Notes: generated by a model from the letters alone, not told the origin. 64,000 nt of DNA from Planctomycetota bacterium (GCA_038227875.1 JBBRPR010000004.1:1-64000); one strand, 5' to 3'; counted from the stretch's first letter, positions 1-64,000 are shown. Numbers and translations: made by a program.

Positions 1-4
1 AGGA

Positions 5-544
5 GTGGTCAAAAGCCAACATGGGGACTGTAGTCCCTATCCTTCCCTCGGACGAGCCACGGACCAAGCGGGTAAGTGTCTCAACATTTCCGGCAAGAGC
101 GTCGCACGCGCCGCGGATGTGCTAAAGCGTGGAATCCCCGCACTCATCGAGAGAGTCGATCAGGGCAGAATCACAATTACCGCCGCTCAAAAAATCGCGG
201 AGTTCCCGCCCGACGAGCAGCAGCGCCTGCTAACACTCAACCGCCGCGAACTCGCCGCGAAGTTCCGGCCGGCCAAAACGGAGCAACCGGCGGATCCAGC
301 CAAACCCGTCACGCACCCCGGCCAGACCGAAGCCGAACGGGCGCGGGACGAGATGTTCGTAAAATCAGTCTCCCTCCTCAACTACAAGCATGTGAGTCTG
401 AAACGGTGCGGAGAAAGTCTGCGCTTGAAGCTCTCGATGAAAGACTGGCGCAGCGAACTCAGCGAACTGCTGACCAGCGAAGTCTTCCCGCACTTGCTCG
501 AACGCGGCGTCGTGGTCATCCGCAGCGACGACGTGGAAAAGTAA
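5..544 (+). CDS. ParB-like HTH-containing protein (probably 5'-truncated by window edge)
   Basis: GRATDQAGKCLNISGKSVARAADVLKRGIPALIERVDQGRITITAAQKIA resembles the HTH plus helical region of ParB-like/phage-associated proteins; frame is open to the window edge. Confidence 0.55.
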   Translation: MVKSQHGDCSPYPSLGRATDQAGKCLNISGKSVARAADVLKRGIPALIERVDQGRITITAAQKIAEFPPDEQQRLLTLNRRELAAKFRPAKTEQPADPAKPVTHPGQTEAERARDEMFVKSVSLLNYKHVSLKRCGESLRLKLSMKDWRSELSELLTSEVFPHLLERGVVVIRSDDVEK

Positions 545-553
545 CGATGGAAC

Positions 554-596
554 GATGACGCCGAAGGCCGAGCGCTCGGCCGACGGCGTCGTCATT
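554..596. terminator. GC-rich stem-loop after first CDS
   Basis: atgacgccg-aa-ggccgagcgctcggcc-ga-cggcgtcgt nested inverted repeat just after the stop at 544. Confidence 0.4.
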
Positions 597-651
597 CTGA
601 ATTCATAACATCGTTGACGCGTACTATTTCCAAATCGCAACCGACCGCGAT

Positions 652-680
652 TTCTCCCCCCCTTTTCAAGGGGGGGAGAA
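652..680. repeat. Poly-C/poly-G palindrome
   Basis: ttctccccccc-ttttcaa-gggggggagaa. Confidence 0.6.
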
Positions 681-758
681 TTGGCGCCCCCGGATTCATC
701 ACTCATCAATCTGAATTCTGAATTTCTCCAACCACCGCGCTCAACCCAACCGCCCGCC

Positions 759-807
759 CGTGCGCGCCCCCACCTCTGGCCCCTGACCCCTGACCCCTGG
801 CCCCTCG
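759..807. repeat. Heptamer (TGACCCC/TGGCCCC) tandem array, same family as 53492 and 55042 elements
   Basis: ctggcccctgacccctgacccctggcccctcg preceded by cgtgcgcgc, matching the right arm of the 55042-55217 element. Confidence 0.75.
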
Positions 808-891
808 CGCGTCAGCGCGCCGCGCTACCCTCACGCGCCACCGCGCTTACCGCGCTTGCATACCCCGCGCGGCTGAAAGATAATCAAAACC

Positions 892-2862
892 ATGATTGTG
901 GACTTAACGGTGCCGGCTTCCACGGCCGACGAACTCTCGCGGCGCGATGAATTGGCGGAACGGCTGCGCTGGCTGGTCACGCTGCGCTGGGTCGCCCTGG
1001 CTTCAGTGGCCATCGCGGTGGCGGCGGCGCGGCTGTTTGGGTTGCTCAACTCCGTCTGGCCGCAGGCGGCGGTCGCCGGATCGATGTTGTTTCTGAACAT
1101 CGGTTTCTACGGCATCCACCTCCGCGCTCCGGTGCGCACGTACCGCGCGCTCTCGGCGGAAGCGCTGCTCCAGATTTCCGTCGACGTCATCGGCCTGGGG
1201 ATGCTGATCTTCTTCTCGGGCGGATTGATGAATCCGTTCATTTTCTATTTCTGCTTCCACGTCGTGATCGCGGCGATCCTGCTCGAAAAACAGCCCGCTT
1301 ACGGCGTCGCCCTGCTGACGGCCGGCATCATTTTTCTGCTCGGCATGGCCGATGAATCGGGACTCAACGCGGCCTGGTCGCTTCAAGGCGAAATGGCCGG
1401 CGTCAAGCTCACCACGCTCTCGCGCCTCGGCCGCGTCTTCGCGCTCGGCACCACGTTAATCATCGCCGTCTACATGGTCACGGAAATCATGGAGCGCCTG
1501 CGCGCGCGCACGCAGGACGTCCGCCATCTCAACTCCATTCTGAATGAACGCCTCGACATGCTCGCCTCGGCCGAACGAAAACTCGCCGCCGAACACCAGC
1601 GCGCCCGCGCCATTCTGGAATGCATGGACGAAGGCGTCGTCGTCGTCGACCTGCAGGGGCAGGTGCTGCTGGCCAATACGGCCGCGCAACACAGCGCGCT
1701 GATGGCGTTGGATGACACGCTGAAGAAAGCGGGCCTCACCCATGATCATCACCATGACCATGGCCACAGTCATGGCGAAGACCTCGACTGCAATCACCAG
1801 CACAAGCCGCTGAATGAACAGCCGGACGAATGCCCGGCGGGCAACCCCGGCAAGTGTCTGCAGGAAGCGCTCGAGAAGGGCGGAAAACTCTGCGCCGCCA
1901 CGCTGGCGCTGCTGGGCGCCGATCCGCCGAAGGAAGACGCCTGCGCGCGGCTGGTCGCTCCGAAATCGCCGACCCTGGCGGAAATCGAAGTGAAAGGCCG
2001 GCGTTTTGAAAACACCGTCTCTTCCGTGCGCGCCAGTGGCGATACGCTGGGCCTGGTGATTGTTTCGCGCGATGTCACCGAACGCCGCTCGCTGGAACGC
2101 CAGGTCGTTCACGCCGAGAAACTCCACGCGCTGGGCAATCTTGCGGCCGGCGTCGCGCATGAACTGAACACGCCGCTGGGCACCATTCTCGGCTACGCGC
2201 AGATGCTGCTCGACGATCCCAATCCCAAGACGGAATTGAAAGCGATCGAAGGCCAGGCGCGCCGCTGCAAGCAGATCGTGCAGGGCCTGCTCGACTTCGC
2301 GCGCACGCCGCCCAATCCCCATTCCGGAAACAAGATCATCGATGCGTCCGGCCGCGTGCAGGAAGATTGCGCGCCCAACGAACTGGCCACGAAGGTCCGC
2401 GACCTGATCGCGCACTCGCTGAAGATGCGCGACATCGTGCTGGAACTGGATCTGTGCGAACCGGCGCCGCCGCCGCTGCGCGTCGCGGCCAACGAATTTG
2501 AGCAGGTGCTGGTCAATCTCGTCACCAACGCGGCCGACGCGATCGAGATGGCGGCAGCCGGCGCAGGCCACGCGCCCGGCGAACGGAAAGTCACGATTCA
2601 CACGCGCCACGCCAATGGCACGGTCACCCTCGCGGTCGAAGACACGGGCCCGGGCGTCCCAGCGAATCTGGCGGAACAGATTTTCGAGCCGTTCTTCACC
2701 ACCAAGGCGGCGGGGCGGGGAACCGGATTGGGCCTGTCGATCGCGCGGCGCATCGTTGAAGATCACGAAGGCCGCCTGATCGTCACGCGGCGCGGCGACG
2801 GCAAGTCCGGCGCGCGATTTGAAGTCAGTTTGCAGGCCGTAAAACAGGAAGCGAACGTTTAG
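892..2862 (+). CDS. Membrane sensor histidine kinase (multi-TM N-terminus, PAS-like region with His/Cys-rich insert, HisKA, HATPase)
   Basis: H-box [12 protein letters not shown]-box [14 protein letters not shown]1 EDTGPG, F-box [10 protein letters not shown]2 GTGLGLSI; about 5-6 hydrophobic helices in the first 200 aa. Confidence 0.93.
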
Positions 2863-2895
2863 GGTGATCCTTTCCTCCGGAGACTGTGCGAAGTC

Positions 2896-4977
2896 ATGAG
2901 CGATTTGACGGGCAAAACAGTAGCCGGGTATCCCATTGAGAAAATGCTGGCCAAAGGGTCCTATTCCGACAGTTGGCAAATCGGCACCTCGGGTGCGAAG
3001 CTGGCGGTCAAGATCCTCCACGAACATCTGCGCTCCGACGCGACCCTGGGTGAACAGATTTCCAAGGGCTGGGAAATCAGCCGGGCCGCGGCGCATGAAA
3101 ATCTGGTCACGGCGTTCGGCGCGGGCGTCGACGCCGAGGTGGGCGCGTACTGCCTGCAAGAGCTGATCGCCGGCAAGTCGCTGCGCCAGAACATGCTCGA
3201 CGGCTCGAAACTGGCCTGGCGCGATTTCCTGATCATCGGCGAGCAGCTCTTCGCGGCGCTCAACACGCTCCACGCGGCCGGCATTATTCACGGCGACATC
3301 TGGACCGGGTCGATTCTCATCACGCAGGACCAGGACGTGAAACTGGAAGGCGCCGGCGGGCTGATGTACCTCACGCGCCGCGCTTCCGAACTGATTACCG
3401 GCAACTCCCTGGGCTACCAGGCGCCCGAAATCCTGAAGGGCAGTCCCGTCTCCGTGGAAGGCGACATCTACGCGGCGGGCGGTTGCCTCTACGCGGTGCT
3501 GGCCGGCAACGATCCGTATCCGCCGGAAAGCGCCGAGCGCCTGATCCAGATCGTGGCCGAGCGCAAGTTGCCGCGCGTCACGGGATTCCGCGACGACCTG
3601 CCGCCGGAGGCCGATGAGGTTCTCGGGCGGCTGATGGCCAAGGACCCCGAACAGCGTTACGGCAGCGCGGCCGATGCGCTGGCCGATGTGAAGCGGCTGA
3701 AGGAAGGCAAGGCGCTCAATCCGCTGAAAGGCGGGAAGCCCGCCGCAGCGGCATTGCCGTCGAGCGCGCCGCCCTCCGCGCCGCCCTCGCGCGCCTCGCA
3801 TTCGCAGCAGGGGATGCAAGCCACGCCGTACACGCGGCCGAAATCCGGTTTCGGATCGGCGGTCGGCAGCCGTCCGCCGTCGGCGGGACGGAGCGGATTT
3901 TCCGGCGCGATCAACACCAAGAAGCCCGGCAGCGGAATGGGCTCGGCGGTCGGCGCCAGCGGTTCGGCGCTGAAGGCGATCAAGGACGGCACCACCGCCA
4001 CGGCGCACAGCCGTATTTTCGGCCGGCTGGACACGCATGTGAAGTCGACGATTCCGCAGAGCGATCTGGAAAAGCGCGGCGACGACCTGTATCGCCAGGG
4101 GCAGTTGTCGCTGGCGTTGAATTGCTGGCGCGAATCCTACGACGCCACGCCGCACACAGGTTTGAAAGTGAAACTGGAACTGGCGGAACGCGACGTCAAG
4201 CGCGAAGCGTACAACATGACGTTGGAAGAAGCGCGCATGCGCCTGGACGACGGCGATTTCGCCGGCGCGATCGCGCGATCGCGCGAAGCGCTGCTCTCCG
4301 CCGAAGACGATCAGCAGCGCCAGGAAGTGCTCAACGTCGAACGCCAGGCGATCGATGACCTGGAGCAGGAAAAGTACCGCAACCGGGTCAAGCTGATCGT
4401 CGGCGGCATTGTGCTGCTGGTCCTGACCATCGTTGCCGTGATTCTCATGTCGCGCGCCAAGACTGCGAATCCGACGGCCGAAACACCGACGACCGTTCCT
4501 GCGCCCATTCCCGTAACGCCGCCGGTCGTTCCAGCCAGGCCCATCGGGCCGTCGAAGCACGCGTTCGACGAGGCGGGCGCGTCGGTCATGGTCCAGGCGC
4601 CGTGGTCGTCGCAGGGCAAGGAACTGGTCTACCTGGGCGGCAACCGCCGCACTGCGATCCTGACGGCTGGAAAACTTCCCGAAGGCACGGCCGCCGCCGA
4701 TGTGCTCAAAGAAATCCGCAACAGCCCGACCATGAAAGATCAGAAAGTGATTGAAGAGACGGCCGCGGCGATGATCGTCGACGGCAACTACACGGTCGCC
4801 AAATCGGCGGTGCGCTACACGGCGCCGGACGGCGTGCATCTGCATTACTTCTACGTCTTCGCCGGTCCGCAAAATACGCCGCGGCTGCTGGAAGTCGACG
4901 GGCGCGAAGATCAACTTTCCCAGGACGTCGAGCAGCAGATTCAGTCGGTCCTCCGCACCTGGCACTACGAGAAGTAA
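2896..4977 (+). CDS. Membrane Ser/Thr protein kinase-like protein, probably a pseudokinase
   Basis: Hanks-type fold (LAVKIL, GYQAPE, DIYAAG, KDPEQRY); HRDxKxxN replaced by HGDIWTGS and DFG by EGA; one TM (LIVGGIVLLVLTIVAVILM) and a C-terminal extracytoplasmic domain. Confidence 0.8.
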   Translation: MSDLTGKTVAGYPIEKMLAKGSYSDSWQIGTSGAKLAVKILHEHLRSDATLGEQISKGWEISRAAAHENLVTAFGAGVDAEVGAYCLQELIAGKSLRQNMLDGSKLAWRDFLIIGEQLFAALNTLHAAGIIHGDIWTGSILITQDQDVKLEGAGGLMYLTRRASELITGNSLGYQAPEILKGSPVSVEGDIYAAGGCLYAVLAGNDPYPPESAERLIQIVAERKLPRVTGFRDDLPPEADEVLGRLMAKDPEQRYGSAADALADVKRLKEGKALNPLKGGKPAAAALPSSAPPSAPPSRASHSQQGMQATPYTRPKSGFGSAVGSRPPSAGRSGFSGAINTKKPGSGMGSAVGASGSALKAIKDGTTATAHSRIFGRLDTHVKSTIPQSDLEKRGDDLYRQGQLSLALNCWRESYDATPHTGLKVKLELAERDVKREAYNMTLEEARMRLDDGDFAGAIARSREALLSAEDDQQRQEVLNVERQAIDDLEQEKYRNRVKLIVGGIVLLVLTIVAVILMSRAKTANPTAETPTTVPAPIPVTPPVVPARPIGPSKHAFDEAGASVMVQAPWSSQGKELVYLGGNRRTAILTAGKLPEGTAAADVLKEIRNSPTMKDQKVIEETAAAMIVDGNYTVAKSAVRYTAPDGVHLHYFYVFAGPQNTPRLLEVDGREDQLSQDVEQQIQSVLRTWHYEK

Positions 4978-4978
4978 C

Positions 4979-7069
4979 ATGCATCGAAACGCGATCCGAA
5001 CGATCCTGGCGCTGGCCCTGCTTGCAGGCGCGGCACGCGCCGGCGACGACGCCGAAACCGAGGCGCATTTTCTGCGCAACATCCGGCAGCTGACGTTTTC
5101 CGGATCGAAAAGCGGCGAGGCGTACTACTCTCCTGACGGCAAGGAGATCGTTTTTCAGAGCGTGCGCGATCTGGAAAATCCGTTCTACCAGATCTACCGC
5201 ATGAATCTGGCCGACGGCGTTGCGCACCGCATTTCCACCGGCAAGGGGCGCACCACCTGCGCGTATTTCAGTCCCGTGAAGAAGCGCATTCTTTTTTCAA
5301 GCTCCCACCTGGACCCCGCCACCGACGCGAAGCAGAAGGAGGAACTGGAGAAACTGAAATCCGGTCCGCCGCCGCGCTACAAATGGGATTTCGACCCGTT
5401 CCTCGACATTTTCGAATCCGATCCCGACGGTGGCAACCTCACGCGCCTGACCGAAGCGACCGGCTACGACGCCGAAGGCTCGTACTCGCCGGACGGCACC
5501 AGGATCGTCTTCTGCTCGTTCCGCGATGGCGACGGCGAAATTTACATCATGGATGCCGACGGCAAAAACCAGAAGCGCTTGACCACCGAAAAAGGCTACG
5601 ACGGCGGCCCGTTCTTCTCGCCCGACGGAAAGAAGATCGTCTGGCGCCATTTCGAAGACGAGGCGCAGAAGGTCGCCGAAGTCTGGACGATGGACATCGA
5701 CGGCGCGAACAAAACGCAGGTGACGCATCAGAAAGCGATCAGCTGGGCGCCGTTCTGGCACCCGTCGATGAAGTGGATTGTCTTCGCCAGCAATTTCGAA
5801 GACCCGGCGTTCGAGCTCTACGCGGTGCGGCCCGACGGCAAGGACCTGACGCGGCTGACGTACTCGGAAGGCTTCGACGGCCTGCCCGTGATCTCGCCCG
5901 ACGGCGGCTCGCTGATGTGGACCTCCAACCGCGCGGAGAGCAAGAGCCAGATTTTCGTCGCGGAACTACACCTGCCCGGCGAAGGCCCCGCGGAGATGCC
6001 GGTGCCTGTCGGCGTGGACCTCGGCGCGCCGTTCAAGAATCATCTGCAAAGTTTGATCGAACAGGGCGCAGCCAACAATTTCGAGCACGAAGTCGGCCGG
6101 ATCTATCTCGACACCGGGATCAAGCCGCTGGGCAAGTTCGCCGACGTCGACGAGACCTCGTTCATTCAAGGACCCAGCGTCGTCGGCTGGCGCGCGCCGA
6201 AAGGTTCCGACGACGTCCTGATCGTGATGGCGCCGATCGAATCGAACGCCGGTTCAGCCTTCGACACGGCCGTCGCAATCGAAGGTTCATCACGTGCGGA
6301 AAAAATTGAGAAAGGCGCCGGCACATATCTTTCCGCGGGCTACCCGGACGAATTGCCGCGCGTCGGTGCCTCGGCGCGGAAGGATTTGAAGGCGGAAAAC
6401 GAGAAGCTGCGCACGCTGGCGCTGGTGAGTGTCGCGGGCATCAGCCGCGTGCGCGACCGGCGCGTGTTTATGCGCGGCGTGGGCACGGGCAGCGGCCTGC
6501 GCGAACTCGCCGAACGGCTCGCAGCGCGCCATCCGGACGTGCGGCTGATTCTCGAAGACGATCCGGCCGGCGCGGTGGAACTCAACCAGAAAACGCCCGT
6601 CGAGATTCCGCTGATCGGATTTGGCGGCGCGAAGGACGCTCCGCCGCTGGAGACCGCCGACAACCCCGAAGACCGCGCCTACCGCGAACAGGCCGCGTCA
6701 CTGGCGCTGGACGGTATCACGCTGCTCGCCTCGCATGCCGTCGAGATCAAGTACACGAAGTACGACGCGGCCGCCGCGAAGGCCGCCGCCAATGCGTCGT
6801 CGCGCCCGTACCTCGGCACGATTCCCGAATACAGATCCGAAGGCAACGCCGGCGTGAAGCTGACCGGCGTGCGCGACGGCTCGCCGGCGCAGAAGTCCGG
6901 CCTGCAGGCCAACGATGTCATCACCGAACTCGGCGGCGTCGCCGTGCATAACGTTGAAGATTATCTGAAAGCACTCGAGCCGCTGAAGATCGACGTCGAG
7001 ACCACGATCAAGATTCAACGCGCCGGTAAGGAAGAGACGATCAAGATCACGCCGGCCGCGCGGCATTAA
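4979..7069 (+). CDS. Secreted TolB-like PD40 beta-propeller protein with degenerate M28-like middle region and C-terminal PDZ
   Basis: Signal peptide; repeated [YF]SPDGxxIVF motifs; C-terminal YLGTIPEY...GVKLTGVRDGSPAQKSGLQANDVI PDZ signature; starts 1 bp after the kinase stop. Confidence 0.85.
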   Translation: MHRNAIRTILALALLAGAARAGDDAETEAHFLRNIRQLTFSGSKSGEAYYSPDGKEIVFQSVRDLENPFYQIYRMNLADGVAHRISTGKGRTTCAYFSPVKKRILFSSSHLDPATDAKQKEELEKLKSGPPPRYKWDFDPFLDIFESDPDGGNLTRLTEATGYDAEGSYSPDGTRIVFCSFRDGDGEIYIMDADGKNQKRLTTEKGYDGGPFFSPDGKKIVWRHFEDEAQKVAEVWTMDIDGANKTQVTHQKAISWAPFWHPSMKWIVFASNFEDPAFELYAVRPDGKDLTRLTYSEGFDGLPVISPDGGSLMWTSNRAESKSQIFVAELHLPGEGPAEMPVPVGVDLGAPFKNHLQSLIEQGAANNFEHEVGRIYLDTGIKPLGKFADVDETSFIQGPSVVGWRAPKGSDDVLIVMAPIESNAGSAFDTAVAIEGSSRAEKIEKGAGTYLSAGYPDELPRVGASARKDLKAENEKLRTLALVSVAGISRVRDRRVFMRGVGTGSGLRELAERLAARHPDVRLILEDDPAGAVELNQKTPVEIPLIGFGGAKDAPPLETADNPEDRAYREQAASLALDGITLLASHAVEIKYTKYDAAAAKAAANASSRPYLGTIPEYRSEGNAGVKLTGVRDGSPAQKSGLQANDVITELGGVAVHNVEDYLKALEPLKIDVETTIKIQRAGKEETIKITPAARH

Positions 7070-7074
7070 CGAAA

Positions 7075-7235
7075 CTGGTGCCACGGATGCGCGGACCCTT
7101 GAGCGTAGCGAAAGGGTCCGTTCATCCGTGCCGTTTCGCGTGGAACTCGCGGACGCGTCCGGGATGGCAACGCGTAACGCACGGATGAACGAATTTCTTC
7201 GCTACGCTTAGAAATTCGCGCATCCGTGGCACCAG
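7075..7235. repeat. Nested palindromic (REPIN/MITE-like) element, copy 1
   Basis: 19-bp terminal inverted repeat ctggtgccacggatgcgcg; two inverted units, each with an internal hairpin around a RAGCGTAGCGA loop; second copy at 42567-42710. Confidence 0.9.
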
Positions 7236-7258
7236 ATTGGGATGCGAATTTTCCATCA

Positions 7259-8554
7259 CTACCGCACTTTCACCACGACGACGGTGATGTCATCGCGCGG
7301 CGGGCGGCCGGCGGTCCATTCAGTCGTGGCGTTCAATAGTGCGTCGAGAATCTGCTGCGACGTCTGCTCGCGGTTGGCGCGGATCAGCGCGCAGAGCCGG
7401 TCCTTGCCGAACGTCTCCTCGGTTTCGTTCATGCATTCAAACAGGCCGTCGGTCATGAAGACCAGGACGTCGCCGGTCTCCAGCGGGAGCGGGCCGCCGA
7501 GACCGAATTCCATGCCGTCGAGAATGCCCAGCAGCGGGCCGGTCGATTCCAATTCCGCGAACTGATCGGTCGACGGGCGATAACAGAACGGCGGGTCGTG
7601 GCCGGCCGATGCGTATTCGAGAATGCCCTTGTCCGGATCGATCGCGGCGAGCAGGAACGACAGAAAGTTTCCATCTTCCAAATCGTGCGAGAGCAGGTGA
7701 TTGGCGCCGGCGAGGATCGCCGACGGATCGCTCTGTGTTTTGCAGAGCGCGCGGGTAAAGGCGCGGGCGGCGGTCATCACCAGCGCGGCGCCCAGGCCGT
7801 GGCCGGTGACGTCGGCGATGATGATCGCCAGCCGGCCGTCGGGGAGCGTGGTGTAGTCGAAGTAGTCGCCGCTGGTTTCCGTCGCGGGCTTGTTGCAGCC
7901 GGCGATGTCCAGGCGCGGGAGCGACGGGCTCTCGCGCGGGAGCAGGCGCGTCTGGATCTTCTGCGCCAGGTCGAGTTCTGCCTGCAAACGCCGCTTCTCA
8001 ATCGCCTGCTCGCGCAGCGCGGCCTGTTCCAGCACCACGCCGGCCTGAGCGGCGATGATCGAAGCAAGTTCGATGTCGTAGGCGTTGAAGGCGCGACCGT
8101 CGGTCTTGTTGAGCCCCTGGATCACGCCAACGACGCGCTTGCCTTCGATATCCTTCAGCGGCAGGCAGAGAATGTTGCGGGTGCGGAAGCCGGATTTCTT
8201 GTCGACTTCCGGATTGAAACGCGGATCGGCGTAGGCGTCGTCGATGACCAGCGGCTGGCCGTCTTCGGCCACCGCACCGACGAAGCCCTTTCCTTTCGGC
8301 ACGCGGATCTCGTCGATTTTTTCCGCCACTCGAGTGAAAAGATCACCGTCGCGCGGGTCGACCAGCCAGATCGAGGTGCGTTCGACGTGGAGCACGGTGG
8401 AGCACGCGGCGGCGAGCAGGGTCAGCAGGCGCGTGAGATCCGGCTCGGCGTTCATCGCGCGGGTGATGTTCAGGATCGATTCGAGATTGCGCACGCGCTG
8501 TTCCAGCGGCACAGTCTCGGCGGCCTTGCGGAAGCGCTGTGTGTCAGAAGACAT
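7259..8554 (-). CDS. GAF domain + SpoIIE/PP2C phosphatase (RsbU-like)
   Basis: GAF motif DAYADPRFNPEVDKKSGFRTRNILCLP; PP2C motifs SGDYFD, ADVTGHG, TDGL, DDITV. Confidence 0.92.
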   Translation of the reverse strand: MSSDTQRFRKAAETVPLEQRVRNLESILNITRAMNAEPDLTRLLTLLAAACSTVLHVERTSIWLVDPRDGDLFTRVAEKIDEIRVPKGKGFVGAVAEDGQPLVIDDAYADPRFNPEVDKKSGFRTRNILCLPLKDIEGKRVVGVIQGLNKTDGRAFNAYDIELASIIAAQAGVVLEQAALREQAIEKRRLQAELDLAQKIQTRLLPRESPSLPRLDIAGCNKPATETSGDYFDYTTLPDGRLAIIIADVTGHGLGAALVMTAARAFTRALCKTQSDPSAILAGANHLLSHDLEDGNFLSFLLAAIDPDKGILEYASAGHDPPFCYRPSTDQFAELESTGPLLGILDGMEFGLGGPLPLETGDVLVFMTDGLFECMNETEETFGKDRLCALIRANREQTSQQILDALLNATTEWTAGRPPRDDITVVVVKVR

Positions 8555-8609
8555 GGGACACTCTCCGCGATGCAATTGCACGGTGGCCAATGGGCCACCG
8601 CCGATTTCG

Positions 8610-9089
8610 TCAGGCCGGGCGCAGCACCTTGCTCATCAGCAGCGCCGCGCCATTCCGCCAGTAACTGACTTCCGTCATGATGCCGCGAATCAGGATTACG
8701 CCGCGGCCGCTTTCCTCGAGCAGGTTTTCCGGCGCGTCGGGATCGGGCAGATCTTCCTCGCGGAAACCCGGGCCTTCGTCTTCCACCAGGAACGTGATTT
8801 TATCGGGAGCACGGTACGCCCGCACGCGCGCCTTCAGCGCCGCGTTGGATTGATTGCCGTGCGTGACGGCGTTGACCAGCGCTTCGTCGAGCACCAGGCG
8901 GAAGCTGACTTCCTCCGAGGCATCGGCGAAGACACCCGACGCGGCGAGCGCGACCAGGAGTTGGTCGAGCACTTCGGTTTTGATTTCCTTGGTCGACGAA
9001 AACTCGCGGTCGAAAATCAGCGCTCCGCCGGGCGCGGGCGGCTCATCGGCTTTGACCAGATCGGTGGAGCGGCCCAGCTTCTTGCGCAT
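8610..9089 (-). CDS. Anti-sigma factor Ser kinase (RsbW-like HATPase)
   Basis: EALVNAVTHGN, VEDEGPGF, ESGRGVILI motifs. Confidence 0.88.
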   Translation of the reverse strand: MRKKLGRSTDLVKADEPPAPGGALIFDREFSSTKEIKTEVLDQLLVALAASGVFADASEEVSFRLVLDEALVNAVTHGNQSNAALKARVRAYRAPDKITFLVEDEGPGFREEDLPDPDAPENLLEESGRGVILIRGIMTEVSYWRNGAALLMSKVLRPA

Positions 9090-9116
9090 GGAATGAAGGC
9101 TAACGCGGCGGCGGCG

Positions 9117-10145
9117 CTACTGCAAGAACGCCTGCCGCGCGCGTTCGTAGGCGGCGATCAGGGGTTCGGGTTCGGCTTCGATTTTCTTCGCCTCGGCTTC
9201 GGCCCACTTGCCGGAGCTGATGCCCCATTCCCAGGTCAGGCGCGAGGTTTCGGAGAGCGGCTGCTCGGGGCGCCATTCGGGGATGTCGCGCTTCAAGGGG
9301 CTGGTGTCGAAGATGCCGTGGAAGCGCCAGATGTCGCGGCAGAATCCAATGCCGCTCCAATCCTTCAGGCGTTCGCAGAGAAAATCCGCGGGGAGTTCGA
9401 CGATGTTGGGGTTGCTGATGCCGATGCCCGCCGCGCTGCGCCGCGTCCATTCGGCTTGCGTCACGCACTCGTCGCCGACGCAGTTGTAGGTGCGGCCGAA
9501 GCAGTTCTCGTTGCCCACGGCAAACGCGATGGCGCGGCCGACGTCGCGCGTCGAACCGTGGTGACAGAGGACGCCGCCGGCGCAGACGATGATCGGGCGG
9601 CCGGCTTTCAGCAGCTTGAAGAACGTGCCGTCGCGGCACCACAGATTTCCCGAGAGCCACGCGCCGGGGCCGTCGGTGCTCGACGGCCGGATGTTCGTGC
9701 CCGCGACGAGGCCCTTGGCGCTGGCCTCCAAAACAATCTGTTCGAGTTCCTTCTTGTTGCGTCCGTACTCGGAGATGGGGCGACATTCGGTCTGGCTGCC
9801 GGCCGGGTGTTCGGCCAGCGGGCCGCCGAGCGCGCAGACCGTCGAGATGAAGACGAGGTGCTTGAGCCCGCGGTTGCGGACCTCGAGTAGATCGCGCATC
9901 TGCTGCGGCTTGAAGCAGAAGTAGTCGATGATCGCGTCAGGATTGACGTCGGCGAGGATTTTTTTCAGCGCGTCCTTGTCGTTGCGGTCGCCGGTGACCG
10001 GCGTGACGCTCTTGCCGCCGACATCCGCGACGCGAAACGGCGTTTTGCCGCGCGTCAGCGCGAAGGTTTCATGCCCGCGCTCGAGCAACGCGCGTGTGGA
10101 TTCCGTCGAGATCAGTCCGCTGCCACCGAGGATGAGCACGCGCAT
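9117..10145 (-). CDS. NAD-dependent epimerase/dehydratase family protein
   Basis: MRVLILGGSGLIS Rossmann motif; YGRNK (YxxxK). Confidence 0.85.
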   Translation of the reverse strand: MRVLILGGSGLISTESTRALLERGHETFALTRGKTPFRVADVGGKSVTPVTGDRNDKDALKKILADVNPDAIIDYFCFKPQQMRDLLEVRNRGLKHLVFISTVCALGGPLAEHPAGSQTECRPISEYGRNKKELEQIVLEASAKGLVAGTNIRPSSTDGPGAWLSGNLWCRDGTFFKLLKAGRPIIVCAGGVLCHHGSTRDVGRAIAFAVGNENCFGRTYNCVGDECVTQAEWTRRSAAGIGISNPNIVELPADFLCERLKDWSGIGFCRDIWRFHGIFDTSPLKRDIPEWRPEQPLSETSRLTWEWGISSGKWAEAEAKKIEAEPEPLIAAYERARQAFLQ

Positions 10146-10172
10146 ATAGAAAACCTCCGCAAATTGATGGAC

Positions 10173-10321
10173 TAAGAGCAGCGGCCGTTTGCTGCTCCTT
10201 GCTGCGACGATCACGATTCAGGCGCAAGCGGTTCTAATTTTTCATCCGGGAAGCGCGGCTTCTTGCACATTCAATGCGTTGAGCAAGGAGCAAGCATACG
10301 GCCGCTTGCTCCTTGACACCC
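10173..10321. repeat. Inverted pair of REP-like palindromes (caaggagcaagc...gcttgctccttg family)
   Basis: gagcagcggccgtttgctgctccttg at about 10176-10201 and caaggagcaagc-atacggcc-gcttgctccttgacacc at about 10284-10320; third copy at 52589-52632. Confidence 0.75.
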
Positions 10322-10331
10322 CATCGTAACT

Positions 10332-11894
10332 TTACTCCACGATCAGATTCTTCCCCGTCATCTGCGGCGAGGTTTTGATGCCGAGCAGGAAGGCGAGCGT
10401 GGGGGCGACGTCGGCGAGGCGGCCGGACTGGAGCTTCGCGTTTTTGTAGCGCTCGCTGACGAGATACACCGGCACGGGGTTGGTCGTGTGAGCGGTGTGG
10501 GGGCAGTTGTTGGCGTAGTCCCACATTTCTTCGGCGTTGCCGTGGTCGGCGGTGATCAACACTTCGCCGTTGACGGATTGAATCGCGGCGACGATTTCGC
10601 CGACGCACTGATCGACCGTCTCGACGGCCTTGATCGCCGCCGACTCGACGCCGGTGTGGCCGACCATGTCGCCGTTGGCGAAGTTGAGGATGATCAGATC
10701 GAATTTCTTCGACTGGATCGCGGCGACGGCTTTGGCGGTCAGTTCGGGGGCGCTCATCTCCGGCTGCAGATCGTACGTCGCGACCTTGGGCGAGGGCGCC
10801 ATGATGCGCTCTTCTTTCTCGAAGACCTTCTCGCGGCCGCCGGAGAAGAAGAACGTGACGTGCGGGTATTTTTCCGTCTCGGCCATGCGCAGCTGCGCCA
10901 GTCCGGCGGCGGCGGCGATCTCGCCCAGTCCGCCCTCCAGCACTTTGCTGGGGAAGGCGATCGGCGCGTCGAATTCGGCGCGGTAATCGGTCATCGTCAC
11001 CAGCTTGATCTTCGGCTGGTGCTTGCGCGCGAAGCCGTTGAAATCCCGCTTGAGCAGCACGTCGCACAATTCACGTGGGCGGTCGCTGCGGTGATTGAAG
11101 CTGATCAGCGCGTCGCCGTCCTGGATTGTCGCCAGCGGCTTGCCGTCGGCTCCGGTGATGATCGTGGCTTTTACGAATTCATCCGTCTCTTCGCGCGCAT
11201 AGGCGGCGCGAATGGCTTCCTGCGCGGACTTGGCGGTGAACGCCGAGACGCCGTCGACCATCGCCTTCCACGCCTGCTCGACGCGCTCCCAGCGCTTGTC
11301 GCGGTCCATGGCGTAATAGCGGCCGATGACCGTGGCGAACACGCCGGTGTCGTAGAGGTCCAGCTTGAGCTGCAGCTCGGCGAGGAACTGTTCGCCGGAT
11401 TTCGGCGGCGTGTCGCGGCCGTCGGTGAAGGCGTGGATCGCGACGCGGTCCTTGCGCAGTTCGTGCCGCGCGCACAGGCGAATCAGCGCGAAGTAGGCTT
11501 CGTCGAGCGAATGGACGCGCGCGGCAGAGATCAGTCCGAAGAGGTGGAGCCGCGCGCCAGTTTTCTTGACGTGCTCGATGGCCGACAGGATCGCGGGATT
11601 CTGGTCGAACGAGCCGTCGGCGACGGCCTGCGCGACTTCCATCAGGTCCTGCCAGACGATGCGGCCGGCGCCGAGGTTCAAGTGGCCGACCTCGCTGTTG
11701 CCCATCGTCCCCTTGGGCAGGCCGACATCGGTGCCGCAGGTGATCAGCGTGGAGCGCGGGTACGCGGCGCTCAGGCGATCGTAGTTGGGCGTCTTCGCCA
11801 GTTTGACGGCGTTGTGTTCCTTCTTTTCGCAGAGCCCCCAGCCGTCCATGACGACGAGCATGACGGGGCCCTGGCGTTTCGCGGTTGTCGGCAT
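10332..11894 (-). CDS. gpmI: 2,3-bisphosphoglycerate-independent phosphoglycerate mutase
   Basis: MDGWG, MGNSEVGH, TDGRDT, GRYYAMDRDKRWER, AETEKYPHVTFFF, DMVGHTG, TADHGNAE. Confidence 0.98.
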   Translation of the reverse strand: MPTTAKRQGPVMLVVMDGWGLCEKKEHNAVKLAKTPNYDRLSAAYPRSTLITCGTDVGLPKGTMGNSEVGHLNLGAGRIVWQDLMEVAQAVADGSFDQNPAILSAIEHVKKTGARLHLFGLISAARVHSLDEAYFALIRLCARHELRKDRVAIHAFTDGRDTPPKSGEQFLAELQLKLDLYDTGVFATVIGRYYAMDRDKRWERVEQAWKAMVDGVSAFTAKSAQEAIRAAYAREETDEFVKATIITGADGKPLATIQDGDALISFNHRSDRPRELCDVLLKRDFNGFARKHQPKIKLVTMTDYRAEFDAPIAFPSKVLEGGLGEIAAAAGLAQLRMAETEKYPHVTFFFSGGREKVFEKEERIMAPSPKVATYDLQPEMSAPELTAKAVAAIQSKKFDLIILNFANGDMVGHTGVESAAIKAVETVDQCVGEIVAAIQSVNGEVLITADHGNAEEMWDYANNCPHTAHTTNPVPVYLVSERYKNAKLQSGRLADVAPTLAFLLGIKTSPQMTGKNLIVE

Positions 11895-11921
11895 TCTTGA
11901 ATTCCTGTTTTCGGAGCGATC

Positions 11922-11957
11922 AAAAAATAAATGCTAAACGAATCGTTTAGCATTTAT
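11922..11957 (-). terminator. Intrinsic terminator downstream of beta-propeller gene
   Basis: 14-bp perfect stem ataaatgctaaacg/cgtttagcatttat with a T-run on the minus strand. Confidence 0.7.
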
Positions 11958-11984
11958 CTCTGAGCTGTGTCCGTCCTTTAAGCG

Positions 11985-13574
11985 TTAGTCTTTTTTCGGA
12001 GCGTCTTTCGGCGCATCCTTCGGCGCGTCTTCCTTGGGCGCGTCCTTCGGAGCATCCTTGGGGGCGTCGTCGCCACCGCCGGCCTTCTTACCAATGATCT
12101 TGACCGGAGCCGACGGGTCAACCACCTTCTGCGGATCCTTGACCACGCGCAGGCCGGTGTCGCGGGTCTTTTCCTTCAAGCTCACCACGCGGCCATCGTT
12201 GGTCACGGCATAGACGCGCGCTTCGCCGCCGGCCTTGCTCCAGGCGTTCTGGTATTCGAGGTACATCGCGAAGAATCCGCCTTCGACCTTCCACTTCACC
12301 TTGCCGGTGGTCTTGTCGACGGCTTCGATGCCGTTGTAAGCGGGGAAATCCTTGGTGGCATTCAGGCCGGCATAGACGAAGTCGGGGCCAGCGGTAACGA
12401 CGCCGGCGGCGGGAAGGTCCCACGCCACGTCGAACGTTTCCGGCGATTCAGCCGAACCGCGGGAAGACTTGGCGGGCGTGACTTCCAGCGCGTGCAGATT
12501 GCCATCGTTGGTCGCGGCGTAGACGTAGGGCGTCTTCGGTTCGTCGGCGAAAATGGTGCCGACCACCGGGTAGCCCGACGGGAACGACCACTTCTTCTTC
12601 AGCGTCAAACGGTCGAGACAGTAGACGTAGCCATTCTTGCAGCCGACAAAAACGCTGCCGGCCTGCGTCGACGTGCTGGGCGTAACCGTCAGCGTCGTCG
12701 TCGGGGTATCCTGCAGCGTGTACGGTTCGCGTTCTTCGGCGTCGCGGGAGACGGCGTAGACGTTGGAATCTTCCGACGTGTAGTAGAGCAGGTTGTCGCG
12801 CAGTTCGATCGGCTGGGTCACCGAGGCGTTCTTGATCGGGCTGCTCTTGTGGAACTGATAGTAGATGTCGAATTCCGGCGCGGAGAAATTCTTCGATTCA
12901 ATCGGGTTCTGGACGAAGTAGCTCAGGCGGCCGCGGATGATCATGGCGTTGATGCGGCCGTCCCAGGACCCGGCGTAGATCGACTCCATGTTCTGCCACT
13001 TGCGGGTGTAGTCCTTGGGGTACGACGGCGGATCGACGACCAGCGGCGAGGTGCTCATCACGAAATTCGGGATCAGGCGCCAGCGGATGTCGCCACCGTT
13101 CTTTTCGATGCCGACGAGGAAGTTCTTCACGTTGACGACGACGTTGTTGTTGGAAACGCTGGGCGCGTAGCGGATCGCGTCTTCCAGTTCACAGCGCCAG
13201 CGTTCATAGCCGTCGGCGCGGCGCACGGCGACCAGGAAGTGCTTGGCCGTCTCCAGCAGCACGAGGTCCTTGAACACCCAGCCTTTGATGATCGGGCCGG
13301 TGCCGTTGTCCAGATGCGGCGAATACCACTCGACGTCGAGGTCCATCTGCGGCGGCATGTTGATGGCGCGCGCAGCGACCTCCGCATCGACGCTCTGGGC
13401 GATCGTGGTGTTCTGCTTCTGCTTCTCCTCGTAAACCGTGCGCGGTTTGGCATTGTCTTCCGCGAAGGCTGCCTTGAGCGGGAAGAGCAGAGCCGTGCAG
13501 GCCAGCAGGGCGCCGAGCATAAGACGATTCATCCACGATCCTCCGGAATTGCTGTTCGATTGCACTGCCTTCAA
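11985..13574 (-). CDS. Secreted PQQ-like (BamB-type) beta-propeller protein with C-terminal DAPK repeats
   Basis: Signal peptide; repeated xDxxTGxxxW-type motifs (RRADGYERW, EKNGGDIRW, DKTTGKVKW); tail DAPKDAPKDAPKEDAPKDAPKDAPKKD. Confidence 0.75.
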   Translation of the reverse strand: MKAVQSNSNSGGSWMNRLMLGALLACTALLFPLKAAFAEDNAKPRTVYEEKQKQNTTIAQSVDAEVAARAINMPPQMDLDVEWYSPHLDNGTGPIIKGWVFKDLVLLETAKHFLVAVRRADGYERWRCELEDAIRYAPSVSNNNVVVNVKNFLVGIEKNGGDIRWRLIPNFVMSTSPLVVDPPSYPKDYTRKWQNMESIYAGSWDGRINAMIIRGRLSYFVQNPIESKNFSAPEFDIYYQFHKSSPIKNASVTQPIELRDNLLYYTSEDSNVYAVSRDAEEREPYTLQDTPTTTLTVTPSTSTQAGSVFVGCKNGYVYCLDRLTLKKKWSFPSGYPVVGTIFADEPKTPYVYAATNDGNLHALEVTPAKSSRGSAESPETFDVAWDLPAAGVVTAGPDFVYAGLNATKDFPAYNGIEAVDKTTGKVKWKVEGGFFAMYLEYQNAWSKAGGEARVYAVTNDGRVVSLKEKTRDTGLRVVKDPQKVVDPSAPVKIIGKKAGGGDDAPKDAPKDAPKEDAPKDAPKDAPKKD

Positions 13575-13577
13575 CGT

Positions 13578-13874
13578 TCAGTCCTTCTTACGCAACTGCG
13601 AGAGATTGACGCCGTGACGCAACTCGTAGGCTTTCATCCGCTCAATCGCCGCCAGATCCCTGGAGATCGTTTGCGACAGCTTGTAGATGTACGGCTTGTT
13701 GTCCAGCCGCGCCTTCAAGTCGTCCAGTATGCGTTGCCACGATCCTTCGTAGAGTTGATCCTTCAGATCGATCAAAACCCGTTCATAGGATTCCAAACGT
13801 TGAAGGAAGACCTCCGGAGGAACGTCCAAGGCCGGATCAAAATCCGGCTCGGCTGGACTTGCCTCGTTCACCAC
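13578..13874 (-). CDS. Hypothetical helical protein
   Basis: 98-aa ORF preceded by GGGGAG RBS; ends 4 bp before the next gene. Confidence 0.7.
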   Translation of the reverse strand: MVNEASPAEPDFDPALDVPPEVFLQRLESYERVLIDLKDQLYEGSWQRILDDLKARLDNKPYIYKLSQTISRDLAAIERMKAYELRHGVNLSQLRKKD

Positions 13875-13983
13875 TGCTCCCCCATTGCTAAATCGTTGCT
13901 GGATTGTAGTTACGTACGAAATTATGTCAAACAGTGGAAAATGGAAGGGGCGCGATTGTGGCGGAAAGCGAGTAAACGGGCCG

Positions 13984-14060
13984 TTTTGAGTTTTGAGTTT
14001 TGAGTTTTAAGTTGTGATGCCGCAATAGTTTACAATTCAAAACTGAGAACTCGAAACTCA
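13984..14060. repeat. Inverted heptamer arrays (TTTTGAG)n / (AAACTCA-like)n
   Basis: ttttgagttttgagttttgagttttaag ... aattcaaaactgagaactcgaaactca. Confidence 0.8.
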
Positions 14061-14069
14061 CCACTGCCG

Positions 14070-14621
14070 TTAATGTATTTCCAATCCGCGTTTAAGGCTT
14101 ACGGCGGACTTGCTCGCCCATTGGCTGACTTCCTGCACGGCGCCGTCGGGAAGGAGGCGTGAGCCGGCGACGGCCAGGGGGCCGGCGAGCCTGGAATCCG
14201 TCCAGAGATTGCACTTGGGATAAATGGAGACGCTGGCGGCGACGATGATCAGCGCCAGCACGCTCCCTTTTAGTGCTCCAAAGATGCCGCCGAGGATGCG
14301 GTCGTGTGCGCGGCGCTTGTCGCGTTCGTCTTTGGGGAGTCCGGTTTCGGTACGGACTTCCGCCCACGCGGCGAGCATGCGCAGCGAAAAGCCGACGAGT
14401 CCCACCACGAAGAGAAAGCCAATCAGGTTTGCGCGGAAGAGATCGGAGGTGACGTTTTCGACCAGGCGCGCGCCGATGGCCGGTGCCAGCGTCATGCCGA
14501 TCGCGATACCAAATCCAATGCTCGCCACGCCGGCCACCTGCCAGAGCAACCCGCGCCGCCAGCCAAGGAACGTCTGAAGAATCAGGAACCCGACGATGAC
14601 GAGGTCGATCGACCAACCCAT
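14070..14621 (-). CDS. CvpA (colicin V production) family membrane protein
   Basis: IDLVIV..GWRRGLLWQV N-terminus; DRILGGIFGALKG motif; 4 TM. Confidence 0.85.
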   Translation of the reverse strand: MGWSIDLVIVGFLILQTFLGWRRGLLWQVAGVASIGFGIAIGMTLAPAIGARLVENVTSDLFRANLIGFLFVVGLVGFSLRMLAAWAEVRTETGLPKDERDKRRAHDRILGGIFGALKGSVLALIIVAASVSIYPKCNLWTDSRLAGPLAVAGSRLLPDGAVQEVSQWASKSAVSLKRGLEIH

Positions 14622-14803
14622 GTTGCCACCCGCTCAAGTATGTGTGCGCCGCGATGCCGAACAAAAGCCGTGCATCCCAATATCGGCCGAACACGGCGGG
14701 AAGTTGAGGGGCGAGTTTTTTTACGCGGGCGTTACACAAGGAATGGCCTGGCCGCGGTCTAGTTGACGGTCGCCAATTTCGGCGACGACGAGGAGGAGAT
14801 CGT

Positions 14804-16054
14804 ATGAATCGAATTCCGCTTACCTTCGTGCTGGGTTTGGCGCTGATTGTATTCTCGACGGTTCACGCGGCGGAGTACGTCGCTCATGAGTGGGGCACGT
14901 TTACGTCGGTGCAGGGCACCGATGGCGTGCTGCTGGAATGGCGGCCGCTGGCGACGTCGGAACTGCCGGACTTTGTTTATAATCGCACGAAAAATAGCAC
15001 GCGGCAGCAGCCGCCCGGTTTCGGACCGGTCAACAAATACGAGGTGGCATCGACGCAGCGCATGGAAACGCCGGTGCTCTATTTTTATCCCACGGAGGAG
15101 ATGACCGTCGACGTCTCGGTCAAATTTCCGCAGGGCGCGATCACCGAGTGGTACCCGATGGTCCGCTCAATCGGTCCCCAGGGCATCATCGATCCCAAAG
15201 TGCTTAAAGATGGAGTTTTGGATTGGGGCAAGGTCCGGCTGTTCCCCGCTGAAATGTATCCGGAATTCGCGAAGGACCTCCCAGCGGCCAATTCCGGCAC
15301 GAACTACTTCGCCGCGCGCGAGACGGATGCTGCTATCGTCCGCGTGGGTACGACGCGCGGGCCGGTGCATTACGAGCACGAAAAGTTTCTCTTCTACCGC
15401 GGCGTCGGGTCCTTTAAGGCGCCGGTGGAAGTACAGGGCGGTGGTGATCACGGCATCCGTGTGACCAACCACGACGCCGCTGCGATCCCCGCGTTCTTCG
15501 TGCTGACGGTCGGTGAGAACACGGCCAGCTTCACTTCCGGTGGAAACCTGGAACCGGCAGCGGTGAAGAACGTGCCCGCGGGAAATCCGGTAGCAAAGAC
15601 CACGCCCGAAGAGACCGCCGACGCGCTGAGCGTCGAGATGCAAGCCGCGCTGCTCAAGCAGGGCCTCTACGCCAGGGAAGCCGCCGCGATGGTGAAGACC
15701 TGGCGCGATTCGTGGTTTCTCGAGAAGGGCACGCGCATTCTTTATATTCTGCCCGACAGCTGGACCGAACGCACGCTGCCGCTGACGCTCGCGCCGGCGC
15801 CGAAGGAGCTCAAGCGTGTCATGGTCGGCCGCGCCGAACTGATCACGCGGCAGATGGAGACGGATGTCGCGCAGCAGATTGCCGCGTTGAGCTCCACGGA
15901 TTTCGAAACGCGCGAGAAGGCCACGAAGACGCTCACGGGACTCGGCCGCTTCGCCGAACCGTCTCTTCTGCGCGTCGTCAACACGACCGACGACGCCGAA
16001 GTGAAATCGCGCGCGACGAAGTTGATTGAGGAGCTGCATGCCAGCGTGAAGTGA
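14804..16054 (+). CDS. Secreted conserved hypothetical protein with C-terminal HEAT-like repeat
   Basis: GAGGAG RBS; signal peptide; HEWGTFTSVQG, RMETPVLYFY, EKFLFYRG, RVMVGRAE motifs; LSSTDFETREKATKTL HEAT-like tail. Confidence 0.75.
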   Translation: MNRIPLTFVLGLALIVFSTVHAAEYVAHEWGTFTSVQGTDGVLLEWRPLATSELPDFVYNRTKNSTRQQPPGFGPVNKYEVASTQRMETPVLYFYPTEEMTVDVSVKFPQGAITEWYPMVRSIGPQGIIDPKVLKDGVLDWGKVRLFPAEMYPEFAKDLPAANSGTNYFAARETDAAIVRVGTTRGPVHYEHEKFLFYRGVGSFKAPVEVQGGGDHGIRVTNHDAAAIPAFFVLTVGENTASFTSGGNLEPAAVKNVPAGNPVAKTTPEETADALSVEMQAALLKQGLYAREAAAMVKTWRDSWFLEKGTRILYILPDSWTERTLPLTLAPAPKELKRVMVGRAELITRQMETDVAQQIAALSSTDFETREKATKTLTGLGRFAEPSLLRVVNTTDDAEVKSRATKLIEELHASVK

Positions 16055-16086
16055 CTTCGTTCCCGGCGAGCCGCCCGGACTACAAA

Positions 16087-16605
16087 CTACTTCCGGCGGG
16101 ATTGCTTGGCCGCCGGTTTCTTTGCCTTGTGGGGCTGCTGAGCTTTGTGCGGTTTGTGCGGCCGGGGCGGCTCGTTCGAGAGCAGTTTCGACGTTTCGAT
16201 CCAGCACGGCGAGGCCGAGCCGAACGTAAATCCCACGCGCAGGTAAAAACCGCGTGCGGTGTTGCGGCTGTCGAGATAGAGGCGCGAGAGGCCGCGCTTT
16301 TCGGCGAGCTCCGCGATGTGGCGCATCATCTCCTTGCCGTAGCCCTTGCCTTGAACGCCGGAGGCAGTGACCAGGTCGTCGACGAATAAATGCTCCCCGC
16401 GTGCCAGCGTGTGCGCCAGGCGCACGCCCGCCAGGACCACCCACTCTCCGTCCACCGCGCCGCCTAGGAGAAAATACGATTCTTCCTGCTGACGGTGAAC
16501 TTCCTCGATGAACGTGTCGGCCTGAATGCGGTCGCGCAGTTCATGCATCAGCGGAAAGGCGGAGGCAATATCTTCATCGGTGGTCAACTCACGGATCACG
16601 AACAT
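16087..16605 (-). CDS. GNAT family N-acetyltransferase
   Basis: LFVDDLVT..VQGKGYG acetyl-CoA motif A; ARGFYLRVGF. Confidence 0.9.
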   Translation of the reverse strand: MFVIRELTTDEDIASAFPLMHELRDRIQADTFIEEVHRQQEESYFLLGGAVDGEWVVLAGVRLAHTLARGEHLFVDDLVTASGVQGKGYGKEMMRHIAELAEKRGLSRLYLDSRNTARGFYLRVGFTFGSASPCWIETSKLLSNEPPRPHKPHKAQQPHKAKKPAAKQSRRK

Positions 16606-16649
16606 TCAGGAACCTCCGCGTAACAGAAAGGAATGGGTGGGGCGCGAAT

Positions 16650-17138
16650 TCAGGTGGAGACTTTTTTCTCAATCGGTTCGACGATGATGCGGTTGCCTTC
16701 GACCTGGATGACCTTGATCGGCGTGTCCGCGGCGACGAACTTGCCTTCGGTGACGACGTCGATGCGGCGCGTGCCGACTTGCGCGGCGCCGGCGGGGCGC
16801 AGTGGCGTCAGCGACTTGCCTTCCATGCCGACGAGCTCCGTCAGCGGCAGTGCGTCGGGGGAGTTCTGGGTGCTCGAGGCGATTTCGCTGCGGTGCATCA
16901 GCGGGCTGCGCTGCAGGAAGCCGATGCCGATGTAGAGTGAAATCGGAAAGAGCGCCAGGTCGATGCCGGTCATCAGCCAGCCGAACGATTCGCTGTAGCG
17001 GAAGCCCATCCACGCACTAGCCACGCCGAAGCCCATTGCCACAATCGTGAAGGCGTGGAGCGACGGCGTCAGCATCTCGAGAAAAATGCCGCAGATCATC
17101 AAGACGGTGAAGACGATCGACCAGAAGCGGGGGTCCAT
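16650..17138 (-). CDS. Short NfeD family protein (TM + OB-fold)
   Basis: LEM..P TM motif; LVGMEGKSLTPLRPAG..IDVVTEGKFV..IKVIQVEGNRIIV; ATG at 17138 preferred over the 479-aa ORF, which overlaps the upstream gene. Confidence 0.88.
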   Translation of the reverse strand: MDPRFWSIVFTVLMICGIFLEMLTPSLHAFTIVAMGFGVASAWMGFRYSESFGWLMTGIDLALFPISLYIGIGFLQRSPLMHRSEIASSTQNSPDALPLTELVGMEGKSLTPLRPAGAAQVGTRRIDVVTEGKFVAADTPIKVIQVEGNRIIVEPIEKKVST

Positions 17139-17191
17139 GAGCGCAGTGTCAGTAAACGCGCGCGCGAATGCAATGGAAATTTGTGTGACGC

Positions 17192-18877
17192 TTACGAAAT
17201 CAACTCGCGCACGATCAAACTGTTGGCGGAGACGCGCAGCACCGTGACGTTTACGCCGGGCTTTAGAAATCCGCCTTCGGAGACCGCGTCGTAGGTGACG
17301 CCATTGAGGCGCACTTTGCCGGCTGGACGGAGCACGGTTTCGGCGGTGCCGTTCTGGCCGACCAGCGCGTCGAGCGCGAGTTTCGCGGCGCTGGCGGCCG
17401 GGCCGCCGGGCGTCGCGGGTCCGCCCAGCGATTTCACGTTGCCGCCGACTTGCGCCGTCAGCGCCATGCGGCTCAAGCCCGGGAGCGTCGCGCCCTTCAG
17501 TAATCCGACGATGACGACGCCGACAATTGAAATCAGTGTGATCGCCGACCACATCAGGCCCTTGTTTAAAAGCTGCATCTCCCAGTCCTGGCCTTTGCCT
17601 GTCCAGATATTGGAGATGCTCACGCCTTCCGGCAGGAACGAGAGCACGATCGAAGACATCAACAAAACAAATCCGGCGAAGCCCAGCACGCCCACGCCCG
17701 GCAGGACGAAGATCTCCAGCGCCACCAGCGCCGCCCCCGCGCCGAAGAGCACCAGCTCGATCATGCCCGCGTTGGAGGCGAAGATCTGCAGCCAGAAAAA
17801 GATGCCCATGCAGAGCGCAAAGCCCAGGTAGCCGGCGCCGTGGCCGGGACTTTTCAATTCGAGAAAGAGCGAGATCAGGCCGATCACCACGAACAGCACG
17901 CGCCACAGCGGGTGGCTCAACGCGCGCGCGGCTTTCTCGGACGCGGAGATGTCGAAGAGTTCCATGCTGGCGGGTTTGACGCCCAGGCCGAGCATCACTT
18001 CGTCGACGTCGTTGGCGGTGCCCGCGGCGATGCCGGTGTTGACCGCTTCGTTGGCCGTCAGCGTCAGGATTTCGCCCTTCGCTTTCCACTTCTTGATGAT
18101 CACCGGCTTGACGCCTTGAATGTCGTAATCAAGGTTGGTCATGAAGCGTTGCTTGAGGTCGTTGGTCTCGAGCACGTCGATGCCGGAATCGACCATGCCT
18201 TGCGCGACGGGAATCGGATAATTGTTGCGGTCGCAGAGGACTTTGACGCTGGCGGCCATCGTGCTGTTCTCTTTGATCCGCATGTCCTTGTTGAGATCAT
18301 GGCCCTGCATGTCAATGGCCAGCGCGCCGCCAATCTGTGAACCGGGTTCCATCACGATGGCCTTGCAGCCCAGCGAGAGAATCGCGCCGCCCGAAAACGC
18401 TTTGGTGCGCACATACGCGATGACTGGCACGCCGCAGTTGGCGACGGCGCTATTGATGCGGTTGCAGGAATTAACCAGGCCGCCCCACGTATCGATCTCC
18501 AGCACGACCAGGTCGTACTTTTCATTTCGCGCGGTCTTCAAGCGGCGTTCGATGAACGCGGCCTGCCACTCGTCGATGTAGCCTTCCTTGGTGTTCTCGT
18601 CGTTTACCGGAATCACCATGACCTTGGGATTGGGCGGAAGGATCAATCCGTGCTTGGCGGGATTAAGCGAGCCCTTCATCACCGGGATGCTGAGCGGCGG
18701 CGCGGGGCTCGTCGCGGCGCCCACTCCTGTAGACGTGGACGTGGAGGTCGTGCTCGCAGTGCTTGTGGCGGTGGACGTATCGGTCGATTCCAGCTTCGGT
18801 GCGTCGGCTGCGCAGGCAATGGAGACGGCAAGCAGTAAAATCAGAGCCATAGGCGCGCGAAGTTGGATAGCAATCAT
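17192..18877 (-). CDS. Long NfeD family protein (ClpP-like protease domain, TM region, OB-fold)
   Basis: IDTWGG, AFSGGA, IGGA, ILTLTANEA, LELKSPG, LEIFVLPG, LRPAGKV motifs. Confidence 0.9.
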   Translation of the reverse strand: MIAIQLRAPMALILLLAVSIACAADAPKLESTDTSTATSTASTTSTSTSTGVGAATSPAPPLSIPVMKGSLNPAKHGLILPPNPKVMVIPVNDENTKEGYIDEWQAAFIERRLKTARNEKYDLVVLEIDTWGGLVNSCNRINSAVANCGVPVIAYVRTKAFSGGAILSLGCKAIVMEPGSQIGGALAIDMQGHDLNKDMRIKENSTMAASVKVLCDRNNYPIPVAQGMVDSGIDVLETNDLKQRFMTNLDYDIQGVKPVIIKKWKAKGEILTLTANEAVNTGIAAGTANDVDEVMLGLGVKPASMELFDISASEKAARALSHPLWRVLFVVIGLISLFLELKSPGHGAGYLGFALCMGIFFWLQIFASNAGMIELVLFGAGAALVALEIFVLPGVGVLGFAGFVLLMSSIVLSFLPEGVSISNIWTGKGQDWEMQLLNKGLMWSAITLISIVGVVIVGLLKGATLPGLSRMALTAQVGGNVKSLGGPATPGGPAASAAKLALDALVGQNGTAETVLRPAGKVRLNGVTYDAVSEGGFLKPGVNVTVLRVSANSLIVRELIS

Positions 18878-19009
18878 TCGGGCATTATAGGCTCATGCGC
18901 CGGCATTGGAAGGGAGCGCGTCAGGAATTGCAGAAGCGTGCGGACTCTTGATCCGCAGCCCATTTTCAATAAAATGTGTTAAAAGAAACAGATCGGAGGG
19001 AATCCAATC

Positions 19010-19666
19010 ATGCGTCGCATCACCGTTCTCGTCATGTTGCTCCTGTCCTGTATGCTGGCTCACGCCTCTTCTTCGGACGGCATTCGTCCGGACATGCAGA
19101 CGTTGATCGAAACCAAGTGGGAGGGCATCTCCGCATTCGAACTGGTGCGCCGCATCCACGACGATTTCATCAAGCTGCAACCTGAAGTGGCCCAGCAGCA
19201 ATGGCAGACGTGGCGGGACACCATCAAACGGTTTCCCGATGGCTTGAAGCAGCGGGACTTGCTGATCAAGAGCGGCCTGCTGGAAAGCACCACCGGCGAA
19301 TGCAAGATTGCCCTTCAGGAAATTGTCCTGTTGTTGCAGCCGACGCTGAACATGGCCAAGCGTTTCGATCGCGCCATGAAACGCGAAAAGCATGTGCAGC
19401 TGGACGCCTGGAAACCGATCTACGAACTGATCTCGAAAGAGGATTATAAAACCGCCAACGACAAACTCGAGGAATTCAAGCTCGACGAAGAACATTCCAG
19501 CGCGCTGATCAAGGCGTTCTTCGGGCGCCTGAAAGTCGTGATGAAGGAAGAGCTCGCCCGCAAGCCGCTGGAATCCGAGCCGGAAAAGAAAAGCGATCCG
19601 CACGCCTCGGAGAAGACGGCCGAGCCGGCACCCCCGCCCGCGCCCGCGCCGGAAAAGAAGGACTGA
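19010..19666 (+). CDS. Secreted hypothetical helical protein
   Basis: GGAGG RBS; signal peptide MRRITVLVMLLLSCMLAHA; Pro/Glu-rich tail. Confidence 0.75.
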   Translation: MRRITVLVMLLLSCMLAHASSSDGIRPDMQTLIETKWEGISAFELVRRIHDDFIKLQPEVAQQQWQTWRDTIKRFPDGLKQRDLLIKSGLLESTTGECKIALQEIVLLLQPTLNMAKRFDRAMKREKHVQLDAWKPIYELISKEDYKTANDKLEEFKLDEEHSSALIKAFFGRLKVVMKEELARKPLESEPEKKSDPHASEKTAEPAPPPAPAPEKKD

Positions 19667-19696
19667 GGGCTGAGGACTGAGGACTGAGGACTGAGC
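19660..19696. repeat. Heptamer array (TGAGGAC)n
   Basis: ggactgagggctgaggactgaggactgaggactgag overlapping the stop codon. Confidence 0.85.
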
Positions 19697-19730
19697 AAAA
19701 AATCCCCCGCGTTGAGCGGGGGATTTTTTT
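19697..19730. terminator. Bidirectional intrinsic terminator
   Basis: aaaaaatcccccgc-gttga-gcgggggattttttt between convergent genes. Confidence 0.85.
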
Positions 19731-19755
19731 ACCTTAGTCCTCGCTGTCCCGTCGC

Positions 19756-20781
19756 TCACTCCTGCGAGAAAAACGCGGAGGCCATCATCGCTTCGATCAC
19801 TTCATCGTAGGCGAGGAATACCTTCAACCGCAGCCGGCATTGCGTTTCCAGCGTCTTCAGCACTTCCTTGGACAGCGGCTGAGCGACGGCAATGTAGACT
19901 TCCAGGCCGAACTGATTGAACGGCACGAAGCTGTGCGCTTTCATCATCTCAAGGGGGAAGGTGGTCTTCACCGTGTCGGGCAGCGTCACGTTCGCCAGGT
20001 CGACGATCGGCAGTCCCGTCTGCAGCGAGAGCGCGCGGCTGAGTTCCACTGGTGTAATCAGGCGTTGACGGACGAGGTAGCGGCCGAACTTCACCTTCGA
20101 CGAGCGCGCTTTTTCGTAGGCTTCGACGGCCTGCTTGGGTGTGATGCGACCCATGCGCATGAGGATCTCGCCGATCTTCATGCCGCGGTAGTTCGTGCCC
20201 GGCTTGTGCTTCGGAGTGGTCAATCCCTTCCAGAGACTGCGGGCGGCGTCGGCGAGCGTCTTGGGTTTTTGCGGCGTCGAGACCACGGGCGCGTCAAGCC
20301 GGCGCGTGGAGTCCGAGCGCTTCATCATCACCGTCGAACCGGTGGGCGGAACTTCCTGTATGGTTTCGACCGGTGCTTCAAACGGCTGGCGATCGCGGTG
20401 GCGGGAGTAGGCGCGGATGGCGCGTTGGATGGCGTCGAGCTGCATCGTATCGGGCTTGTGAAATTTGAGCCCGAAATCCAGCGCGTTCTCTTCGCTCAAG
20501 CGGATGTGGCGGACATCGGAATGGATCATGCAGCGCTGTGTGAGGCCCGGCGCGAGCACTTCGACGGAGATCAACTTTCCGGAGCTCATCAACTGGCGCC
20601 ACGCGGTGGAGGCGAAATCGTCGAGCGAACTGGTGTCCATCTTGCAGCGCGCGCCGCCTTCGCTGATATCAATCAGGATGCAATTGAGCGCCGGCATGAC
20701 CGGATGATGCAGACGGATAGTGCCGTCTCTGATTTTATACCGCGTGTTTCTTCTGAGTTCCTGAGTCGGCGACGTTGGCAT
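19756..20781 (-). CDS. PilZ domain + MshEN/GspE-N-like domain protein (putative c-di-GMP receptor)
   Basis: PilZ RRNTR and DISEGG motifs; KIGEILMRMGRIT...KFGRYLVRQRLITPVELSRALSLQ MshEN-like tandem motif; no ATPase domain. Confidence 0.8.
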   Translation of the reverse strand: MPTSPTQELRRNTRYKIRDGTIRLHHPVMPALNCILIDISEGGARCKMDTSSLDDFASTAWRQLMSSGKLISVEVLAPGLTQRCMIHSDVRHIRLSEENALDFGLKFHKPDTMQLDAIQRAIRAYSRHRDRQPFEAPVETIQEVPPTGSTVMMKRSDSTRRLDAPVVSTPQKPKTLADAARSLWKGLTTPKHKPGTNYRGMKIGEILMRMGRITPKQAVEAYEKARSSKVKFGRYLVRQRLITPVELSRALSLQTGLPIVDLANVTLPDTVKTTFPLEMMKAHSFVPFNQFGLEVYIAVAQPLSKEVLKTLETQCRLRLKVFLAYDEVIEAMMASAFFSQE

Positions 20782-21124
20782 CAGACCCCCCACGGGTTTT
20801 CGAACAGTTTTCTAACAAACGCGAACTTCGAACCGTTTGCAAATACATCGTCCGCCATTCGACATGCGACGTTCCATAATATTACAGCTAAAGAAGGTGG
20901 ATATGAGCGTTAAAAATGCCAACAAATCGTATTCTTGAATGCACGGGTGCAACGGTGGCCTTTTTCGTGGGAGTCCTGCCCATGAAACTACTTCAGACTT
21001 GACTTGAAAGCGGCAATCTGCGATTTACGACATATCAATCCTTTCCACGCATGCCGAAACGGATTTTTCTGCCTGCCTTTTACGTCCGCGCTCGCCGCGC
21101 CACCTCTAATAAGGAATTCCATTC

Positions 21125-23119
21125 ATGAGTGACAAGCTGTCGTGGGGCATCCTGGGAACAGGCAACATCGCCAAGACCTTTGCCAAAGGCGTCGCGGGTT
21201 CGAAATCAGGGAAAGTCGTTGCCGTCGGCAGCCGCTCGCAGGCCTCCGCCGATAAGTTCGCCGATCAGTTCAGCATTCCCAAACGACACGCCAGTTACGA
21301 AGCGCTGCTGGCCGACAAGGACGTGCAGGCCGTTTACATTGCGACGCCGCATCCGCTGCACGCCCAGTGGGCCATTGCCGCGGCCGAAGCGGGCAAGCAT
21401 ATCCTCTGCGAAAAACCGATCGGACTCAATCATCCCGAAGCGATGGCGATCGTCGAAGCCGCTCAACGCAACAAGGTCTTCCTGATGGAAGCGTTCATGT
21501 ACCGCTGCCATCCGCAGATTCAGAAAGTCGTGGAGCTGATCCGCGCCAAGGCCATTGGCGACGTCAAGATGATCCAGGCCACGTTCAGCTTTCATGCGGG
21601 CTTCAATCCGGAAGGCCGGCTCTTCGCCAACAAGCTCGCCGGCGGCGGCATTCTCGATGTCGGCTGCTATGCCACCTCGATCTCCCGGCTGGTGGCCGGC
21701 GCGGCGCTGGGCAAGGATTTCGCCGATCCCATCGGCGTGCGCGGCTTCGGCCACCTGGGCGCAAGCAACGTGGACGAGTACACGGCCGCGGTGCTGAAAT
21801 TCCCCGGCGACATCATCGCGCAGGTTTCCACTGGTGTCGCGCTGAACCAGGAGAACGTCGTCCGCATCTACGGCACGCAGGGCAACATCCTGATCAACGA
21901 TCCGTGGATTCCCAACCGCGACGGCGGCTCGACGAAAATCCGCCTGAACAAGAACGGCCAGGCGTCCGAAGAAATCACCTGCGAAACCAAGGACGGCCTG
22001 TATTCGCTGGAAGCCGACACCGTCGCCGCGAACGTGGCGCGCGGCCAGGCGCCTTCTCCGGCGATGAGCTGGGACGATACGCTGGGCAACATGAAGACCA
22101 TGGACCAGTGGCGCGAACAGATCGGGCTGGTCTACGACGCCGAATTGCCGGAAAATCTGAAGGTGCCGGTCTCAGGCAAGCCGCTGGCGGTGCGGAAGGA
22201 CGCGGAGATCAAGACCGGGAAGATCCCCGGCATCGACAAGCCCGTCTCGCGCTTGGTGATGGGCTGCGACAACCAGCCGACCGCCGCGCACGGCTTCGTG
22301 ATGTTCGACGATTTTTTCGAACGCGGCGGCAACACGTTCGATACCGCATTTGGTTATGGTGGCGGCAAATACGAAACGATGCTCGGCCAGTGGATCGGCG
22401 CGCGCAACCTGCGTGAAAAAGTCGTGGTGATCGGCAAGGGCGCGCACACGCCCAATTGCAATCCGAAGGCGCTCACCGATCAGCTGCTTATCAGCCTTGA
22501 ACGCCTGAAGACCAGCTACGTCGACGTCTACATGCTCCACCGCGACAACCTGGACATCCCCGTCGGCGAATTCATCGATGTGCTCAACGAACACAAGCGC
22601 GCCGGACGGATCAAGGTCTTCGGTGGATCCAACTGGAGCATCGAGCGCGTGCAGGCCGCCAACGATTATGCGAAGTCCAAGGGCCTGGCCGGATTTACGA
22701 CCGTGAGCAACAACTTCAGTCTCGCGCGGATGGTCAATCCCGTCTGGGCCGGCTGCATCGCCGCGTCGGATGCGAAGTCGCGCGAATGGTTCACGAAAAC
22801 GCAGACCGTATTGATGCCCTGGTCGAGCCAGGCGCGCGGCTTCTTCACTGATCGCGCCAATCCCAACGACACATCGGACAAGGAATTGGCCAATTCGTGG
22901 TACTCCGACGACAACTGGCAGCGCCGCGACCGTGTGATCGAGATGGCGAAGAAGAAAAACGTGCTGCCGATCAACATCGCGCTGGCGTACGTGCTCTGCC
23001 AGCCGTTCCCGACGTTCCCGCTGATCGGACCGCGCGTACTGGCCGAAACGCGCACGTCCGCGCCCGGCATGAGCATTGAGCTGACGCCCGCGGAGTTGAA
23101 GTGGTTGAATTTGGAGTGA
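21125..23119 (+). CDS. Gfo/Idh/MocA oxidoreductase fused to aldo/keto reductase
   Basis: WGILGTGNIA, HILCEKP, GGGILDVGCY; then FDTAFGYG, SLERLKTSYVDVYMLHRD, GGSNWS. Confidence 0.92.
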   Translation: MSDKLSWGILGTGNIAKTFAKGVAGSKSGKVVAVGSRSQASADKFADQFSIPKRHASYEALLADKDVQAVYIATPHPLHAQWAIAAAEAGKHILCEKPIGLNHPEAMAIVEAAQRNKVFLMEAFMYRCHPQIQKVVELIRAKAIGDVKMIQATFSFHAGFNPEGRLFANKLAGGGILDVGCYATSISRLVAGAALGKDFADPIGVRGFGHLGASNVDEYTAAVLKFPGDIIAQVSTGVALNQENVVRIYGTQGNILINDPWIPNRDGGSTKIRLNKNGQASEEITCETKDGLYSLEADTVAANVARGQAPSPAMSWDDTLGNMKTMDQWREQIGLVYDAELPENLKVPVSGKPLAVRKDAEIKTGKIPGIDKPVSRLVMGCDNQPTAAHGFVMFDDFFERGGNTFDTAFGYGGGKYETMLGQWIGARNLREKVVVIGKGAHTPNCNPKALTDQLLISLERLKTSYVDVYMLHRDNLDIPVGEFIDVLNEHKRAGRIKVFGGSNWSIERVQAANDYAKSKGLAGFTTVSNNFSLARMVNPVWAGCIAASDAKSREWFTKTQTVLMPWSSQARGFFTDRANPNDTSDKELANSWYSDDNWQRRDRVIEMAKKKNVLPINIALAYVLCQPFPTFPLIGPRVLAETRTSAPGMSIELTPAELKWLNLE

Positions 23120-23352
23120 GGTGTTTGGGCGAATAAGAATGGTGGCTTCGGTGCGCCGCGGAAAGCGGCGCACCGACCCCATTGCAGGACTATCATAGAA
23201 CTCTACTAAACACGACTCTCCAGAATTTTGCTATCCATTCGCAAGAAATCAGCCCATCTTTCATCTAGAGTGTCGATTATCTAAATTCTCCCCATAAATT
23301 TATCCTCAATTCCACCAAATAAATTAACGCTTCGATCCTAAAGATGGAATTT

Positions 23353-23382
23353 TTGACAAAGCTAACCTTCATGTTGTACATT
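23353..23382 (+). promoter_or_regulatory. Sigma70-type promoter upstream of mini-AlaRS
   Basis: TTGACA (23353-58)-N18-TACATT (23377-82). Confidence 0.65.
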
Positions 23383-23398
23383 GTCTTGGTCGCCCGGC

Positions 23399-24322
23399 AT
23401 GAGGCTGGGCATTTCAAGGAGGTTGCACTATGTCAGTGCTAAACGCATCGAAGATGTAGTCCGGAAGCAATTTGAGCTTTCCGGTTTTCCGTTTGTCGTT
23501 GATCAGAATGTAATTCCCGAAGACGATTCCACCCTGTTCATCTGCTCCGGCATGCAGCGCTTGAAGCAGCGATTCCTACAGCCGGACGGTGGCAAATACG
23601 GTTCCCTCCAATCCTGCATCCGCACCAGCGACCTCGAACACGTCGGCGACGGTTCGCATTTAACCTATTTCGAAATGGTCGGAAACTTTTCCTTCGGCCG
23701 CAATGATTACGAGGTTTCCGTCGACCTCTGGGATCGCATTCTGCGCGAGCTCCGCGTTCCGGTCAGCCACGTCAACGTTCATCCATCCAGAGTTGATCAC
23801 CGGAAATTGTGGACAAGTCGCGGCCACCTCGTGAGAGACTGCGAGGAATGCGAATGGACCGACGGCGACATCGGCGGCCAGTGTTGCGAAGTATTTTTTG
23901 ACGGACTTGAAATTGGGAACCTGGTCAATCCGCTCGGGCATTCCACGGACGTGGGGTTCGGTTGGGAACGCCTTCATATGCTGGTCGAGGGCAAGCGCTC
24001 CGTCGGCGATACGAGTTTGTTCCGACAGGATCTCCATCCCATTGTGTCAGACCACATCCGCACTCTAACCGTGCTGTGGAGGAACGGCGTCCGGCCCGGA
24101 GGAAAAGGGCGCGGCGGAATCTGCAGGCGTTTGCTGCGCAGAATTCTCGATCATGAACTTCCGTCAACCGAGTTCGATCACTGGATTGAGCAGGAGAGAA
24201 AGCTGCGTGAAGATCGAATTCGCAGTGCGAGGCGATGCTGGAAGCGATTCCGGAATCGGCCGCCGCAGTTCTGGCTGGACACGTTTGGAATCATGCCGGA
24301 GGAGATTCGATTATTAAGCTGA
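23399..24322 (+). CDS. Truncated alanine--tRNA ligase-like protein (aminoacylation core only); start uncertain
   Basis: DDSTLFICSGMQ, motif 2 QSCIRTSDLEHVGDGSHLTYFEMVGNFSFG, LEIGNLV, motif 3 DVGFGWERL, SDHIRT..GVRPGGKGRG..RRLLRR; no editing or C-Ala domain. Confidence 0.88.
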   Translation: MRLGISRRLHYVSAKRIEDVVRKQFELSGFPFVVDQNVIPEDDSTLFICSGMQRLKQRFLQPDGGKYGSLQSCIRTSDLEHVGDGSHLTYFEMVGNFSFGRNDYEVSVDLWDRILRELRVPVSHVNVHPSRVDHRKLWTSRGHLVRDCEECEWTDGDIGGQCCEVFFDGLEIGNLVNPLGHSTDVGFGWERLHMLVEGKRSVGDTSLFRQDLHPIVSDHIRTLTVLWRNGVRPGGKGRGGICRRLLRRILDHELPSTEFDHWIEQERKLREDRIRSARRCWKRFRNRPPQFWLDTFGIMPEEIRLLS

Positions 24323-24598
24323 CGATCTGCGCTGTGCACTTCGCCGGCCTCGAAATTCGGGGCTGGCGGAGGCCGGCGGGACACGAAATTCACACGCCAT
24401 GCAGTTTGTTAAATAACAACATAACAGCGCCTAAAAGCGGCCGTCTTCTCAATTAATCCATTTCCTACTAACACGTTAAACATACGAATCCTATTTCTCC
24501 GACACACTTCCTTATTACGAACTTAATACGGAAGTGGTCTGATGCTTTCGATACTTAGTGCGGGACCACCTCGATCGCACTGCGTAGAGGAGAGCCAC

Positions 24599-25420
24599 AT
24601 GAGTAAGACCTATTACCGCTCGATCTGGATATCCGACATGCATCTGTGTTCGCGCGATTGTCGCGTCGAACATCTCTTGAGCTTCCTCGAACATACCAAA
24701 TGCGAGTACCTCTATCTCGTCGGAGATTTTATCGACGTCTGGCAGCTCCGCCGCCGCTGGTACTGGCCGCAGTCGCTCAACAATATCATCCACCGCGTGC
24801 TGGCCAAGTCGCGCAAAGGGGCGAAGGTCACGTACATCCCCGGCAACCACGATGAACTCTTCCGCAACTTCGCCGGCTGCGAATTTGGCGGCGTCAAGAT
24901 CCGCATGAAAGTCGTTCACATCACCGCCGACGGCCGGCGGCTGCTGGTCATGCATGGCGATGAATTCGACGTGATCGTGCAGTGCAACAAGTGGCTGGCC
25001 CTCCTCGGCAGCGCGGCCTACGACTACCTGGTACTGCTCAACCGCGTCCTCAACGTCTTCCGCCGCCGCCTGAACCTGCCCTACTGGTCGCTCTCCGCGG
25101 CGATCAAACGAAAGGTCAAGAACGCCGTGAAGTACGTCGGCAGCTTCGAAACCGCGATGGTCCGCGAAGCGAAGAAGCAGAATGTCGACGGGATTGTCTG
25201 CGGTCATATTCACTGCCCGGTGATCAAGGACATCGACGGGCTGCTCTACTGCAACACCGGCGACTGGGTCGAGAACTGTACGGCAATCGTCGAAACGGTC
25301 GAAGGCGACATCAAGATCGTGAACTGGCTGGACGAATGGGACGAAAAGACGCCGCCGCCGGCGGAGGTCGAGGAAGAAGAGCACGCGGATCTCTCGGAGC
25401 TACTCGTTACGGTGCAATGA
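24599..25420 (+). CDS. Metallophosphoesterase, PlcP / UDP-2,3-diacylglucosamine diphosphatase-like
   Basis: ISDMHL, LVGDFID.W, WYWPQ, PGNHD, HGDEFD, YWSLS, CGHIH, NTGDWVE. Confidence 0.88.
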   Translation: MSKTYYRSIWISDMHLCSRDCRVEHLLSFLEHTKCEYLYLVGDFIDVWQLRRRWYWPQSLNNIIHRVLAKSRKGAKVTYIPGNHDELFRNFAGCEFGGVKIRMKVVHITADGRRLLVMHGDEFDVIVQCNKWLALLGSAAYDYLVLLNRVLNVFRRRLNLPYWSLSAAIKRKVKNAVKYVGSFETAMVREAKKQNVDGIVCGHIHCPVIKDIDGLLYCNTGDWVENCTAIVETVEGDIKIVNWLDEWDEKTPPPAEVEEEEHADLSELLVTVQ

Positions 25421-26643
25421 TTATTATACCCCGAAAGTTTCTCACGTTATCGCTGAAAGTCGGCGCCGGGCATCTCCGCGCCGCGCAGGCCACGGAAGTC
25501 GCGATCCGCGAGCGCTACGACGATGCGGAGACCGCGCATTTCGATGTCCTCGACCTGACCACGCGCTTCTACCGTAGCATGTTCACCACGATGTACGGCG
25601 CGATGATCGCGCGGTTTCCGTTCGCGTGGAAAACGATTTACGAGCAGACGCGCAAGCAGAAGCTCACTGGTTTCTCCAAGCGCAGTGCGGCGTGGCTGAC
25701 AGCGCGCAATTCGCGCCCGCTCATGAAGGCCATCGACGATTACGCTCCCGATGTCATTATCTGCACGCATTTCACGGCGGCTGAGGCCGTAGCTTCTGCC
25801 CGGCTCCGCAAGGAACTGGCCATTCCCGTCTGCGTCGTGCTGACCGATTACGATCTCCATTCCGCGTGGCTGCACCGCGGCGTCGATTGTTATTGCGTCG
25901 GGACTGAGCAGATGGCTGCGGACCTCCGCCGCCTTGAACTTTTTGGAGCTGACATTCACGTCACGGGTATTCCCATTCATCCCGTGTTCGCGCAGGAATT
26001 TCCCCACCGCCAGGAGATGCGCACGCAGTTGAAGCTCGACCCGGAAGCGCCGACGATCCTGATCACCGGCGGCGGCTGTGGTCTGGGTGCGCTGCACGAC
26101 AACGCGCGAATTCTGCTCCAGAATTTTAAGTCTGCGCAGATCATCGCCGTGGCCGGCGGCAATGAGCAGATGCGTCTGCAGCTCGAAGGACTGTCGCGCG
26201 AGTGTCCGCGCCTGATCGCGCGCGGTTACGTTTCGAACATGCATGAATACATGGCGGCCAGCGATCTGATCGTGACCAAGCCCGGCGGCCTGACGTCCAG
26301 CGAGTGTTTGGCGATGGGATTGCCGGCGGTGGTCAGCCGCCCGATTCCGGGACAAGAAGAGCACAACTGTGAATACCTGGTTTCGAATCAGGTGGCGCTG
26401 CGCGCGCGGAATACGCCGGAGCTGCTGGTCTCCGTGCGTGCGCTGCTCGAGGACGAAGGCCTGCGCCACTACATGAGCGCGCGGGCGCGGAGCCTGGCCA
26501 AACGCCGCGCCGCATTCAGCGTCGCGGAGATCGCGTGGGATTTGACTACGCATCCGGACAAGGCCGACACGCGTCCCGTTCCCGCGCCGCTGGTGGTGCC
26601 TCCCGGAAGCGTGACGCCCGTCGCGTTGGAACGGACGGCGTAG
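25417..26643 (+). CDS. GT28 MGDG-synthase/UgtP-like diacylglycerol glycosyltransferase
   Basis: GAGHLRAA, ICTHF, LTDYDLH..W, TGIPI, TKPGGLTSSE, PIPGQEEHN; ATGA overlap with the upstream gene. Confidence 0.9.
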   Translation: MIIIPRKFLTLSLKVGAGHLRAAQATEVAIRERYDDAETAHFDVLDLTTRFYRSMFTTMYGAMIARFPFAWKTIYEQTRKQKLTGFSKRSAAWLTARNSRPLMKAIDDYAPDVIICTHFTAAEAVASARLRKELAIPVCVVLTDYDLHSAWLHRGVDCYCVGTEQMAADLRRLELFGADIHVTGIPIHPVFAQEFPHRQEMRTQLKLDPEAPTILITGGGCGLGALHDNARILLQNFKSAQIIAVAGGNEQMRLQLEGLSRECPRLIARGYVSNMHEYMAASDLIVTKPGGLTSSECLAMGLPAVVSRPIPGQEEHNCEYLVSNQVALRARNTPELLVSVRALLEDEGLRHYMSARARSLAKRRAAFSVAEIAWDLTTHPDKADTRPVPAPLVVPPGSVTPVALERTA

Positions 26644-26705
26644 CCGCGATGGCGCCGCGGATTTGGATGGCGGCGCACTGGTATTCGCTCCTATAATCGC
26701 TCTGC

Positions 26706-27026
26706 ATGAGCGACACCGCCAAGCGCCGCCGGTTTCAGTTTCATCTCTTGACCGCGATTCTATTGATATTTGCTTTGGGGTTTGATCTATTGCTCTGGAA
26801 CCATTCGACCAACCTTGTCGAATTTCAGTCTGGTGATAACGGTACTGCATACTCAAACGATTTTGGATTTCCAATCAGCTTCTACTGGCACGATAAGTTC
26901 AGGTGGAACGATTCGCGGACACTTTTGGCGGTTTTCGTGAATCTACCCGTTCACGTTTGGTCGCTCTCGGTACTTGTGATCGCCTGTGAGCTTATTCTCC
27001 GTCACCGCAATGCCCGCAAACATTAG
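26706..27026 (+). CDS. Small two-TM protein, HL[LS]T...GxP...NL-x14-E family, copy A
   Basis: RRRFQFHLLTAILL, FGFP, NLPVHVWSLSVLVIACE; TATAAT 8 nt before the ATG; AT-richer than neighbours. Confidence 0.75.
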   Translation: MSDTAKRRRFQFHLLTAILLIFALGFDLLLWNHSTNLVEFQSGDNGTAYSNDFGFPISFYWHDKFRWNDSRTLLAVFVNLPVHVWSLSVLVIACELILRHRNARKH

Positions 27027-27041
27027 GCTCGGCCGCAAGCG

Positions 27042-28370
27042 TCAGTCTACCGCGCGCAGGATCGCCGCCGCCGCGCGTTGGCCGCTTTTGATTGCGCCGT
27101 GGACGGTGCCGGAATCGCCGTCGGAGTCGGTGGCTTCGCCGGCGAAATAGAGCGTTCCATCGATGGGGCGGCGGAGTTGCTTTGGCGCTTCCATCGCTCC
27201 GGCGGGGACGTAACTGTAGGCGCCGCGCGCGAACGGATCGGCGCTCCAGTTGTGATAGTGCCAGGACGCCAAATGCTGCTCCGCGTGGCGATACGTTGTG
27301 CCGAAGATCCGGGCCAGCGATTTCAAGGCGAGCGTTTTGAGGTCGGCGGATTTCCACCGCGCGAGCTTCTCGCCGCGAGGACCGGCCGTCCACGCGGTGA
27401 TCACCGGCGTGCAGGACGGAAACGCTGTCCACCACGCCAGGAAGTCGTCGCCCGGAGCGTGAATGAAGCCGATGCGCGTCAAGTCCAGGCCGTGTTTCTT
27501 CATCATCAGCGGCTCCTGCCAGAATGCTTCCTTGAAGCGCAGCACCACGCGGACGACCGTGCCCATTGCCAGCGCGTCGATGGCGTGGCGATGCGTCGCG
27601 GGCAATTCCGGATCGAACCGCACGCCTCCGGCTTGCAACACGCCCAGCGGCAGCGTGATGATCGCGCGCCGTGCGCGCAGTACTGGCAATCGCTTGCCTG
27701 ACGTGAAGCGGGTTTGAATCTCCGCCGTGCCGCGCGACCATGCGATTTTCTCCACGACCGTGTTCAGACGCAGTGTCGCGCGCTGAGGCGGAAGCTGGTC
27801 GCAGAGGAACTGCAGAAATGGCGCATACCCGTTGACGAGACGGTACGAGCGGTCGCCATCGTCAGCTTCGGACGTGGCTTCGGCCTGCATCAGCGCGGCC
27901 ACGCCGATGCGGTCGATGCGCGCGGCGTGAAAACCTTCGACGTAGGAGATCGCGGCGCGGCGCGCTTTCGCCAGTTTCGGTCCGGCGCAGTGGCGCTTGA
28001 GGAATTCGGCGAACGTCATGCGGTCTTCTGAATGGCGCATGCGCTGGAAGACCTTCTCCACTTCCGACCACATGTCGCCAGGATGTTGCAGCACACGACC
28101 CGTCATCAGCAGATGGCGGTCGGGGATGTCGACGACCGTCAGCCCGGATTCGCGCAGCAGAGGCCAGCTCGCGTTGATCCGGCCGTGGACGAATTCGGCC
28201 CCGAGCTCCACGGCGGTATGTGGAGTGGGGTAATGCGTCAGCACGCGGCCGCCGATGCGGTCGCGCGCTTCAAGGATGACGACGCGCTTTCCCCGCGCGG
28301 TCAATTCCCGCGCTGCGGAAAGACCAGCGGCGCCTGCGCCGACGATGAGGACATCGGTTTGGGTTTTCAT
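27042..28370 (-). CDS. Flavin monoamine oxidase family FAD-dependent oxidoreductase
   Basis: IVGAGAAGLSAA, LEARDRIGGR, ELGAEFVHG, WSADPFARGAYS, LYFAGEAT, TVHGAIKSG. Confidence 0.93.
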   Translation of the reverse strand: MKTQTDVLIVGAGAAGLSAARELTARGKRVVILEARDRIGGRVLTHYPTPHTAVELGAEFVHGRINASWPLLRESGLTVVDIPDRHLLMTGRVLQHPGDMWSEVEKVFQRMRHSEDRMTFAEFLKRHCAGPKLAKARRAAISYVEGFHAARIDRIGVAALMQAEATSEADDGDRSYRLVNGYAPFLQFLCDQLPPQRATLRLNTVVEKIAWSRGTAEIQTRFTSGKRLPVLRARRAIITLPLGVLQAGGVRFDPELPATHRHAIDALAMGTVVRVVLRFKEAFWQEPLMMKKHGLDLTRIGFIHAPGDDFLAWWTAFPSCTPVITAWTAGPRGEKLARWKSADLKTLALKSLARIFGTTYRHAEQHLASWHYHNWSADPFARGAYSYVPAGAMEAPKQLRRPIDGTLYFAGEATDSDGDSGTVHGAIKSGQRAAAAILRAVD

Positions 28371-28453
28371 GAAAGTATCGCGATTCCGGCCCGTTGAATG
28401 AAATGAACGCGTCGTGCTGACTTGTTTTAGCAGGCGGTCGAGGGATACAAGCG

Positions 28454-28825
28454 ATGAAGTTGCCGCGTGTACATCTTTTAACCGCGGTCCTGATTCAAAT
28501 CGAACTGGCTGCGGTCGTGGGGCTCAACGCGGTTTCGTACGTTCGTAACGATCTTGCGAATGCCAATGAACCTGGGCCACGATGGCATGTGTATGGTCGA
28601 CCATTCATGGTGTACGCGATTGCATTTCAGTGTTCCGGCGAAATGGGCGGCCACGATCCGGAATACACGCGTTGGGATTATTTCGAATGCTCGCGCGAAG
28701 TCTACTTCGTGCCGATGGCGATGGGTTTCAATCTGGCCCTCGCGGCGGGCCTTGTGTCTGTCACATACATGCTTTGTGAACGTAAGTTATCACCTGCATG
28801 TCGCACAGTCTGGATTCGCCACTAA
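28454..28825 (+). CDS. Small two-TM protein family, copy B
   Basis: RVHLLTAVLI, YGRP, NLALAAGLVSVTYMLCE; 3' end overlaps the ThiF gene by 36 bp. Confidence 0.7.
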   Translation: MKLPRVHLLTAVLIQIELAAVVGLNAVSYVRNDLANANEPGPRWHVYGRPFMVYAIAFQCSGEMGGHDPEYTRWDYFECSREVYFVPMAMGFNLALAAGLVSVTYMLCERKLSPACRTVWIRH

Positions 28826-29614
28826 CGCCTGGCTCTCCAATTTGAAGTCGAGCACGGAGTATGAAATATTTTGCGGCACGTCGCGCCGACCCATCAATAG
28901 ATTTATTCCGAGACAAAGCATCATATTGGAACCAATGGACGCGGTTGGATACATGGAAGCGTGACCGCCTTCCAATGAGATTGTACGGTCGATGTTTTCC
29001 ACATCCACCGGCTTCGTGGCGCGGTCGTTGTTGTCAAAACGATAGTAATCAGCCCAAACTTTGGACTTATTTGAAATGCGATTGGAGCAATTAAGACAGG
29101 GACTGGAGTTGCCGTCCATCCAGGAGATCCGGGTGGTTGTTCCGGAGAGTACGCACGTTCCTCCGAGGATCGCGGGTTTACGCAGGCGTTGGCAGGCATC
29201 GACGGCGAAAAATGTGGTGTGCGGTTGATCGACAACAATAAAGACGAGATCAGCTTTGCCAACCAAGGCGCCAAATCGGCGGCGCTCATTAAGTATATTG
29301 AAGTCGTGTGTCTCTATCCTGGAGCGAAGGTTATGTGCCGACAGGGCAGTTCGGGCCGCATCAGCCTTGCGTTGTCCGACGTCGGCTGCCGTATACAAGA
29401 CCTGGCGTGTCAGGTTTGATGGCGAAACACGATCGCAATCCACTCCCACAATTTCCGCAAATCCCATCCGCGCGGCCGCTAATGCGAGGTGAGAACCATT
29501 TCCGCCAAGCCCAACAATCAGCAGAGATTTTTGCGTGAGTTCTGGCGTGAAACTGGCATCAAACTCACCGATAAGATTCTGAGTTTCAAAAATATCGCCC
29601 ACGTCGGATTCCAT
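28790..29614 (-). CDS. ThiF/MoeB/HesA (E1-like) adenylyltransferase
   Basis: IVGLGGNGS, DCDRVSPSNLTRQ, VGQRKA, Zn motifs CLNC and CATC; AT-richer than flanks. Confidence 0.88.
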   Translation of the reverse strand: MESDVGDIFETQNLIGEFDASFTPELTQKSLLIVGLGGNGSHLALAAARMGFAEIVGVDCDRVSPSNLTRQVLYTAADVGQRKADAARTALSAHNLRSRIETHDFNILNERRRFGALVGKADLVFIVVDQPHTTFFAVDACQRLRKPAILGGTCVLSGTTTRISWMDGNSSPCLNCSNRISNKSKVWADYYRFDNNDRATKPVDVENIDRTISLEGGHASMYPTASIGSNMMLCLGINLLMGRRDVPQNISYSVLDFKLESQALVANPDCATCR

Positions 29615-29705
29615 CGAATGTGGACTTGCCGGTCGCTAATAATGGACACGTATGTGCCCATCAACGCAAACGATAAGGATAGACTGTGTGAATTCTGAGC
29701 GGCGT

Positions 29706-32246
29706 TCACACTTCCGCCGTCTCCGCTTCCGCCGGCTCCATCTCGGCCTGTGTCTTCAGGAAGACCACGAGGTCGAGCTTGTTCTTGCCGTCGATCTCCA
29801 CCCACTGCGCCATGGCCTGTTCGCCCAGCGCGTTGAGTTCCGGCGGCAGATCCATCGCCGCGCGACACTTCGGGAAGTTCGAGCAGCTTAAGAAAGGCCG
29901 CCGCGTCTTGCCGCGCGAAGTTACGCGCACCACCAGCGGGCTCTTGCACTTTTCGCACAAGCGGTCCGTCGGAATCGGCTTGAACTTGCGGATCGGGTGA
30001 CCTTCCTTGTTCAGCTTCATCGTGAAGGTGCACTTCTTTTCCGGATACTGGACGCAGTGCAGGTACGGCCCGAAGCGGCCGGTGCTCTTGACCACGTCGC
30101 TGCCGCAGATGTCGCACTTGATGCCGGTCGGCTTGGGGCCTTCCTTCTTGGTGATGTTGCCCTGTGCGTCGAGATCGAGCATCACCTTGCATTCCGGCGA
30201 GCGCGTGCAGCGCAGGTAGTAGCCGAACTTGCTCAGGCGCTTTTCCATCGGCGAGCCGCAGTCGGGACACTTGATGTCCGTCTTCTCGCCCTGCGCCTTG
30301 GTGCTCTTCATGTTCTTCTTGGCGAGCAGGTAATCGCGTTCGAAGGGTCCGAAGAAGTCGGCGATGACCTGCTTCCAATCGCATTCCTTCTTCTCGATTT
30401 TGTCGAGCTCCGTCTCCATGTCGCGCGTGAACCCCAGCTCCATGATCGACGGGAAATGCCCGGAGAGGCGCTCGGTGACGACGGTGCCCAGCGGCGTGGC
30501 CATGAACGCGCCGCGGCCGCCGGTGCCCATCTTTTTCGAGTAGCCCACGTCCTGGATGCGCGAGATGATCGCCGAGTACGTGGACGGCCGGCCGATGCCT
30601 TCGCGTTCGAGTTTCTTGACCAGGCTCGCTTCCGTATAGCGCGGCGGCGGCTGGGTGAAATGTTCTTCGGGCGTGATCCGTTCGAGCTTCGGGTTGTCGC
30701 CGACTTTCATCGCCGGGAGCAACTGCGGGCCGGCTGGCTTTTTCTTGGCGGGAGCCGGCGCGTCGGACTTCTTGGCGCTGGCGCCATCGTCTTCGGCGTC
30801 GGGATTGGAATCGGTTTCGTCGCCCTTTTCACGGTCGACAGCCGACGCTTCCACGTGGCTTGCCGCAGCGGCTGCTCCGCCTTGAGCCGCCAGCCAGCCG
30901 TCGAATTTCAGCACGCGGCCGTTGGCGCGGAAGACCGCGTTGCGCGTGTTGGCACCCTGCGCCTGGATGTCGGCGGTCGTCGCATCGAAGACGGCCGGAA
31001 CCATCTGGCAGGCGATGAAGCGCTGGTAGATCAGGCGGTAGAGCTTGTACTGCTCTTCGGTCAGGTGCGTCTTCGCCTGCTCGGGATCGATCTCCACGTG
31101 AGTCGGGCGGATACATTCGTGCGCTTCCTGCGCGCCGGAACGGGAAGCGTAGACGTTCGGTTTTTCCGGAACGTACTTCGCGCCAAAACGCTTCTCGATC
31201 GTGTCGCGGCATTCCTTCAGCGCGTCGGCGCTGATGCGGAACGAGTCGGTTCTCATGTAGGTGATGAGCGCCGTCGGGCCGTCATCGCCCAACGCCACGC
31301 CTTCGTACAACTGCTGAGCGACGCGCATCGTCCGCTTGGCATCAAAGCCGAGACGGTTGGCGGCGGCCTGCTGCAACTGGCTGGTCGCGAACGGCGGGTA
31401 CGGGCGGTCGACGACTTCCTTCACTTCGTAAAAGCTGACCGCGTACTTGGCGGGCTTGAGCACGCTGACGATGGATTCGGCTTCCGCCTTGTCGGGGATC
31501 AGGATGCGCACGATGCCCGACGCGCCGACTTGCCCCTGCCCGACTTTGTACTTGGCGAGATCTTCAGCGCTGGAAACGACTTGGCGGCCGTCCAAGGCGC
31601 GCAGAGAGGCCTCGAAATTTTTGCCTTCCCACGAGAAAGTTGCGCCGACGGTCCAGTAGGGTTCGGCGCGGAACGCCTGGATTTCTTTCTCGCGATCGAC
31701 CAGCAGTTTGACGGCGACGGATTGCACACGTCCAGCCGACAATCCCTGGACGATCTTGTCCCATAATAAAGGGGAGAGTTTGTACCCCACAATGCGATCC
31801 AGGACACGACGTGCTTCTTGCGAATTGACGCGATCCATGTCAATTGAGCGCGGATTGGACATCCCGGTCATAATGCCACGGGGCGTAATTTCGTCGAACG
31901 TGACACGCACAATGCGACTGTCGTCGAGATCCAAGGCCTGAGCAAGATGCCAGGCGATGGCCTCTCCTTCGCGGTCAGGGTCGGGGCAGAGGTAAACTTT
32001 GTCGGCGTCCTTGGCCGATTTCTTCAAGTCGTCGATTGCTTTTTTGGCCTTGTCCAAAGTCACGTAACTGGGCGTAAAGTCTTTGGCGATACCGGCTACG
32101 ATGGAATCCTTGGAGCTGGCCTTCTTGCTGGACGTGAGGTCGCGGACGTGGCCGAAGCTGGCTTTAACGACAAAGCCCTTCCCGAGGACCTTACTGATGG
32201 TCTTGATCTTTCCGGGGGACTCCACGATCACAAGATTCTTACCCAC
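29706..32246 (-). CDS. topA: DNA topoisomerase I (type IA) with three C-terminal Zn ribbons
   Basis: IVESPGK, DPDREGEAIAWH, SAGRVQS, catalytic ITYMRTDS, QEAHECIRP, GIGRPSTY; CPDC, CDIC and CEKC ribbons; GTG start. Confidence 0.98.
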   Translation of the reverse strand: MGKNLVIVESPGKIKTISKVLGKGFVVKASFGHVRDLTSSKKASSKDSIVAGIAKDFTPSYVTLDKAKKAIDDLKKSAKDADKVYLCPDPDREGEAIAWHLAQALDLDDSRIVRVTFDEITPRGIMTGMSNPRSIDMDRVNSQEARRVLDRIVGYKLSPLLWDKIVQGLSAGRVQSVAVKLLVDREKEIQAFRAEPYWTVGATFSWEGKNFEASLRALDGRQVVSSAEDLAKYKVGQGQVGASGIVRILIPDKAEAESIVSVLKPAKYAVSFYEVKEVVDRPYPPFATSQLQQAAANRLGFDAKRTMRVAQQLYEGVALGDDGPTALITYMRTDSFRISADALKECRDTIEKRFGAKYVPEKPNVYASRSGAQEAHECIRPTHVEIDPEQAKTHLTEEQYKLYRLIYQRFIACQMVPAVFDATTADIQAQGANTRNAVFRANGRVLKFDGWLAAQGGAAAAASHVEASAVDREKGDETDSNPDAEDDGASAKKSDAPAPAKKKPAGPQLLPAMKVGDNPKLERITPEEHFTQPPPRYTEASLVKKLEREGIGRPSTYSAIISRIQDVGYSKKMGTGGRGAFMATPLGTVVTERLSGHFPSIMELGFTRDMETELDKIEKKECDWKQVIADFFGPFERDYLLAKKNMKSTKAQGEKTDIKCPDCGSPMEKRLSKFGYYLRCTRSPECKVMLDLDAQGNITKKEGPKPTGIKCDICGSDVVKSTGRFGPYLHCVQYPEKKCTFTMKLNKEGHPIRKFKPIPTDRLCEKCKSPLVVRVTSRGKTRRPFLSCSNFPKCRAAMDLPPELNALGEQAMAQWVEIDGKNKLDLVVFLKTQAEMEPAEAETAEV

Positions 32247-32613
32247 GTCGTATCCCTTCTTTACTGTCTGGAACGCTGCCCCACTGAATTAGTGGGCACA
32301 CGTAGCAAGCGGCGGACTTCTAGCAAAAATGATTTACCGAAGTCAAGAACTAAGTCGGCATTTAATTATTCGCACCCATAGAGAAATCTTTGCACAAGTG
32401 CACAATCTACGATGTGCAGAAAGACGGCCTGGGGCATCCAAGGAGCCTAAATAGGTATGTTTTGGAGGCCGGCTTTTATTGCGCATTGCGGAGCACCGAT
32501 TCCCAATTGCAATGGTTAACTCGGCCTCCGCAGGTCCGAAAGACAGATAGTGCAGCTGGGAACGATTCCCTATGGACACGGTCTGGTTTTAGTTCATTAT
32601 CTGTCGGGTATAT

Positions 32614-34839
32614 ATGGCGATATCGCGCAAGCTGGTTGTCCGCTTATTCATGACCTTTGCCGCAGCCGCGGTCGGCATGGCTGTTTATGAGCTGCTCAAA
32701 CAAACACTCTGGCCCGACATCTCGCTCTGGGAATCCCATACACTCACGGTTTTTTTCAGCGCGATGATCGCGCTGGTCGCGGCGTTTTACGTGCTGCGGC
32801 AGGCGGAGATCCAGAACCAGCGCCTGGAAGCGGAACTCGCCGAGCGCGTCCGCATCGACGAACTGCTGCGTGTGCGCGAAGAGGACCTGCGCATCACGCT
32901 CAATTCCATCGGCGATGCCGTCATCGCCACCAACACGGACGGACACGTCACGCGCATGAACGCGGTGGCCGAACGGCTCACGGGCTGGACGTTGGCCGAG
33001 GGCGCAGGACGGCCGCTCGAAGAGGTGTTCAAGATCCGGTCTGAAACCACCGGCGCGACGGTGGAGAACCCGGTGAAGAAAGTGCTGCGCGACGGCATCA
33101 TCGTCGGGCTGGCCAACCACACGGAGCTGGTGTCGAAGAGCGGATCGGTCGTGCCGATTGCCGACAGCGCGGCGCCGATCCGCGGACCCAACGGAATCTG
33201 CGGCGTGGTGCTGGTCTTCCGCGATCAGAGCGACGAGCGCAAGGCCGAGCAGCAGCTGGTGGAATCGGAGGCCCGCTGCCGCGCGCTGATTGAGCACGCG
33301 CCGGAAGCCATCGTGGTGCTCGACTGCGACACGGGAAAGTTCGACGACTGCAACACCAATGCGACGATGCTCTTCGGAATGACTCGCGAGACGCTGCTGA
33401 GCAAGGGGCCTCTGGAGCTCAGCCCGCCCACGCAGCCCAACGGCCGTTCGTCGGCGGAGTGGGCTCAGGAGAACATAGGCCAGGCATTGGCGGGAAAAGT
33501 TCCGGCGTTCGACTGGACGCACCGCACGGCGGACGGCAAGGACTTCGAGTGTGCGGTCCGCCTGATCAAGCTGCCGTCGGAAACGCGGCGGCTGGTGCGC
33601 GGCAGCATCACCGACGTGACGCAACTGCGCAAACTGCAGTCGCACGTCGAACAGTGGCAGAAAATCGAGAGCATCGGGCGGCTGGCCGGCGGCGTCGCGC
33701 ACGACTTCAATAATCTGCTGACGTCGATCACCGGCTTCGCGGAACTGGCTGGGATGAAATCCAAGGACCCCGCCGTCACGCATCATCTCGACCGCATCCT
33801 GGAAGCCTCGCACCGGGGCGCGGGGCTGACGCAACAACTGCTCGCCTTTGCCCGCAAAAAGATGGTGACGCCCGAACTACTCGACGTCAACCGGGTGCTC
33901 AAACGCATGGAGGCGATGCTGCAGCGGCTGATCGGCGAGGACATCGACCTGTCGATCAAGCCCGCGGCGGAACTGGGCACCGTGAACATCGACGCCGGGA
34001 GCCTGGAGCAGGTGATCATGAACCTGGCGGTCAACGCGCGCGACGCGATGCCGCGCGGCGGCACGCTGACGATGGAGACGGTCGTCGAAGAACTCGACGC
34101 CGACTACACGGCCGCCAATCCGGAAGTGGTGCCGGGGACGTACGTGCGGCTGGCGGTAAGCGATTCCGGGTCGGGTATGTCGAAGGAGACGCTGGGCCGG
34201 ATTTTCGAGCCGTTCTTCACCACCAAGCCCGTGGGCAAGGGGACGGGATTGGGGCTGGCGACCTGCCATGGCATCGTCAAGCAGGCCGGAGGCCACATCG
34301 CCGTCTACAGCGAAGTGGGCCGCGGCACGGCGATCAAGATCTACCTGCCGCGCCACGCCGCCGCCGCCGTTTCCGCCCCGGCTCAGACGGCCGAAGCACT
34401 TCAGCACAAAGCCGGTTCAGAGACACTGCTGGTGGTCGAAGACGACCCGCTGATCCGCGAGTACGTCGGAGAATTGCTGCAGGGCGTCGGCTACGACGTG
34501 ATTGTCGCCGCCGATGGCCCCAAGGCGCTGCACAAAGCTGCCGCAGCCGGTCGGCCGCTTCACCTGATGCTGACGGACGTGGTGATGCCCGGGATGAGCG
34601 GCAGTCAGCTCGCGGAGAAGATGGTGGAGCTCTACCCGAATCTGATTGTGCTCTACAGTTCCGGCTACACCAACGACGCGATCGTGCGGCACGGAGTATT
34701 GCAGGACAACGTGAATTTCATTCAGAAGCCGTACAACGCCGCCGCGCTGACGCAGCGGATCCGCAAGCTGTTGGACGAGCGCGCGACGGCGTTGGGCGAA
34801 CGGTCGTTGGCCGGTCCGGGGGGAGAGCGGAAGGACTGA
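32614..34839 (+). CDS. Hybrid sensor kinase (2 TM, PAS-PAS, HisKA, HATPase, receiver)
   Basis: [62 protein letters not shown]. Confidence 0.95.
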   Translation: MAISRKLVVRLFMTFAAAAVGMAVYELLKQTLWPDISLWESHTLTVFFSAMIALVAAFYVLRQAEIQNQRLEAELAERVRIDELLRVREEDLRITLNSIGDAVIATNTDGHVTRMNAVAERLTGWTLAEGAGRPLEEVFKIRSETTGATVENPVKKVLRDGIIVGLANHTELVSKSGSVVPIADSAAPIRGPNGICGVVLVFRDQSDERKAEQQLVESEARCRALIEHAPEAIVVLDCDTGKFDDCNTNATMLFGMTRETLLSKGPLELSPPTQPNGRSSAEWAQENIGQALAGKVPAFDWTHRTADGKDFECAVRLIKLPSETRRLVRGSITDVTQLRKLQSHVEQWQKIESIGRLAGGVAHDFNNLLTSITGFAELAGMKSKDPAVTHHLDRILEASHRGAGLTQQLLAFARKKMVTPELLDVNRVLKRMEAMLQRLIGEDIDLSIKPAAELGTVNIDAGSLEQVIMNLAVNARDAMPRGGTLTMETVVEELDADYTAANPEVVPGTYVRLAVSDSGSGMSKETLGRIFEPFFTTKPVGKGTGLGLATCHGIVKQAGGHIAVYSEVGRGTAIKIYLPRHAAAAVSAPAQTAEALQHKAGSETLLVVEDDPLIREYVGELLQGVGYDVIVAADGPKALHKAAAAGRPLHLMLTDVVMPGMSGSQLAEKMVELYPNLIVLYSSGYTNDAIVRHGVLQDNVNFIQKPYNAAALTQRIRKLLDERATALGERSLAGPGGERKD

Positions 34840-34854
34840 GTGGATGCACCGAAC

Positions 34855-37416
34855 TCAGGGTGCCTTCACCACCTTCGCCAATTTCCCCTTCAACAACGCT
34901 TTGCTAACGGTGAATTCCACGGACGCATTGGCACTGAACGAACCATTCTGCCGATAGATCGCCAACGGTAAATCCTGCTTGCCTGACGGAGTGGAAGAGG
35001 AGAGCGGAAAGCCGCTTTGCAGCAGCGCAGCACCGAGCGTGCTTTTGGCCAGCGTCACGGTGAATTTCGAGATGCCGTTTTTGGGTGCGCTGATTGAAAA
35101 TTTGTCCTTGGAGCTGGACGTCGATTTTCCTTTCCCGTCGACAACGAACGAGCGCACGATGGCTCCACTGTCGCCGATCGCCACCACGATGGCCTGCTTG
35201 GCGCTCAAGCGGCCGAAGTCTTCGATCTCTCCGCTGAACGAAAGCGTGTCATTGCTGGATGGCGTGGTGCCGACGTTGATTCCGGCTTTCAGCGTCTTGA
35301 CGGTGAATGTGCCGGACGGAGCGAGAGGGTCGATCGTAAAACCCAACTGGGAATCGGCCAGCGCGGCGGCTGTTACCTGATCGTTCAGACCGTCGCCGTC
35401 GCCATCGGGAATCTGGAGCGAGCCGTCGGCGGCGATGATAAAACGCTGCCGGTTGAGCGCCGGCAGGTGCCGCAGGTCGCCTTCGTAGCCGGAGAGTAAT
35501 TCGTACGCGCCGGGCGGCAGCACCGGGGTCTCAAAGCGAGCCATGCTGCGAATGCCGTCCGCCAGCGGATTGAGCACCACGCCTGTCAACACCTGCTCGG
35601 TTGCGTCGGGCTTTTTGATTTTTAAGGCGACCGTGCCGAACGGTGAGCCCGGATTGCTCAGCAGCGGATTGTTCACCACGAAAAGATCTTCCTTGAGCGT
35701 GAACGGCAGCGTGGTGGTGAGGACGTCGTTCTGGCGGCTGAAGCGGATGACGGTCGGCCAGCGCCCGACATTGACGGTGATCTGGTTCGAGACGCTGGGG
35801 CGTAAAATGGCGTTGCCGGAGTAGGCGGTCTGATATGTATAGGTGCCTTCCACGCGGTTCTCAAACAAGGTCGTGTCGCCGTTGGGAAGCACGACCGGCT
35901 GCGGAGCCTGATTGTTTTGCAGGCCCGCGGGCAACGGGACGACAAGCTGGTACTGATGCGTACCCCCGACGCAATCGAGAACCGGCGTGGTGCGCGCTTT
36001 GATCGTGTAGGTGAAACCGGCGGGCGCGAAGAGGGGACCGGTGAGCGTTGTTTTCGATGGTTTCTTTTGGGAATCGGGGGTTACCGGTATGGGGTTGCCG
36101 CCACCGCCCCCGCCGGGGCCTTTGCCGCCGCCCTTAAAGAAGGCGGAGATGGAATTTTTGCGCGTGCCGTCGCCTTTGTAGCTGATGCTGACCGTCGCAC
36201 CGCCGCCGCCCAGCAGCGGGACCGATTTGCCTTCGCTGGCATTGCCGAAGGTGTCCCCAAATTCCGCGGTGCCGGTGGTCTTCAAAAATACAATCTTGTC
36301 GTTGGGATTGAGCGTGCCGCGCGGAAAAACGCTGGCGCCGGTGAGGTTCGCATCGTTGACTTCGATCGGCACCGTGAAGTCTTTCATCAGTCGCGGTGAG
36401 AAGACCGAGTCCGGCTTGAAATCCAGCAGGCCGTTGCAGGTCAGTGACTTGTCCACAAACAGCGCCGCCGACGGTCCCACGGTCAGGCTGGTGCACGAAC
36501 CGGCAAAGACGTTGAACACGGCGCTCCGGCCCAGCGTGATGGCCGTCTCCGTGCCGGTGAAGGTGTTGCTGGTGACCGAGCCGCTGTCGATGAAGAACGC
36601 GCAGGCGCCGTTGATCGTCGTATTGAGCGTGTAGCCGGCATCTCCGATTTTTCGAATCCGCGATCCGTTCAAGGCATTGAACGTGCCGCTATAGGAATTG
36701 GCGCGGCCGTTGGCCGGAAGGACGGACGCAGTGCCGATGGTCAGTGTGCGGACATCCAGGTCGACGGCTCCGCTGCCGATCAGCGTGCCGCAGGTGACGT
36801 CCGCGTTCAAGACCAGGCGCCCCTGCGAGATGTTGACCACCGCGGTAGGCGGAACGGCCAGCGGAGAAACAATGCGCACGGAATCGGTGGCGGTGGAGAT
36901 GCCCAATTGAAGAAATCCCGTGAACTTGTTTCCGCCAAACGCATCGAGGCCGTTCAATTCGTACGAACCGCCCGTCTGCGACTGCAGAAACACGTTGCAG
37001 ACGCCGCTCGGTCCATCGTTGATGGGACCGCTGATATCGATCAGGACGCCGGCCGTGTTGAAAAACGCGAGTTGCCCGTTGGACGAGAGAGGCATGTTCA
37101 GTTCAATGCGGCCCTGGGCTCCGCCAAACTGGGCGCAATCGATCTGATCGGTGACAATTTCATTGCCTTGGAGGATGAGATTCTTGCAATGGATATAGAG
37201 TCGGTGAAATTGCTTTGCCGGCAGATCGTTGGTGAGCGTTTGGTCATCCGCGGCCTGCGGAAACATCAGGTCGGCACCGTCTATAGGTACCTTGTCGTCG
37301 AGCCAATTGAGCGCGTTGGAGAATTTAGTGTCGCCACCGCCCCCATCCCAGGTCGATGCGTACAGCGAACCGCCCAAGCAGGCCGTAAACAGCAGGACCA
37401 CATAAAATCGTGACAT
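34855..37416 (-). CDS. Large secreted beta-helix/Ig-like surface protein (autotransporter-passenger-like)
   Basis: Signal peptide; TWDGGGGD..FSNALNW start; Gly/Ser/Thr-rich beta repeats; Ig-like YSGNA/YEGD motifs; DGDGDGLND Ca-binding-like motif; no C-terminal beta-barrel recognised. Confidence 0.7.
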   Translation of the reverse strand: MSRFYVVLLFTACLGGSLYASTWDGGGGDTKFSNALNWLDDKVPIDGADLMFPQAADDQTLTNDLPAKQFHRLYIHCKNLILQGNEIVTDQIDCAQFGGAQGRIELNMPLSSNGQLAFFNTAGVLIDISGPINDGPSGVCNVFLQSQTGGSYELNGLDAFGGNKFTGFLQLGISTATDSVRIVSPLAVPPTAVVNISQGRLVLNADVTCGTLIGSGAVDLDVRTLTIGTASVLPANGRANSYSGTFNALNGSRIRKIGDAGYTLNTTINGACAFFIDSGSVTSNTFTGTETAITLGRSAVFNVFAGSCTSLTVGPSAALFVDKSLTCNGLLDFKPDSVFSPRLMKDFTVPIEVNDANLTGASVFPRGTLNPNDKIVFLKTTGTAEFGDTFGNASEGKSVPLLGGGGATVSISYKGDGTRKNSISAFFKGGGKGPGGGGGGNPIPVTPDSQKKPSKTTLTGPLFAPAGFTYTIKARTTPVLDCVGGTHQYQLVVPLPAGLQNNQAPQPVVLPNGDTTLFENRVEGTYTYQTAYSGNAILRPSVSNQITVNVGRWPTVIRFSRQNDVLTTTLPFTLKEDLFVVNNPLLSNPGSPFGTVALKIKKPDATEQVLTGVVLNPLADGIRSMARFETPVLPPGAYELLSGYEGDLRHLPALNRQRFIIAADGSLQIPDGDGDGLNDQVTAAALADSQLGFTIDPLAPSGTFTVKTLKAGINVGTTPSSNDTLSFSGEIEDFGRLSAKQAIVVAIGDSGAIVRSFVVDGKGKSTSSSKDKFSISAPKNGISKFTVTLAKSTLGAALLQSGFPLSSSTPSGKQDLPLAIYRQNGSFSANASVEFTVSKALLKGKLAKVVKAP

Positions 37417-37606
37417 CGCCTTTGCCCCTCGCAATTTTCAGGTGAGATAACGAGACTTTGGCCGCGCCTGATTTTGTATTACTTTAGGAATCGCCATCCC
37501 ATTTACCATCTAATTTCATCGGCGAAAAAATCACTAATGCGTTCCGCGCCCTGTTCGGTAACATGAGTTCTCGGTTATCGTGAGACTCGATCGGGAAGCT
37601 TATTTT

Positions 37607-38452
37607 ATGTACAGCCGCCTGTTGATATGGATCACCTTACTCCTGTTTTCATACTCTGGCGTCCACGCGGAGACGATCGAGCTTGCCGCCGAAGACGACG
37701 CCGCGCCGTGGTCGCAGAAAGACGGCAGTGGTTACGCCAACGAAGTCGTCGTCGCCGCGTATAAGGCCGTCGGCATCGATGCCAAATTGCTGGTGATGCC
37801 TTACGCCCGTTGCAAACACATGGTCGTCGAAGGGGAAATCGCCGGCTGCTTCAGCATGGCGAAACTTCCCGAACTGGAAAAGACCGTCGCGTTCCCCGAC
37901 ACGCCGCTGTTTGTCTGCTACTCCGACTATTTTCAGAACGTGAACAAACCCATCGTGGCAAGACCTGTCGGTGCTCCCACCACTACCGCGACCGCGGCCA
38001 GTCTGCCGAAGGGTTCGCGCGTGGGGGCTGTCGAAGGCTACGAGTACCCCGCGGCGGTCTACGCGATGAAGGATGCGGGCGCAATCGTGATGGAAAATTG
38101 TGCATCCGAGGAGCTTAATCTGAAGAAACTGGCGGAGAGCCATCTCGACGCGGCGCTGATCAACTACAACGAAACAAAGCCCGAGGAATTTCTAATGATC
38201 AAAGCCGGCGTGACGGGAAAAGTCGAGGTGGCCTTCCACGCGGGCGCAATCGATGTGTTCATCGGCTTCAGCCGCAAGCACGCGCAGGGTCCGCGGGCGC
38301 TGGAAAAATACAACGCCGGCATGAAGCTGATTTCGGAAGACGGTACGCTGAAAGCCATCGAGAAAAAATGGGTGGAAATTGCCCGCAAGGACAGCGAGCA
38401 GCTCAAGAATAAATCACCCGCACCAGCCGATCAGAAGGCGGCGCAGCCTTGA
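37607..38452 (+). CDS. Periplasmic substrate-binding protein (family 3-like)
   Basis: Signal peptide; EDDAAPWS..DGSGYA, MPYARC, VGAVEGYEYP, FSRKH, DGTLKAIEKKW. Confidence 0.85.
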   Translation: MYSRLLIWITLLLFSYSGVHAETIELAAEDDAAPWSQKDGSGYANEVVVAAYKAVGIDAKLLVMPYARCKHMVVEGEIAGCFSMAKLPELEKTVAFPDTPLFVCYSDYFQNVNKPIVARPVGAPTTTATAASLPKGSRVGAVEGYEYPAAVYAMKDAGAIVMENCASEELNLKKLAESHLDAALINYNETKPEEFLMIKAGVTGKVEVAFHAGAIDVFIGFSRKHAQGPRALEKYNAGMKLISEDGTLKAIEKKWVEIARKDSEQLKNKSPAPADQKAAQP

Positions 38453-38571
38453 GGGGAAGGGCGGTATTGGGCATTTTTTTTTGGTCATTTAAGGAGAGCG
38501 GTGACCCTTTGCCAACCGCGCGTCCCGGTATAGGCTTATACCCGCCTTCCCTAAGGCTTAAATCCCGCTCC

Positions 38572-39207
38572 CTATTTATGTCTATTCTTGATGGCAAGAT
38601 ATGTTGCTATAGCGGTACGGAAATGAGTGTTCGGAGTTTGGATACTAAAATTACTGGCTTCGCCGGATCCGCCGACGAGTGGGGAATCAATTGGGGCATA
38701 GTGGCTCCCAAAAGGCAGTGCTCCCAATCGTTGCTGAACAGTGTTTAATCGATGGGGATCGGTAACTCCATCGGAGGTAGAAAGGATATTTGTGTAGAGT
38801 TCATCAAAATTATCAGATAGAACAAAAATTTCGTTTGTATCAACGATGTATAAAACTGCACGAACTATCTTATTTACAAAACGAAATCCAATTTGTTCGC
38901 CGAAGCATGTTTCGGCGAAGAACAGTGGACGCCCCTGATTCCATGCGGGCATCACATCCTTCCAAAAATCCTTTTTGTTCCAATCAATTAAGCTGTCGCG
39001 AGCATTGTCTTCGCCAGTGCCGAAAAAGTAGAGTTCTTTCTTTCCAAAATAACCGCAACCGAAGGTGTTCCAAAATTCAAGCAAGAGCTTTGGGGAGGGA
39101 ATCCCGAATTCCGCTGCGATTCTCGTCTCCATTTGCTGAGCAATTACTGGAAAGTGTGTGGTCTGTGGAAACGCATTTTTAAATCGATCAAACGCAGGAT
39201 TGGTCAT
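38572..39207 (-). CDS. Putative toxin immunity protein (SUKH/GAD-like N-terminus, Tdi1/DUF1851-like C-terminus)
   Basis: LLEFWNTFGCGYF, FFAETCFGEQI, LGALPFGSHYAP..PLVGGSG..SN; strongly AT-rich. Confidence 0.65.
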   Translation of the reverse strand: MTNPAFDRFKNAFPQTTHFPVIAQQMETRIAAEFGIPSPKLLLEFWNTFGCGYFGKKELYFFGTGEDNARDSLIDWNKKDFWKDVMPAWNQGRPLFFAETCFGEQIGFRFVNKIVRAVLYIVDTNEIFVLSDNFDELYTNILSTSDGVTDPHRLNTVQQRLGALPFGSHYAPIDSPLVGGSGEASNFSIQTPNTHFRTAIATYLAIKNRHK

Positions 39208-39364
39208 TTTCTCGTATTACCCATAGCGGTGCGGTTTAGCAAGCGCCTCGTCGCGGACGTGTTGTTTGAAAGGTAGACTTGTTATTTATTAGGGTATACT
39301 TAGGGTATGGTAGTTGGCTTGGCAAGCGGGCCGGGGCGCGACACCCGGCCTGCGAAAGGCTCCC

Positions 39365-42300
39365 GTGTACGCCGAACTGCATTGCAAAACTCACTTCTCG
39401 TTTCTCGAGGGCGCGTCGTTTCCGGATGAGCTCGTCGACCGGGCCGCCGAGCTGGAACTTGCGGCGCTGGCGGTGACGGATCGCAATTCGCTCGCCGGCG
39501 TCGTCAAGGCGCATACGGCGGCGAAGGAGCGCAACGTCAAGCTGCTGATCGGCGCGGAGATCCGGCCGACGGATGCGCCGCCGATCCTCCTTTACGCCAC
39601 CGACCGCGCCGCGTACGGGCGGCTGTCGCAGCTGATCACGGTCGGGCGGCGGCGCGCGGAGAAAGGCGAATGCGAGCTGACGGCCGCCGACATCGCCGCT
39701 CACGCGACGGGATTGATCGGGGTCGCGGTTCCGCCATCCACCTGTGACGGAAACGGCGGCGCTGACGCGGCTTCGCGACTGGCGCTTTACCGCGACGCGT
39801 TTGCCGGTCGGTTGTTCGTCGCGGCGGAAGTGCATCTCGGACACGACGACGCGGGGAAACTCGCGGCAACCAAAGCGTTCGCGGCGCAGCTTGGTGCGCG
39901 GCTGGTCGCGTGCAACGACGTTCATTACCACAACTCGCCGCGCCGGATTCTGCAGGACGTGCTGGTCTGCACGCGGGAAGGCGTGTCCATTCACGAGGCG
40001 GGGACGCGGCTGTTTCCCAACGCGGAACGTCGCCTGAAATCGGCGGCGGAAATGCGGGCGCTTTTTCAACGGCACGCGGAGGTCCTGCTGCCGGAATCGC
40101 CGGATGTGCTGCTGGAACGATCGCTCGAGATCGCCGGCGGCTGCTCGTTTTCACTCGACGAACTGCGCTACGAATACCCGCATGAACTCACCCCGCCGGG
40201 CGTGACGTTGACGGACTATTTGAATCAGCTTACCTGGGACGGAGCGAAAAAATTCTGGCCCCACGGCATCCCGGAAATAGTCCGCAAGCAGCTCAACCAC
40301 GAACTGGCACTGATCGCGGAGCTTCATTACGAAGCGTATTTTCTGACGGTCTGGGACCTGGTCGCGTTTGCGCGCGCGCGGGGAATTCTCTGCCAGGGGC
40401 GCGGGTCGGCGGCGAATTCGGCCGTCTGCTACGCGCTGGGCATCACCTCGGTCGATCCGGAACGCAGCGATGTGCTCTTCGAGCGCTTCATCAGCCGCGA
40501 ACGCGCGGAGGCGCCGGACATCGACGTCGATTTCGAACACGAACGGCGCGAAGAGGTGATGCAGTACGTTTACGCCAAGTACGGCCGCGACCGCGCGGGC
40601 ATCGTCGCGGAAGTGATCTGCTACCGTCCGAAGTCGGCAGTGCGCGACGTGGGCAAGGCGCTGGGCTTGCCGCTGGACCGCATCGACCAGGTCTCCGCGG
40701 TGCTCGACCCGTATGAGTCCGGCGAGAAAATCGCGGCGAGACTGGCGGAAAGCGGGTTGGATCCCAACGAGCCGACCACGCGCACGCTGATCGCGCTCAG
40801 CCGCGAACTGCTGGGCTTTCCGCGCCATCTGTCGCAGCACGTCGGCGGCTTCGTGATCACGCGCGGGCCGCTCTCCGAGCTGGTCCCGATCGAGAACGCA
40901 TCGATGGCCGACCGCACGGTGATCGAATGGGACAAGGACGACATCGACGCGCTGGGCATTCTGAAAGTCGACTGCCTGGCGCTGGGGATGCTGACGTGTA
41001 TTCACCGCTGCTTCGAGCTGGTGAATTCCGACGTGGCGAAGGCGGAGTACGTGCCCAATTCCGTGAACTTCGCGCCGGCAGATTCCATCCACAAAACGCA
41101 AATCGTCCCGCGGCCGCTGGCGTTGACGGATATTCCGGCGGAGGACCCGCTGGTCTACGAGATGAGCAGCCGGGCCGACACGGTGGGCGTCTTCCAGATC
41201 GAAAGCCGGGCGCAGATGTCGATGCTGCCGCGCTTGAAGCCGCGCTGTTTTTACGACCTGGTGATCGAAGTGTCGATTGTGCGGCCGGGGCCGATCCAGG
41301 GCGGGATGGTCCATCCGTATCTGCGGCGGCGCAACGGCGAGGAGCCGGTCACGTTTCCCAATGAGACGATCCGCGCGGTGCTGCAGAAGACGCTGGGCGT
41401 GCCGTTGTTTCAGGAGCAGGTGATGCGGCTGGCGATGGTGGCGGCGGGATTTTCGCCCGGCGAAGCCGACCAGTTGCGGCGCGCGATGGGCGCGTGGCGG
41501 CGGCCGGGCGTGATCGACCGCCTGCGCGAAAAGATGCTCCACGGGATGCTCGCCAACGGTTACCCGGCCAGTTACGCCGAACAACTGTTCGACCAGATCC
41601 GCGGTTTCGGTGAGTATGGATTTCCCGAGAGCCATGCGGCCAGTTTCGCGCTGCTGGTCTACGCGTCGGCGTGGTTGAAGCTGTATTACCCCGCCGCGTT
41701 TTTGACGGCACTGCTCAACAGCCAGCCCATGGGATTTTACGCGCCGGCGCAGTTGATCCGCGACGCGGTGAATCACGGCGTCACGGTCCATCCCGTCGAC
41801 GTCAACCACAGCCAGTGGGACTCGTCGCTGGAGCCTGGCAACGCCGTGCGCCTGGGCTTTAGGTTGGTGCGCGGTCTGTCGGAGCTCAAAGATGTCGCGC
41901 CGCTGCTGGCCGCACGGACGACGCCCTTCCGGACGCTCGAGGATTTTGCGCGGCGGTCCGGACTGTCGAAGGCGGTGCTCTCGCGCCTGGCGGCGGCCGA
42001 TGTCTTCCGCTCGCTGCAGATCGACCGGCGCACCGCGTTGTGGAGCGTGCTGGCGCTGGAAGAAGAGCTCCCGCTCTTCCGCGGCATCGACGTCGAGGAA
42101 CCCGCGCCGTCGCTGGAAGCGATGCCGCTGCGCGAACACATCTCAGAAGACTACCACGCCACGGGCCTCTCGCTGAAGTCGCATCCGCTGGCGCTGATGC
42201 GTGCGGGCTTGAGCAACGTGCGGGTGCGGACGTGCGCGGAGCTCGCGGAGATTCAGGCCAACACGTTCGTTCGCGTGGCCGGCGTGGTGCTCGTCCGCCA

Positions 42301-42544
42301 GCGCCCGGAGACCGCGTCGGGCACGGTCTTCATGACGATTGAAGACGAGACGGGCAACGCCAATCTGATCTGCTGGCCGAAAGTCTTCGAGCGCCACCGC
42401 CGCGTGGGGCGCAGCGCCCCGGCCGTGATCGCCGAGGGGCGTCTGCAGAAAGAAGGCCTGGTGATCAACCTGATCGTCTCGCGGTTGCTGGACCTGAGCG
42501 AAATGCTGCCCGAGCTGGAAAATCAGTCGCGCGATTTCCGGTAG
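39365..42544 (+). CDS. dnaE2: Error-prone DNA polymerase III alpha subunit (DnaE2/ImuC)
   Basis: YAELHCKTHFSFLEGAS, GRGSAANS, PDIDVDF, PRHLSQHVGG, YGFPESHA, LLNSQPMGFY, C-terminal SRDFR signature; GTG start at 39365. Confidence 0.96.
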   Translation: MYAELHCKTHFSFLEGASFPDELVDRAAELELAALAVTDRNSLAGVVKAHTAAKERNVKLLIGAEIRPTDAPPILLYATDRAAYGRLSQLITVGRRRAEKGECELTAADIAAHATGLIGVAVPPSTCDGNGGADAASRLALYRDAFAGRLFVAAEVHLGHDDAGKLAATKAFAAQLGARLVACNDVHYHNSPRRILQDVLVCTREGVSIHEAGTRLFPNAERRLKSAAEMRALFQRHAEVLLPESPDVLLERSLEIAGGCSFSLDELRYEYPHELTPPGVTLTDYLNQLTWDGAKKFWPHGIPEIVRKQLNHELALIAELHYEAYFLTVWDLVAFARARGILCQGRGSAANSAVCYALGITSVDPERSDVLFERFISRERAEAPDIDVDFEHERREEVMQYVYAKYGRDRAGIVAEVICYRPKSAVRDVGKALGLPLDRIDQVSAVLDPYESGEKIAARLAESGLDPNEPTTRTLIALSRELLGFPRHLSQHVGGFVITRGPLSELVPIENASMADRTVIEWDKDDIDALGILKVDCLALGMLTCIHRCFELVNSDVAKAEYVPNSVNFAPADSIHKTQIVPRPLALTDIPAEDPLVYEMSSRADTVGVFQIESRAQMSMLPRLKPRCFYDLVIEVSIVRPGPIQGGMVHPYLRRRNGEEPVTFPNETIRAVLQKTLGVPLFQEQVMRLAMVAAGFSPGEADQLRRAMGAWRRPGVIDRLREKMLHGMLANGYPASYAEQLFDQIRGFGEYGFPESHAASFALLVYASAWLKLYYPAAFLTALLNSQPMGFYAPAQLIRDAVNHGVTVHPVDVNHSQWDSSLEPGNAVRLGFRLVRGLSELKDVAPLLAARTTPFRTLEDFARRSGLSKAVLSRLAAADVFRSLQIDRRTALWSVLALEEELPLFRGIDVEEPAPSLEAMPLREHISEDYHATGLSLKSHPLALMRAGLSNVRVRTCAELAEIQANTFVRVAGVVLVRQRPETASGTVFMTIEDETGNANLICWPKVFERHRRVGRSAPAVIAEGRLQKEGLVINLIVSRLLDLSEMLPELENQSRDFR

Positions 42545-42566
42545 CGCATATGCGCAATTCAAAATA

Positions 42567-42710
42567 CTGGTGCCACGGATGCATAAGTTTTTGAACGTAG
42601 TGAAGAAACTTATTCATCCGTGCGTTACGCGTCCGCTAGTGAGGAAGCACAACGCACGGATGAACGGACACTTTCGCTACGCTTAAGTGTCCGCGCATCC
42701 GTGGCACCAC
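42567..42710. repeat. Nested palindromic (REPIN/MITE-like) element, copy 2
   Basis: ctggtgccacggatgc...gcatccgtggcacca termini and the same two-unit layout as 7075-7235. Confidence 0.9.
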
Positions 42711-42780
42711 AGCAACCGCGTGCGTTTTTGAATTTTTTAATTTTCAATTTTTAATTCACATGCGCGTCCTCTCGGTGTAC

Positions 42781-42811
42781 TGTAGTCACGTTGTAGTTAC
42801 AATGTAGTCAC
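42781..42811 (+). promoter_or_regulatory. Three direct repeats TGTAGTYAC at 11-bp period, putative operator
   Basis: tgtagtcac-gt-tgtagttac-aa-tgtagtcac immediately before the AAGGAG RBS of the regulator. Confidence 0.7.
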
Positions 42812-42823
42812 AAGGAGTTTAGA

Positions 42824-43924
42824 ATGGTGGTCTCGAAAGTCGATCCGGCGGGCACCTCAGACACGAAGGGCTACGTGTGGCTCGCATCGCAACTGCGCGA
42901 AGCGATCTTGGGCGGCGAGATTCAGGCCGGGCAGTCGCTGCCGGCGGTGAAGTTTCTCGGGCGCAAATACGGCACGTCACCGGAGACGGCGCGGCGCGCG
43001 GCCAAGCAACTGCAGAGCGAAGGGCTGGTCGCGTCGCTACCGCGGCAGGGGTTTCGCGTGCTGGCGCGCGTCAACGATCCGGACCGCGGGCTGCCGATCG
43101 CGTTTGTGGTCGACGATTCCGAACAGCCGGGCGCGTGGAACGATTTCTACCGGCACCTCTTCGCGGGATTGCAGAGCGCGGCGGGCGAACGCCACTGGCC
43201 GATGCTCGCCGTCGGGAGCACGGGACGTTCCGGCCATCAGATCATGGAGCAACTGCGCGACTGCCGCGCGTGCGGCGTGGTGCTGGACTCGCTGCACCCC
43301 GAGCTGGTGAAAGCGGTCTCGGGCATGGGCATGCCATTGGTGATGATGGACGCCTGGCAGCCTGACATGCAGCTGGACGCGGTCGTGCAGGATTCGTTCC
43401 AAGGCGCGTTGCAGGCGGTGCGCTACCTGGTCGAACGCGGCCACACGCGCATCGCGTGGCTGGGAAAAGTTTCACAGAGCGTGCAGGGCCAGGAACGCTT
43501 CGGCGGATTCTGCGCGGGAATGGCGGGGGCGGGGCTGTCCGTCCGCGCCGACTGGCAGCGCGATACACCGCCGGACAAAACCGCCGCGGCCGCGCGCAAG
43601 CTGCTCAGCGGCAAGGACCGTCCCAGCGCCGCGGTGGGGCTCTGGAATAGAGAAGCGGCCGAACTGACGAAAGCCGCCGCGGAGTTTGGGCTGACGCTGG
43701 GCAAAGACGTCGACATCGTCGGCTGGTCGGCGGCGGAACTCTACCCGACGGAATACCGTTCGCTCTTTGGGAATCTGCCGATGCCGCCGACGATGGTGTG
43801 GAGCATCGCCGAACTGGCGCGCGCTACCATCGCGCGGCTGGCCGAACGCCGCCTCAATCCCGCTCTGTCCGTCGCGCTGTTGAAAATTCCGGCGCGGCTC
43901 AAACTTGCCGAACCCGCAGTCTGA
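42824..43924 (+). CDS. GntR wHTH + LacI-type sugar-binding domain regulator (AraR-like)
   Basis: LREAILGGEIQAGQSLP..YGTSPETARRAAKQLQSEGLV; YLVERGHTRIAWLG, ERFGGF. Confidence 0.9.
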   Translation: MVVSKVDPAGTSDTKGYVWLASQLREAILGGEIQAGQSLPAVKFLGRKYGTSPETARRAAKQLQSEGLVASLPRQGFRVLARVNDPDRGLPIAFVVDDSEQPGAWNDFYRHLFAGLQSAAGERHWPMLAVGSTGRSGHQIMEQLRDCRACGVVLDSLHPELVKAVSGMGMPLVMMDAWQPDMQLDAVVQDSFQGALQAVRYLVERGHTRIAWLGKVSQSVQGQERFGGFCAGMAGAGLSVRADWQRDTPPDKTAAAARKLLSGKDRPSAAVGLWNREAAELTKAAAEFGLTLGKDVDIVGWSAAELYPTEYRSLFGNLPMPPTMVWSIAELARATIARLAERRLNPALSVALLKIPARLKLAEPAV

Positions 43925-43938
43925 TCAGGAGACCGTTC

Positions 43939-46122
43939 ATGAAAACGATACACCTACTCGTCGCGGTGTTACTGCTGGCTGGAGCTGGCGCGCAGGCCGC
44001 TCAACCGGCTCCGCCGCAGATGCCGGTGCGCGCCGATGGCATCAAACAAGCCACGATCCCCGATCACGCGCCGCTGCCGGCCGAAGAGAAGGGCAAGCCG
44101 TTCAAGGTGATCGCCACCAACTGGGAACAGCGCCCGGTGATCTGGGGCTGGAGCTGCGAACTGCCCGACGGTTCGGGATTGCAGTTCGGCGGTACGAATC
44201 AGACCACTGACGACGGCCGCGGCCACACCTGCATCAAAGAAGGCGGCAATTGGAAGCCGATCATCGACGACCTGCGCAAAGGTAACGCGCTGCAGAAGCA
44301 GTTCGATGCGGTGCTGGCGCTGCGCAATACCTGTAAGGATACACTGGCCCACGCGCGGTCGCTCTATTTCGACGGCAAACCGGCCGCGGACGAAGGTGCG
44401 AAGATCAAAAGCGACATCGATCCGGCCCTGGCGGAACTCACCGCCGCTCTGGCAAAACGGAGCACGGAGCTGAAGGGCATCTCCGGCGACGCCTACGACG
44501 TGGGGCAGGCCAAGGTCGCGCTGAAGCATGTCGATGCGGCCGCGGCATTGATCAAGCCCTTCGGTGCGCTGGTCACGCCGGAAGCGATGGCCACATTGCG
44601 CCAGGCGCAGGTCGAGCTGGAAATCGCCAGCGACGCGCTCGACGCCGAACCGCCGCCGCGCGCGCTGAGCATCATTGCTTATGACGCCAAGACAAAGCTC
44701 TTCGTCGTCTTCGGCGGCGATCACTACGATTACCTGATGAACGACATCTGGGTCTTCGATCCGGCCAAGCGCAAGTGGTTCGAACGCCATCCGGAAACCG
44801 CACCGGAACCGCGCGCCGATCACCATCTGGATTTTACCGGCGACGGCCGCGTGACGATGTTCGGCGGATACTTTCGCGGCCAGGGCTACCAGCACTACGG
44901 GCCCGCGCGCTGGATTTACGATCTGGAAAAGAACACCTGGTCGGCCGACGGACATTCCGAAAAGGCTGTGGCCAGCGGCATCCGTTCGGGCGGCTACGCT
45001 CCGCCGTCATCTCCGGAAGACTACATGAAAGGCCCGCGCCCGGACGCGGCTGCTTTTGAAGCGAAGCTCAAAGCCGTCCCCGCCAACGCCTGGACCAAGT
45101 TGGAACTGGTCAACATGATCAGCCGCGACTGGGGCACATGGCTCTTCGATGCCGATCGCGATCTCTGGTACGTCTACGCCGGCGGCCATGCCAGCTATCC
45201 CGGCTGTGACGTGGCGCGGTTCCATCTCTCCACCGGCCGTTGGGAAATCACCGATCCGATCGAACTCCCGCTCGGCGGCGCGGGCTCCAACGAACAGTAC
45301 CCCAGCGGCGTGACCTTCAATGGACACCCGTGGTGCCGCCGGCACGTTTGGAATTCCCAGGCGTACGAACCGACGCTGAAGAAAGTGGTCAATGCCGGCG
45401 TCAATGACACGAAGCTGGATTCGGGTTTCTACATCTACGATCCGGACAAGGGCGATTGGACCGAACGGCACCCCATCCCTGACGGCATCAATAACTGCCA
45501 GGGCATCCAGGTGCGCGCGACGGTGCATGGCCTCTTCGGCTGGATCGGCGGGTCTGTGTACCTGATGGACGCCAAAACACTGACGTGGAAAAAATTCGAG
45601 ACCAAAGGCACGATGCCCGGCACGTGCGTCGACGGTTGCGGCATGGTTTACGATGCCAAGCGCGACCGCATGCTGCTGCTGACTCTGGGCGGCTACGCCA
45701 AGCCGTACGACGGCCAGATCTTCGCCGTCGACATGAAAACCCACGACGTCACGAAGCTCAACCCCGAAGGCATGGACAACCCGCCCAGTTCGTGGCGCAT
45801 CTACCTGCGCGAGATGGCGATCGATCCGGTGTCGGACATGCTGCTGATCACGCAACCGTTGATCCGCGGTAACAAAACTCTTCCCGACCAGACGCTGAGC
45901 TACGACATCGCCAAGAACCGCTGGGTGCTGATCAAAATCCCCGGCACCTCGGACAATGGCGTGTGCTCGTCGATCGCGTACGACGCCAAGCGCGGCATCT
46001 TCTGGGGCGGAGAAGCGGGCTACGGCGGCTATGTGAGAGTCCTGCGCTTCGACGCGGCGAAAGCGCAGATCACTCCGCTGAAGGATTTTGTGATGCCGGC
46101 GTCGGTGCCGGAGAAGAAGTGA
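43939..46122 (+). CDS. Secreted Kelch/galactose-oxidase-like beta-propeller protein
   Basis: AGGAG RBS, signal peptide; VFGG..NDIWVFD, MFGG, YAGGH, repeated YDxKR motifs. Confidence 0.75.
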   Translation: MKTIHLLVAVLLLAGAGAQAAQPAPPQMPVRADGIKQATIPDHAPLPAEEKGKPFKVIATNWEQRPVIWGWSCELPDGSGLQFGGTNQTTDDGRGHTCIKEGGNWKPIIDDLRKGNALQKQFDAVLALRNTCKDTLAHARSLYFDGKPAADEGAKIKSDIDPALAELTAALAKRSTELKGISGDAYDVGQAKVALKHVDAAAALIKPFGALVTPEAMATLRQAQVELEIASDALDAEPPPRALSIIAYDAKTKLFVVFGGDHYDYLMNDIWVFDPAKRKWFERHPETAPEPRADHHLDFTGDGRVTMFGGYFRGQGYQHYGPARWIYDLEKNTWSADGHSEKAVASGIRSGGYAPPSSPEDYMKGPRPDAAAFEAKLKAVPANAWTKLELVNMISRDWGTWLFDADRDLWYVYAGGHASYPGCDVARFHLSTGRWEITDPIELPLGGAGSNEQYPSGVTFNGHPWCRRHVWNSQAYEPTLKKVVNAGVNDTKLDSGFYIYDPDKGDWTERHPIPDGINNCQGIQVRATVHGLFGWIGGSVYLMDAKTLTWKKFETKGTMPGTCVDGCGMVYDAKRDRMLLLTLGGYAKPYDGQIFAVDMKTHDVTKLNPEGMDNPPSSWRIYLREMAIDPVSDMLLITQPLIRGNKTLPDQTLSYDIAKNRWVLIKIPGTSDNGVCSSIAYDAKRGIFWGGEAGYGGYVRVLRFDAAKAQITPLKDFVMPASVPEKK

Positions 46123-46170
46123 CGGGAATGACGAATTTGTGAATGTCGAATGACGAATGTCGAATAACGA

Positions 46171-46199
46171 AAAACTCGCCGCTCAATGCGGCGAGTTTT
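46171..46199. terminator. Intrinsic terminator after Kelch gene
   Basis: aaaactcgccgc-tcaat-gcggcgagtttt. Confidence 0.75.
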
Positions 46200-46259
46200 C
46201 TGAATACACGAGAAACCCGCGAGGGGTGAGCCGCGCGAACGAGAAGCTCTTTTTCCACA

Positions 46260-46382
46260 TTACTTGGTCAATGCAGCGTGTTCCGCGCTTTTTCGAACCA
46301 ACCGTCGGTTGGCTTGCTCAATCAAGACGGCGGCGAAAAACAGCATCGCCAGACAAACAACGAGATTCTTTACCAACGCGTC
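46260..46382 (-). pseudogene. C-terminal remnant of the small two-TM protein family (copy D)
   Basis: Manual translation DALVKNLVVCLAMLFFAAVLIEQANRRLVRKSAEHAALTK*, preceded by an in-frame TAA; same NL-x14-E spacing and basic tail as copies A-C. Confidence 0.55.
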
Positions 46383-46469
46383 TTATTGTTTCAACTCATA
46401 CAAAAACGCGCCATTAATCCGGGCGCGTTTTATTTCGACATTCGACATTCGACATTCGAAATGTCCGCG

Positions 46470-48470
46470 TCAGTTCTTCGCCACCGGCTTCGGGCTTCCG
46501 GCGATGACACCGTTGTTCAGGAAGGCGACGAAATCTTCCGTCTTCTCCGCCAGGCCTTCGAACTGGCTGACGTTCTTGTCTTCCGGCGAGACAATGGCAT
46601 AGAGCGGCAGCGCGACGGAGTTGAAACGCTTCTCCTGCAGGTCGGCATTGGGCTGCGAATCTTCCTTATCCGTGTAGAGCCGGACCAGCACGTACTTCGT
46701 CAGCAGCGACGCAACTTCGGGTTTCGGGAAGACGTTCTTCTCCATCTTCGTGCAGTTGACGCAGGTCACGCCGGTGAAATCGATGAACAGCGGCTTGCCG
46801 GTGCGCACGGATTCGGCGCGCGCGGCATCGAAGTTGTTCAGCCAGACCAGCGGCGCAGTCTGCGCGGGATCCTTGACCGGTTCGCCGGTTCCCGGAGCGG
46901 GCGCCACGGTGGCGACGGCTTCGCTGTCGTTGGCGATCAGAGTGTCCCAGAAGCCGAGGTTGCGACCCGTCAGGCCCGTGGCGATGAAGACGCCCATCGC
47001 CAGAAAGGCCGAGGCGAAGAGCACGCGCACGCCGCCGATCTTTTCCACGGGCGTGTCGTGCGTGAGCTGAAACCAGCCGAGCAGATACGCCGTCGTCAGC
47101 GCGCTCACGGCCACCCAGATGCTCAGGCACACTTCGCGGTTGAAGATGCCCCAGTGGAAGAGCGCGTCGGCGCTGCTCAGGTATTTCATGGCAAACGCGA
47201 CTTCAACGAAACCCATCACCACCTTCACGGCGTTGAGCCAGCCGCCGGACTTCGGCAGCGCTTTCATGATGCTGGGAAAGAGCGCCAGGAAAAAGAAGGG
47301 CGTCGCGAAGGCCGAGGAGAAGGCGAGCATGCCGACCAGCGGCCACTTCCAGTCGCCGCCGGCCGCCGAGACGAAAATCTGTCCGACAAACGGGCCGGTG
47401 CAGGTGAATGAGGTCAGCGCGAAGAGTGAACCCATCAGGAAGACCGAGATGAAATTCTCGCCCTTCGAGGACGATTTGTTGAGGCGGTTGAGGATGAAGC
47501 TGGGGATTTGAATTTCGAAGACGCCGAAGAGATTCAGCGCGAAGACGAACATGATCGCGGTGAAGGCCAGGTTGAACCAGCGGTTGGCAACCAGGTGATT
47601 CAAACTCGCCGCGCCGAAGGCGATGGCCATCGGAAAAGCCAGGCCCGTAAACGTACCGACGATGCCGGCGGAGAAGATCGAGGCGTCGAGCACAGACTTG
47701 ACGCGCGTGGCGTGCATGCGCTTGGTGAAGAAACTGACCGTGATCGGAATCATTGGGAAGACGCAGGGCGTAAAGAGCGCCGCGATGCCGTAGCCCATCG
47801 CCAGCAGCGCGTAGGAGATGAAGCCGGCCTTCTGCGCGTCGGCGATGGCCTGCTTGGTGCCGACGTTGCCGTTGGTCAAGCTGCCTTCAGCGCCGCCACC
47901 TCCACCTCCGCCCCCTCCACCGCCGCCATCTTTCTTCGCGGCTGCGTCGAGGACGGTGATCTTGAAGGGGACCTTCGTTTCCTTGGGCGGCATGCAGGTC
48001 TTTTCGTTACAGACCTGCGACTTGGCGGCCAGCGTCGCGTCGATGTCTCCGGGCTTGGCGTCGGCGGGAATCGTGATCGGCACGGTGAAGGTCGTGGTGC
48101 CTTCGATGGTTTCGATGGCGAAATCCCACGCGTCGGTCTTTTCAGACTTGGCGTCGGGGTTGGTGATCGCGCCGACTTTTCCGGCCGTCTCGGGCGTGAC
48201 CACAATCGAAGTGGGGAACGGACCGTCTGCGCCGTAGGTCTTGGTCGAGTAGCTGTGCCAGCCGACGGGAATCTCAGCCTTGACCTTGAGCTGGATCGTT
48301 TCGCCGGGCTTGCCCTTGATCGATAGATTGGTGATGCTCCACGTGATCGAGACGCGTTCGGCGGCGTGAACGGCGCCCGTGGAGAAGATCAGGCCCAGCA
48401 GCGCCACGGCGGAAAAGACGCCCAGCAGCGGGCGCTTGACAGTCGGACGGATTGCAATGATCGCGGACAT
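46470..48470 (-). CDS. dsbD: Protein-disulfide reductase DsbD family
   Basis: N-domain CNEKTC, TM motifs TPCVFP and FTCTGP, LPKSGGWL, thioredoxin FTGVTCVNC; poly-Gly linker. Confidence 0.9.
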   Translation of the reverse strand: MSAIIAIRPTVKRPLLGVFSAVALLGLIFSTGAVHAAERVSITWSITNLSIKGKPGETIQLKVKAEIPVGWHSYSTKTYGADGPFPTSIVVTPETAGKVGAITNPDAKSEKTDAWDFAIETIEGTTTFTVPITIPADAKPGDIDATLAAKSQVCNEKTCMPPKETKVPFKITVLDAAAKKDGGGGGGGGGGGGAEGSLTNGNVGTKQAIADAQKAGFISYALLAMGYGIAALFTPCVFPMIPITVSFFTKRMHATRVKSVLDASIFSAGIVGTFTGLAFPMAIAFGAASLNHLVANRWFNLAFTAIMFVFALNLFGVFEIQIPSFILNRLNKSSSKGENFISVFLMGSLFALTSFTCTGPFVGQIFVSAAGGDWKWPLVGMLAFSSAFATPFFFLALFPSIMKALPKSGGWLNAVKVVMGFVEVAFAMKYLSSADALFHWGIFNREVCLSIWVAVSALTTAYLLGWFQLTHDTPVEKIGGVRVLFASAFLAMGVFIATGLTGRNLGFWDTLIANDSEAVATVAPAPGTGEPVKDPAQTAPLVWLNNFDAARAESVRTGKPLFIDFTGVTCVNCTKMEKNVFPKPEVASLLTKYVLVRLYTDKEDSQPNADLQEKRFNSVALPLYAIVSPEDKNVSQFEGLAEKTEDFVAFLNNGVIAGSPKPVAKN

Positions 48471-48677
48471 ACGGTCTCCACAAGGGTTCGTATGCTAAAC
48501 TTATACAGTAAGACTCGAAGTATATTCAATGCCCCGAAAAAATCTTCACAGAGTGCGTGTGATTGCACCACGACCATATCATTCTAGTGCAGCTAACCAT
48601 TGAAAGCCAAATGATTTGGAGTCACATCCGCACGGAAATGGGTGAGCGTCGCGTTCCCACATCGGAGAATATCGGAC

Positions 48678-50015
48678 CTACATCTTGATCAGCGTCTTCA
48701 CAAACGCGAGCGCGCCATCGCGATCGACCAGGCCGCCTTCAAGCTGCTGATCTTCCACCTGCTGCAGGATCGCTTTGAAATCGGGGCCCGGCTTCAGGCC
48801 CAGCGCGATCAGATCGGCGCCGGTGATCAGCGGGGCGGGATGCAGCGACTGTGGCGGCGCCGCCTGAAGTTTTTCGGAGCAGAAGTCGTAGTTCTTCAAA
48901 CTGCCGTGCGAGGCCATGCAGTCGAGCTTGTGGAGCGCGAGGTGTTCGTCGAAGTGCGGCTGGCGCAGAAAACGCTTCAGCGTCGCCGGGCGCATGCGTT
49001 GCGTGTCTTTGAAGACCATGTGCTGCGCCACGAGGCTCACCACGCGTTCAATTTCGGCGTTGGAGAACTTCAGGCGCGTCATGATCTCGCGCGTCATCTC
49101 CGCGCCGACCTTTTCGTGGCCGTTGAAGCGGATGCGGTCGGCGCGTTCAAATGTGCGCGGCTTGCCGATGTCGTGAAAGAGCGCCCCCAGCGCCAGTTCC
49201 AGCGGCGCATGCTCGAGTTGCTCCAACAGCATCAGCGTGTGCGTCCAGACATCGCCTTCGGGATGGAACTGCGCGGGCTGTTCGACGCCGGCCAGCGCTT
49301 CGACTTCCGGCAGGACGTGTTTAAGCAGGCGCGATTCCTTGAGCAGTTCGAACGCGCGGCGCGGGTTGGGGCCGGTGAGCATCTGGCAGAGCTCATCGCG
49401 GATGCGCTCCTGGCTGATGGTCAGGATCGCAGCGGCGTTGTCCTTGATTGCGCCGAGCGTGTGGCCATCGAGCTCAAAGTTCATGCGCGTGGCGAAACGG
49501 ATCGCGCGGAGCATGCGCAGGTGGTCTTCGCCGAAGCGCAGTTTCGGGTCGCCGATGCAGCGGATCACTTTCCGTTCGAGATCGCGGCGGCCATCGACGT
49601 AATCGAGGACTTCGTTCTTGAGCGGATCGAAGAAGAGGCCGTTGATGGTGAAGTCGCGGCGCTTGGCGTCCTCGACTTCATTCGTAAAGACCACCGCGTC
49701 CGGGTGGCGGCCGTCGGAGTACGACGTGTCGCCGCGGAAGGTCGCGACTTCGATCTGGATCGGATCCTTGCCCGGGCTGAGCACGCAGACGACGCCAAAC
49801 GCCGCGCCGACGGCGATGGTGCGGGGAAAGAGTTTCAGGACCTGATCGGGCGTTGCGGCGGTGGCGACATCATAGTCCTTCGGAGTCAAGCCCAGCAGCG
49901 TATCGCGCACGCAGCCCCCCGCGAAAATGGCACGATGCCCCGCGGCCGTCAGGCGCTGGACGACGCTGAGGGCGAAGGCGTGCTGCGGGTTGGGTTCAAG
50001 TACCGGCGTATCCAT
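48678..50015 (-). CDS. cca: CCA tRNA nucleotidyltransferase / poly(A) polymerase family with HD domain
   Basis: AGGCVRD, DYDVAT, RRDFTING, EDHLRMLRAIRF, ERIRDEL, HPEGDVWTHT, HDIGK. Confidence 0.9.
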   Translation of the reverse strand: MDTPVLEPNPQHAFALSVVQRLTAAGHRAIFAGGCVRDTLLGLTPKDYDVATAATPDQVLKLFPRTIAVGAAFGVVCVLSPGKDPIQIEVATFRGDTSYSDGRHPDAVVFTNEVEDAKRRDFTINGLFFDPLKNEVLDYVDGRRDLERKVIRCIGDPKLRFGEDHLRMLRAIRFATRMNFELDGHTLGAIKDNAAAILTISQERIRDELCQMLTGPNPRRAFELLKESRLLKHVLPEVEALAGVEQPAQFHPEGDVWTHTLMLLEQLEHAPLELALGALFHDIGKPRTFERADRIRFNGHEKVGAEMTREIMTRLKFSNAEIERVVSLVAQHMVFKDTQRMRPATLKRFLRQPHFDEHLALHKLDCMASHGSLKNYDFCSEKLQAAPPQSLHPAPLITGADLIALGLKPGPDFKAILQQVEDQQLEGGLVDRDGALAFVKTLIKM

Positions 50016-50455
50016 GGGCGCATTGTATCATATTGGATTGATAACTGACCTTCAGGACTTGGGGCCTGAAGGTGGGTACCTTAAGGAAAATTTTCCTTAT
50101 CCACAATCGCTTGGAACTCTTGTCACTCGATACCACTACATATAGATATAAACCATGGAAACGATGTAATCGCGCTAAGCCATGCGGTTTTGTGAGGCAT
50201 ATTTTGCGACATTATTGCCGGGGTTGGCATCAAAACGCACCTCTTCAGGGTCAAATTTATCACAGAAAATTGTGTGCACGTGAGCAACATCCGCCGTGGA
50301 AACATTTTTGATAAAATCCCAGCGTCAGCCTCGCCGAAAACTTATATCTGGTGTACCATAGACGCTTTACGCTCTACAAAAAGAGCGTCATTTAACGATG
50401 ACTCCGCCTTCGCGCACCTTGTTAAGTACTCTCGTAGCTTTTGGGGATTTTGTGT

Positions 50456-50481
50456 GAACCGATCACCCACCCAAAACGTAG
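50456..50481 (+). promoter_or_regulatory. Putative ECF-type autoregulatory promoter
   Basis: GAACC-N16-CGTAG about 27 nt upstream of the sigma GTG start. Confidence 0.5.
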
Positions 50482-50507
50482 ATACTGATGAAGGACGGAG
50501 GGGGTCT

Positions 50508-51173
50508 GTGCCAGCAGCGACCACGTCGTTGAACCTGCCCGCTGCGCCAGCCGTTTCGGCTCAGCGAGCAGCGCCCCAGAAAGAAGTAGTGGCTCCACCC
50601 GACGAGAAGCTTTTCGAACTGGCGATCGGCGGCGACCGGGAAAGTCTCGGGGAGCTGATCGGCCGCTACGAGAAGTCGCTCTTTGGCTTGTTGCTGCGGA
50701 TGACCGGCGGCGATTCGCACCGTGCCGACGATCTCTTTCAAGACACCTTCCTGCATGCGATGCGCGCGGGAAAGACGTTCGATAAGAAGCTGCACTTCAA
50801 ACCGTGGGTGACGGCGATCGCGGTAAACCTGGTCCGCGACGACGCCCGCAAGCGCAAAGTGCGGGGCGAAGTGGGGCTGGATTCGAAGACCGGGTCGGGG
50901 GCAGAATCGGAACGCAGTACGGTTCCGGAACCGGCGGCCACTGGCGAAAACCCCGGGGAAAGCGCCGAACGCAGGGACGAGGAGCTTAAAATTCAGCGGG
51001 CGCTGAATGGCTTGACGGAACTGGAGCGGGAAGTGGTTCTGCTTCATTTCTACGACAGCATGACACTGGTGGAGACGGCCAGTGTGCTGCAGGTGCCGCT
51101 GGGGACGATCAAGAGCCGCCTGCACGCCGCGCTGACGCGCCTGAGTGGAATTCTTGAAAAACCCGCTCCGTAA
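50508..51173 (+). CDS. ECF RNA polymerase sigma factor
   Basis: ADDLFQDTFL, FKPWVTAIAVN, REVVLLHFY..MTLVETASVLQVPLGTIKSRLHAA; GGAGGGG RBS before GTG at 50508. Confidence 0.93.
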   Translation: MPAATTSLNLPAAPAVSAQRAAPQKEVVAPPDEKLFELAIGGDRESLGELIGRYEKSLFGLLLRMTGGDSHRADDLFQDTFLHAMRAGKTFDKKLHFKPWVTAIAVNLVRDDARKRKVRGEVGLDSKTGSGAESERSTVPEPAATGENPGESAERRDEELKIQRALNGLTELEREVVLLHFYDSMTLVETASVLQVPLGTIKSRLHAALTRLSGILEKPAP

Positions 51174-51257
51174 ACGGCGGCGGCAACGTCAAAAGAAGCG
51201 CAGGGACTGTTGGCGGAATGCAGCGATGAATGGTAGGTTGAAGGCAGAGGTGCTGGT

Positions 51258-51707
51258 ATGAATGACGAACCGAATCTGAACGATCCGAAACTGATACGCG
51301 CCGGCGAATCGGTCGCCCGGCTATCCCGGCCTCAACCGCCGGCAGGCCTGGCTGCCCGTACGCTGGCGCGGATCTCTGCTTCCTACCAGAAGCCGATCAA
51401 GAAAGTCTTCTGGATGCTGCGCCCGATCACGCACCCGGTGGCTCGCGTTGCCGCGGCCGCGATGATCATTTACGCGCTGGCCCCGATGACCGACCTCGAT
51501 GTGGCCTCGCAGCTGGGCGTGCAGATCGAACGCCACGTCACCGGACACGTTTTCGAAAATCACGTCGAAGCGCTGGTCGACAGTGTCATCAGCAGCCCCG
51601 GCGATTCGCAGCCGTACCTGGATTCGTTCATGGGCGTACAGCGCACGAATTCGAACGCGAATGGCTCCCGCCACGCGAATGTCCGCCACACGCGCACGGG
51701 CACGTAA
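51258..51707 (+). CDS. Putative membrane anti-sigma factor / hypothetical protein
   Basis: Directly downstream of ECF; PQPPAGLAARTLARI helix and one hydrophobic segment; GAGG RBS. Confidence 0.6.
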   Translation: MNDEPNLNDPKLIRAGESVARLSRPQPPAGLAARTLARISASYQKPIKKVFWMLRPITHPVARVAAAAMIIYALAPMTDLDVASQLGVQIERHVTGHVFENHVEALVDSVISSPGDSQPYLDSFMGVQRTNSNANGSRHANVRHTRTGT

Positions 51708-51778
51708 TCGAATTCAAAAGTAAAATTCAACTTTCAAAAACGCACGCGGATGGGCTGACGCCTTCCGCGTGCGGTTGT

Positions 51779-51865
51779 TTTGGCTCTTAGCTTTTGGCTC
51801 CTGTCGGTAATGCGTTGACTCACCGATAGGACTCCCAAGAGCCAAGAGCCAAGAGCTAAGAGCCA
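51779..51865. repeat. Inverted heptamer arrays (TTGGCTC)/(CCAAGAG)n
   Basis: tggctcttagcttttggctc ... ccaagagccaagagccaagagctaagagcca. Confidence 0.8.
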
Positions 51866-51920
51866 GCCACGCCGTTTCACGTGTGCACCCGCCCCTGTCT
51901 CAGTCTGCGTCACTCCGCGT

Positions 51921-51936
51921 TGGCACGCCGATTGTA
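51921..51936 (+). promoter_or_regulatory. Possible sigma54 -24/-12 promoter
   Basis: TGGCACG-ccga-TTGTA versus consensus TGGCACG-N4-TTGCW (one mismatch at -12). Confidence 0.5.
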
Positions 51937-52091
51937 TAAAGAACTTCCGAAGTAAAGCATCTGACCCAAAAAGTGACCGGGCAAGTCAGGCAAAGGGCGG
52001 GGGGGTGTCCCCACGTCGCGGAGATACTCTGTCCCTACGTGTGCAGGAGCGGGAAGAGAACAGATTGCAGTCAGCGAAAGGAGCTCTACCT

Positions 52092-52439
52092 ATGTCAGTC
52101 AACTTGAGTTTTGCTTCGGGATCCACCGGAATGGCCGCGCCGACTTATGCGGCGCCTGGCGCGCCGATGGCAGCGCCGGAGAAGCGAATCGACCAGCATC
52201 CGACATCGGCGACGAGCGTCACCTTTACGGTTGGCCAGTCGCTGGCGGATATCGAGCGCGAGATGATCATCAAGACGATGCAGTCGACGCGCGGCAACCG
52301 CACCCGCGCCGCGAAGCTGCTCGGAATCAGCGTCCGCACGCTGTACACGAAGCTGTTGAAGATTGAAGGCGAGACGGCCGGCGCGCCCGCCGGCAGCGCG
52401 ACGACCGCGCCAGTCGAAGCGCACCAGCGCTCGGCGTAA
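52092..52439 (+). CDS. Stand-alone Fis-type HTH (NtrC C-terminal-like) protein
   Basis: SLADIEREMIIKTMQSTRGNRTRAAKLLGISVRTLYTKL; AAGGAG RBS. Confidence 0.88.
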   Translation: MSVNLSFASGSTGMAAPTYAAPGAPMAAPEKRIDQHPTSATSVTFTVGQSLADIEREMIIKTMQSTRGNRTRAAKLLGISVRTLYTKLLKIEGETAGAPAGSATTAPVEAHQRSA

Positions 52440-52480
52440 CCGTCTGCGCCGACTTGTGCCGCTGTTCACTTTTTGCAGTG

Positions 52481-52528
52481 AAACGGCGAGCGAAAGCCCT
52501 ACCCGCGGGGCTTTTGCTCGCCGTTTTC
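52481..52528 (+). terminator. Intrinsic terminator after Fis-HTH gene
   Basis: aaacggcgagcgaaagccc...gggcttttgctcgccgtttt. Confidence 0.7.
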
Positions 52529-52588
52529 ATTTTCAATTTTCTAGTTCGAAATTACATGGCGCTGAAATAGGGCGAAGATTTTGGGCCT

Positions 52589-52632
52589 GGGTGTCAAGGA
52601 GCAAGCAAATTGCCGCTTGCTCCTTGACACCC
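52589..52632. repeat. REP-like perfect palindrome (18-bp stem)
   Basis: gggtgtcaaggagcaagc-aaattgcc-gcttgctccttgacaccc; homologous to 10284-10320. Confidence 0.85.
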
Positions 52633-52650
52633 ACCCGCTGGATTGAGCTG

Positions 52651-53397
52651 TTATGAGTTGCCTAACCGTCCCGCGTACGTGCGCTTCACATCAAAGTCCC
52701 CGCGCTTGTGGTCCGGCGCGCCGGGAAGATATTCGGTGCGGTTACCGATGCCGTTGGTGCTGCTTTGCGTGCCGCGGTATTCCAGGCCGATCTTCTTGCC
52801 GTCGGCGGCTGTGACCCAGCGCACGAAAATCACGCTGTGGCCGGAACTGCCGTGCCATAGCCGGATGAAGTCTCCCGGCTGAGCGTCGAGCAGCGGAACT
52901 TCGTGGCCGATGCCCAGCCACTGCAGCGCGAAGATCTGCTGCTTCTCGCGGGACTTGGGCGTGTTGGCGTACCAATGCTGCTGAAACGCGCGGATCTGTT
53001 CGGCGGACTTGCCTTCCAGCAGCCCTGCTTCTGAAGCAGCGCGCATCACTACCGCGAACGTGAACCCGCAGCAGTACGTCCCGCGCCTGGACTTCGAGAG
53101 AATCTTCTCTCCGTTGAATTTGATCTCTTCGGGCGTGCCGGTCCCGCCGTCCCAGTTGAATCCGCCGCCATCGGGAAACGCCGCCGCGATCTTCAGCACG
53201 TTGGGTCCGGGGAGCGGTTTCGGCACCGCGGCGGAGACGGGAGCAGGCGCTGGATTCGTCGCGGGTTCACTCTTCGCAGCGAGCGGCGGTGTTTTGGGCG
53301 GTTCGACGTCGGACTTCTGGAACGAGCGGTAGACGGGCATCACGGCCAATCCGACCAGCAGTCCGAATGAAAATGTAATGAACGTGGGACGCGACAT
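52651..53397 (-). CDS. Membrane-anchored protein with NlpC/P60-like Cys-His motifs
   Basis: N-terminal anchor, Pro-rich linker, GTYCCGFTF ... PGDFIRLW..SGHSVIF. Confidence 0.55.
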   Translation of the reverse strand: MSRPTFITFSFGLLVGLAVMPVYRSFQKSDVEPPKTPPLAAKSEPATNPAPAPVSAAVPKPLPGPNVLKIAAAFPDGGGFNWDGGTGTPEEIKFNGEKILSKSRRGTYCCGFTFAVVMRAASEAGLLEGKSAEQIRAFQQHWYANTPKSREKQQIFALQWLGIGHEVPLLDAQPGDFIRLWHGSSGHSVIFVRWVTAADGKKIGLEYRGTQSSTNGIGNRTEYLPGAPDHKRGDFDVKRTYAGRLGNS

Positions 53398-53491
53398 GAC
53401 GAATGACCCTCCTCCGAGCTAATCCGGTATCGTCGCGTTGCGCGCTGAGGTGTAGCCCTCAGTACGAAAGTGAACCGTGCGGCCTGCGGCC

Positions 53492-53532
53492 GAGGGGTCA
53501 GGGGTCAGGAGTCAGAGTAGAGCTGTCGCACG
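53492..53532. repeat. Heptamer (GGGGTCA) array, left-arm type
   Basis: gaggggtcaggggtcaggagtcagagtagag, similar to the left arm of the 55042 element. Confidence 0.7.
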
Positions 53533-53636
53533 GACGGGCTCGCGTTCGACATTCTGTGATTTCCATTTGTCATTTTTTCGCCTAAATCGAAAATCAAAAG
53601 CGTCAAGCATTCTCTTTTCAACAGACCGGAGGCGTC

Positions 53637-55028
53637 ATGGTATTTCGAACGGAAATGGATTCACTGGGTCCCGTGCAGGTTCCCGCGGAAGCGTATTGGG
53701 GCGCGCAGACGCAACGCGCGGTGGAAAATTTTCCCATCAGCGGACTGCCGCTGCCGCAGCGCTTCATCCGCGCGCTGGCGTTGATCAAAAAAGCGTGGGC
53801 GCAGGTGAACCTGGAGCAGAAGCTGCTCGACGAGAAGGTGGCCAAGGCGATCATCCAGGCCTCCGACGAAGTCGCTTCGGGAAAACTCGGCGCGCAGTTT
53901 CCGGTCGATGTCTTCCAGACCGGATCGGCGACCTCCACGAACATGAACGCCAATGAAGTGATTTCCAACCGCGCGATCGAAATCCTGGGCGGCGAACGCG
54001 GCAGCAAAAAGCCCGTTCACCCCAACGATCATGTCAACAAGAGCCAGTCGTCGAACGACATCATCCCCACCGCGCTCCACGTCGCGGCGCTGGACTCCGT
54101 TGAGAACGACCTGATCCCCGCGCTGAAATACCTGCACGCCGCGCTGGCGGAAAAGGCGCGCGAGTTCGATGACATCGTCAAGATCGGCCGCACGCATCTG
54201 ATGGACGCCGTCCCGCTGCGCCTGGGCCAGGAATTCGGCGGCTACGCTTCGCAGCTCGAACATTCCATCGGTCGCGCGGAGAGCATCAAGAAGAACCTCG
54301 GCGAACTGGCGCTCGGCGGAACGGCCGTCGGCACGGGGATCAACGCCGATCCGAAACTTCCGCCGCTGGTGATCGCCAAGGTCGCCGCGGAGATGAAGCT
54401 GCCGCTGCGGCAGGCTCCGAACCTCTTCGAAGCTCTCGGCGCCCGTGACGCATCCGTCGAAGCGTCCGGCGTGTTGAAGACCATCGCCGTCTCGCTGATG
54501 AAAGTGGCCAACGACATCCGCCTGCTGGGTTCCGGCCCGCGCTGCGGTATCGGTGAAATCGTGCTGCCGGATCTGCAGCCGGGATCGAGCATCATGCCCG
54601 GCAAGGTCAACCCGGTGATGCCGGAAATGCTGACCATGGTCGCCTGCCAGGTGATCGGCTGTGACGCGGCGATCACGGCCGGCGGACTGCAGGGGCACTT
54701 CGAGCTCAATACCTTCAAGCCGCTGATCGCCTACAACCTGCTCTTCGCGACGCAGATTCTCTCCAATGGCTGCCGCGCCTTTGCGGACAAGTGCGTGAAG
54801 GGCCTCGTCGCCGATAGGGAACGCTGCGCAGAACTCGTCGAGAAGAGTTTAATGCTCGGCACCGCGCTGAATGGCAAGATCGGCTACGACGCCGCCGCGA
54901 AGCTCGCCCAGGAAGCGCACAAAACCGGCAAGACCGTGCGCCAGCTGGCCACGGAAAAGAAGCTCATGCCCGCCGACGAGCTCAACCGTCTGCTGGACGT
55001 CCGCAAGATGACCGAGCCCGGGGCGTAG
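53637..55028 (+). CDS. fumC: Class II fumarate hydratase
   Basis: YWGAQTQRA, FQTGSATSTNMNANEVI, HPNDHVN, KIGRTHLMDA, GSSIMPGKVNP. Confidence 0.95.
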   Translation: MVFRTEMDSLGPVQVPAEAYWGAQTQRAVENFPISGLPLPQRFIRALALIKKAWAQVNLEQKLLDEKVAKAIIQASDEVASGKLGAQFPVDVFQTGSATSTNMNANEVISNRAIEILGGERGSKKPVHPNDHVNKSQSSNDIIPTALHVAALDSVENDLIPALKYLHAALAEKAREFDDIVKIGRTHLMDAVPLRLGQEFGGYASQLEHSIGRAESIKKNLGELALGGTAVGTGINADPKLPPLVIAKVAAEMKLPLRQAPNLFEALGARDASVEASGVLKTIAVSLMKVANDIRLLGSGPRCGIGEIVLPDLQPGSSIMPGKVNPVMPEMLTMVACQVIGCDAAITAGGLQGHFELNTFKPLIAYNLLFATQILSNGCRAFADKCVKGLVADRERCAELVEKSLMLGTALNGKIGYDAAAKLAQEAHKTGKTVRQLATEKKLMPADELNRLLDVRKMTEPGA

Positions 55029-55041
55029 CGCGGCGTAGCCG

Positions 55042-55217
55042 CGAGGGGTCAGGGGTTAGGGGCCAAGGGTCAGAATAGAGCGCGCGCACGAGGTATTCGT
55101 GCGCGCGTTTTGCTTTTGGGCCAGCTGCCACTGCTTTCGCTCTCTCAAAAGCAAACCGCGCACACGACCTCCCGTGCACGCGCACTCTATTCTGACCCCT
55201 GGCCCCTGACCCCTCGC
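55042..55217. repeat. Large imperfect palindrome with GGGGTCA heptamer arms and nested hairpins
   Basis: gaggggtcaggggttaggggccaagggtcagaatagag ... ctctattctgacccctggcccctgacccctc between convergent genes. Confidence 0.85.
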
Positions 55218-55231
55218 CGCGTCAGCGGCGC

Positions 55232-55951
55232 TTACTTCGCGGGCATGCCGGTGAGTTTGCCGAACTTTTCCGGGTGGTGGGAGCTGTCGTTGTAGACGGG
55301 GGACCAATAGGTGAGTTCGCCGGCGGCGGGGCGGTGGCGGACGACATTGAAGGCCCACTTCGCGGCGAAATTCGGCGATTGCGTGTAGATGGTGAAGGGT
55401 AGGGCGAGGGTGCAGGTCCAATTGTCCTTGTTGATCTTCACGGCGGTCTTGTATTCGGGGTTCCACGATTTGTCCGGACTGCTGGGGCTGGGCAGGAAGC
55501 CGTCCCACGTGACGCCTTTGGAATTCACGATCAACTGGTAGTACGTCTCACGCTTGCCGGACGGATCGATGAACACTTCGACCGTGTCGTCGCCCCAGAT
55601 GTTGTCTTCGTCGTGGCCCTTGCCGTCGGCTTTGAGTTTCTTCAAGGCTTCTTCGCTTTCGAAACATTCGACGGCGACATAGAGCGCCGTGTTGTCCCGG
55701 GTGACGTAGACCTTGGTGTGGCCCTTGGCCTTGCTGCCTTCCTTCAGGAAGAACGCCTCGGAAGTCGCGGCTTCTTTCCACGCGGGGCTCTCCAGCGTGC
55801 CGTCGATCTTCGGCGCTTCTTTCGCCAGCGGAACTTTCAGTTCGGGGAGAATGCCTTCTTCGGCGTGGTCGTCGCCCGGTCCATCGGCGGCGGCGGCGAA
55901 GAGCGGTGTGATCAGGCAACAGGCAAGGGTGAAGACGAGCAGACTGCGCAT
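55232..55951 (-). CDS. Secreted carbohydrate-binding family 9-like (DOMON-like) protein
   Basis: PKIDGTLESPAW, DNTALYVAVEC, IWGDDTVEVFIDP, YYQLIVNSKG, WAFNVVR, HHPEKFG. Confidence 0.8.
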   Translation of the reverse strand: MRSLLVFTLACCLITPLFAAAADGPGDDHAEEGILPELKVPLAKEAPKIDGTLESPAWKEAATSEAFFLKEGSKAKGHTKVYVTRDNTALYVAVECFESEEALKKLKADGKGHDEDNIWGDDTVEVFIDPSGKRETYYQLIVNSKGVTWDGFLPSPSSPDKSWNPEYKTAVKINKDNWTCTLALPFTIYTQSPNFAAKWAFNVVRHRPAAGELTYWSPVYNDSSHHPEKFGKLTGMPAK

Positions 55952-56090
55952 GCGGGTTCTCCATTTAAAGCGCGCGACACCAACTTCATTCATCCCATAC
56001 ACGCCGGAACGGCGATGCTAGCGCGAATTCGAAGCGAAAAAGTAAAAATCAATCTCCGTACGAACCACCCGACCATTATAGTAGCAAGCG

Positions 56091-56714
56091 ATGAAAGTGC
56101 CTAAAAAACACAACCCGTATCTTGCTCCGCTCATTGAAGCCGCGATCTATCTGATTCCCATTTTGCTGCTCACACTATCCAATTTTCGAGTCTCGCGCAC
56201 GCTTTCAGCAGCTATGAAGAATCCAAAGTATGTGCTCCCTGCCATTGGGTTATTTCCGCTGCTGATCGTTTGGCAGGTGCGGCGCCGAAAGCTTCGTTAC
56301 ACTCTCGCCGATTTGAGTGCTGCATTTCTGGGATTCGGTGCCACGCTGATTCCGCTTGATTATCTGTCGCAGAAATTCAACTATCCGCTTCGGGAATACC
56401 TGGTGATCGTGCTGTACGTGGAAATCATGATCGGCTTCGGCTTTCTCTCGGCCTTGAAAAATCGCAATCTCCTCCAGGAACGCGCCGTCGCGCTGCGCTG
56501 GCTGATCTTCGCGGCGTTTCTCATGGCGCCGGCGACGGCGCTTCCCGCGCTCTATGCGACTATTGAACTCGTGATCAACAACGAGCTCTTTCACAACGAT
56601 TGGACCGGGATGCTGGCGTGGCTGGCGCTGATTCTTCCTGTCTTGATTTCAGTCTGGTTCCGTACGATTTTCAATGTCAGCAAAGTCGACGCCGAAGGCG
56701 CGCCGCGGGAGTAG
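56091..56714 (+). CDS. Hypothetical multi-pass membrane protein
   Basis: About six hydrophobic segments; TATAGT 8 nt before the ATG; AT-richer 5' half. Confidence 0.7.
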   Translation: MKVPKKHNPYLAPLIEAAIYLIPILLLTLSNFRVSRTLSAAMKNPKYVLPAIGLFPLLIVWQVRRRKLRYTLADLSAAFLGFGATLIPLDYLSQKFNYPLREYLVIVLYVEIMIGFGFLSALKNRNLLQERAVALRWLIFAAFLMAPATALPALYATIELVINNELFHNDWTGMLAWLALILPVLISVWFRTIFNVSKVDAEGAPRE

Positions 56715-56855
56715 CGCGATTTACACCTTCCCAACGCGCTGACATGCGCAATACTCACCACTTGAATCATTGGGACTCGGGTTTGCTTTTACTCCGCGCC
56801 GAGCGCGATCACTGGATTGCGCGCTTCATTTAATCATTCTTCGAGAACCTCCGAC

Positions 56856-57767
56856 GTGGAAACCGTAAACAAAACCCGACGCTTGAAAATCCGCCACACC
56901 ACGACCTACGCCTACGACAAACCCGTGCAGCACAGCCTCCATGCGTTGCATCTGCGGCCGGTTCACGATTGGAAGCAGAGCGTCCTGTCACACGCGCTGA
57001 CGATCAGCCCGCACAATCCGCAGGTCGTCGAGTACGAAGACGTCTTCGGCAACTGGGGCGTCAACTTCGAACTCTTCGTGCCGTACACCAGCCTCACCCT
57101 GCACGCCGAATCGTTGGTGGAACTGCTCGACGTCGATCCGTTCGCCTTCACCAAGATGCTCAAGCGCCCGATATTTCCCGTTACCTGGATGCCGTGGGAG
57201 CAGAAGATGCTCGGGCCGTACCTGCAGCCGATGGAACTGCCCGACACGCAGCTGTTGGAAATTTACGACTACGCGCGGCAGTTCGTCAGCGACAACAAGT
57301 ACGATCTGCTCGAAGCGCTGTTCGCGATCAACCTTGAGTTCAAGAAATCGTACAAGTACGTGCCGGGTTCGACGCGCCACGAGACGACGCCGTACGAGGT
57401 GTACGTCAAGAAACAGGGCGTCTGCCAGGACTTCGCCGGACTGTTCATCCAGATGGCGCGGTTGCTGGGACTGCCGGCGCGCTATGTCTGCGGCTACATT
57501 TACACCGGCAACTTGAACGACGAGATGGCCGATGCCTCGCACGCGTGGCTGCAGGTGTACATTCCGAGCGTCGGCTGGAAAGGCTTCGATCCGACCAACG
57601 GTACGCTCCCCGACACCGACCACGTCCGCGTCGCGTATGGCCGCTACTACCGCGACACGACGCCGACGTCCGGCACGCTCTTTACCGCCGCCGCGGAGAC
57701 AATGACGGTGAAGGTGCGCGTGGAGGAAGAATTACCGACCACGGGAACGCCGGGAGCGACGAACTGA
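56856..57767 (+). CDS. Transglutaminase-like family protein (Bact_transglu_N + core)
   Basis: IRHTTTYAY, DVFGN, catalytic GVCQDFA / SHAW / FDPTN. Confidence 0.92.
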   Translation: METVNKTRRLKIRHTTTYAYDKPVQHSLHALHLRPVHDWKQSVLSHALTISPHNPQVVEYEDVFGNWGVNFELFVPYTSLTLHAESLVELLDVDPFAFTKMLKRPIFPVTWMPWEQKMLGPYLQPMELPDTQLLEIYDYARQFVSDNKYDLLEALFAINLEFKKSYKYVPGSTRHETTPYEVYVKKQGVCQDFAGLFIQMARLLGLPARYVCGYIYTGNLNDEMADASHAWLQVYIPSVGWKGFDPTNGTLPDTDHVRVAYGRYYRDTTPTSGTLFTAAAETMTVKVRVEEELPTTGTPGATN

Positions 57768-57772
57768 ACGGC

Positions 57773-57810
57773 ATTGCGGATTTCGGAATGCGGACTGCGG
57801 ATTAGATTGG
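57773..57810. repeat. Heptamer array (TGCGGAT-like)
   Basis: attgcggatttcggaatgcggactgcggattagattgg. Confidence 0.7.
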
Positions 57811-57912
57811 GGACGTTGTGACTTAGATAGAGCTACGCGGTGCGGGGAACCTTACCGCAAATTTGCGGCATGGTTAGAAACCACCACTCTTTGGGAGTAG
57901 GAGCGGACTAAT

Positions 57913-58278
57913 TTGACACAGCGATCCACGCGACGGTGGTTTCAACTTCACTTGTCGACGATGGTGGTTGTGATGATTGTTGCGGGCGGATTGATGTGGG
58001 CTAATTTTCAGCGTCATGAGTCAACCGATATCACAGATGACGACGCAGGTAACCGGATAACCGTTCACACTCTGGAATGGGGTTGGCCATGGACGGCAAT
58101 GTATACGATCTATTGGACACCACTCGACGGCTCCGCAAAAGCCCTGTCCGTGGAGCAAATCCGTAGCTACAGGCCTGAATCCATATACGACGATCTATTC
58201 GTCGCGGCCCTGATTCTGGTGTTAACCGCAGCGCTTTTTGAATATCTTTTCCGCCGCCTTGAGCGTACGCGCTCGTAA
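57913..58278 (+). CDS. Small two-TM protein family, copy C
   Basis: RRWFQLHLSTMVVVMIVAGGLMWAN, WGWP, DLFVAALILVLTAALFEYLFRR; GGAG RBS, TTG start. Confidence 0.75.
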   Translation: MTQRSTRRWFQLHLSTMVVVMIVAGGLMWANFQRHESTDITDDDAGNRITVHTLEWGWPWTAMYTIYWTPLDGSAKALSVEQIRSYRPESIYDDLFVAALILVLTAALFEYLFRRLERTRS

Positions 58279-58279
58279 A

Positions 58280-59644
58280 CTACTTCGCGTCCTTCCCCAC
58301 TTCCTTGTACGCGCCGTCGTTGTTCTGCGCGAGGGTTTCCAAAAACGCTTTCATGTCGGTGAGGTCCTCCTGCAGCAGCGCGGGCGGATCGCCGGCGGCT
58401 TTGCTGAAGATGCCGATCGCGTGGATGCGCACTTTCAGGAACTGGTTGATCCACGTGATCAAGCGGACCTGATCGGCGACCTTGATCTCCTTCGACCACG
58501 GGTTGGGACCGCCGTCGCTGACGAGGAAGACCGTCTCGCAACTGGTCGCGGTGACGATCTTCTGCAGCACTTCTTCGAAGGCTTCGGCCGTCTGCGTGCC
58601 GCCCTTGGGCACCAGCGTTTCCAGGAACGCCTTGGCGGCTTTCTTCATCGGTTCGGTCGCCTGGACCATCGGCGCGTCCTGCCAGCGCTTGGTGTGCGTC
58701 GAGAACGTGACGATGTTGAAGTACTGCTTGTCGTTCATGCGGCCGATCAGTTCCGACATTTCCTTCACCGCCGATTCCAGGCGATTGGGCTTGCCACCGG
58801 CGATCATGCTTCCGGAAACATCGAGGACGAAGACGATGCGGTTTTCGATCAGCGGGATTTCGTAGTACGACACTTCCGTTTTGTTCTTCAGCTCAAAGTT
58901 GTATTCGGGCCCCTGTGAACTTTTCGCTTCGAACGTTTTCTCGTTCTGATCCCACCAGCCCTTCCACGTGCCGGGATCGGGCGGATAGGTCAGCGCCGTG
59001 ATGGCGCGCAACGCACCGCAGGCTTCGTACATGCCGCGGCCGATCGCCTTCTCTTTGCACTCTTGCATGTATTTAATCAGCACCGGCACTGAGCGCTTGT
59101 CGGGAAGCTCGCCCAGCGCGCGGCAGACGGCAATCTGAACGGGCAGCGGTTCCTTTGTGACGGCCAGCGGCAACAGCTTGTCCACGGCGCCGGGAAATTT
59201 GTGGGCGGCGAGCACGTCGGCCATCGCGACTTTACAGCGATAATCCAGCGAAGGGCTGAGCGCCTTGGCGACGGCCGCATCGAATTCCGCGTTGCCTCCG
59301 GCCTTGCGCAGCGCGAAGCACAATTCCGCCATCACTTCCGGGCCGACGCGCTGAAAGTTGGTCGCGTAGATTTTGTAGCTTTCGGTCGAGACGTTTTTGG
59401 CGATCTGGTCTTCCAGATTGCAAATGAGCAGTTCGAGATTGCGGCGCGGCGGGCCGTTGATGATGGACGAAGCCTTGGCCGTGACTTCCGCGACCTGAGC
59501 CAGCAGCATCGACGCGCCAGCCGCGTTGTCGTCCTTTGGAGTACGGATGCGGCTGACGAGCTTTTCATACTCGTTCTCGCCCGCTACCGCCTGGTGAAAT
59601 AGACCCGTGAGCAAAACCAGACACACCACACCGGCTCGGAACAT
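58280..59644 (-). CDS. Secreted HEAT-repeat + vWA domain protein
   Basis: Signal peptide; HEAT-like helices; WKGWW; MIDAS LDVSGSM...GGT...LVSDGGP; GGGAGG RBS. Confidence 0.85.
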   Translation of the reverse strand: MFRAGVVCLVLLTGLFHQAVAGENEYEKLVSRIRTPKDDNAAGASMLLAQVAEVTAKASSIINGPPRRNLELLICNLEDQIAKNVSTESYKIYATNFQRVGPEVMAELCFALRKAGGNAEFDAAVAKALSPSLDYRCKVAMADVLAAHKFPGAVDKLLPLAVTKEPLPVQIAVCRALGELPDKRSVPVLIKYMQECKEKAIGRGMYEACGALRAITALTYPPDPGTWKGWWDQNEKTFEAKSSQGPEYNFELKNKTEVSYYEIPLIENRIVFVLDVSGSMIAGGKPNRLESAVKEMSELIGRMNDKQYFNIVTFSTHTKRWQDAPMVQATEPMKKAAKAFLETLVPKGGTQTAEAFEEVLQKIVTATSCETVFLVSDGGPNPWSKEIKVADQVRLITWINQFLKVRIHAIGIFSKAAGDPPALLQEDLTDMKAFLETLAQNNDGAYKEVGKDAK

Positions 59645-60020
59645 AGATTTCCTCCCTTATAAGATTTCCACTCAACGTCCTCTGTGAGCCGGAAAGCGAG
59701 CGCGCCGAGCCGTCGAGAATCAGGAGCATGCGGTGGGTGCGTCATGTGCAATGCGTTTTGCCGTAACGTGCACATCCCGAGTTCGTTAGTCGCACACACG
59801 AGCGATTTACTGCCGCCTGCCGTCTGTTTACTTACCCGAAAACAAATTTGCGTACGACCACTCCTTGCGCACACTTTATTCTGTCCCCGCCGGGCTCCTC
59901 CGCGCCCGCGCGGCATGTGCATATAACTATGACAGCACGGTGTACACACCCCGGATTGGCGCGGCGCTATAGTTCCTCTTGTCGAAAAATGCAGCGCCAT
60001 GACAATTAAACGTTGAGGAA

Positions 60021-60875
60021 ATGAAGACCATGTCCATGCTCACCGCCTGCGTCGAAGCGATCAAGATCGAATGCCTGCCGACCGAGAAGGATGTCGCGTT
60101 TTACCAGGAGAACGGGTACTGGACGTCGCCCAAGATTTTCAGCGACGAAGAACTGGCGGCGCTGCGCGAGCATCAGGATCTGGTCTACAACGGCGTGCAC
60201 GAAACGGGCAAGCAGCCCTGGCATGGCGGCTGGAAATTCAACGCCAAGCGGCCTCTGGAAATCCGCAAGACCGACAATTCGCACTGGGCCGATCTGACCA
60301 TTCGCAAAGCCGTGCTGAACGCCACCGTCGGCGCGATCTCGGCGAAGCTCCATGGCGTCGACACCGTGCGCCTCTGGCACGACCAGCTGCTCTACAAGCC
60401 CAACGGCGGCGAACAGACGGGCAACGTCGGCTGGCACCAGGACTATGGCTACTGGCGCGCGTGCAAGGAACCGAATCTGACCACCGCCACCCTGGCGCTC
60501 GTTAATCTCACCACCGACAACGGCTGCCTGGAAGTTGTCCCCGGTAGCCACAAGCGCGGCCTGCTCGCGGCCAGCGATTTCTTCAATCAGGATATGGACG
60601 GACTGAAGCAGCGCATCGAAGCCGAAAGCGGGCAGGCGATGCTTCCCGTCGCGATGCCGATGAAGGCCGGCCAGGTCGGCTTCCACCACTGCCTGACGAT
60701 CCACGGCAGCGGCGCCAACCGCAGCAACGCTCCGCGCCGGACGATCGCCGTGCATCAAATGTGCGGTGTGATCCACCGCAGCATCAACGGCAAGCACATG
60801 AACACGGAGATCGTCGAGCTCGCCGACGGCGCGCCGTTTGTCAATCCGGCGTTTCCGGTAATGTACGGCGTGTGA
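60021..60875 (+). CDS. Phytanoyl-CoA dioxygenase (PhyH) family 2OG-Fe(II) oxygenase
   Basis: FYQENGY, WHQD, NGCLEVVPGSHK, HGSGANRS..PRR. Confidence 0.92.
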   Translation: MKTMSMLTACVEAIKIECLPTEKDVAFYQENGYWTSPKIFSDEELAALREHQDLVYNGVHETGKQPWHGGWKFNAKRPLEIRKTDNSHWADLTIRKAVLNATVGAISAKLHGVDTVRLWHDQLLYKPNGGEQTGNVGWHQDYGYWRACKEPNLTTATLALVNLTTDNGCLEVVPGSHKRGLLAASDFFNQDMDGLKQRIEAESGQAMLPVAMPMKAGQVGFHHCLTIHGSGANRSNAPRRTIAVHQMCGVIHRSINGKHMNTEIVELADGAPFVNPAFPVMYGV

Positions 60876-60881
60876 ACAGCG

Positions 60882-61005
60882 TTGCGGATTGCGGATTGGA
60901 GATTGGGCACGCTTGGGGATGAGCGTGCCCAATTTCGTTTCTAGAATCTCATCCATGAAATTTCAGCGCATCGACCATGCGACGCGCACCCATCTAATCC
61001 GCAAT
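60882..61005. repeat. Inverted heptamer arrays (TTGCGGA)n ... AATCCGCAA with internal hairpin
   Basis: ttgcggattgcggattggagattggg ... catctaatccgcaat; inner gggcacgct...agcgtgccc. Confidence 0.7.
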
Positions 61006-61020
61006 GCAGTTCGTGGCCGT

Positions 61021-61899
61021 TTACTCCCCCTTCAACAGCTTGATGAACTTCTGAATCGTCGGCGTCAGCGATTTGTTGCGGCGGTGGATGATGCCGACGG
61101 GGCGGACGAAATCGGCGCCGGAGAGCGGGATGGCGCACAGCCGCTTGGCTTCGACTTCGCGCCGCAGCGTCGGTTCGGGGAGAATCGAGACGCCGGCGTT
61201 GACTTCGATCGCCTGTTTCATCGTTTCGATGTTATCGAATTCCATCACGGTGTTGACGTGTGAATGCTGCTGCTTCAAGCCGCGGTCGATGGCTTTGCGG
61301 ATGGGCAAGTCTTCGTCGAAGCCGATGAAATTTTCGCCTTCGAATTCCTTCGCCAGCACCGAAGACCGCCCCGCCAGCCGGTGCGACGGATTGCAGACGA
61401 AGACCATCTTTTCAAAACGCCACGGCAGCACCGTCACAGCGCGGTCAGCGCGCGGGTAGCTCATGATCCCGAGGTCCGCGTCTTCGTGGACGATGGCGTC
61501 GTAGACCTTGTTTGGGCGCAGGTATTCCAGGCGCACTTTGGCCTGCGGATTCATCGACATGAATTTCTGCGTGTAGCGGTTGAGATCGTAGAGTCCCACG
61601 GAGTAGATCGCCGCGACGCGCACCGTGCCGCCGATATCGTTGCTCGAACCTTTCAGCTGGGATTCGAGCTTGGTGTATTCCGAGAGCAATGCGCGCACGC
61701 CCGAATAATATTTCTGGCCTTCGGGGCTGAGCGCAAACGGGCGCTTGCTGCGGTCGATCAGCAGCACGCCCAGATCGTGTTCGAGCTGGGCGATGGCCTG
61801 GCTGGCCGCCGACTGCGTGACCTGGTTGGCCTTCGCGCCCTTCGAGAAACTCTGCAGGCGCACGATATCGCAGTAAAGTTTGAGCGTCTCGAGATTCAT
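61021..61899 (-). CDS. LysR family transcriptional regulator
   Basis: SFSKGAKANQVTQSAASQAIAQLEHDLGVLLIDR HTH; ATG at 61899. Confidence 0.95.
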   Translation of the reverse strand: MNLETLKLYCDIVRLQSFSKGAKANQVTQSAASQAIAQLEHDLGVLLIDRSKRPFALSPEGQKYYSGVRALLSEYTKLESQLKGSSNDIGGTVRVAAIYSVGLYDLNRYTQKFMSMNPQAKVRLEYLRPNKVYDAIVHEDADLGIMSYPRADRAVTVLPWRFEKMVFVCNPSHRLAGRSSVLAKEFEGENFIGFDEDLPIRKAIDRGLKQQHSHVNTVMEFDNIETMKQAIEVNAGVSILPEPTLRREVEAKRLCAIPLSGADFVRPVGIIHRRNKSLTPTIQKFIKLLKGE

Positions 61900-61953
61900 G
61901 CTGGGAGAGTTTCGGCACGGGCAAATCGTTTGGCAAGCGGGAAAACGTTCAAT

Positions 61954-61986
61954 AAAAAACCCGGCCTCATTGCTGAGGCCGGGTTT
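61954..61986 (-). terminator. Intrinsic terminator after lipoprotein gene
   Basis: aaacccggcctca-ttgc-tgaggccgggttt with an A-run on the plus strand. Confidence 0.8.
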
Positions 61987-62008
61987 GAATGCTGAACCTG
62001 CGGGAAGC

Positions 62009-62545
62009 TTACTTCGATTCCGGCGCCGGCGGAGCGTTGGGTTCAACGCGCTTGGGCTGGTAGGCGTAGGGGTAAAGTTCGCGGAGCTGGTTGTCCATGA
62101 ACTTCTTCAGCTCATCGTTGTTCTTGACCATGTCGTCGCGGATCTTCTGGAGGTCGCCGGCGAACGTCTTGCGGGCGTTTTCCAGTTCCTTGTCGAAGTC
62201 GCCGCGGGACGATTCGGTGATGCTCTGCGCCAGCTTGCGGGTTTCGTCCGCGTCCTTGGCGACACGCTGCAGCAGGTCGTTGATCGCGGCCGTTTCCTTG
62301 TCGGAGGCTTTGTCGATGCGTTCGTTCATCGACTTGCCCAGATCGTCCTGGACCGCCTTGAGTTTCCGTTCGAGGTCGTCGTGCTTCGACGTCAGCGCCG
62401 ACAGCTGCGACTTCAATTCGCTGATGTCCTTGCCGGTCGATTGCACCATCTGCCGCGCTTCCGGATCGTCGCAGCCGCTGAGCAGCACCACGCTGGAGAA
62501 CAGCAGCACGGGAACGAGCTTGTGAGTCCAGTTGCGGGACATCAT
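62009..62545 (-). CDS. Coiled-coil lipoprotein
   Basis: Lipobox LLSG-C; heptad-rich helical body. Confidence 0.75.
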   Translation of the reverse strand: MMSRNWTHKLVPVLLFSSVVLLSGCDDPEARQMVQSTGKDISELKSQLSALTSKHDDLERKLKAVQDDLGKSMNERIDKASDKETAAINDLLQRVAKDADETRKLAQSITESSRGDFDKELENARKTFAGDLQKIRDDMVKNNDELKKFMDNQLRELYPYAYQPKRVEPNAPPAPESK

Positions 62546-62739
62546 AATTCAAATCTCCAAGCGCTTGAGGCGCATCGGTTGCATGCAAAACGTAATGGGA
62601 AAGCGAATTGTCAGGGTTTCTACGGAGCCTGTCAAGCGCCAGTGATGGTCGCCCTAAAATTGCACGATGCGAATGAACTGTGCTGCCTACCCTGGCGCAA
62701 ATTTGCGCCAGGGTTCCTCCGATCTCAGGATTCGAATTC

Positions 62740-63630
62740 ATGAAGAAGACCACGGCGGTATCTCATAAAGTCCGCGTCGGGCTGATCCAGATGTCCTGCT
62801 CCACGCAGCCCAAAGAGAATCTCGCCAAGGCGCTCAGCCGCATCAAGCAAGCCGCTAAAGAAGGGGCGCAGGTTGTTTGCATGCAGGAGCTCTTCCGCTC
62901 GCAGTACTTCTGTCAGAGCGAAGACGACGCGCAGTTCGCTCTGGCCGAATCGATTCCCGGACCGACGACGCAGGCGCTTTCGCGCGCTGCTGCGGCGGCG
63001 AAAATCGCGCTGATTGGCTCGGTCTTCGAACGCCGCGCGGAGGGGCTTTACCACAACACGGCCGTGATCTTCAACGAGAAGGGCAAGCTGATCGGCACGT
63101 ACCGCAAGATGCACATCCCGGACGATCCGTGCTACTACGAGAAATTCTATTTCACGCCCGGCGATGCGACGCCGGGATTTCAGTCCTTCAAAACCGAACG
63201 CGCGCGCATCGGCACGCTGGTCTGCTGGGATCAGTGGTATCCAGAGGCCGCGCGGCTGACGGCGCTGGCCGGCGCGCAGCTGATTTTCTATCCGACCGCG
63301 ATCGGCTGGCACATCAAGGACGAGCCCGAGGTCAAGCGCGGCCAGGCCGACGCGTGGGAGCTGATCCAGCGATCGCACGCCGTCGCCAACGGCTGCTTTG
63401 TCTGTTCCGTCAACCGTGTGGGCCGCGAGCAGAACCTGCAGTTCTGGGGCGGTTCGTTCATCGCCGACCCGTTCGGAAAAATCATCGCCAAGGCCGGCCA
63501 CGACACGGAAGAAATCCTGCACGCCGAATGCGATCTGGAACAGATCGACTGGACGCGCCGCCACTGGCCCTTCTTCCGCGACCGGAGAGTCGATGCGTAC
63601 GGCGGCGTGACTAAGCGCTGGGGGGAGTGA
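62740..63630 (+). CDS. Carbon-nitrogen hydrolase, N-carbamoylputrescine amidase-like
   Basis: QELFRSQYFC, YRKMHIPDDP.YYEKFYFTPGD, VCWDQWYPEAAR, YPTAIGW. Confidence 0.9.
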   Translation: MKKTTAVSHKVRVGLIQMSCSTQPKENLAKALSRIKQAAKEGAQVVCMQELFRSQYFCQSEDDAQFALAESIPGPTTQALSRAAAAAKIALIGSVFERRAEGLYHNTAVIFNEKGKLIGTYRKMHIPDDPCYYEKFYFTPGDATPGFQSFKTERARIGTLVCWDQWYPEAARLTALAGAQLIFYPTAIGWHIKDEPEVKRGQADAWELIQRSHAVANGCFVCSVNRVGREQNLQFWGGSFIADPFGKIIAKAGHDTEEILHAECDLEQIDWTRRHWPFFRDRRVDAYGGVTKRWGE

Positions 63631-63644
63631 CGCGTGACGAGGGG

Positions 63645-63717
63645 CGGGATTCGGGAATCGGGATTCGGGAATCGCGCAAGCGGATGGTCGGCGAATCCCG
63701 ATTCCCGAATCCCGATT
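63645..63717. repeat. Inverted heptamer arrays (CGGGAWT)n
   Basis: cgggattcgggaatcgggattcgggaatcg ... cgaatcccgattcccgaatcccgatt. Confidence 0.85.
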
Positions 63718-63733
63718 TTCGCCGTTAGTAGCA

Positions 63734-64000
63734 CTACTTCTTCGTCGCCACTTCCTTATACCGCTTGCCGTCCGACTTCATGTACGCCCACGTCCCAACC
63801 AACTTGCCCTCTTCGATAATAAAGCTCGAGACGCCGTATTCTTCGCCTTGATGCCAGATGGCGGAGAGCACGCCCTTGGTGACCAGGCCCGTGCCGAAGA
63901 ACTTTCCATTGCCGGTGGTCCAGACGAGTTGATAGACCTCGCCTTTGCGCGTGATCGATAGCGAGCCGGTGTATTCGCCGGAGCCATCCGTGGTCGAACC
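63734..64000 (-). CDS. 3' part of a beta-rich hypothetical protein (start outside window)
   Basis: Manual translation GSTTDGSGEYTGSLSITRKGEVYQLVWTTGNGKFFGTGLV...LVGTWAY...VATKK*; stop at 63734-36. Confidence 0.7.
   Translation of the reverse strand, partial: GSTTDGSGEYTGSLSITRKGEVYQLVWTTGNGKFFGTGLVTKGVLSAIWHQGEEYGVSSFIIEEGKLVGTWAYMKSDGKRYKEVATKK

Follow-up and report, generated by a model that had tools for sequence, protein, structure and literature searches.

Alanyl-tRNA synthetase (AlaRS) is the textbook case of a tRNA identity set by one acceptor-stem base pair, and no form below about 460 residues, the size of both the N461 fragment from E. coli and the mini-AlaRS of Tupanvirus, is known to us to charge tRNA. 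Shorter fragments of the E. coli enzyme make the adenylate but are not known to charge tRNA. The class II core closest to that of AlaRS is found in the GlyRS α subunit (GlyQ), a protein of about 300 aa without the helical tRNA-recognition (ATL) part of AlaRS and dependent on GlyS. Among the described minimal systems, the Tupanvirus enzyme (TuAlaRS, 461 aa) has neither editing nor C-Ala domains, acts on the acceptor stem alone and charges both tRNA-Ala and microhelices; charging proceeds even without the canonical Asn/Asp pair, which in E. coli AlaRS comprises N303 and D400, the residues reported to read G3:U70 (PMC10036535). AcmF, from ascamycin biosynthesis, is a truncated AlaRS-like, Ala-tRNA-dependent transferase in which most ATP- and alanine-binding residues are lost, including the replacements N219Q and D232E (PMC12945691). 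The forms termed small-AlaRS combine catalytic, ATL and editing domains (bioRxiv 10.1101/2023.05.29.542759), and synthetases of phages have been reported in general terms in a huge-phage survey (PMC7162821).

Here, we describe a gene from a 64,000-nucleotide stretch of Planctomycetota DNA (GCA_038227875.1, JBBRPR010000004.1:1-64000; hereafter the window) and its relatives in phages and bacteria, which code for an AlaRS-like protein of about 290–310 aa, called mini-AlaRS below. As with TuAlaRS, there are virus-encoded members in this family, which has neither editing nor C-Ala domains and does not strictly keep the canonical Asn/Asp readers of G3:U70. In contrast to TuAlaRS, which has a complete tRNA-recognition domain, the family shows deletions throughout both domains and retains only about 95 aa of the second; its carriers are tailed phages and a small number of bacteria. 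The canonical aminoacylation fragments (E. coli N461 and A. aeolicus AlaRS453, 1riq) have the same fold end to end, an identical pocket and the same GRG-Y-RR--RR helix, with about 110–150 residues more. AcmF resembles mini-AlaRS as a stand-alone truncated homologue with catalytic and tRNA-recognition parts only; however, it has lost the adenylate-forming residues and belongs to a biosynthetic cluster, whereas mini-AlaRS keeps these residues and has no such cluster. The small-AlaRS, or 595-aa NF002436, type is also shortened and without C-Ala, but unlike mini-AlaRS it retains the editing domain. Neither AlaRS-like proteins of about 300 aa as a family nor a mini-AlaRS from phages is described in the literature searched, although genes of this sort may be listed in the supplement of PMC7162821.

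Gene, flanking regions and predicted features

The positions of the gene, its predicted parts and its flanks are collected in Table 1. All motif residues of the class II fold noted in the sequence-only reading, along with the DHIRT and GRG..RRLLRR stretch, were found in the translation. The start codon is uncertain because the homologues P0002 and P0003 begin opposite TTG 23423; the first ten residues of the 307-aa form, whose numbering from ATG 23399 is used throughout, have a pLDDT below 50 in the AlphaFold2 model.

Table 1. Positions in the window of the mini-AlaRS gene, its predicted parts and its flanking elements.
Feature	Coordinates	Strand	Details
mini-AlaRS coding sequence	23399..24322	+	307 aa from ATG 23399; stop 24320-24322; PF01411 match
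Longest version of the open frame	23381..24322	+	313 aa from TTG 23381
Alternative start	TTG 23423	+	299 aa; aligned with the starts of homologues P0002 and P0003
Sigma-70-like promoter pattern	23353..23382	+	TTGACA-18 nt-TACATT; 10/12 matches
AT-rich spacer 5' of the gene	23120..23398	.	GC 0.43-0.44
AT-rich spacer 3' of the gene	24323..24541	.	GC 0.47-0.49
Class II catalytic domain (predicted)	23429..24028	+	residues about 11-210; shortened internally compared with canonical AlaRS
Reduced helical tRNA-recognition (ATL) domain (predicted)	24032..24319	+	residues 212-307, about 95 residues
C-terminal conserved motif	24269..24304	+	F291-E302, FWLDTFGIMPEE; aligned with the FRLYDTYGFP motif

The gene had been credited with its own promoter and with AT-rich flanks. 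The flanks are plain, with GC of 0.43–0.44 over 23100–23549 and 0.47–0.49 over 24300–24749 in surroundings of about 0.60. As for the promoter, the pattern itself is present, but its significance does not hold up: two such patterns occur in 22900–24800 versus 1.2 ± 1.4 in shuffles, and since shuffled sequence yields as many, the match alone is not significant. If this pattern is used, TTG 23381 is ruled out as the start codon. No Rfam element, including T-box leaders, was found in 22500–25000, the folding of the 5' region is not unusual (z −1.24), and no convincing repeats flank the gene. A metatranscriptome contig of 176 nt matches 23606–23781 at 96% identity, which is not proof of transcription; the contigs from four runs were only short pieces, none of which spans the gene or an empty site.

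A family of shortened AlaRS homologues

The window protein matches the Pfam profile PF01411 (tRNA-synt_2c) at 85.9 bits (cut-off 30.3), covering the 552 positions of the profile only partly, in two stretches. It scores under the cut-offs of both the full-length equivalog TIGR00344 (86.5 vs 457.05 bits) and NF002436 (76 vs 529 bits). Neither a tRNA_SAD (editing) nor a DHHA1 (C-Ala) domain is present in the protein, which ends at residue 307, and PF02091, the GlyRS α subunit, is not among its Pfam matches.

A homologue search limited to proteins of 168–538 aa recovered 388 matches at E ≤ 0.001 among 933 candidates. Within the best 120 of these 388, the 119 entries other than the query's own cluster are 254–393 aa long and 52–66% identical to it, which bears out the expectation of many same-length homologues. 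One of those listed, from a Planctomycetota MAG, is named “alanine--tRNA ligase-related protein”, and the database names of family members are generic. A HMMER search without a length limit, covering 1.84 billion cluster representatives, gave 41 clusters at E ≤ 1e-30; fragments are frequent among these, and the complete members have about 265–330 aa and identities down to about 30%; canonical AlaRS appears in this listing from E ~1e-20, below the mini-AlaRS family. The longer matches (P0028, P0113, P0132, P0159 and P0169; 350–403 aa) show PF01411 alone and no fusion. A candidate fused form, P0164 (1603 aa, 21 matched stretches), was rejected as a translated tandem repeat with no Pfam domain. 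Likewise, the 80 loci returned at 26–34% identity by a profile scan of genome contigs are canonical alaS genes and not members of the family. Mini-AlaRS is clearly derived from AlaRS.

The family is under purifying selection. An alignment of 25 members (53–67% identity) has 53 invariant columns, and dN/dS is 0.16 at dS 0.72 for L119 versus L120, the single pair with unsaturated synonymous divergence, and 0.26 at dS 1.25 for L116 versus L119. Four of the nine pairs are saturated at synonymous sites (three of the four involving the window gene, as well as L118 versus L086), the window gene versus L116 is near saturation (pS 0.74), L120 and L121 are identical and give no value, and the two pairs with L115, which has an internal stop, are unusable.

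Catalytic domain and predicted structure

Alignment by hhalign to a profile of 24 canonical AlaRS places residues 11–252 of the window protein on canonical positions 3–320 (E 9.1e-47). The catalytic part, which is acidic (net −10), has a pLDDT mostly above 85 in the AlphaFold2 model. When aligned with E. coli AlaRS (numbered here with its initiator Met) and the genome's own AlaRS, the protein is seen to have deletions at E. coli positions 186–207, 218–233 and 262–283 (the first helix), and to lack roughly 320–365 of the helical domain.

Despite these losses from the surrounding fold, both class II motif arginines (motifs 2 and 3) and the alanine/ATP pocket are retained across the family. Over a set of 149 sequences, comprising the window protein, 141 database proteins of 240–400 aa and 7 viral ones, the residues E164 (E. 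coli E184), E171 (E210), V176 (V215), D184 (D236), G186 (G238), G188 (G240) and R191 (R243) are each found in 149/149, R75 (R70) and N174 (N213) in 148/149, and W153 (W171) in 147/149. Such an intact active site argues strongly that mini-AlaRS should form alanyl-adenylate.

The AlphaFold2 model, computed from a 25-sequence alignment, has a pLDDT of 86.6 and a pTM of 0.82. Its residues 11–307 match A. aeolicus AlaRS453 (1riq, 1–402) at Z 25.8, E. coli AlaRS (3hxu, 1–415) at Z 25.1 and the A. fulgidus AlaRS–tRNA complex (3wqy, 59–463) at Z 19.7. In the matches to AlaRS aminoacylation fragments (Z 25–26), 297 residues are aligned, and model residue 307 reaches E. coli positions 415–417. The GlyRS α subunits, despite their similar size, match much more weakly, with Z about 15 over about residues 12–225. 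By this end-to-end alignment with AlaRS, the C-terminal helices of the model are equivalent to a canonical ATL domain that lacks its middle.

The reduced tRNA-recognition domain

The sequence-only reading had described the protein as the catalytic core only, with just the start of the helical tRNA-recognition domain and a basic tail. A class II core in a protein of about 300 aa is indeed present, but the words “core only” call for correction, the last ~95 residues being a reduced version of the tRNA-recognition domain. The AlphaFold2 model has helices at 214–228, 237–249, 260–278, 289–296 and 300–306 in this part. The basic tail that had been noticed is real: residues 212–307 contain 21 K+R versus 12 D+E, with a net charge of about +8, and each of the 25 sequences examined has a basic C-terminal part (net +1 to +10). 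A basic C-terminal part beside an acidic catalytic part fits an RNA-binding role. The helix KGR.YVCRRLLRR, corresponding to the canonical GRG-Y-RR--RR, is kept, with R244 in 122/149, R247 in 134/149 and R248 in 122/149 sequences.

Near the C-terminus, when the AlaRS of E. coli and that of the window genome are aligned with the family by MAFFT, the conserved motif FWLDTFGIMPEE falls on the canonical FRLYDTYGFP, the site of E. coli D400. The structural match through residue 307 backs this register. An hhalign comparison of the tail only returns the same register weakly (E 0.075), and a separate MAFFT run with one canonical row places the tail elsewhere; because of these two results, the equivalence of the tail motif to the D400 motif is to be taken as no more than probable. 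Within the motif, T295 is conserved in 138/149 and G297 in 146/149 sequences. The D400-like position 294, in a tail whose register is partly weak, is E in 76/149 and D in 42/149 (D or E in 118/149), the window protein having D. At the N303-like position, Asn occurs in only 74/149, and the window protein has Gly.

Distribution and phage loci

The family is rare among the bacteria of the window's own phylum. Among 401 sampled genomes of the phylum, only two, the window genome and a second one (G126), code for mini-AlaRS at E ≤ 1e-40, the copy in the latter being partial and located at a contig end. None of the 243 high-quality genomes of the phylum has it, nor, by a search with the family profile, do any of the 16 other genomes of the window's family (74–95% complete), while one of the 15 genomes of G126's order does.

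Several members come from large viral genomes. IMG/VR contains seven, with 43–57% identity, on contigs of 125–533 kb, one of them on a 134-kb genome with terminal repeats that is rated 100% complete. One further member (38% identity) comes from the GenBank phage collection, where it lies on LR745206.1, the 634,780-bp genome of an uncultured phage; no cultured phage in that collection has one. PHROG has no group of its own for the family, which gives a weak match to the PHROG of full-length AlaRS. Three look-alike clusters in the ESM Atlas, which serve as leads only, contain 78 members of 306 aa (50% viruses), 118 members of 280 aa (79% viruses, Uroviricota) and 70 members of 281 aa (90% bacteria), the percentages referring to members with a record. 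Very large tailed phages seem to be the family's usual home. Neighbors at the phage loci include NAMPT, PRPP synthetase, ThyX, DNA ligase, HNH and homing endonucleases, an endolysin-type peptidase and a Ro60-like protein. Such neighbor genes are typical of large phages.

Most of the phage copies lie among tRNA genes. Five of the viral records code for 10–30 tRNA genes each, and 2–29 tRNA genes are found within 6–8 kb of the mini-AlaRS gene at seven of the eight viral loci. With 17 kb searched per locus, the counts are 8 (L086), 6 together with a tmRNA (L087), 2 (L088), 5 (L089), 8 (L090), 0 (L091) and 29 (L092); L170 has 13 in 12.6 kb searched. Since tRNA genes are dense throughout these phages, this proximity is modest evidence only. 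At least five of the eight viral records, some of them partly scanned, encode a tRNA-Ala, which is located 0.7 kb upstream of the mini-AlaRS gene in L092 and 0.37 kb downstream of it in L170. G3:U70 and A73 are present in five of the six phage tRNA-Ala genes inspected; in the sixth, ARAGORN puts the G-U one step lower. In L170, two genes flank that of mini-AlaRS, one for a class II core of 246 aa (tRNA-synt_2b) and one for a Thg1 homologue. A general link between mini-AlaRS and tmRNA was considered and rejected, tmRNA passing the Rfam cut-off in only two of the eight viral records. An all-against-all comparison of 17 loci revealed no conserved neighbor gene.

Bacterial contexts and horizontal acquisition

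The bacterial-type contexts of mini-AlaRS are mutually unrelated. In the window, the neighbors are a GFO/IDH/MocA–aldo-keto reductase fusion, a metallophosphoesterase, an MGDG-synthase-like glycosyltransferase, an amine oxidase, ThiF and TopA. Elsewhere, they include a DegT aminotransferase, a DnaA-like protein, KAS and methylmalonyl-CoA mutase (L116), RecD2 (L114), a 5'-3' exonuclease and MlaE (L119), and glutamate dehydrogenase (L121). No tRNA genes were found in the 64-kb window or in L116, no biosynthetic cluster was seen around the gene, and mini-AlaRS has no match to a defense family in PADLOC. In genomes of the same family, the downstream metallophosphoesterase is conserved, joined in one genome by the glycosyltransferase; no empty site is definable because the upstream GFO/AKR gene is not adjacent there.

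For a phylogeny, 81 rows were analysed by quick IQ-TREE with SH-aLRT support only: the window protein, 8 sequences from viruses and 7 from metagenomes, 41 selected members from the databases, and the N-terminal parts of 24 canonical enzymes (the remaining matches were excluded). The mini-AlaRS family forms one clade against the 24 canonical rows, with support of 100 and a long branch. Seven viral rows are basal or separate lineages. The window protein joins P0002 and P0003 (support 97), and this group belongs to a clade of 32 rows (support 93) in which the 533-kb viral record L086 and each of the seven metagenomic rows also fall; four of these metagenomic genes have ordinary bacterial genes around them.

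GC3 of the window gene is 0.65, versus 0.75–0.83 for most of its neighbors, three of which are equally low; at L116 the corresponding values are 0.80 versus about 0.95. The lower GC3, the AT-rich flanks and the patchy distribution indicate that the window gene was probably acquired horizontally, as the sequence-only reading had proposed and as the tree also favors. Transfer from a phage to a bacterium is plausible and no more than that, since the deepest forks of the tree lack resolution and only bacterial sequences serve as its outgroup.

Proposed function and alternatives

We propose, with a probability of roughly one half, that mini-AlaRS is an editing-free minimal AlaRS that would make Ala-AMP and charge tRNA-Ala's acceptor stem. 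The class II catalytic domain, with its loops lost and its pocket complete, would form the alanyl-adenylate, and the reduced tRNA-recognition domain would transfer the alanine to the acceptor stem. The phage copies, with their tRNA genes, may constitute a translation-support module of very large phages; the chromosomal copy is a lone gene, probably acquired horizontally, in a genome that has a normal alaS. The transfer step is the less firmly grounded of the two activities, being suggested by the basic acceptor-stem helices, the D400-like motif, the tRNA islands of the phages and the Tupanvirus precedent. Counting against it are the size gap, mini-AlaRS being about 150 residues below any AlaRS known to charge tRNA, the poor tRNA binding of the longer N461 fragment (see below), the loosely kept N303-like position, the weak tail-only alignment and the lack of tRNA genes near the bacterial copies checked. 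In the absence of an editing domain, mischarging with Ser and Gly is expected. In this bacterium, the chromosomal copy could be a backup AlaRS, as the sequence-only reading also suggested, confer resistance to AlaRS inhibitors, or be a neutral passenger still under selection. More tentatively, we suggest that the family may be the smallest natural aminoacyl-tRNA synthetase, a self-sufficient enzyme of about 300 residues that would read the tRNA-Ala acceptor stem with a 95-residue latch and have no editing domain, which very large phages would carry in their tRNA islands so as to maintain or alter alanine charging during infection, and which a few bacteria might have captured as a second, inhibitor-independent AlaRS.

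A score so far under the cut-off of the full-length model (86.5 vs 457 bits for TIGR00344) could also be expected of a decaying alaS fragment or of one half of a split AlaRS. However, the reading frame is intact, the 119 other listed homologues are of similar length, and the 53 invariant columns and the dN/dS of 0.16 speak of a maintained protein. Moreover, a complete alaS coding for 905 aa (tRNA-synt_2c, tRNA_SAD and DHHA1) lies on another contig (C30) of the same genome, which confirms that the window protein stands alone. Genome-wide, only this alaS and a frame of 677 aa match tRNA_SAD; neither a stand-alone partner with the editing domain nor one with C-Ala was found. With no partner piece, a conserved sequence and an intact pocket, we reject both the fragment and the split enzyme, the chance of either being very slight. 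A related and less remote, but still distinctly unlikely, explanation is that the protein is inactive on tRNA by itself and needs a separate protein for tRNA binding, as GlyRS α needs β. Its size and architecture, like those of the ~300-aa α subunit, and the related fold (Z about 15) agree with this. So does the behavior of the E. coli N461 fragment, which is about 150 residues longer and has no C-Ala, and which binds tRNA-Ala poorly, with Kd > 32 uM (PMC10036535); a form of 300 residues may therefore not bind tRNA alone. Such a partner would have to be encoded elsewhere, as no adjacent gene is conserved in any of the 17 loci; furthermore, a second AlaRS piece or tRNA_SAD domain is absent from all five viral records searched, and the window genome offers only the two tRNA_SAD matches above.

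Two other alternatives concern the chemistry rather than the integrity of the protein. The sequence-only reading had leaned toward a non-tRNA acceptor. In such a scheme, alanine (or Gly/Ser) would be activated as the adenylate and passed to, for example, a small molecule, carrier protein or nucleotide. This would make mini-AlaRS resemble other truncated synthetase paralogues, and it agrees with the intact active site, with a size far below the 461 aa of the smallest AlaRS known to charge tRNA, and with the solitary bacterial copies in varied contexts that have no tRNA genes nearby. We nonetheless consider it unlikely: none of the 17 loci has a conserved neighbor to supply the acceptor or a pathway, the persistence of the basic acceptor-stem helices and of the D400-aligned motif would be left without a reason, and the phage copies are found within tRNA arrays that also have genes for Thg1, tmRNA and further synthetases nearby. 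In the other alternative, alanine activation has been lost, and the protein either uses Ala-tRNA-Ala as a donor or serves as a decoy or regulator for tRNA-Ala or AlaRS inhibitors. AcmF is an example of such a change, from truncated AlaRS-like protein to Ala-tRNA-dependent transferase (PMC12945691), and the tRNA-binding elements are kept in the mini-AlaRS family. Yet N174 (148/149), D184 (149/149) and both motif arginines are preserved here, unlike in AcmF with its N219Q and D232E, and the gene is not part of a biosynthetic cluster, which leaves this the least probable of the readings that assume an intact, functional protein.

Implications

Should the editing-free minimal AlaRS proposed here prove to charge tRNA, no natural enzyme of its kind would be smaller, and it would show directly how little protein is needed for alanine charging. 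The translation modules of large phages, which are poorly understood, would gain a defined member, and engineers a compact synthetase scaffold free of editing. If tRNA is not charged, the family would represent a new synthetase-derived enzyme with another acceptor. For the window genome, the gene marks a probable exchange of genes with phage.

Genomic Neighborhood and Start Region of the Mini-AlaRS Gene

Several genes around the mini-AlaRS gene in the window are listed in the table below, together with features of the related phage loci. The metallophosphoesterase and the MGDG-synthase-like glycosyltransferase remain paired in one relative (locus L134) and may constitute a small lipid-related operon. 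In five genomes of the same bacterial family, the GFO/IDH/MocA–aldo-keto reductase gene does not neighbor the metallophosphoesterase gene. The ThiF-family gene has a GC3 of 0.55, no higher than that of the mini-AlaRS gene.

Features around the mini-AlaRS gene in the window and in viral records
Feature	Location	Strand	Remarks
GFO/IDH/MocA oxidoreductase–aldo-keto reductase fusion, 664 aa	window 21125–23119		directly upstream of mini-AlaRS
Metallophosphoesterase and MGDG-synthase-like glycosyltransferase	window 24542–26643		frames overlap
ThiF-family E1-like protein	window 28790–29614	-	weak matches to PADLOC E1–E2 models (best E 2.4e-15)
Phage-encoded tmRNA	L087 11063–11411 (viral record G410)		Rfam score above cut-off
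Phage-encoded tmRNA	G412:C1:150804–151169 (viral record)		Rfam score above cut-off
Class II synthetase core, 246 aa	L170 5193–5933 (phage LR745206.1)		tRNA-synt_2b, E 2.3e-14; directly upstream of phage mini-AlaRS
Thg1-like tRNA-His guanylyltransferase	L170 7373–8212 (phage LR745206.1)		downstream of phage mini-AlaRS

At the start of the window gene, there is a strong Shine–Dalgarno-like stretch, AAGGAGG (23416–23422). An ATG located 7 nt after it (23430) is out of frame with the mini-AlaRS gene and opens a frame of only nine codons, which ends at a TAG stop (23457–23459). The TTG at 23423, which is in the mini-AlaRS frame, immediately adjoins AAGGAGG.

In one other metagenome run (X2), the contig pieces over the flanking genes showed 0–2 letter differences relative to the window, and the two pieces over the mini-AlaRS gene (window 23366–24342) mismatched it at 22 letters out of 489 in one and 12 out of 402 in the other. 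The pattern would reflect either a second, related mini-AlaRS copy or faster divergence of this gene between strains.

tRNA and tmRNA Genes in the Phage Records

The 134 kb phage record with terminal repeats (G415) displays 29 tRNA genes in the 17 kb around its mini-AlaRS (L092 1–16897), forming a single array with an almost full set. Another phage record of 207 kb (G412) codes for both a mini-AlaRS and an ARAGORN-called tRNA with a CTA anticodon (L143 1501–1574), labeled Pyl and of the amber-suppressor type; its presence could hint that stop codons are recoded. AlaRS also charges tmRNA. Its co-occurrence with mini-AlaRS is not a general one, as just two of the eight viral records with a mini-AlaRS have a tmRNA scoring above the Rfam cut-off.

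Possible Miniaturized Synthetases in a Huge Phage

In the 634,780 bp uncultured phage LR745206.1, similarity to the N-terminus of the mini-AlaRS family extends 5′ of the first ATG, GTG or TTG of the gene, behind an in-frame stop (L170 5944–6078). This extension past the stop points to either a non-standard start codon or recoding of the stop in that phage. Carrying miniaturized synthetases may be more widespread among huge phages such as this one.
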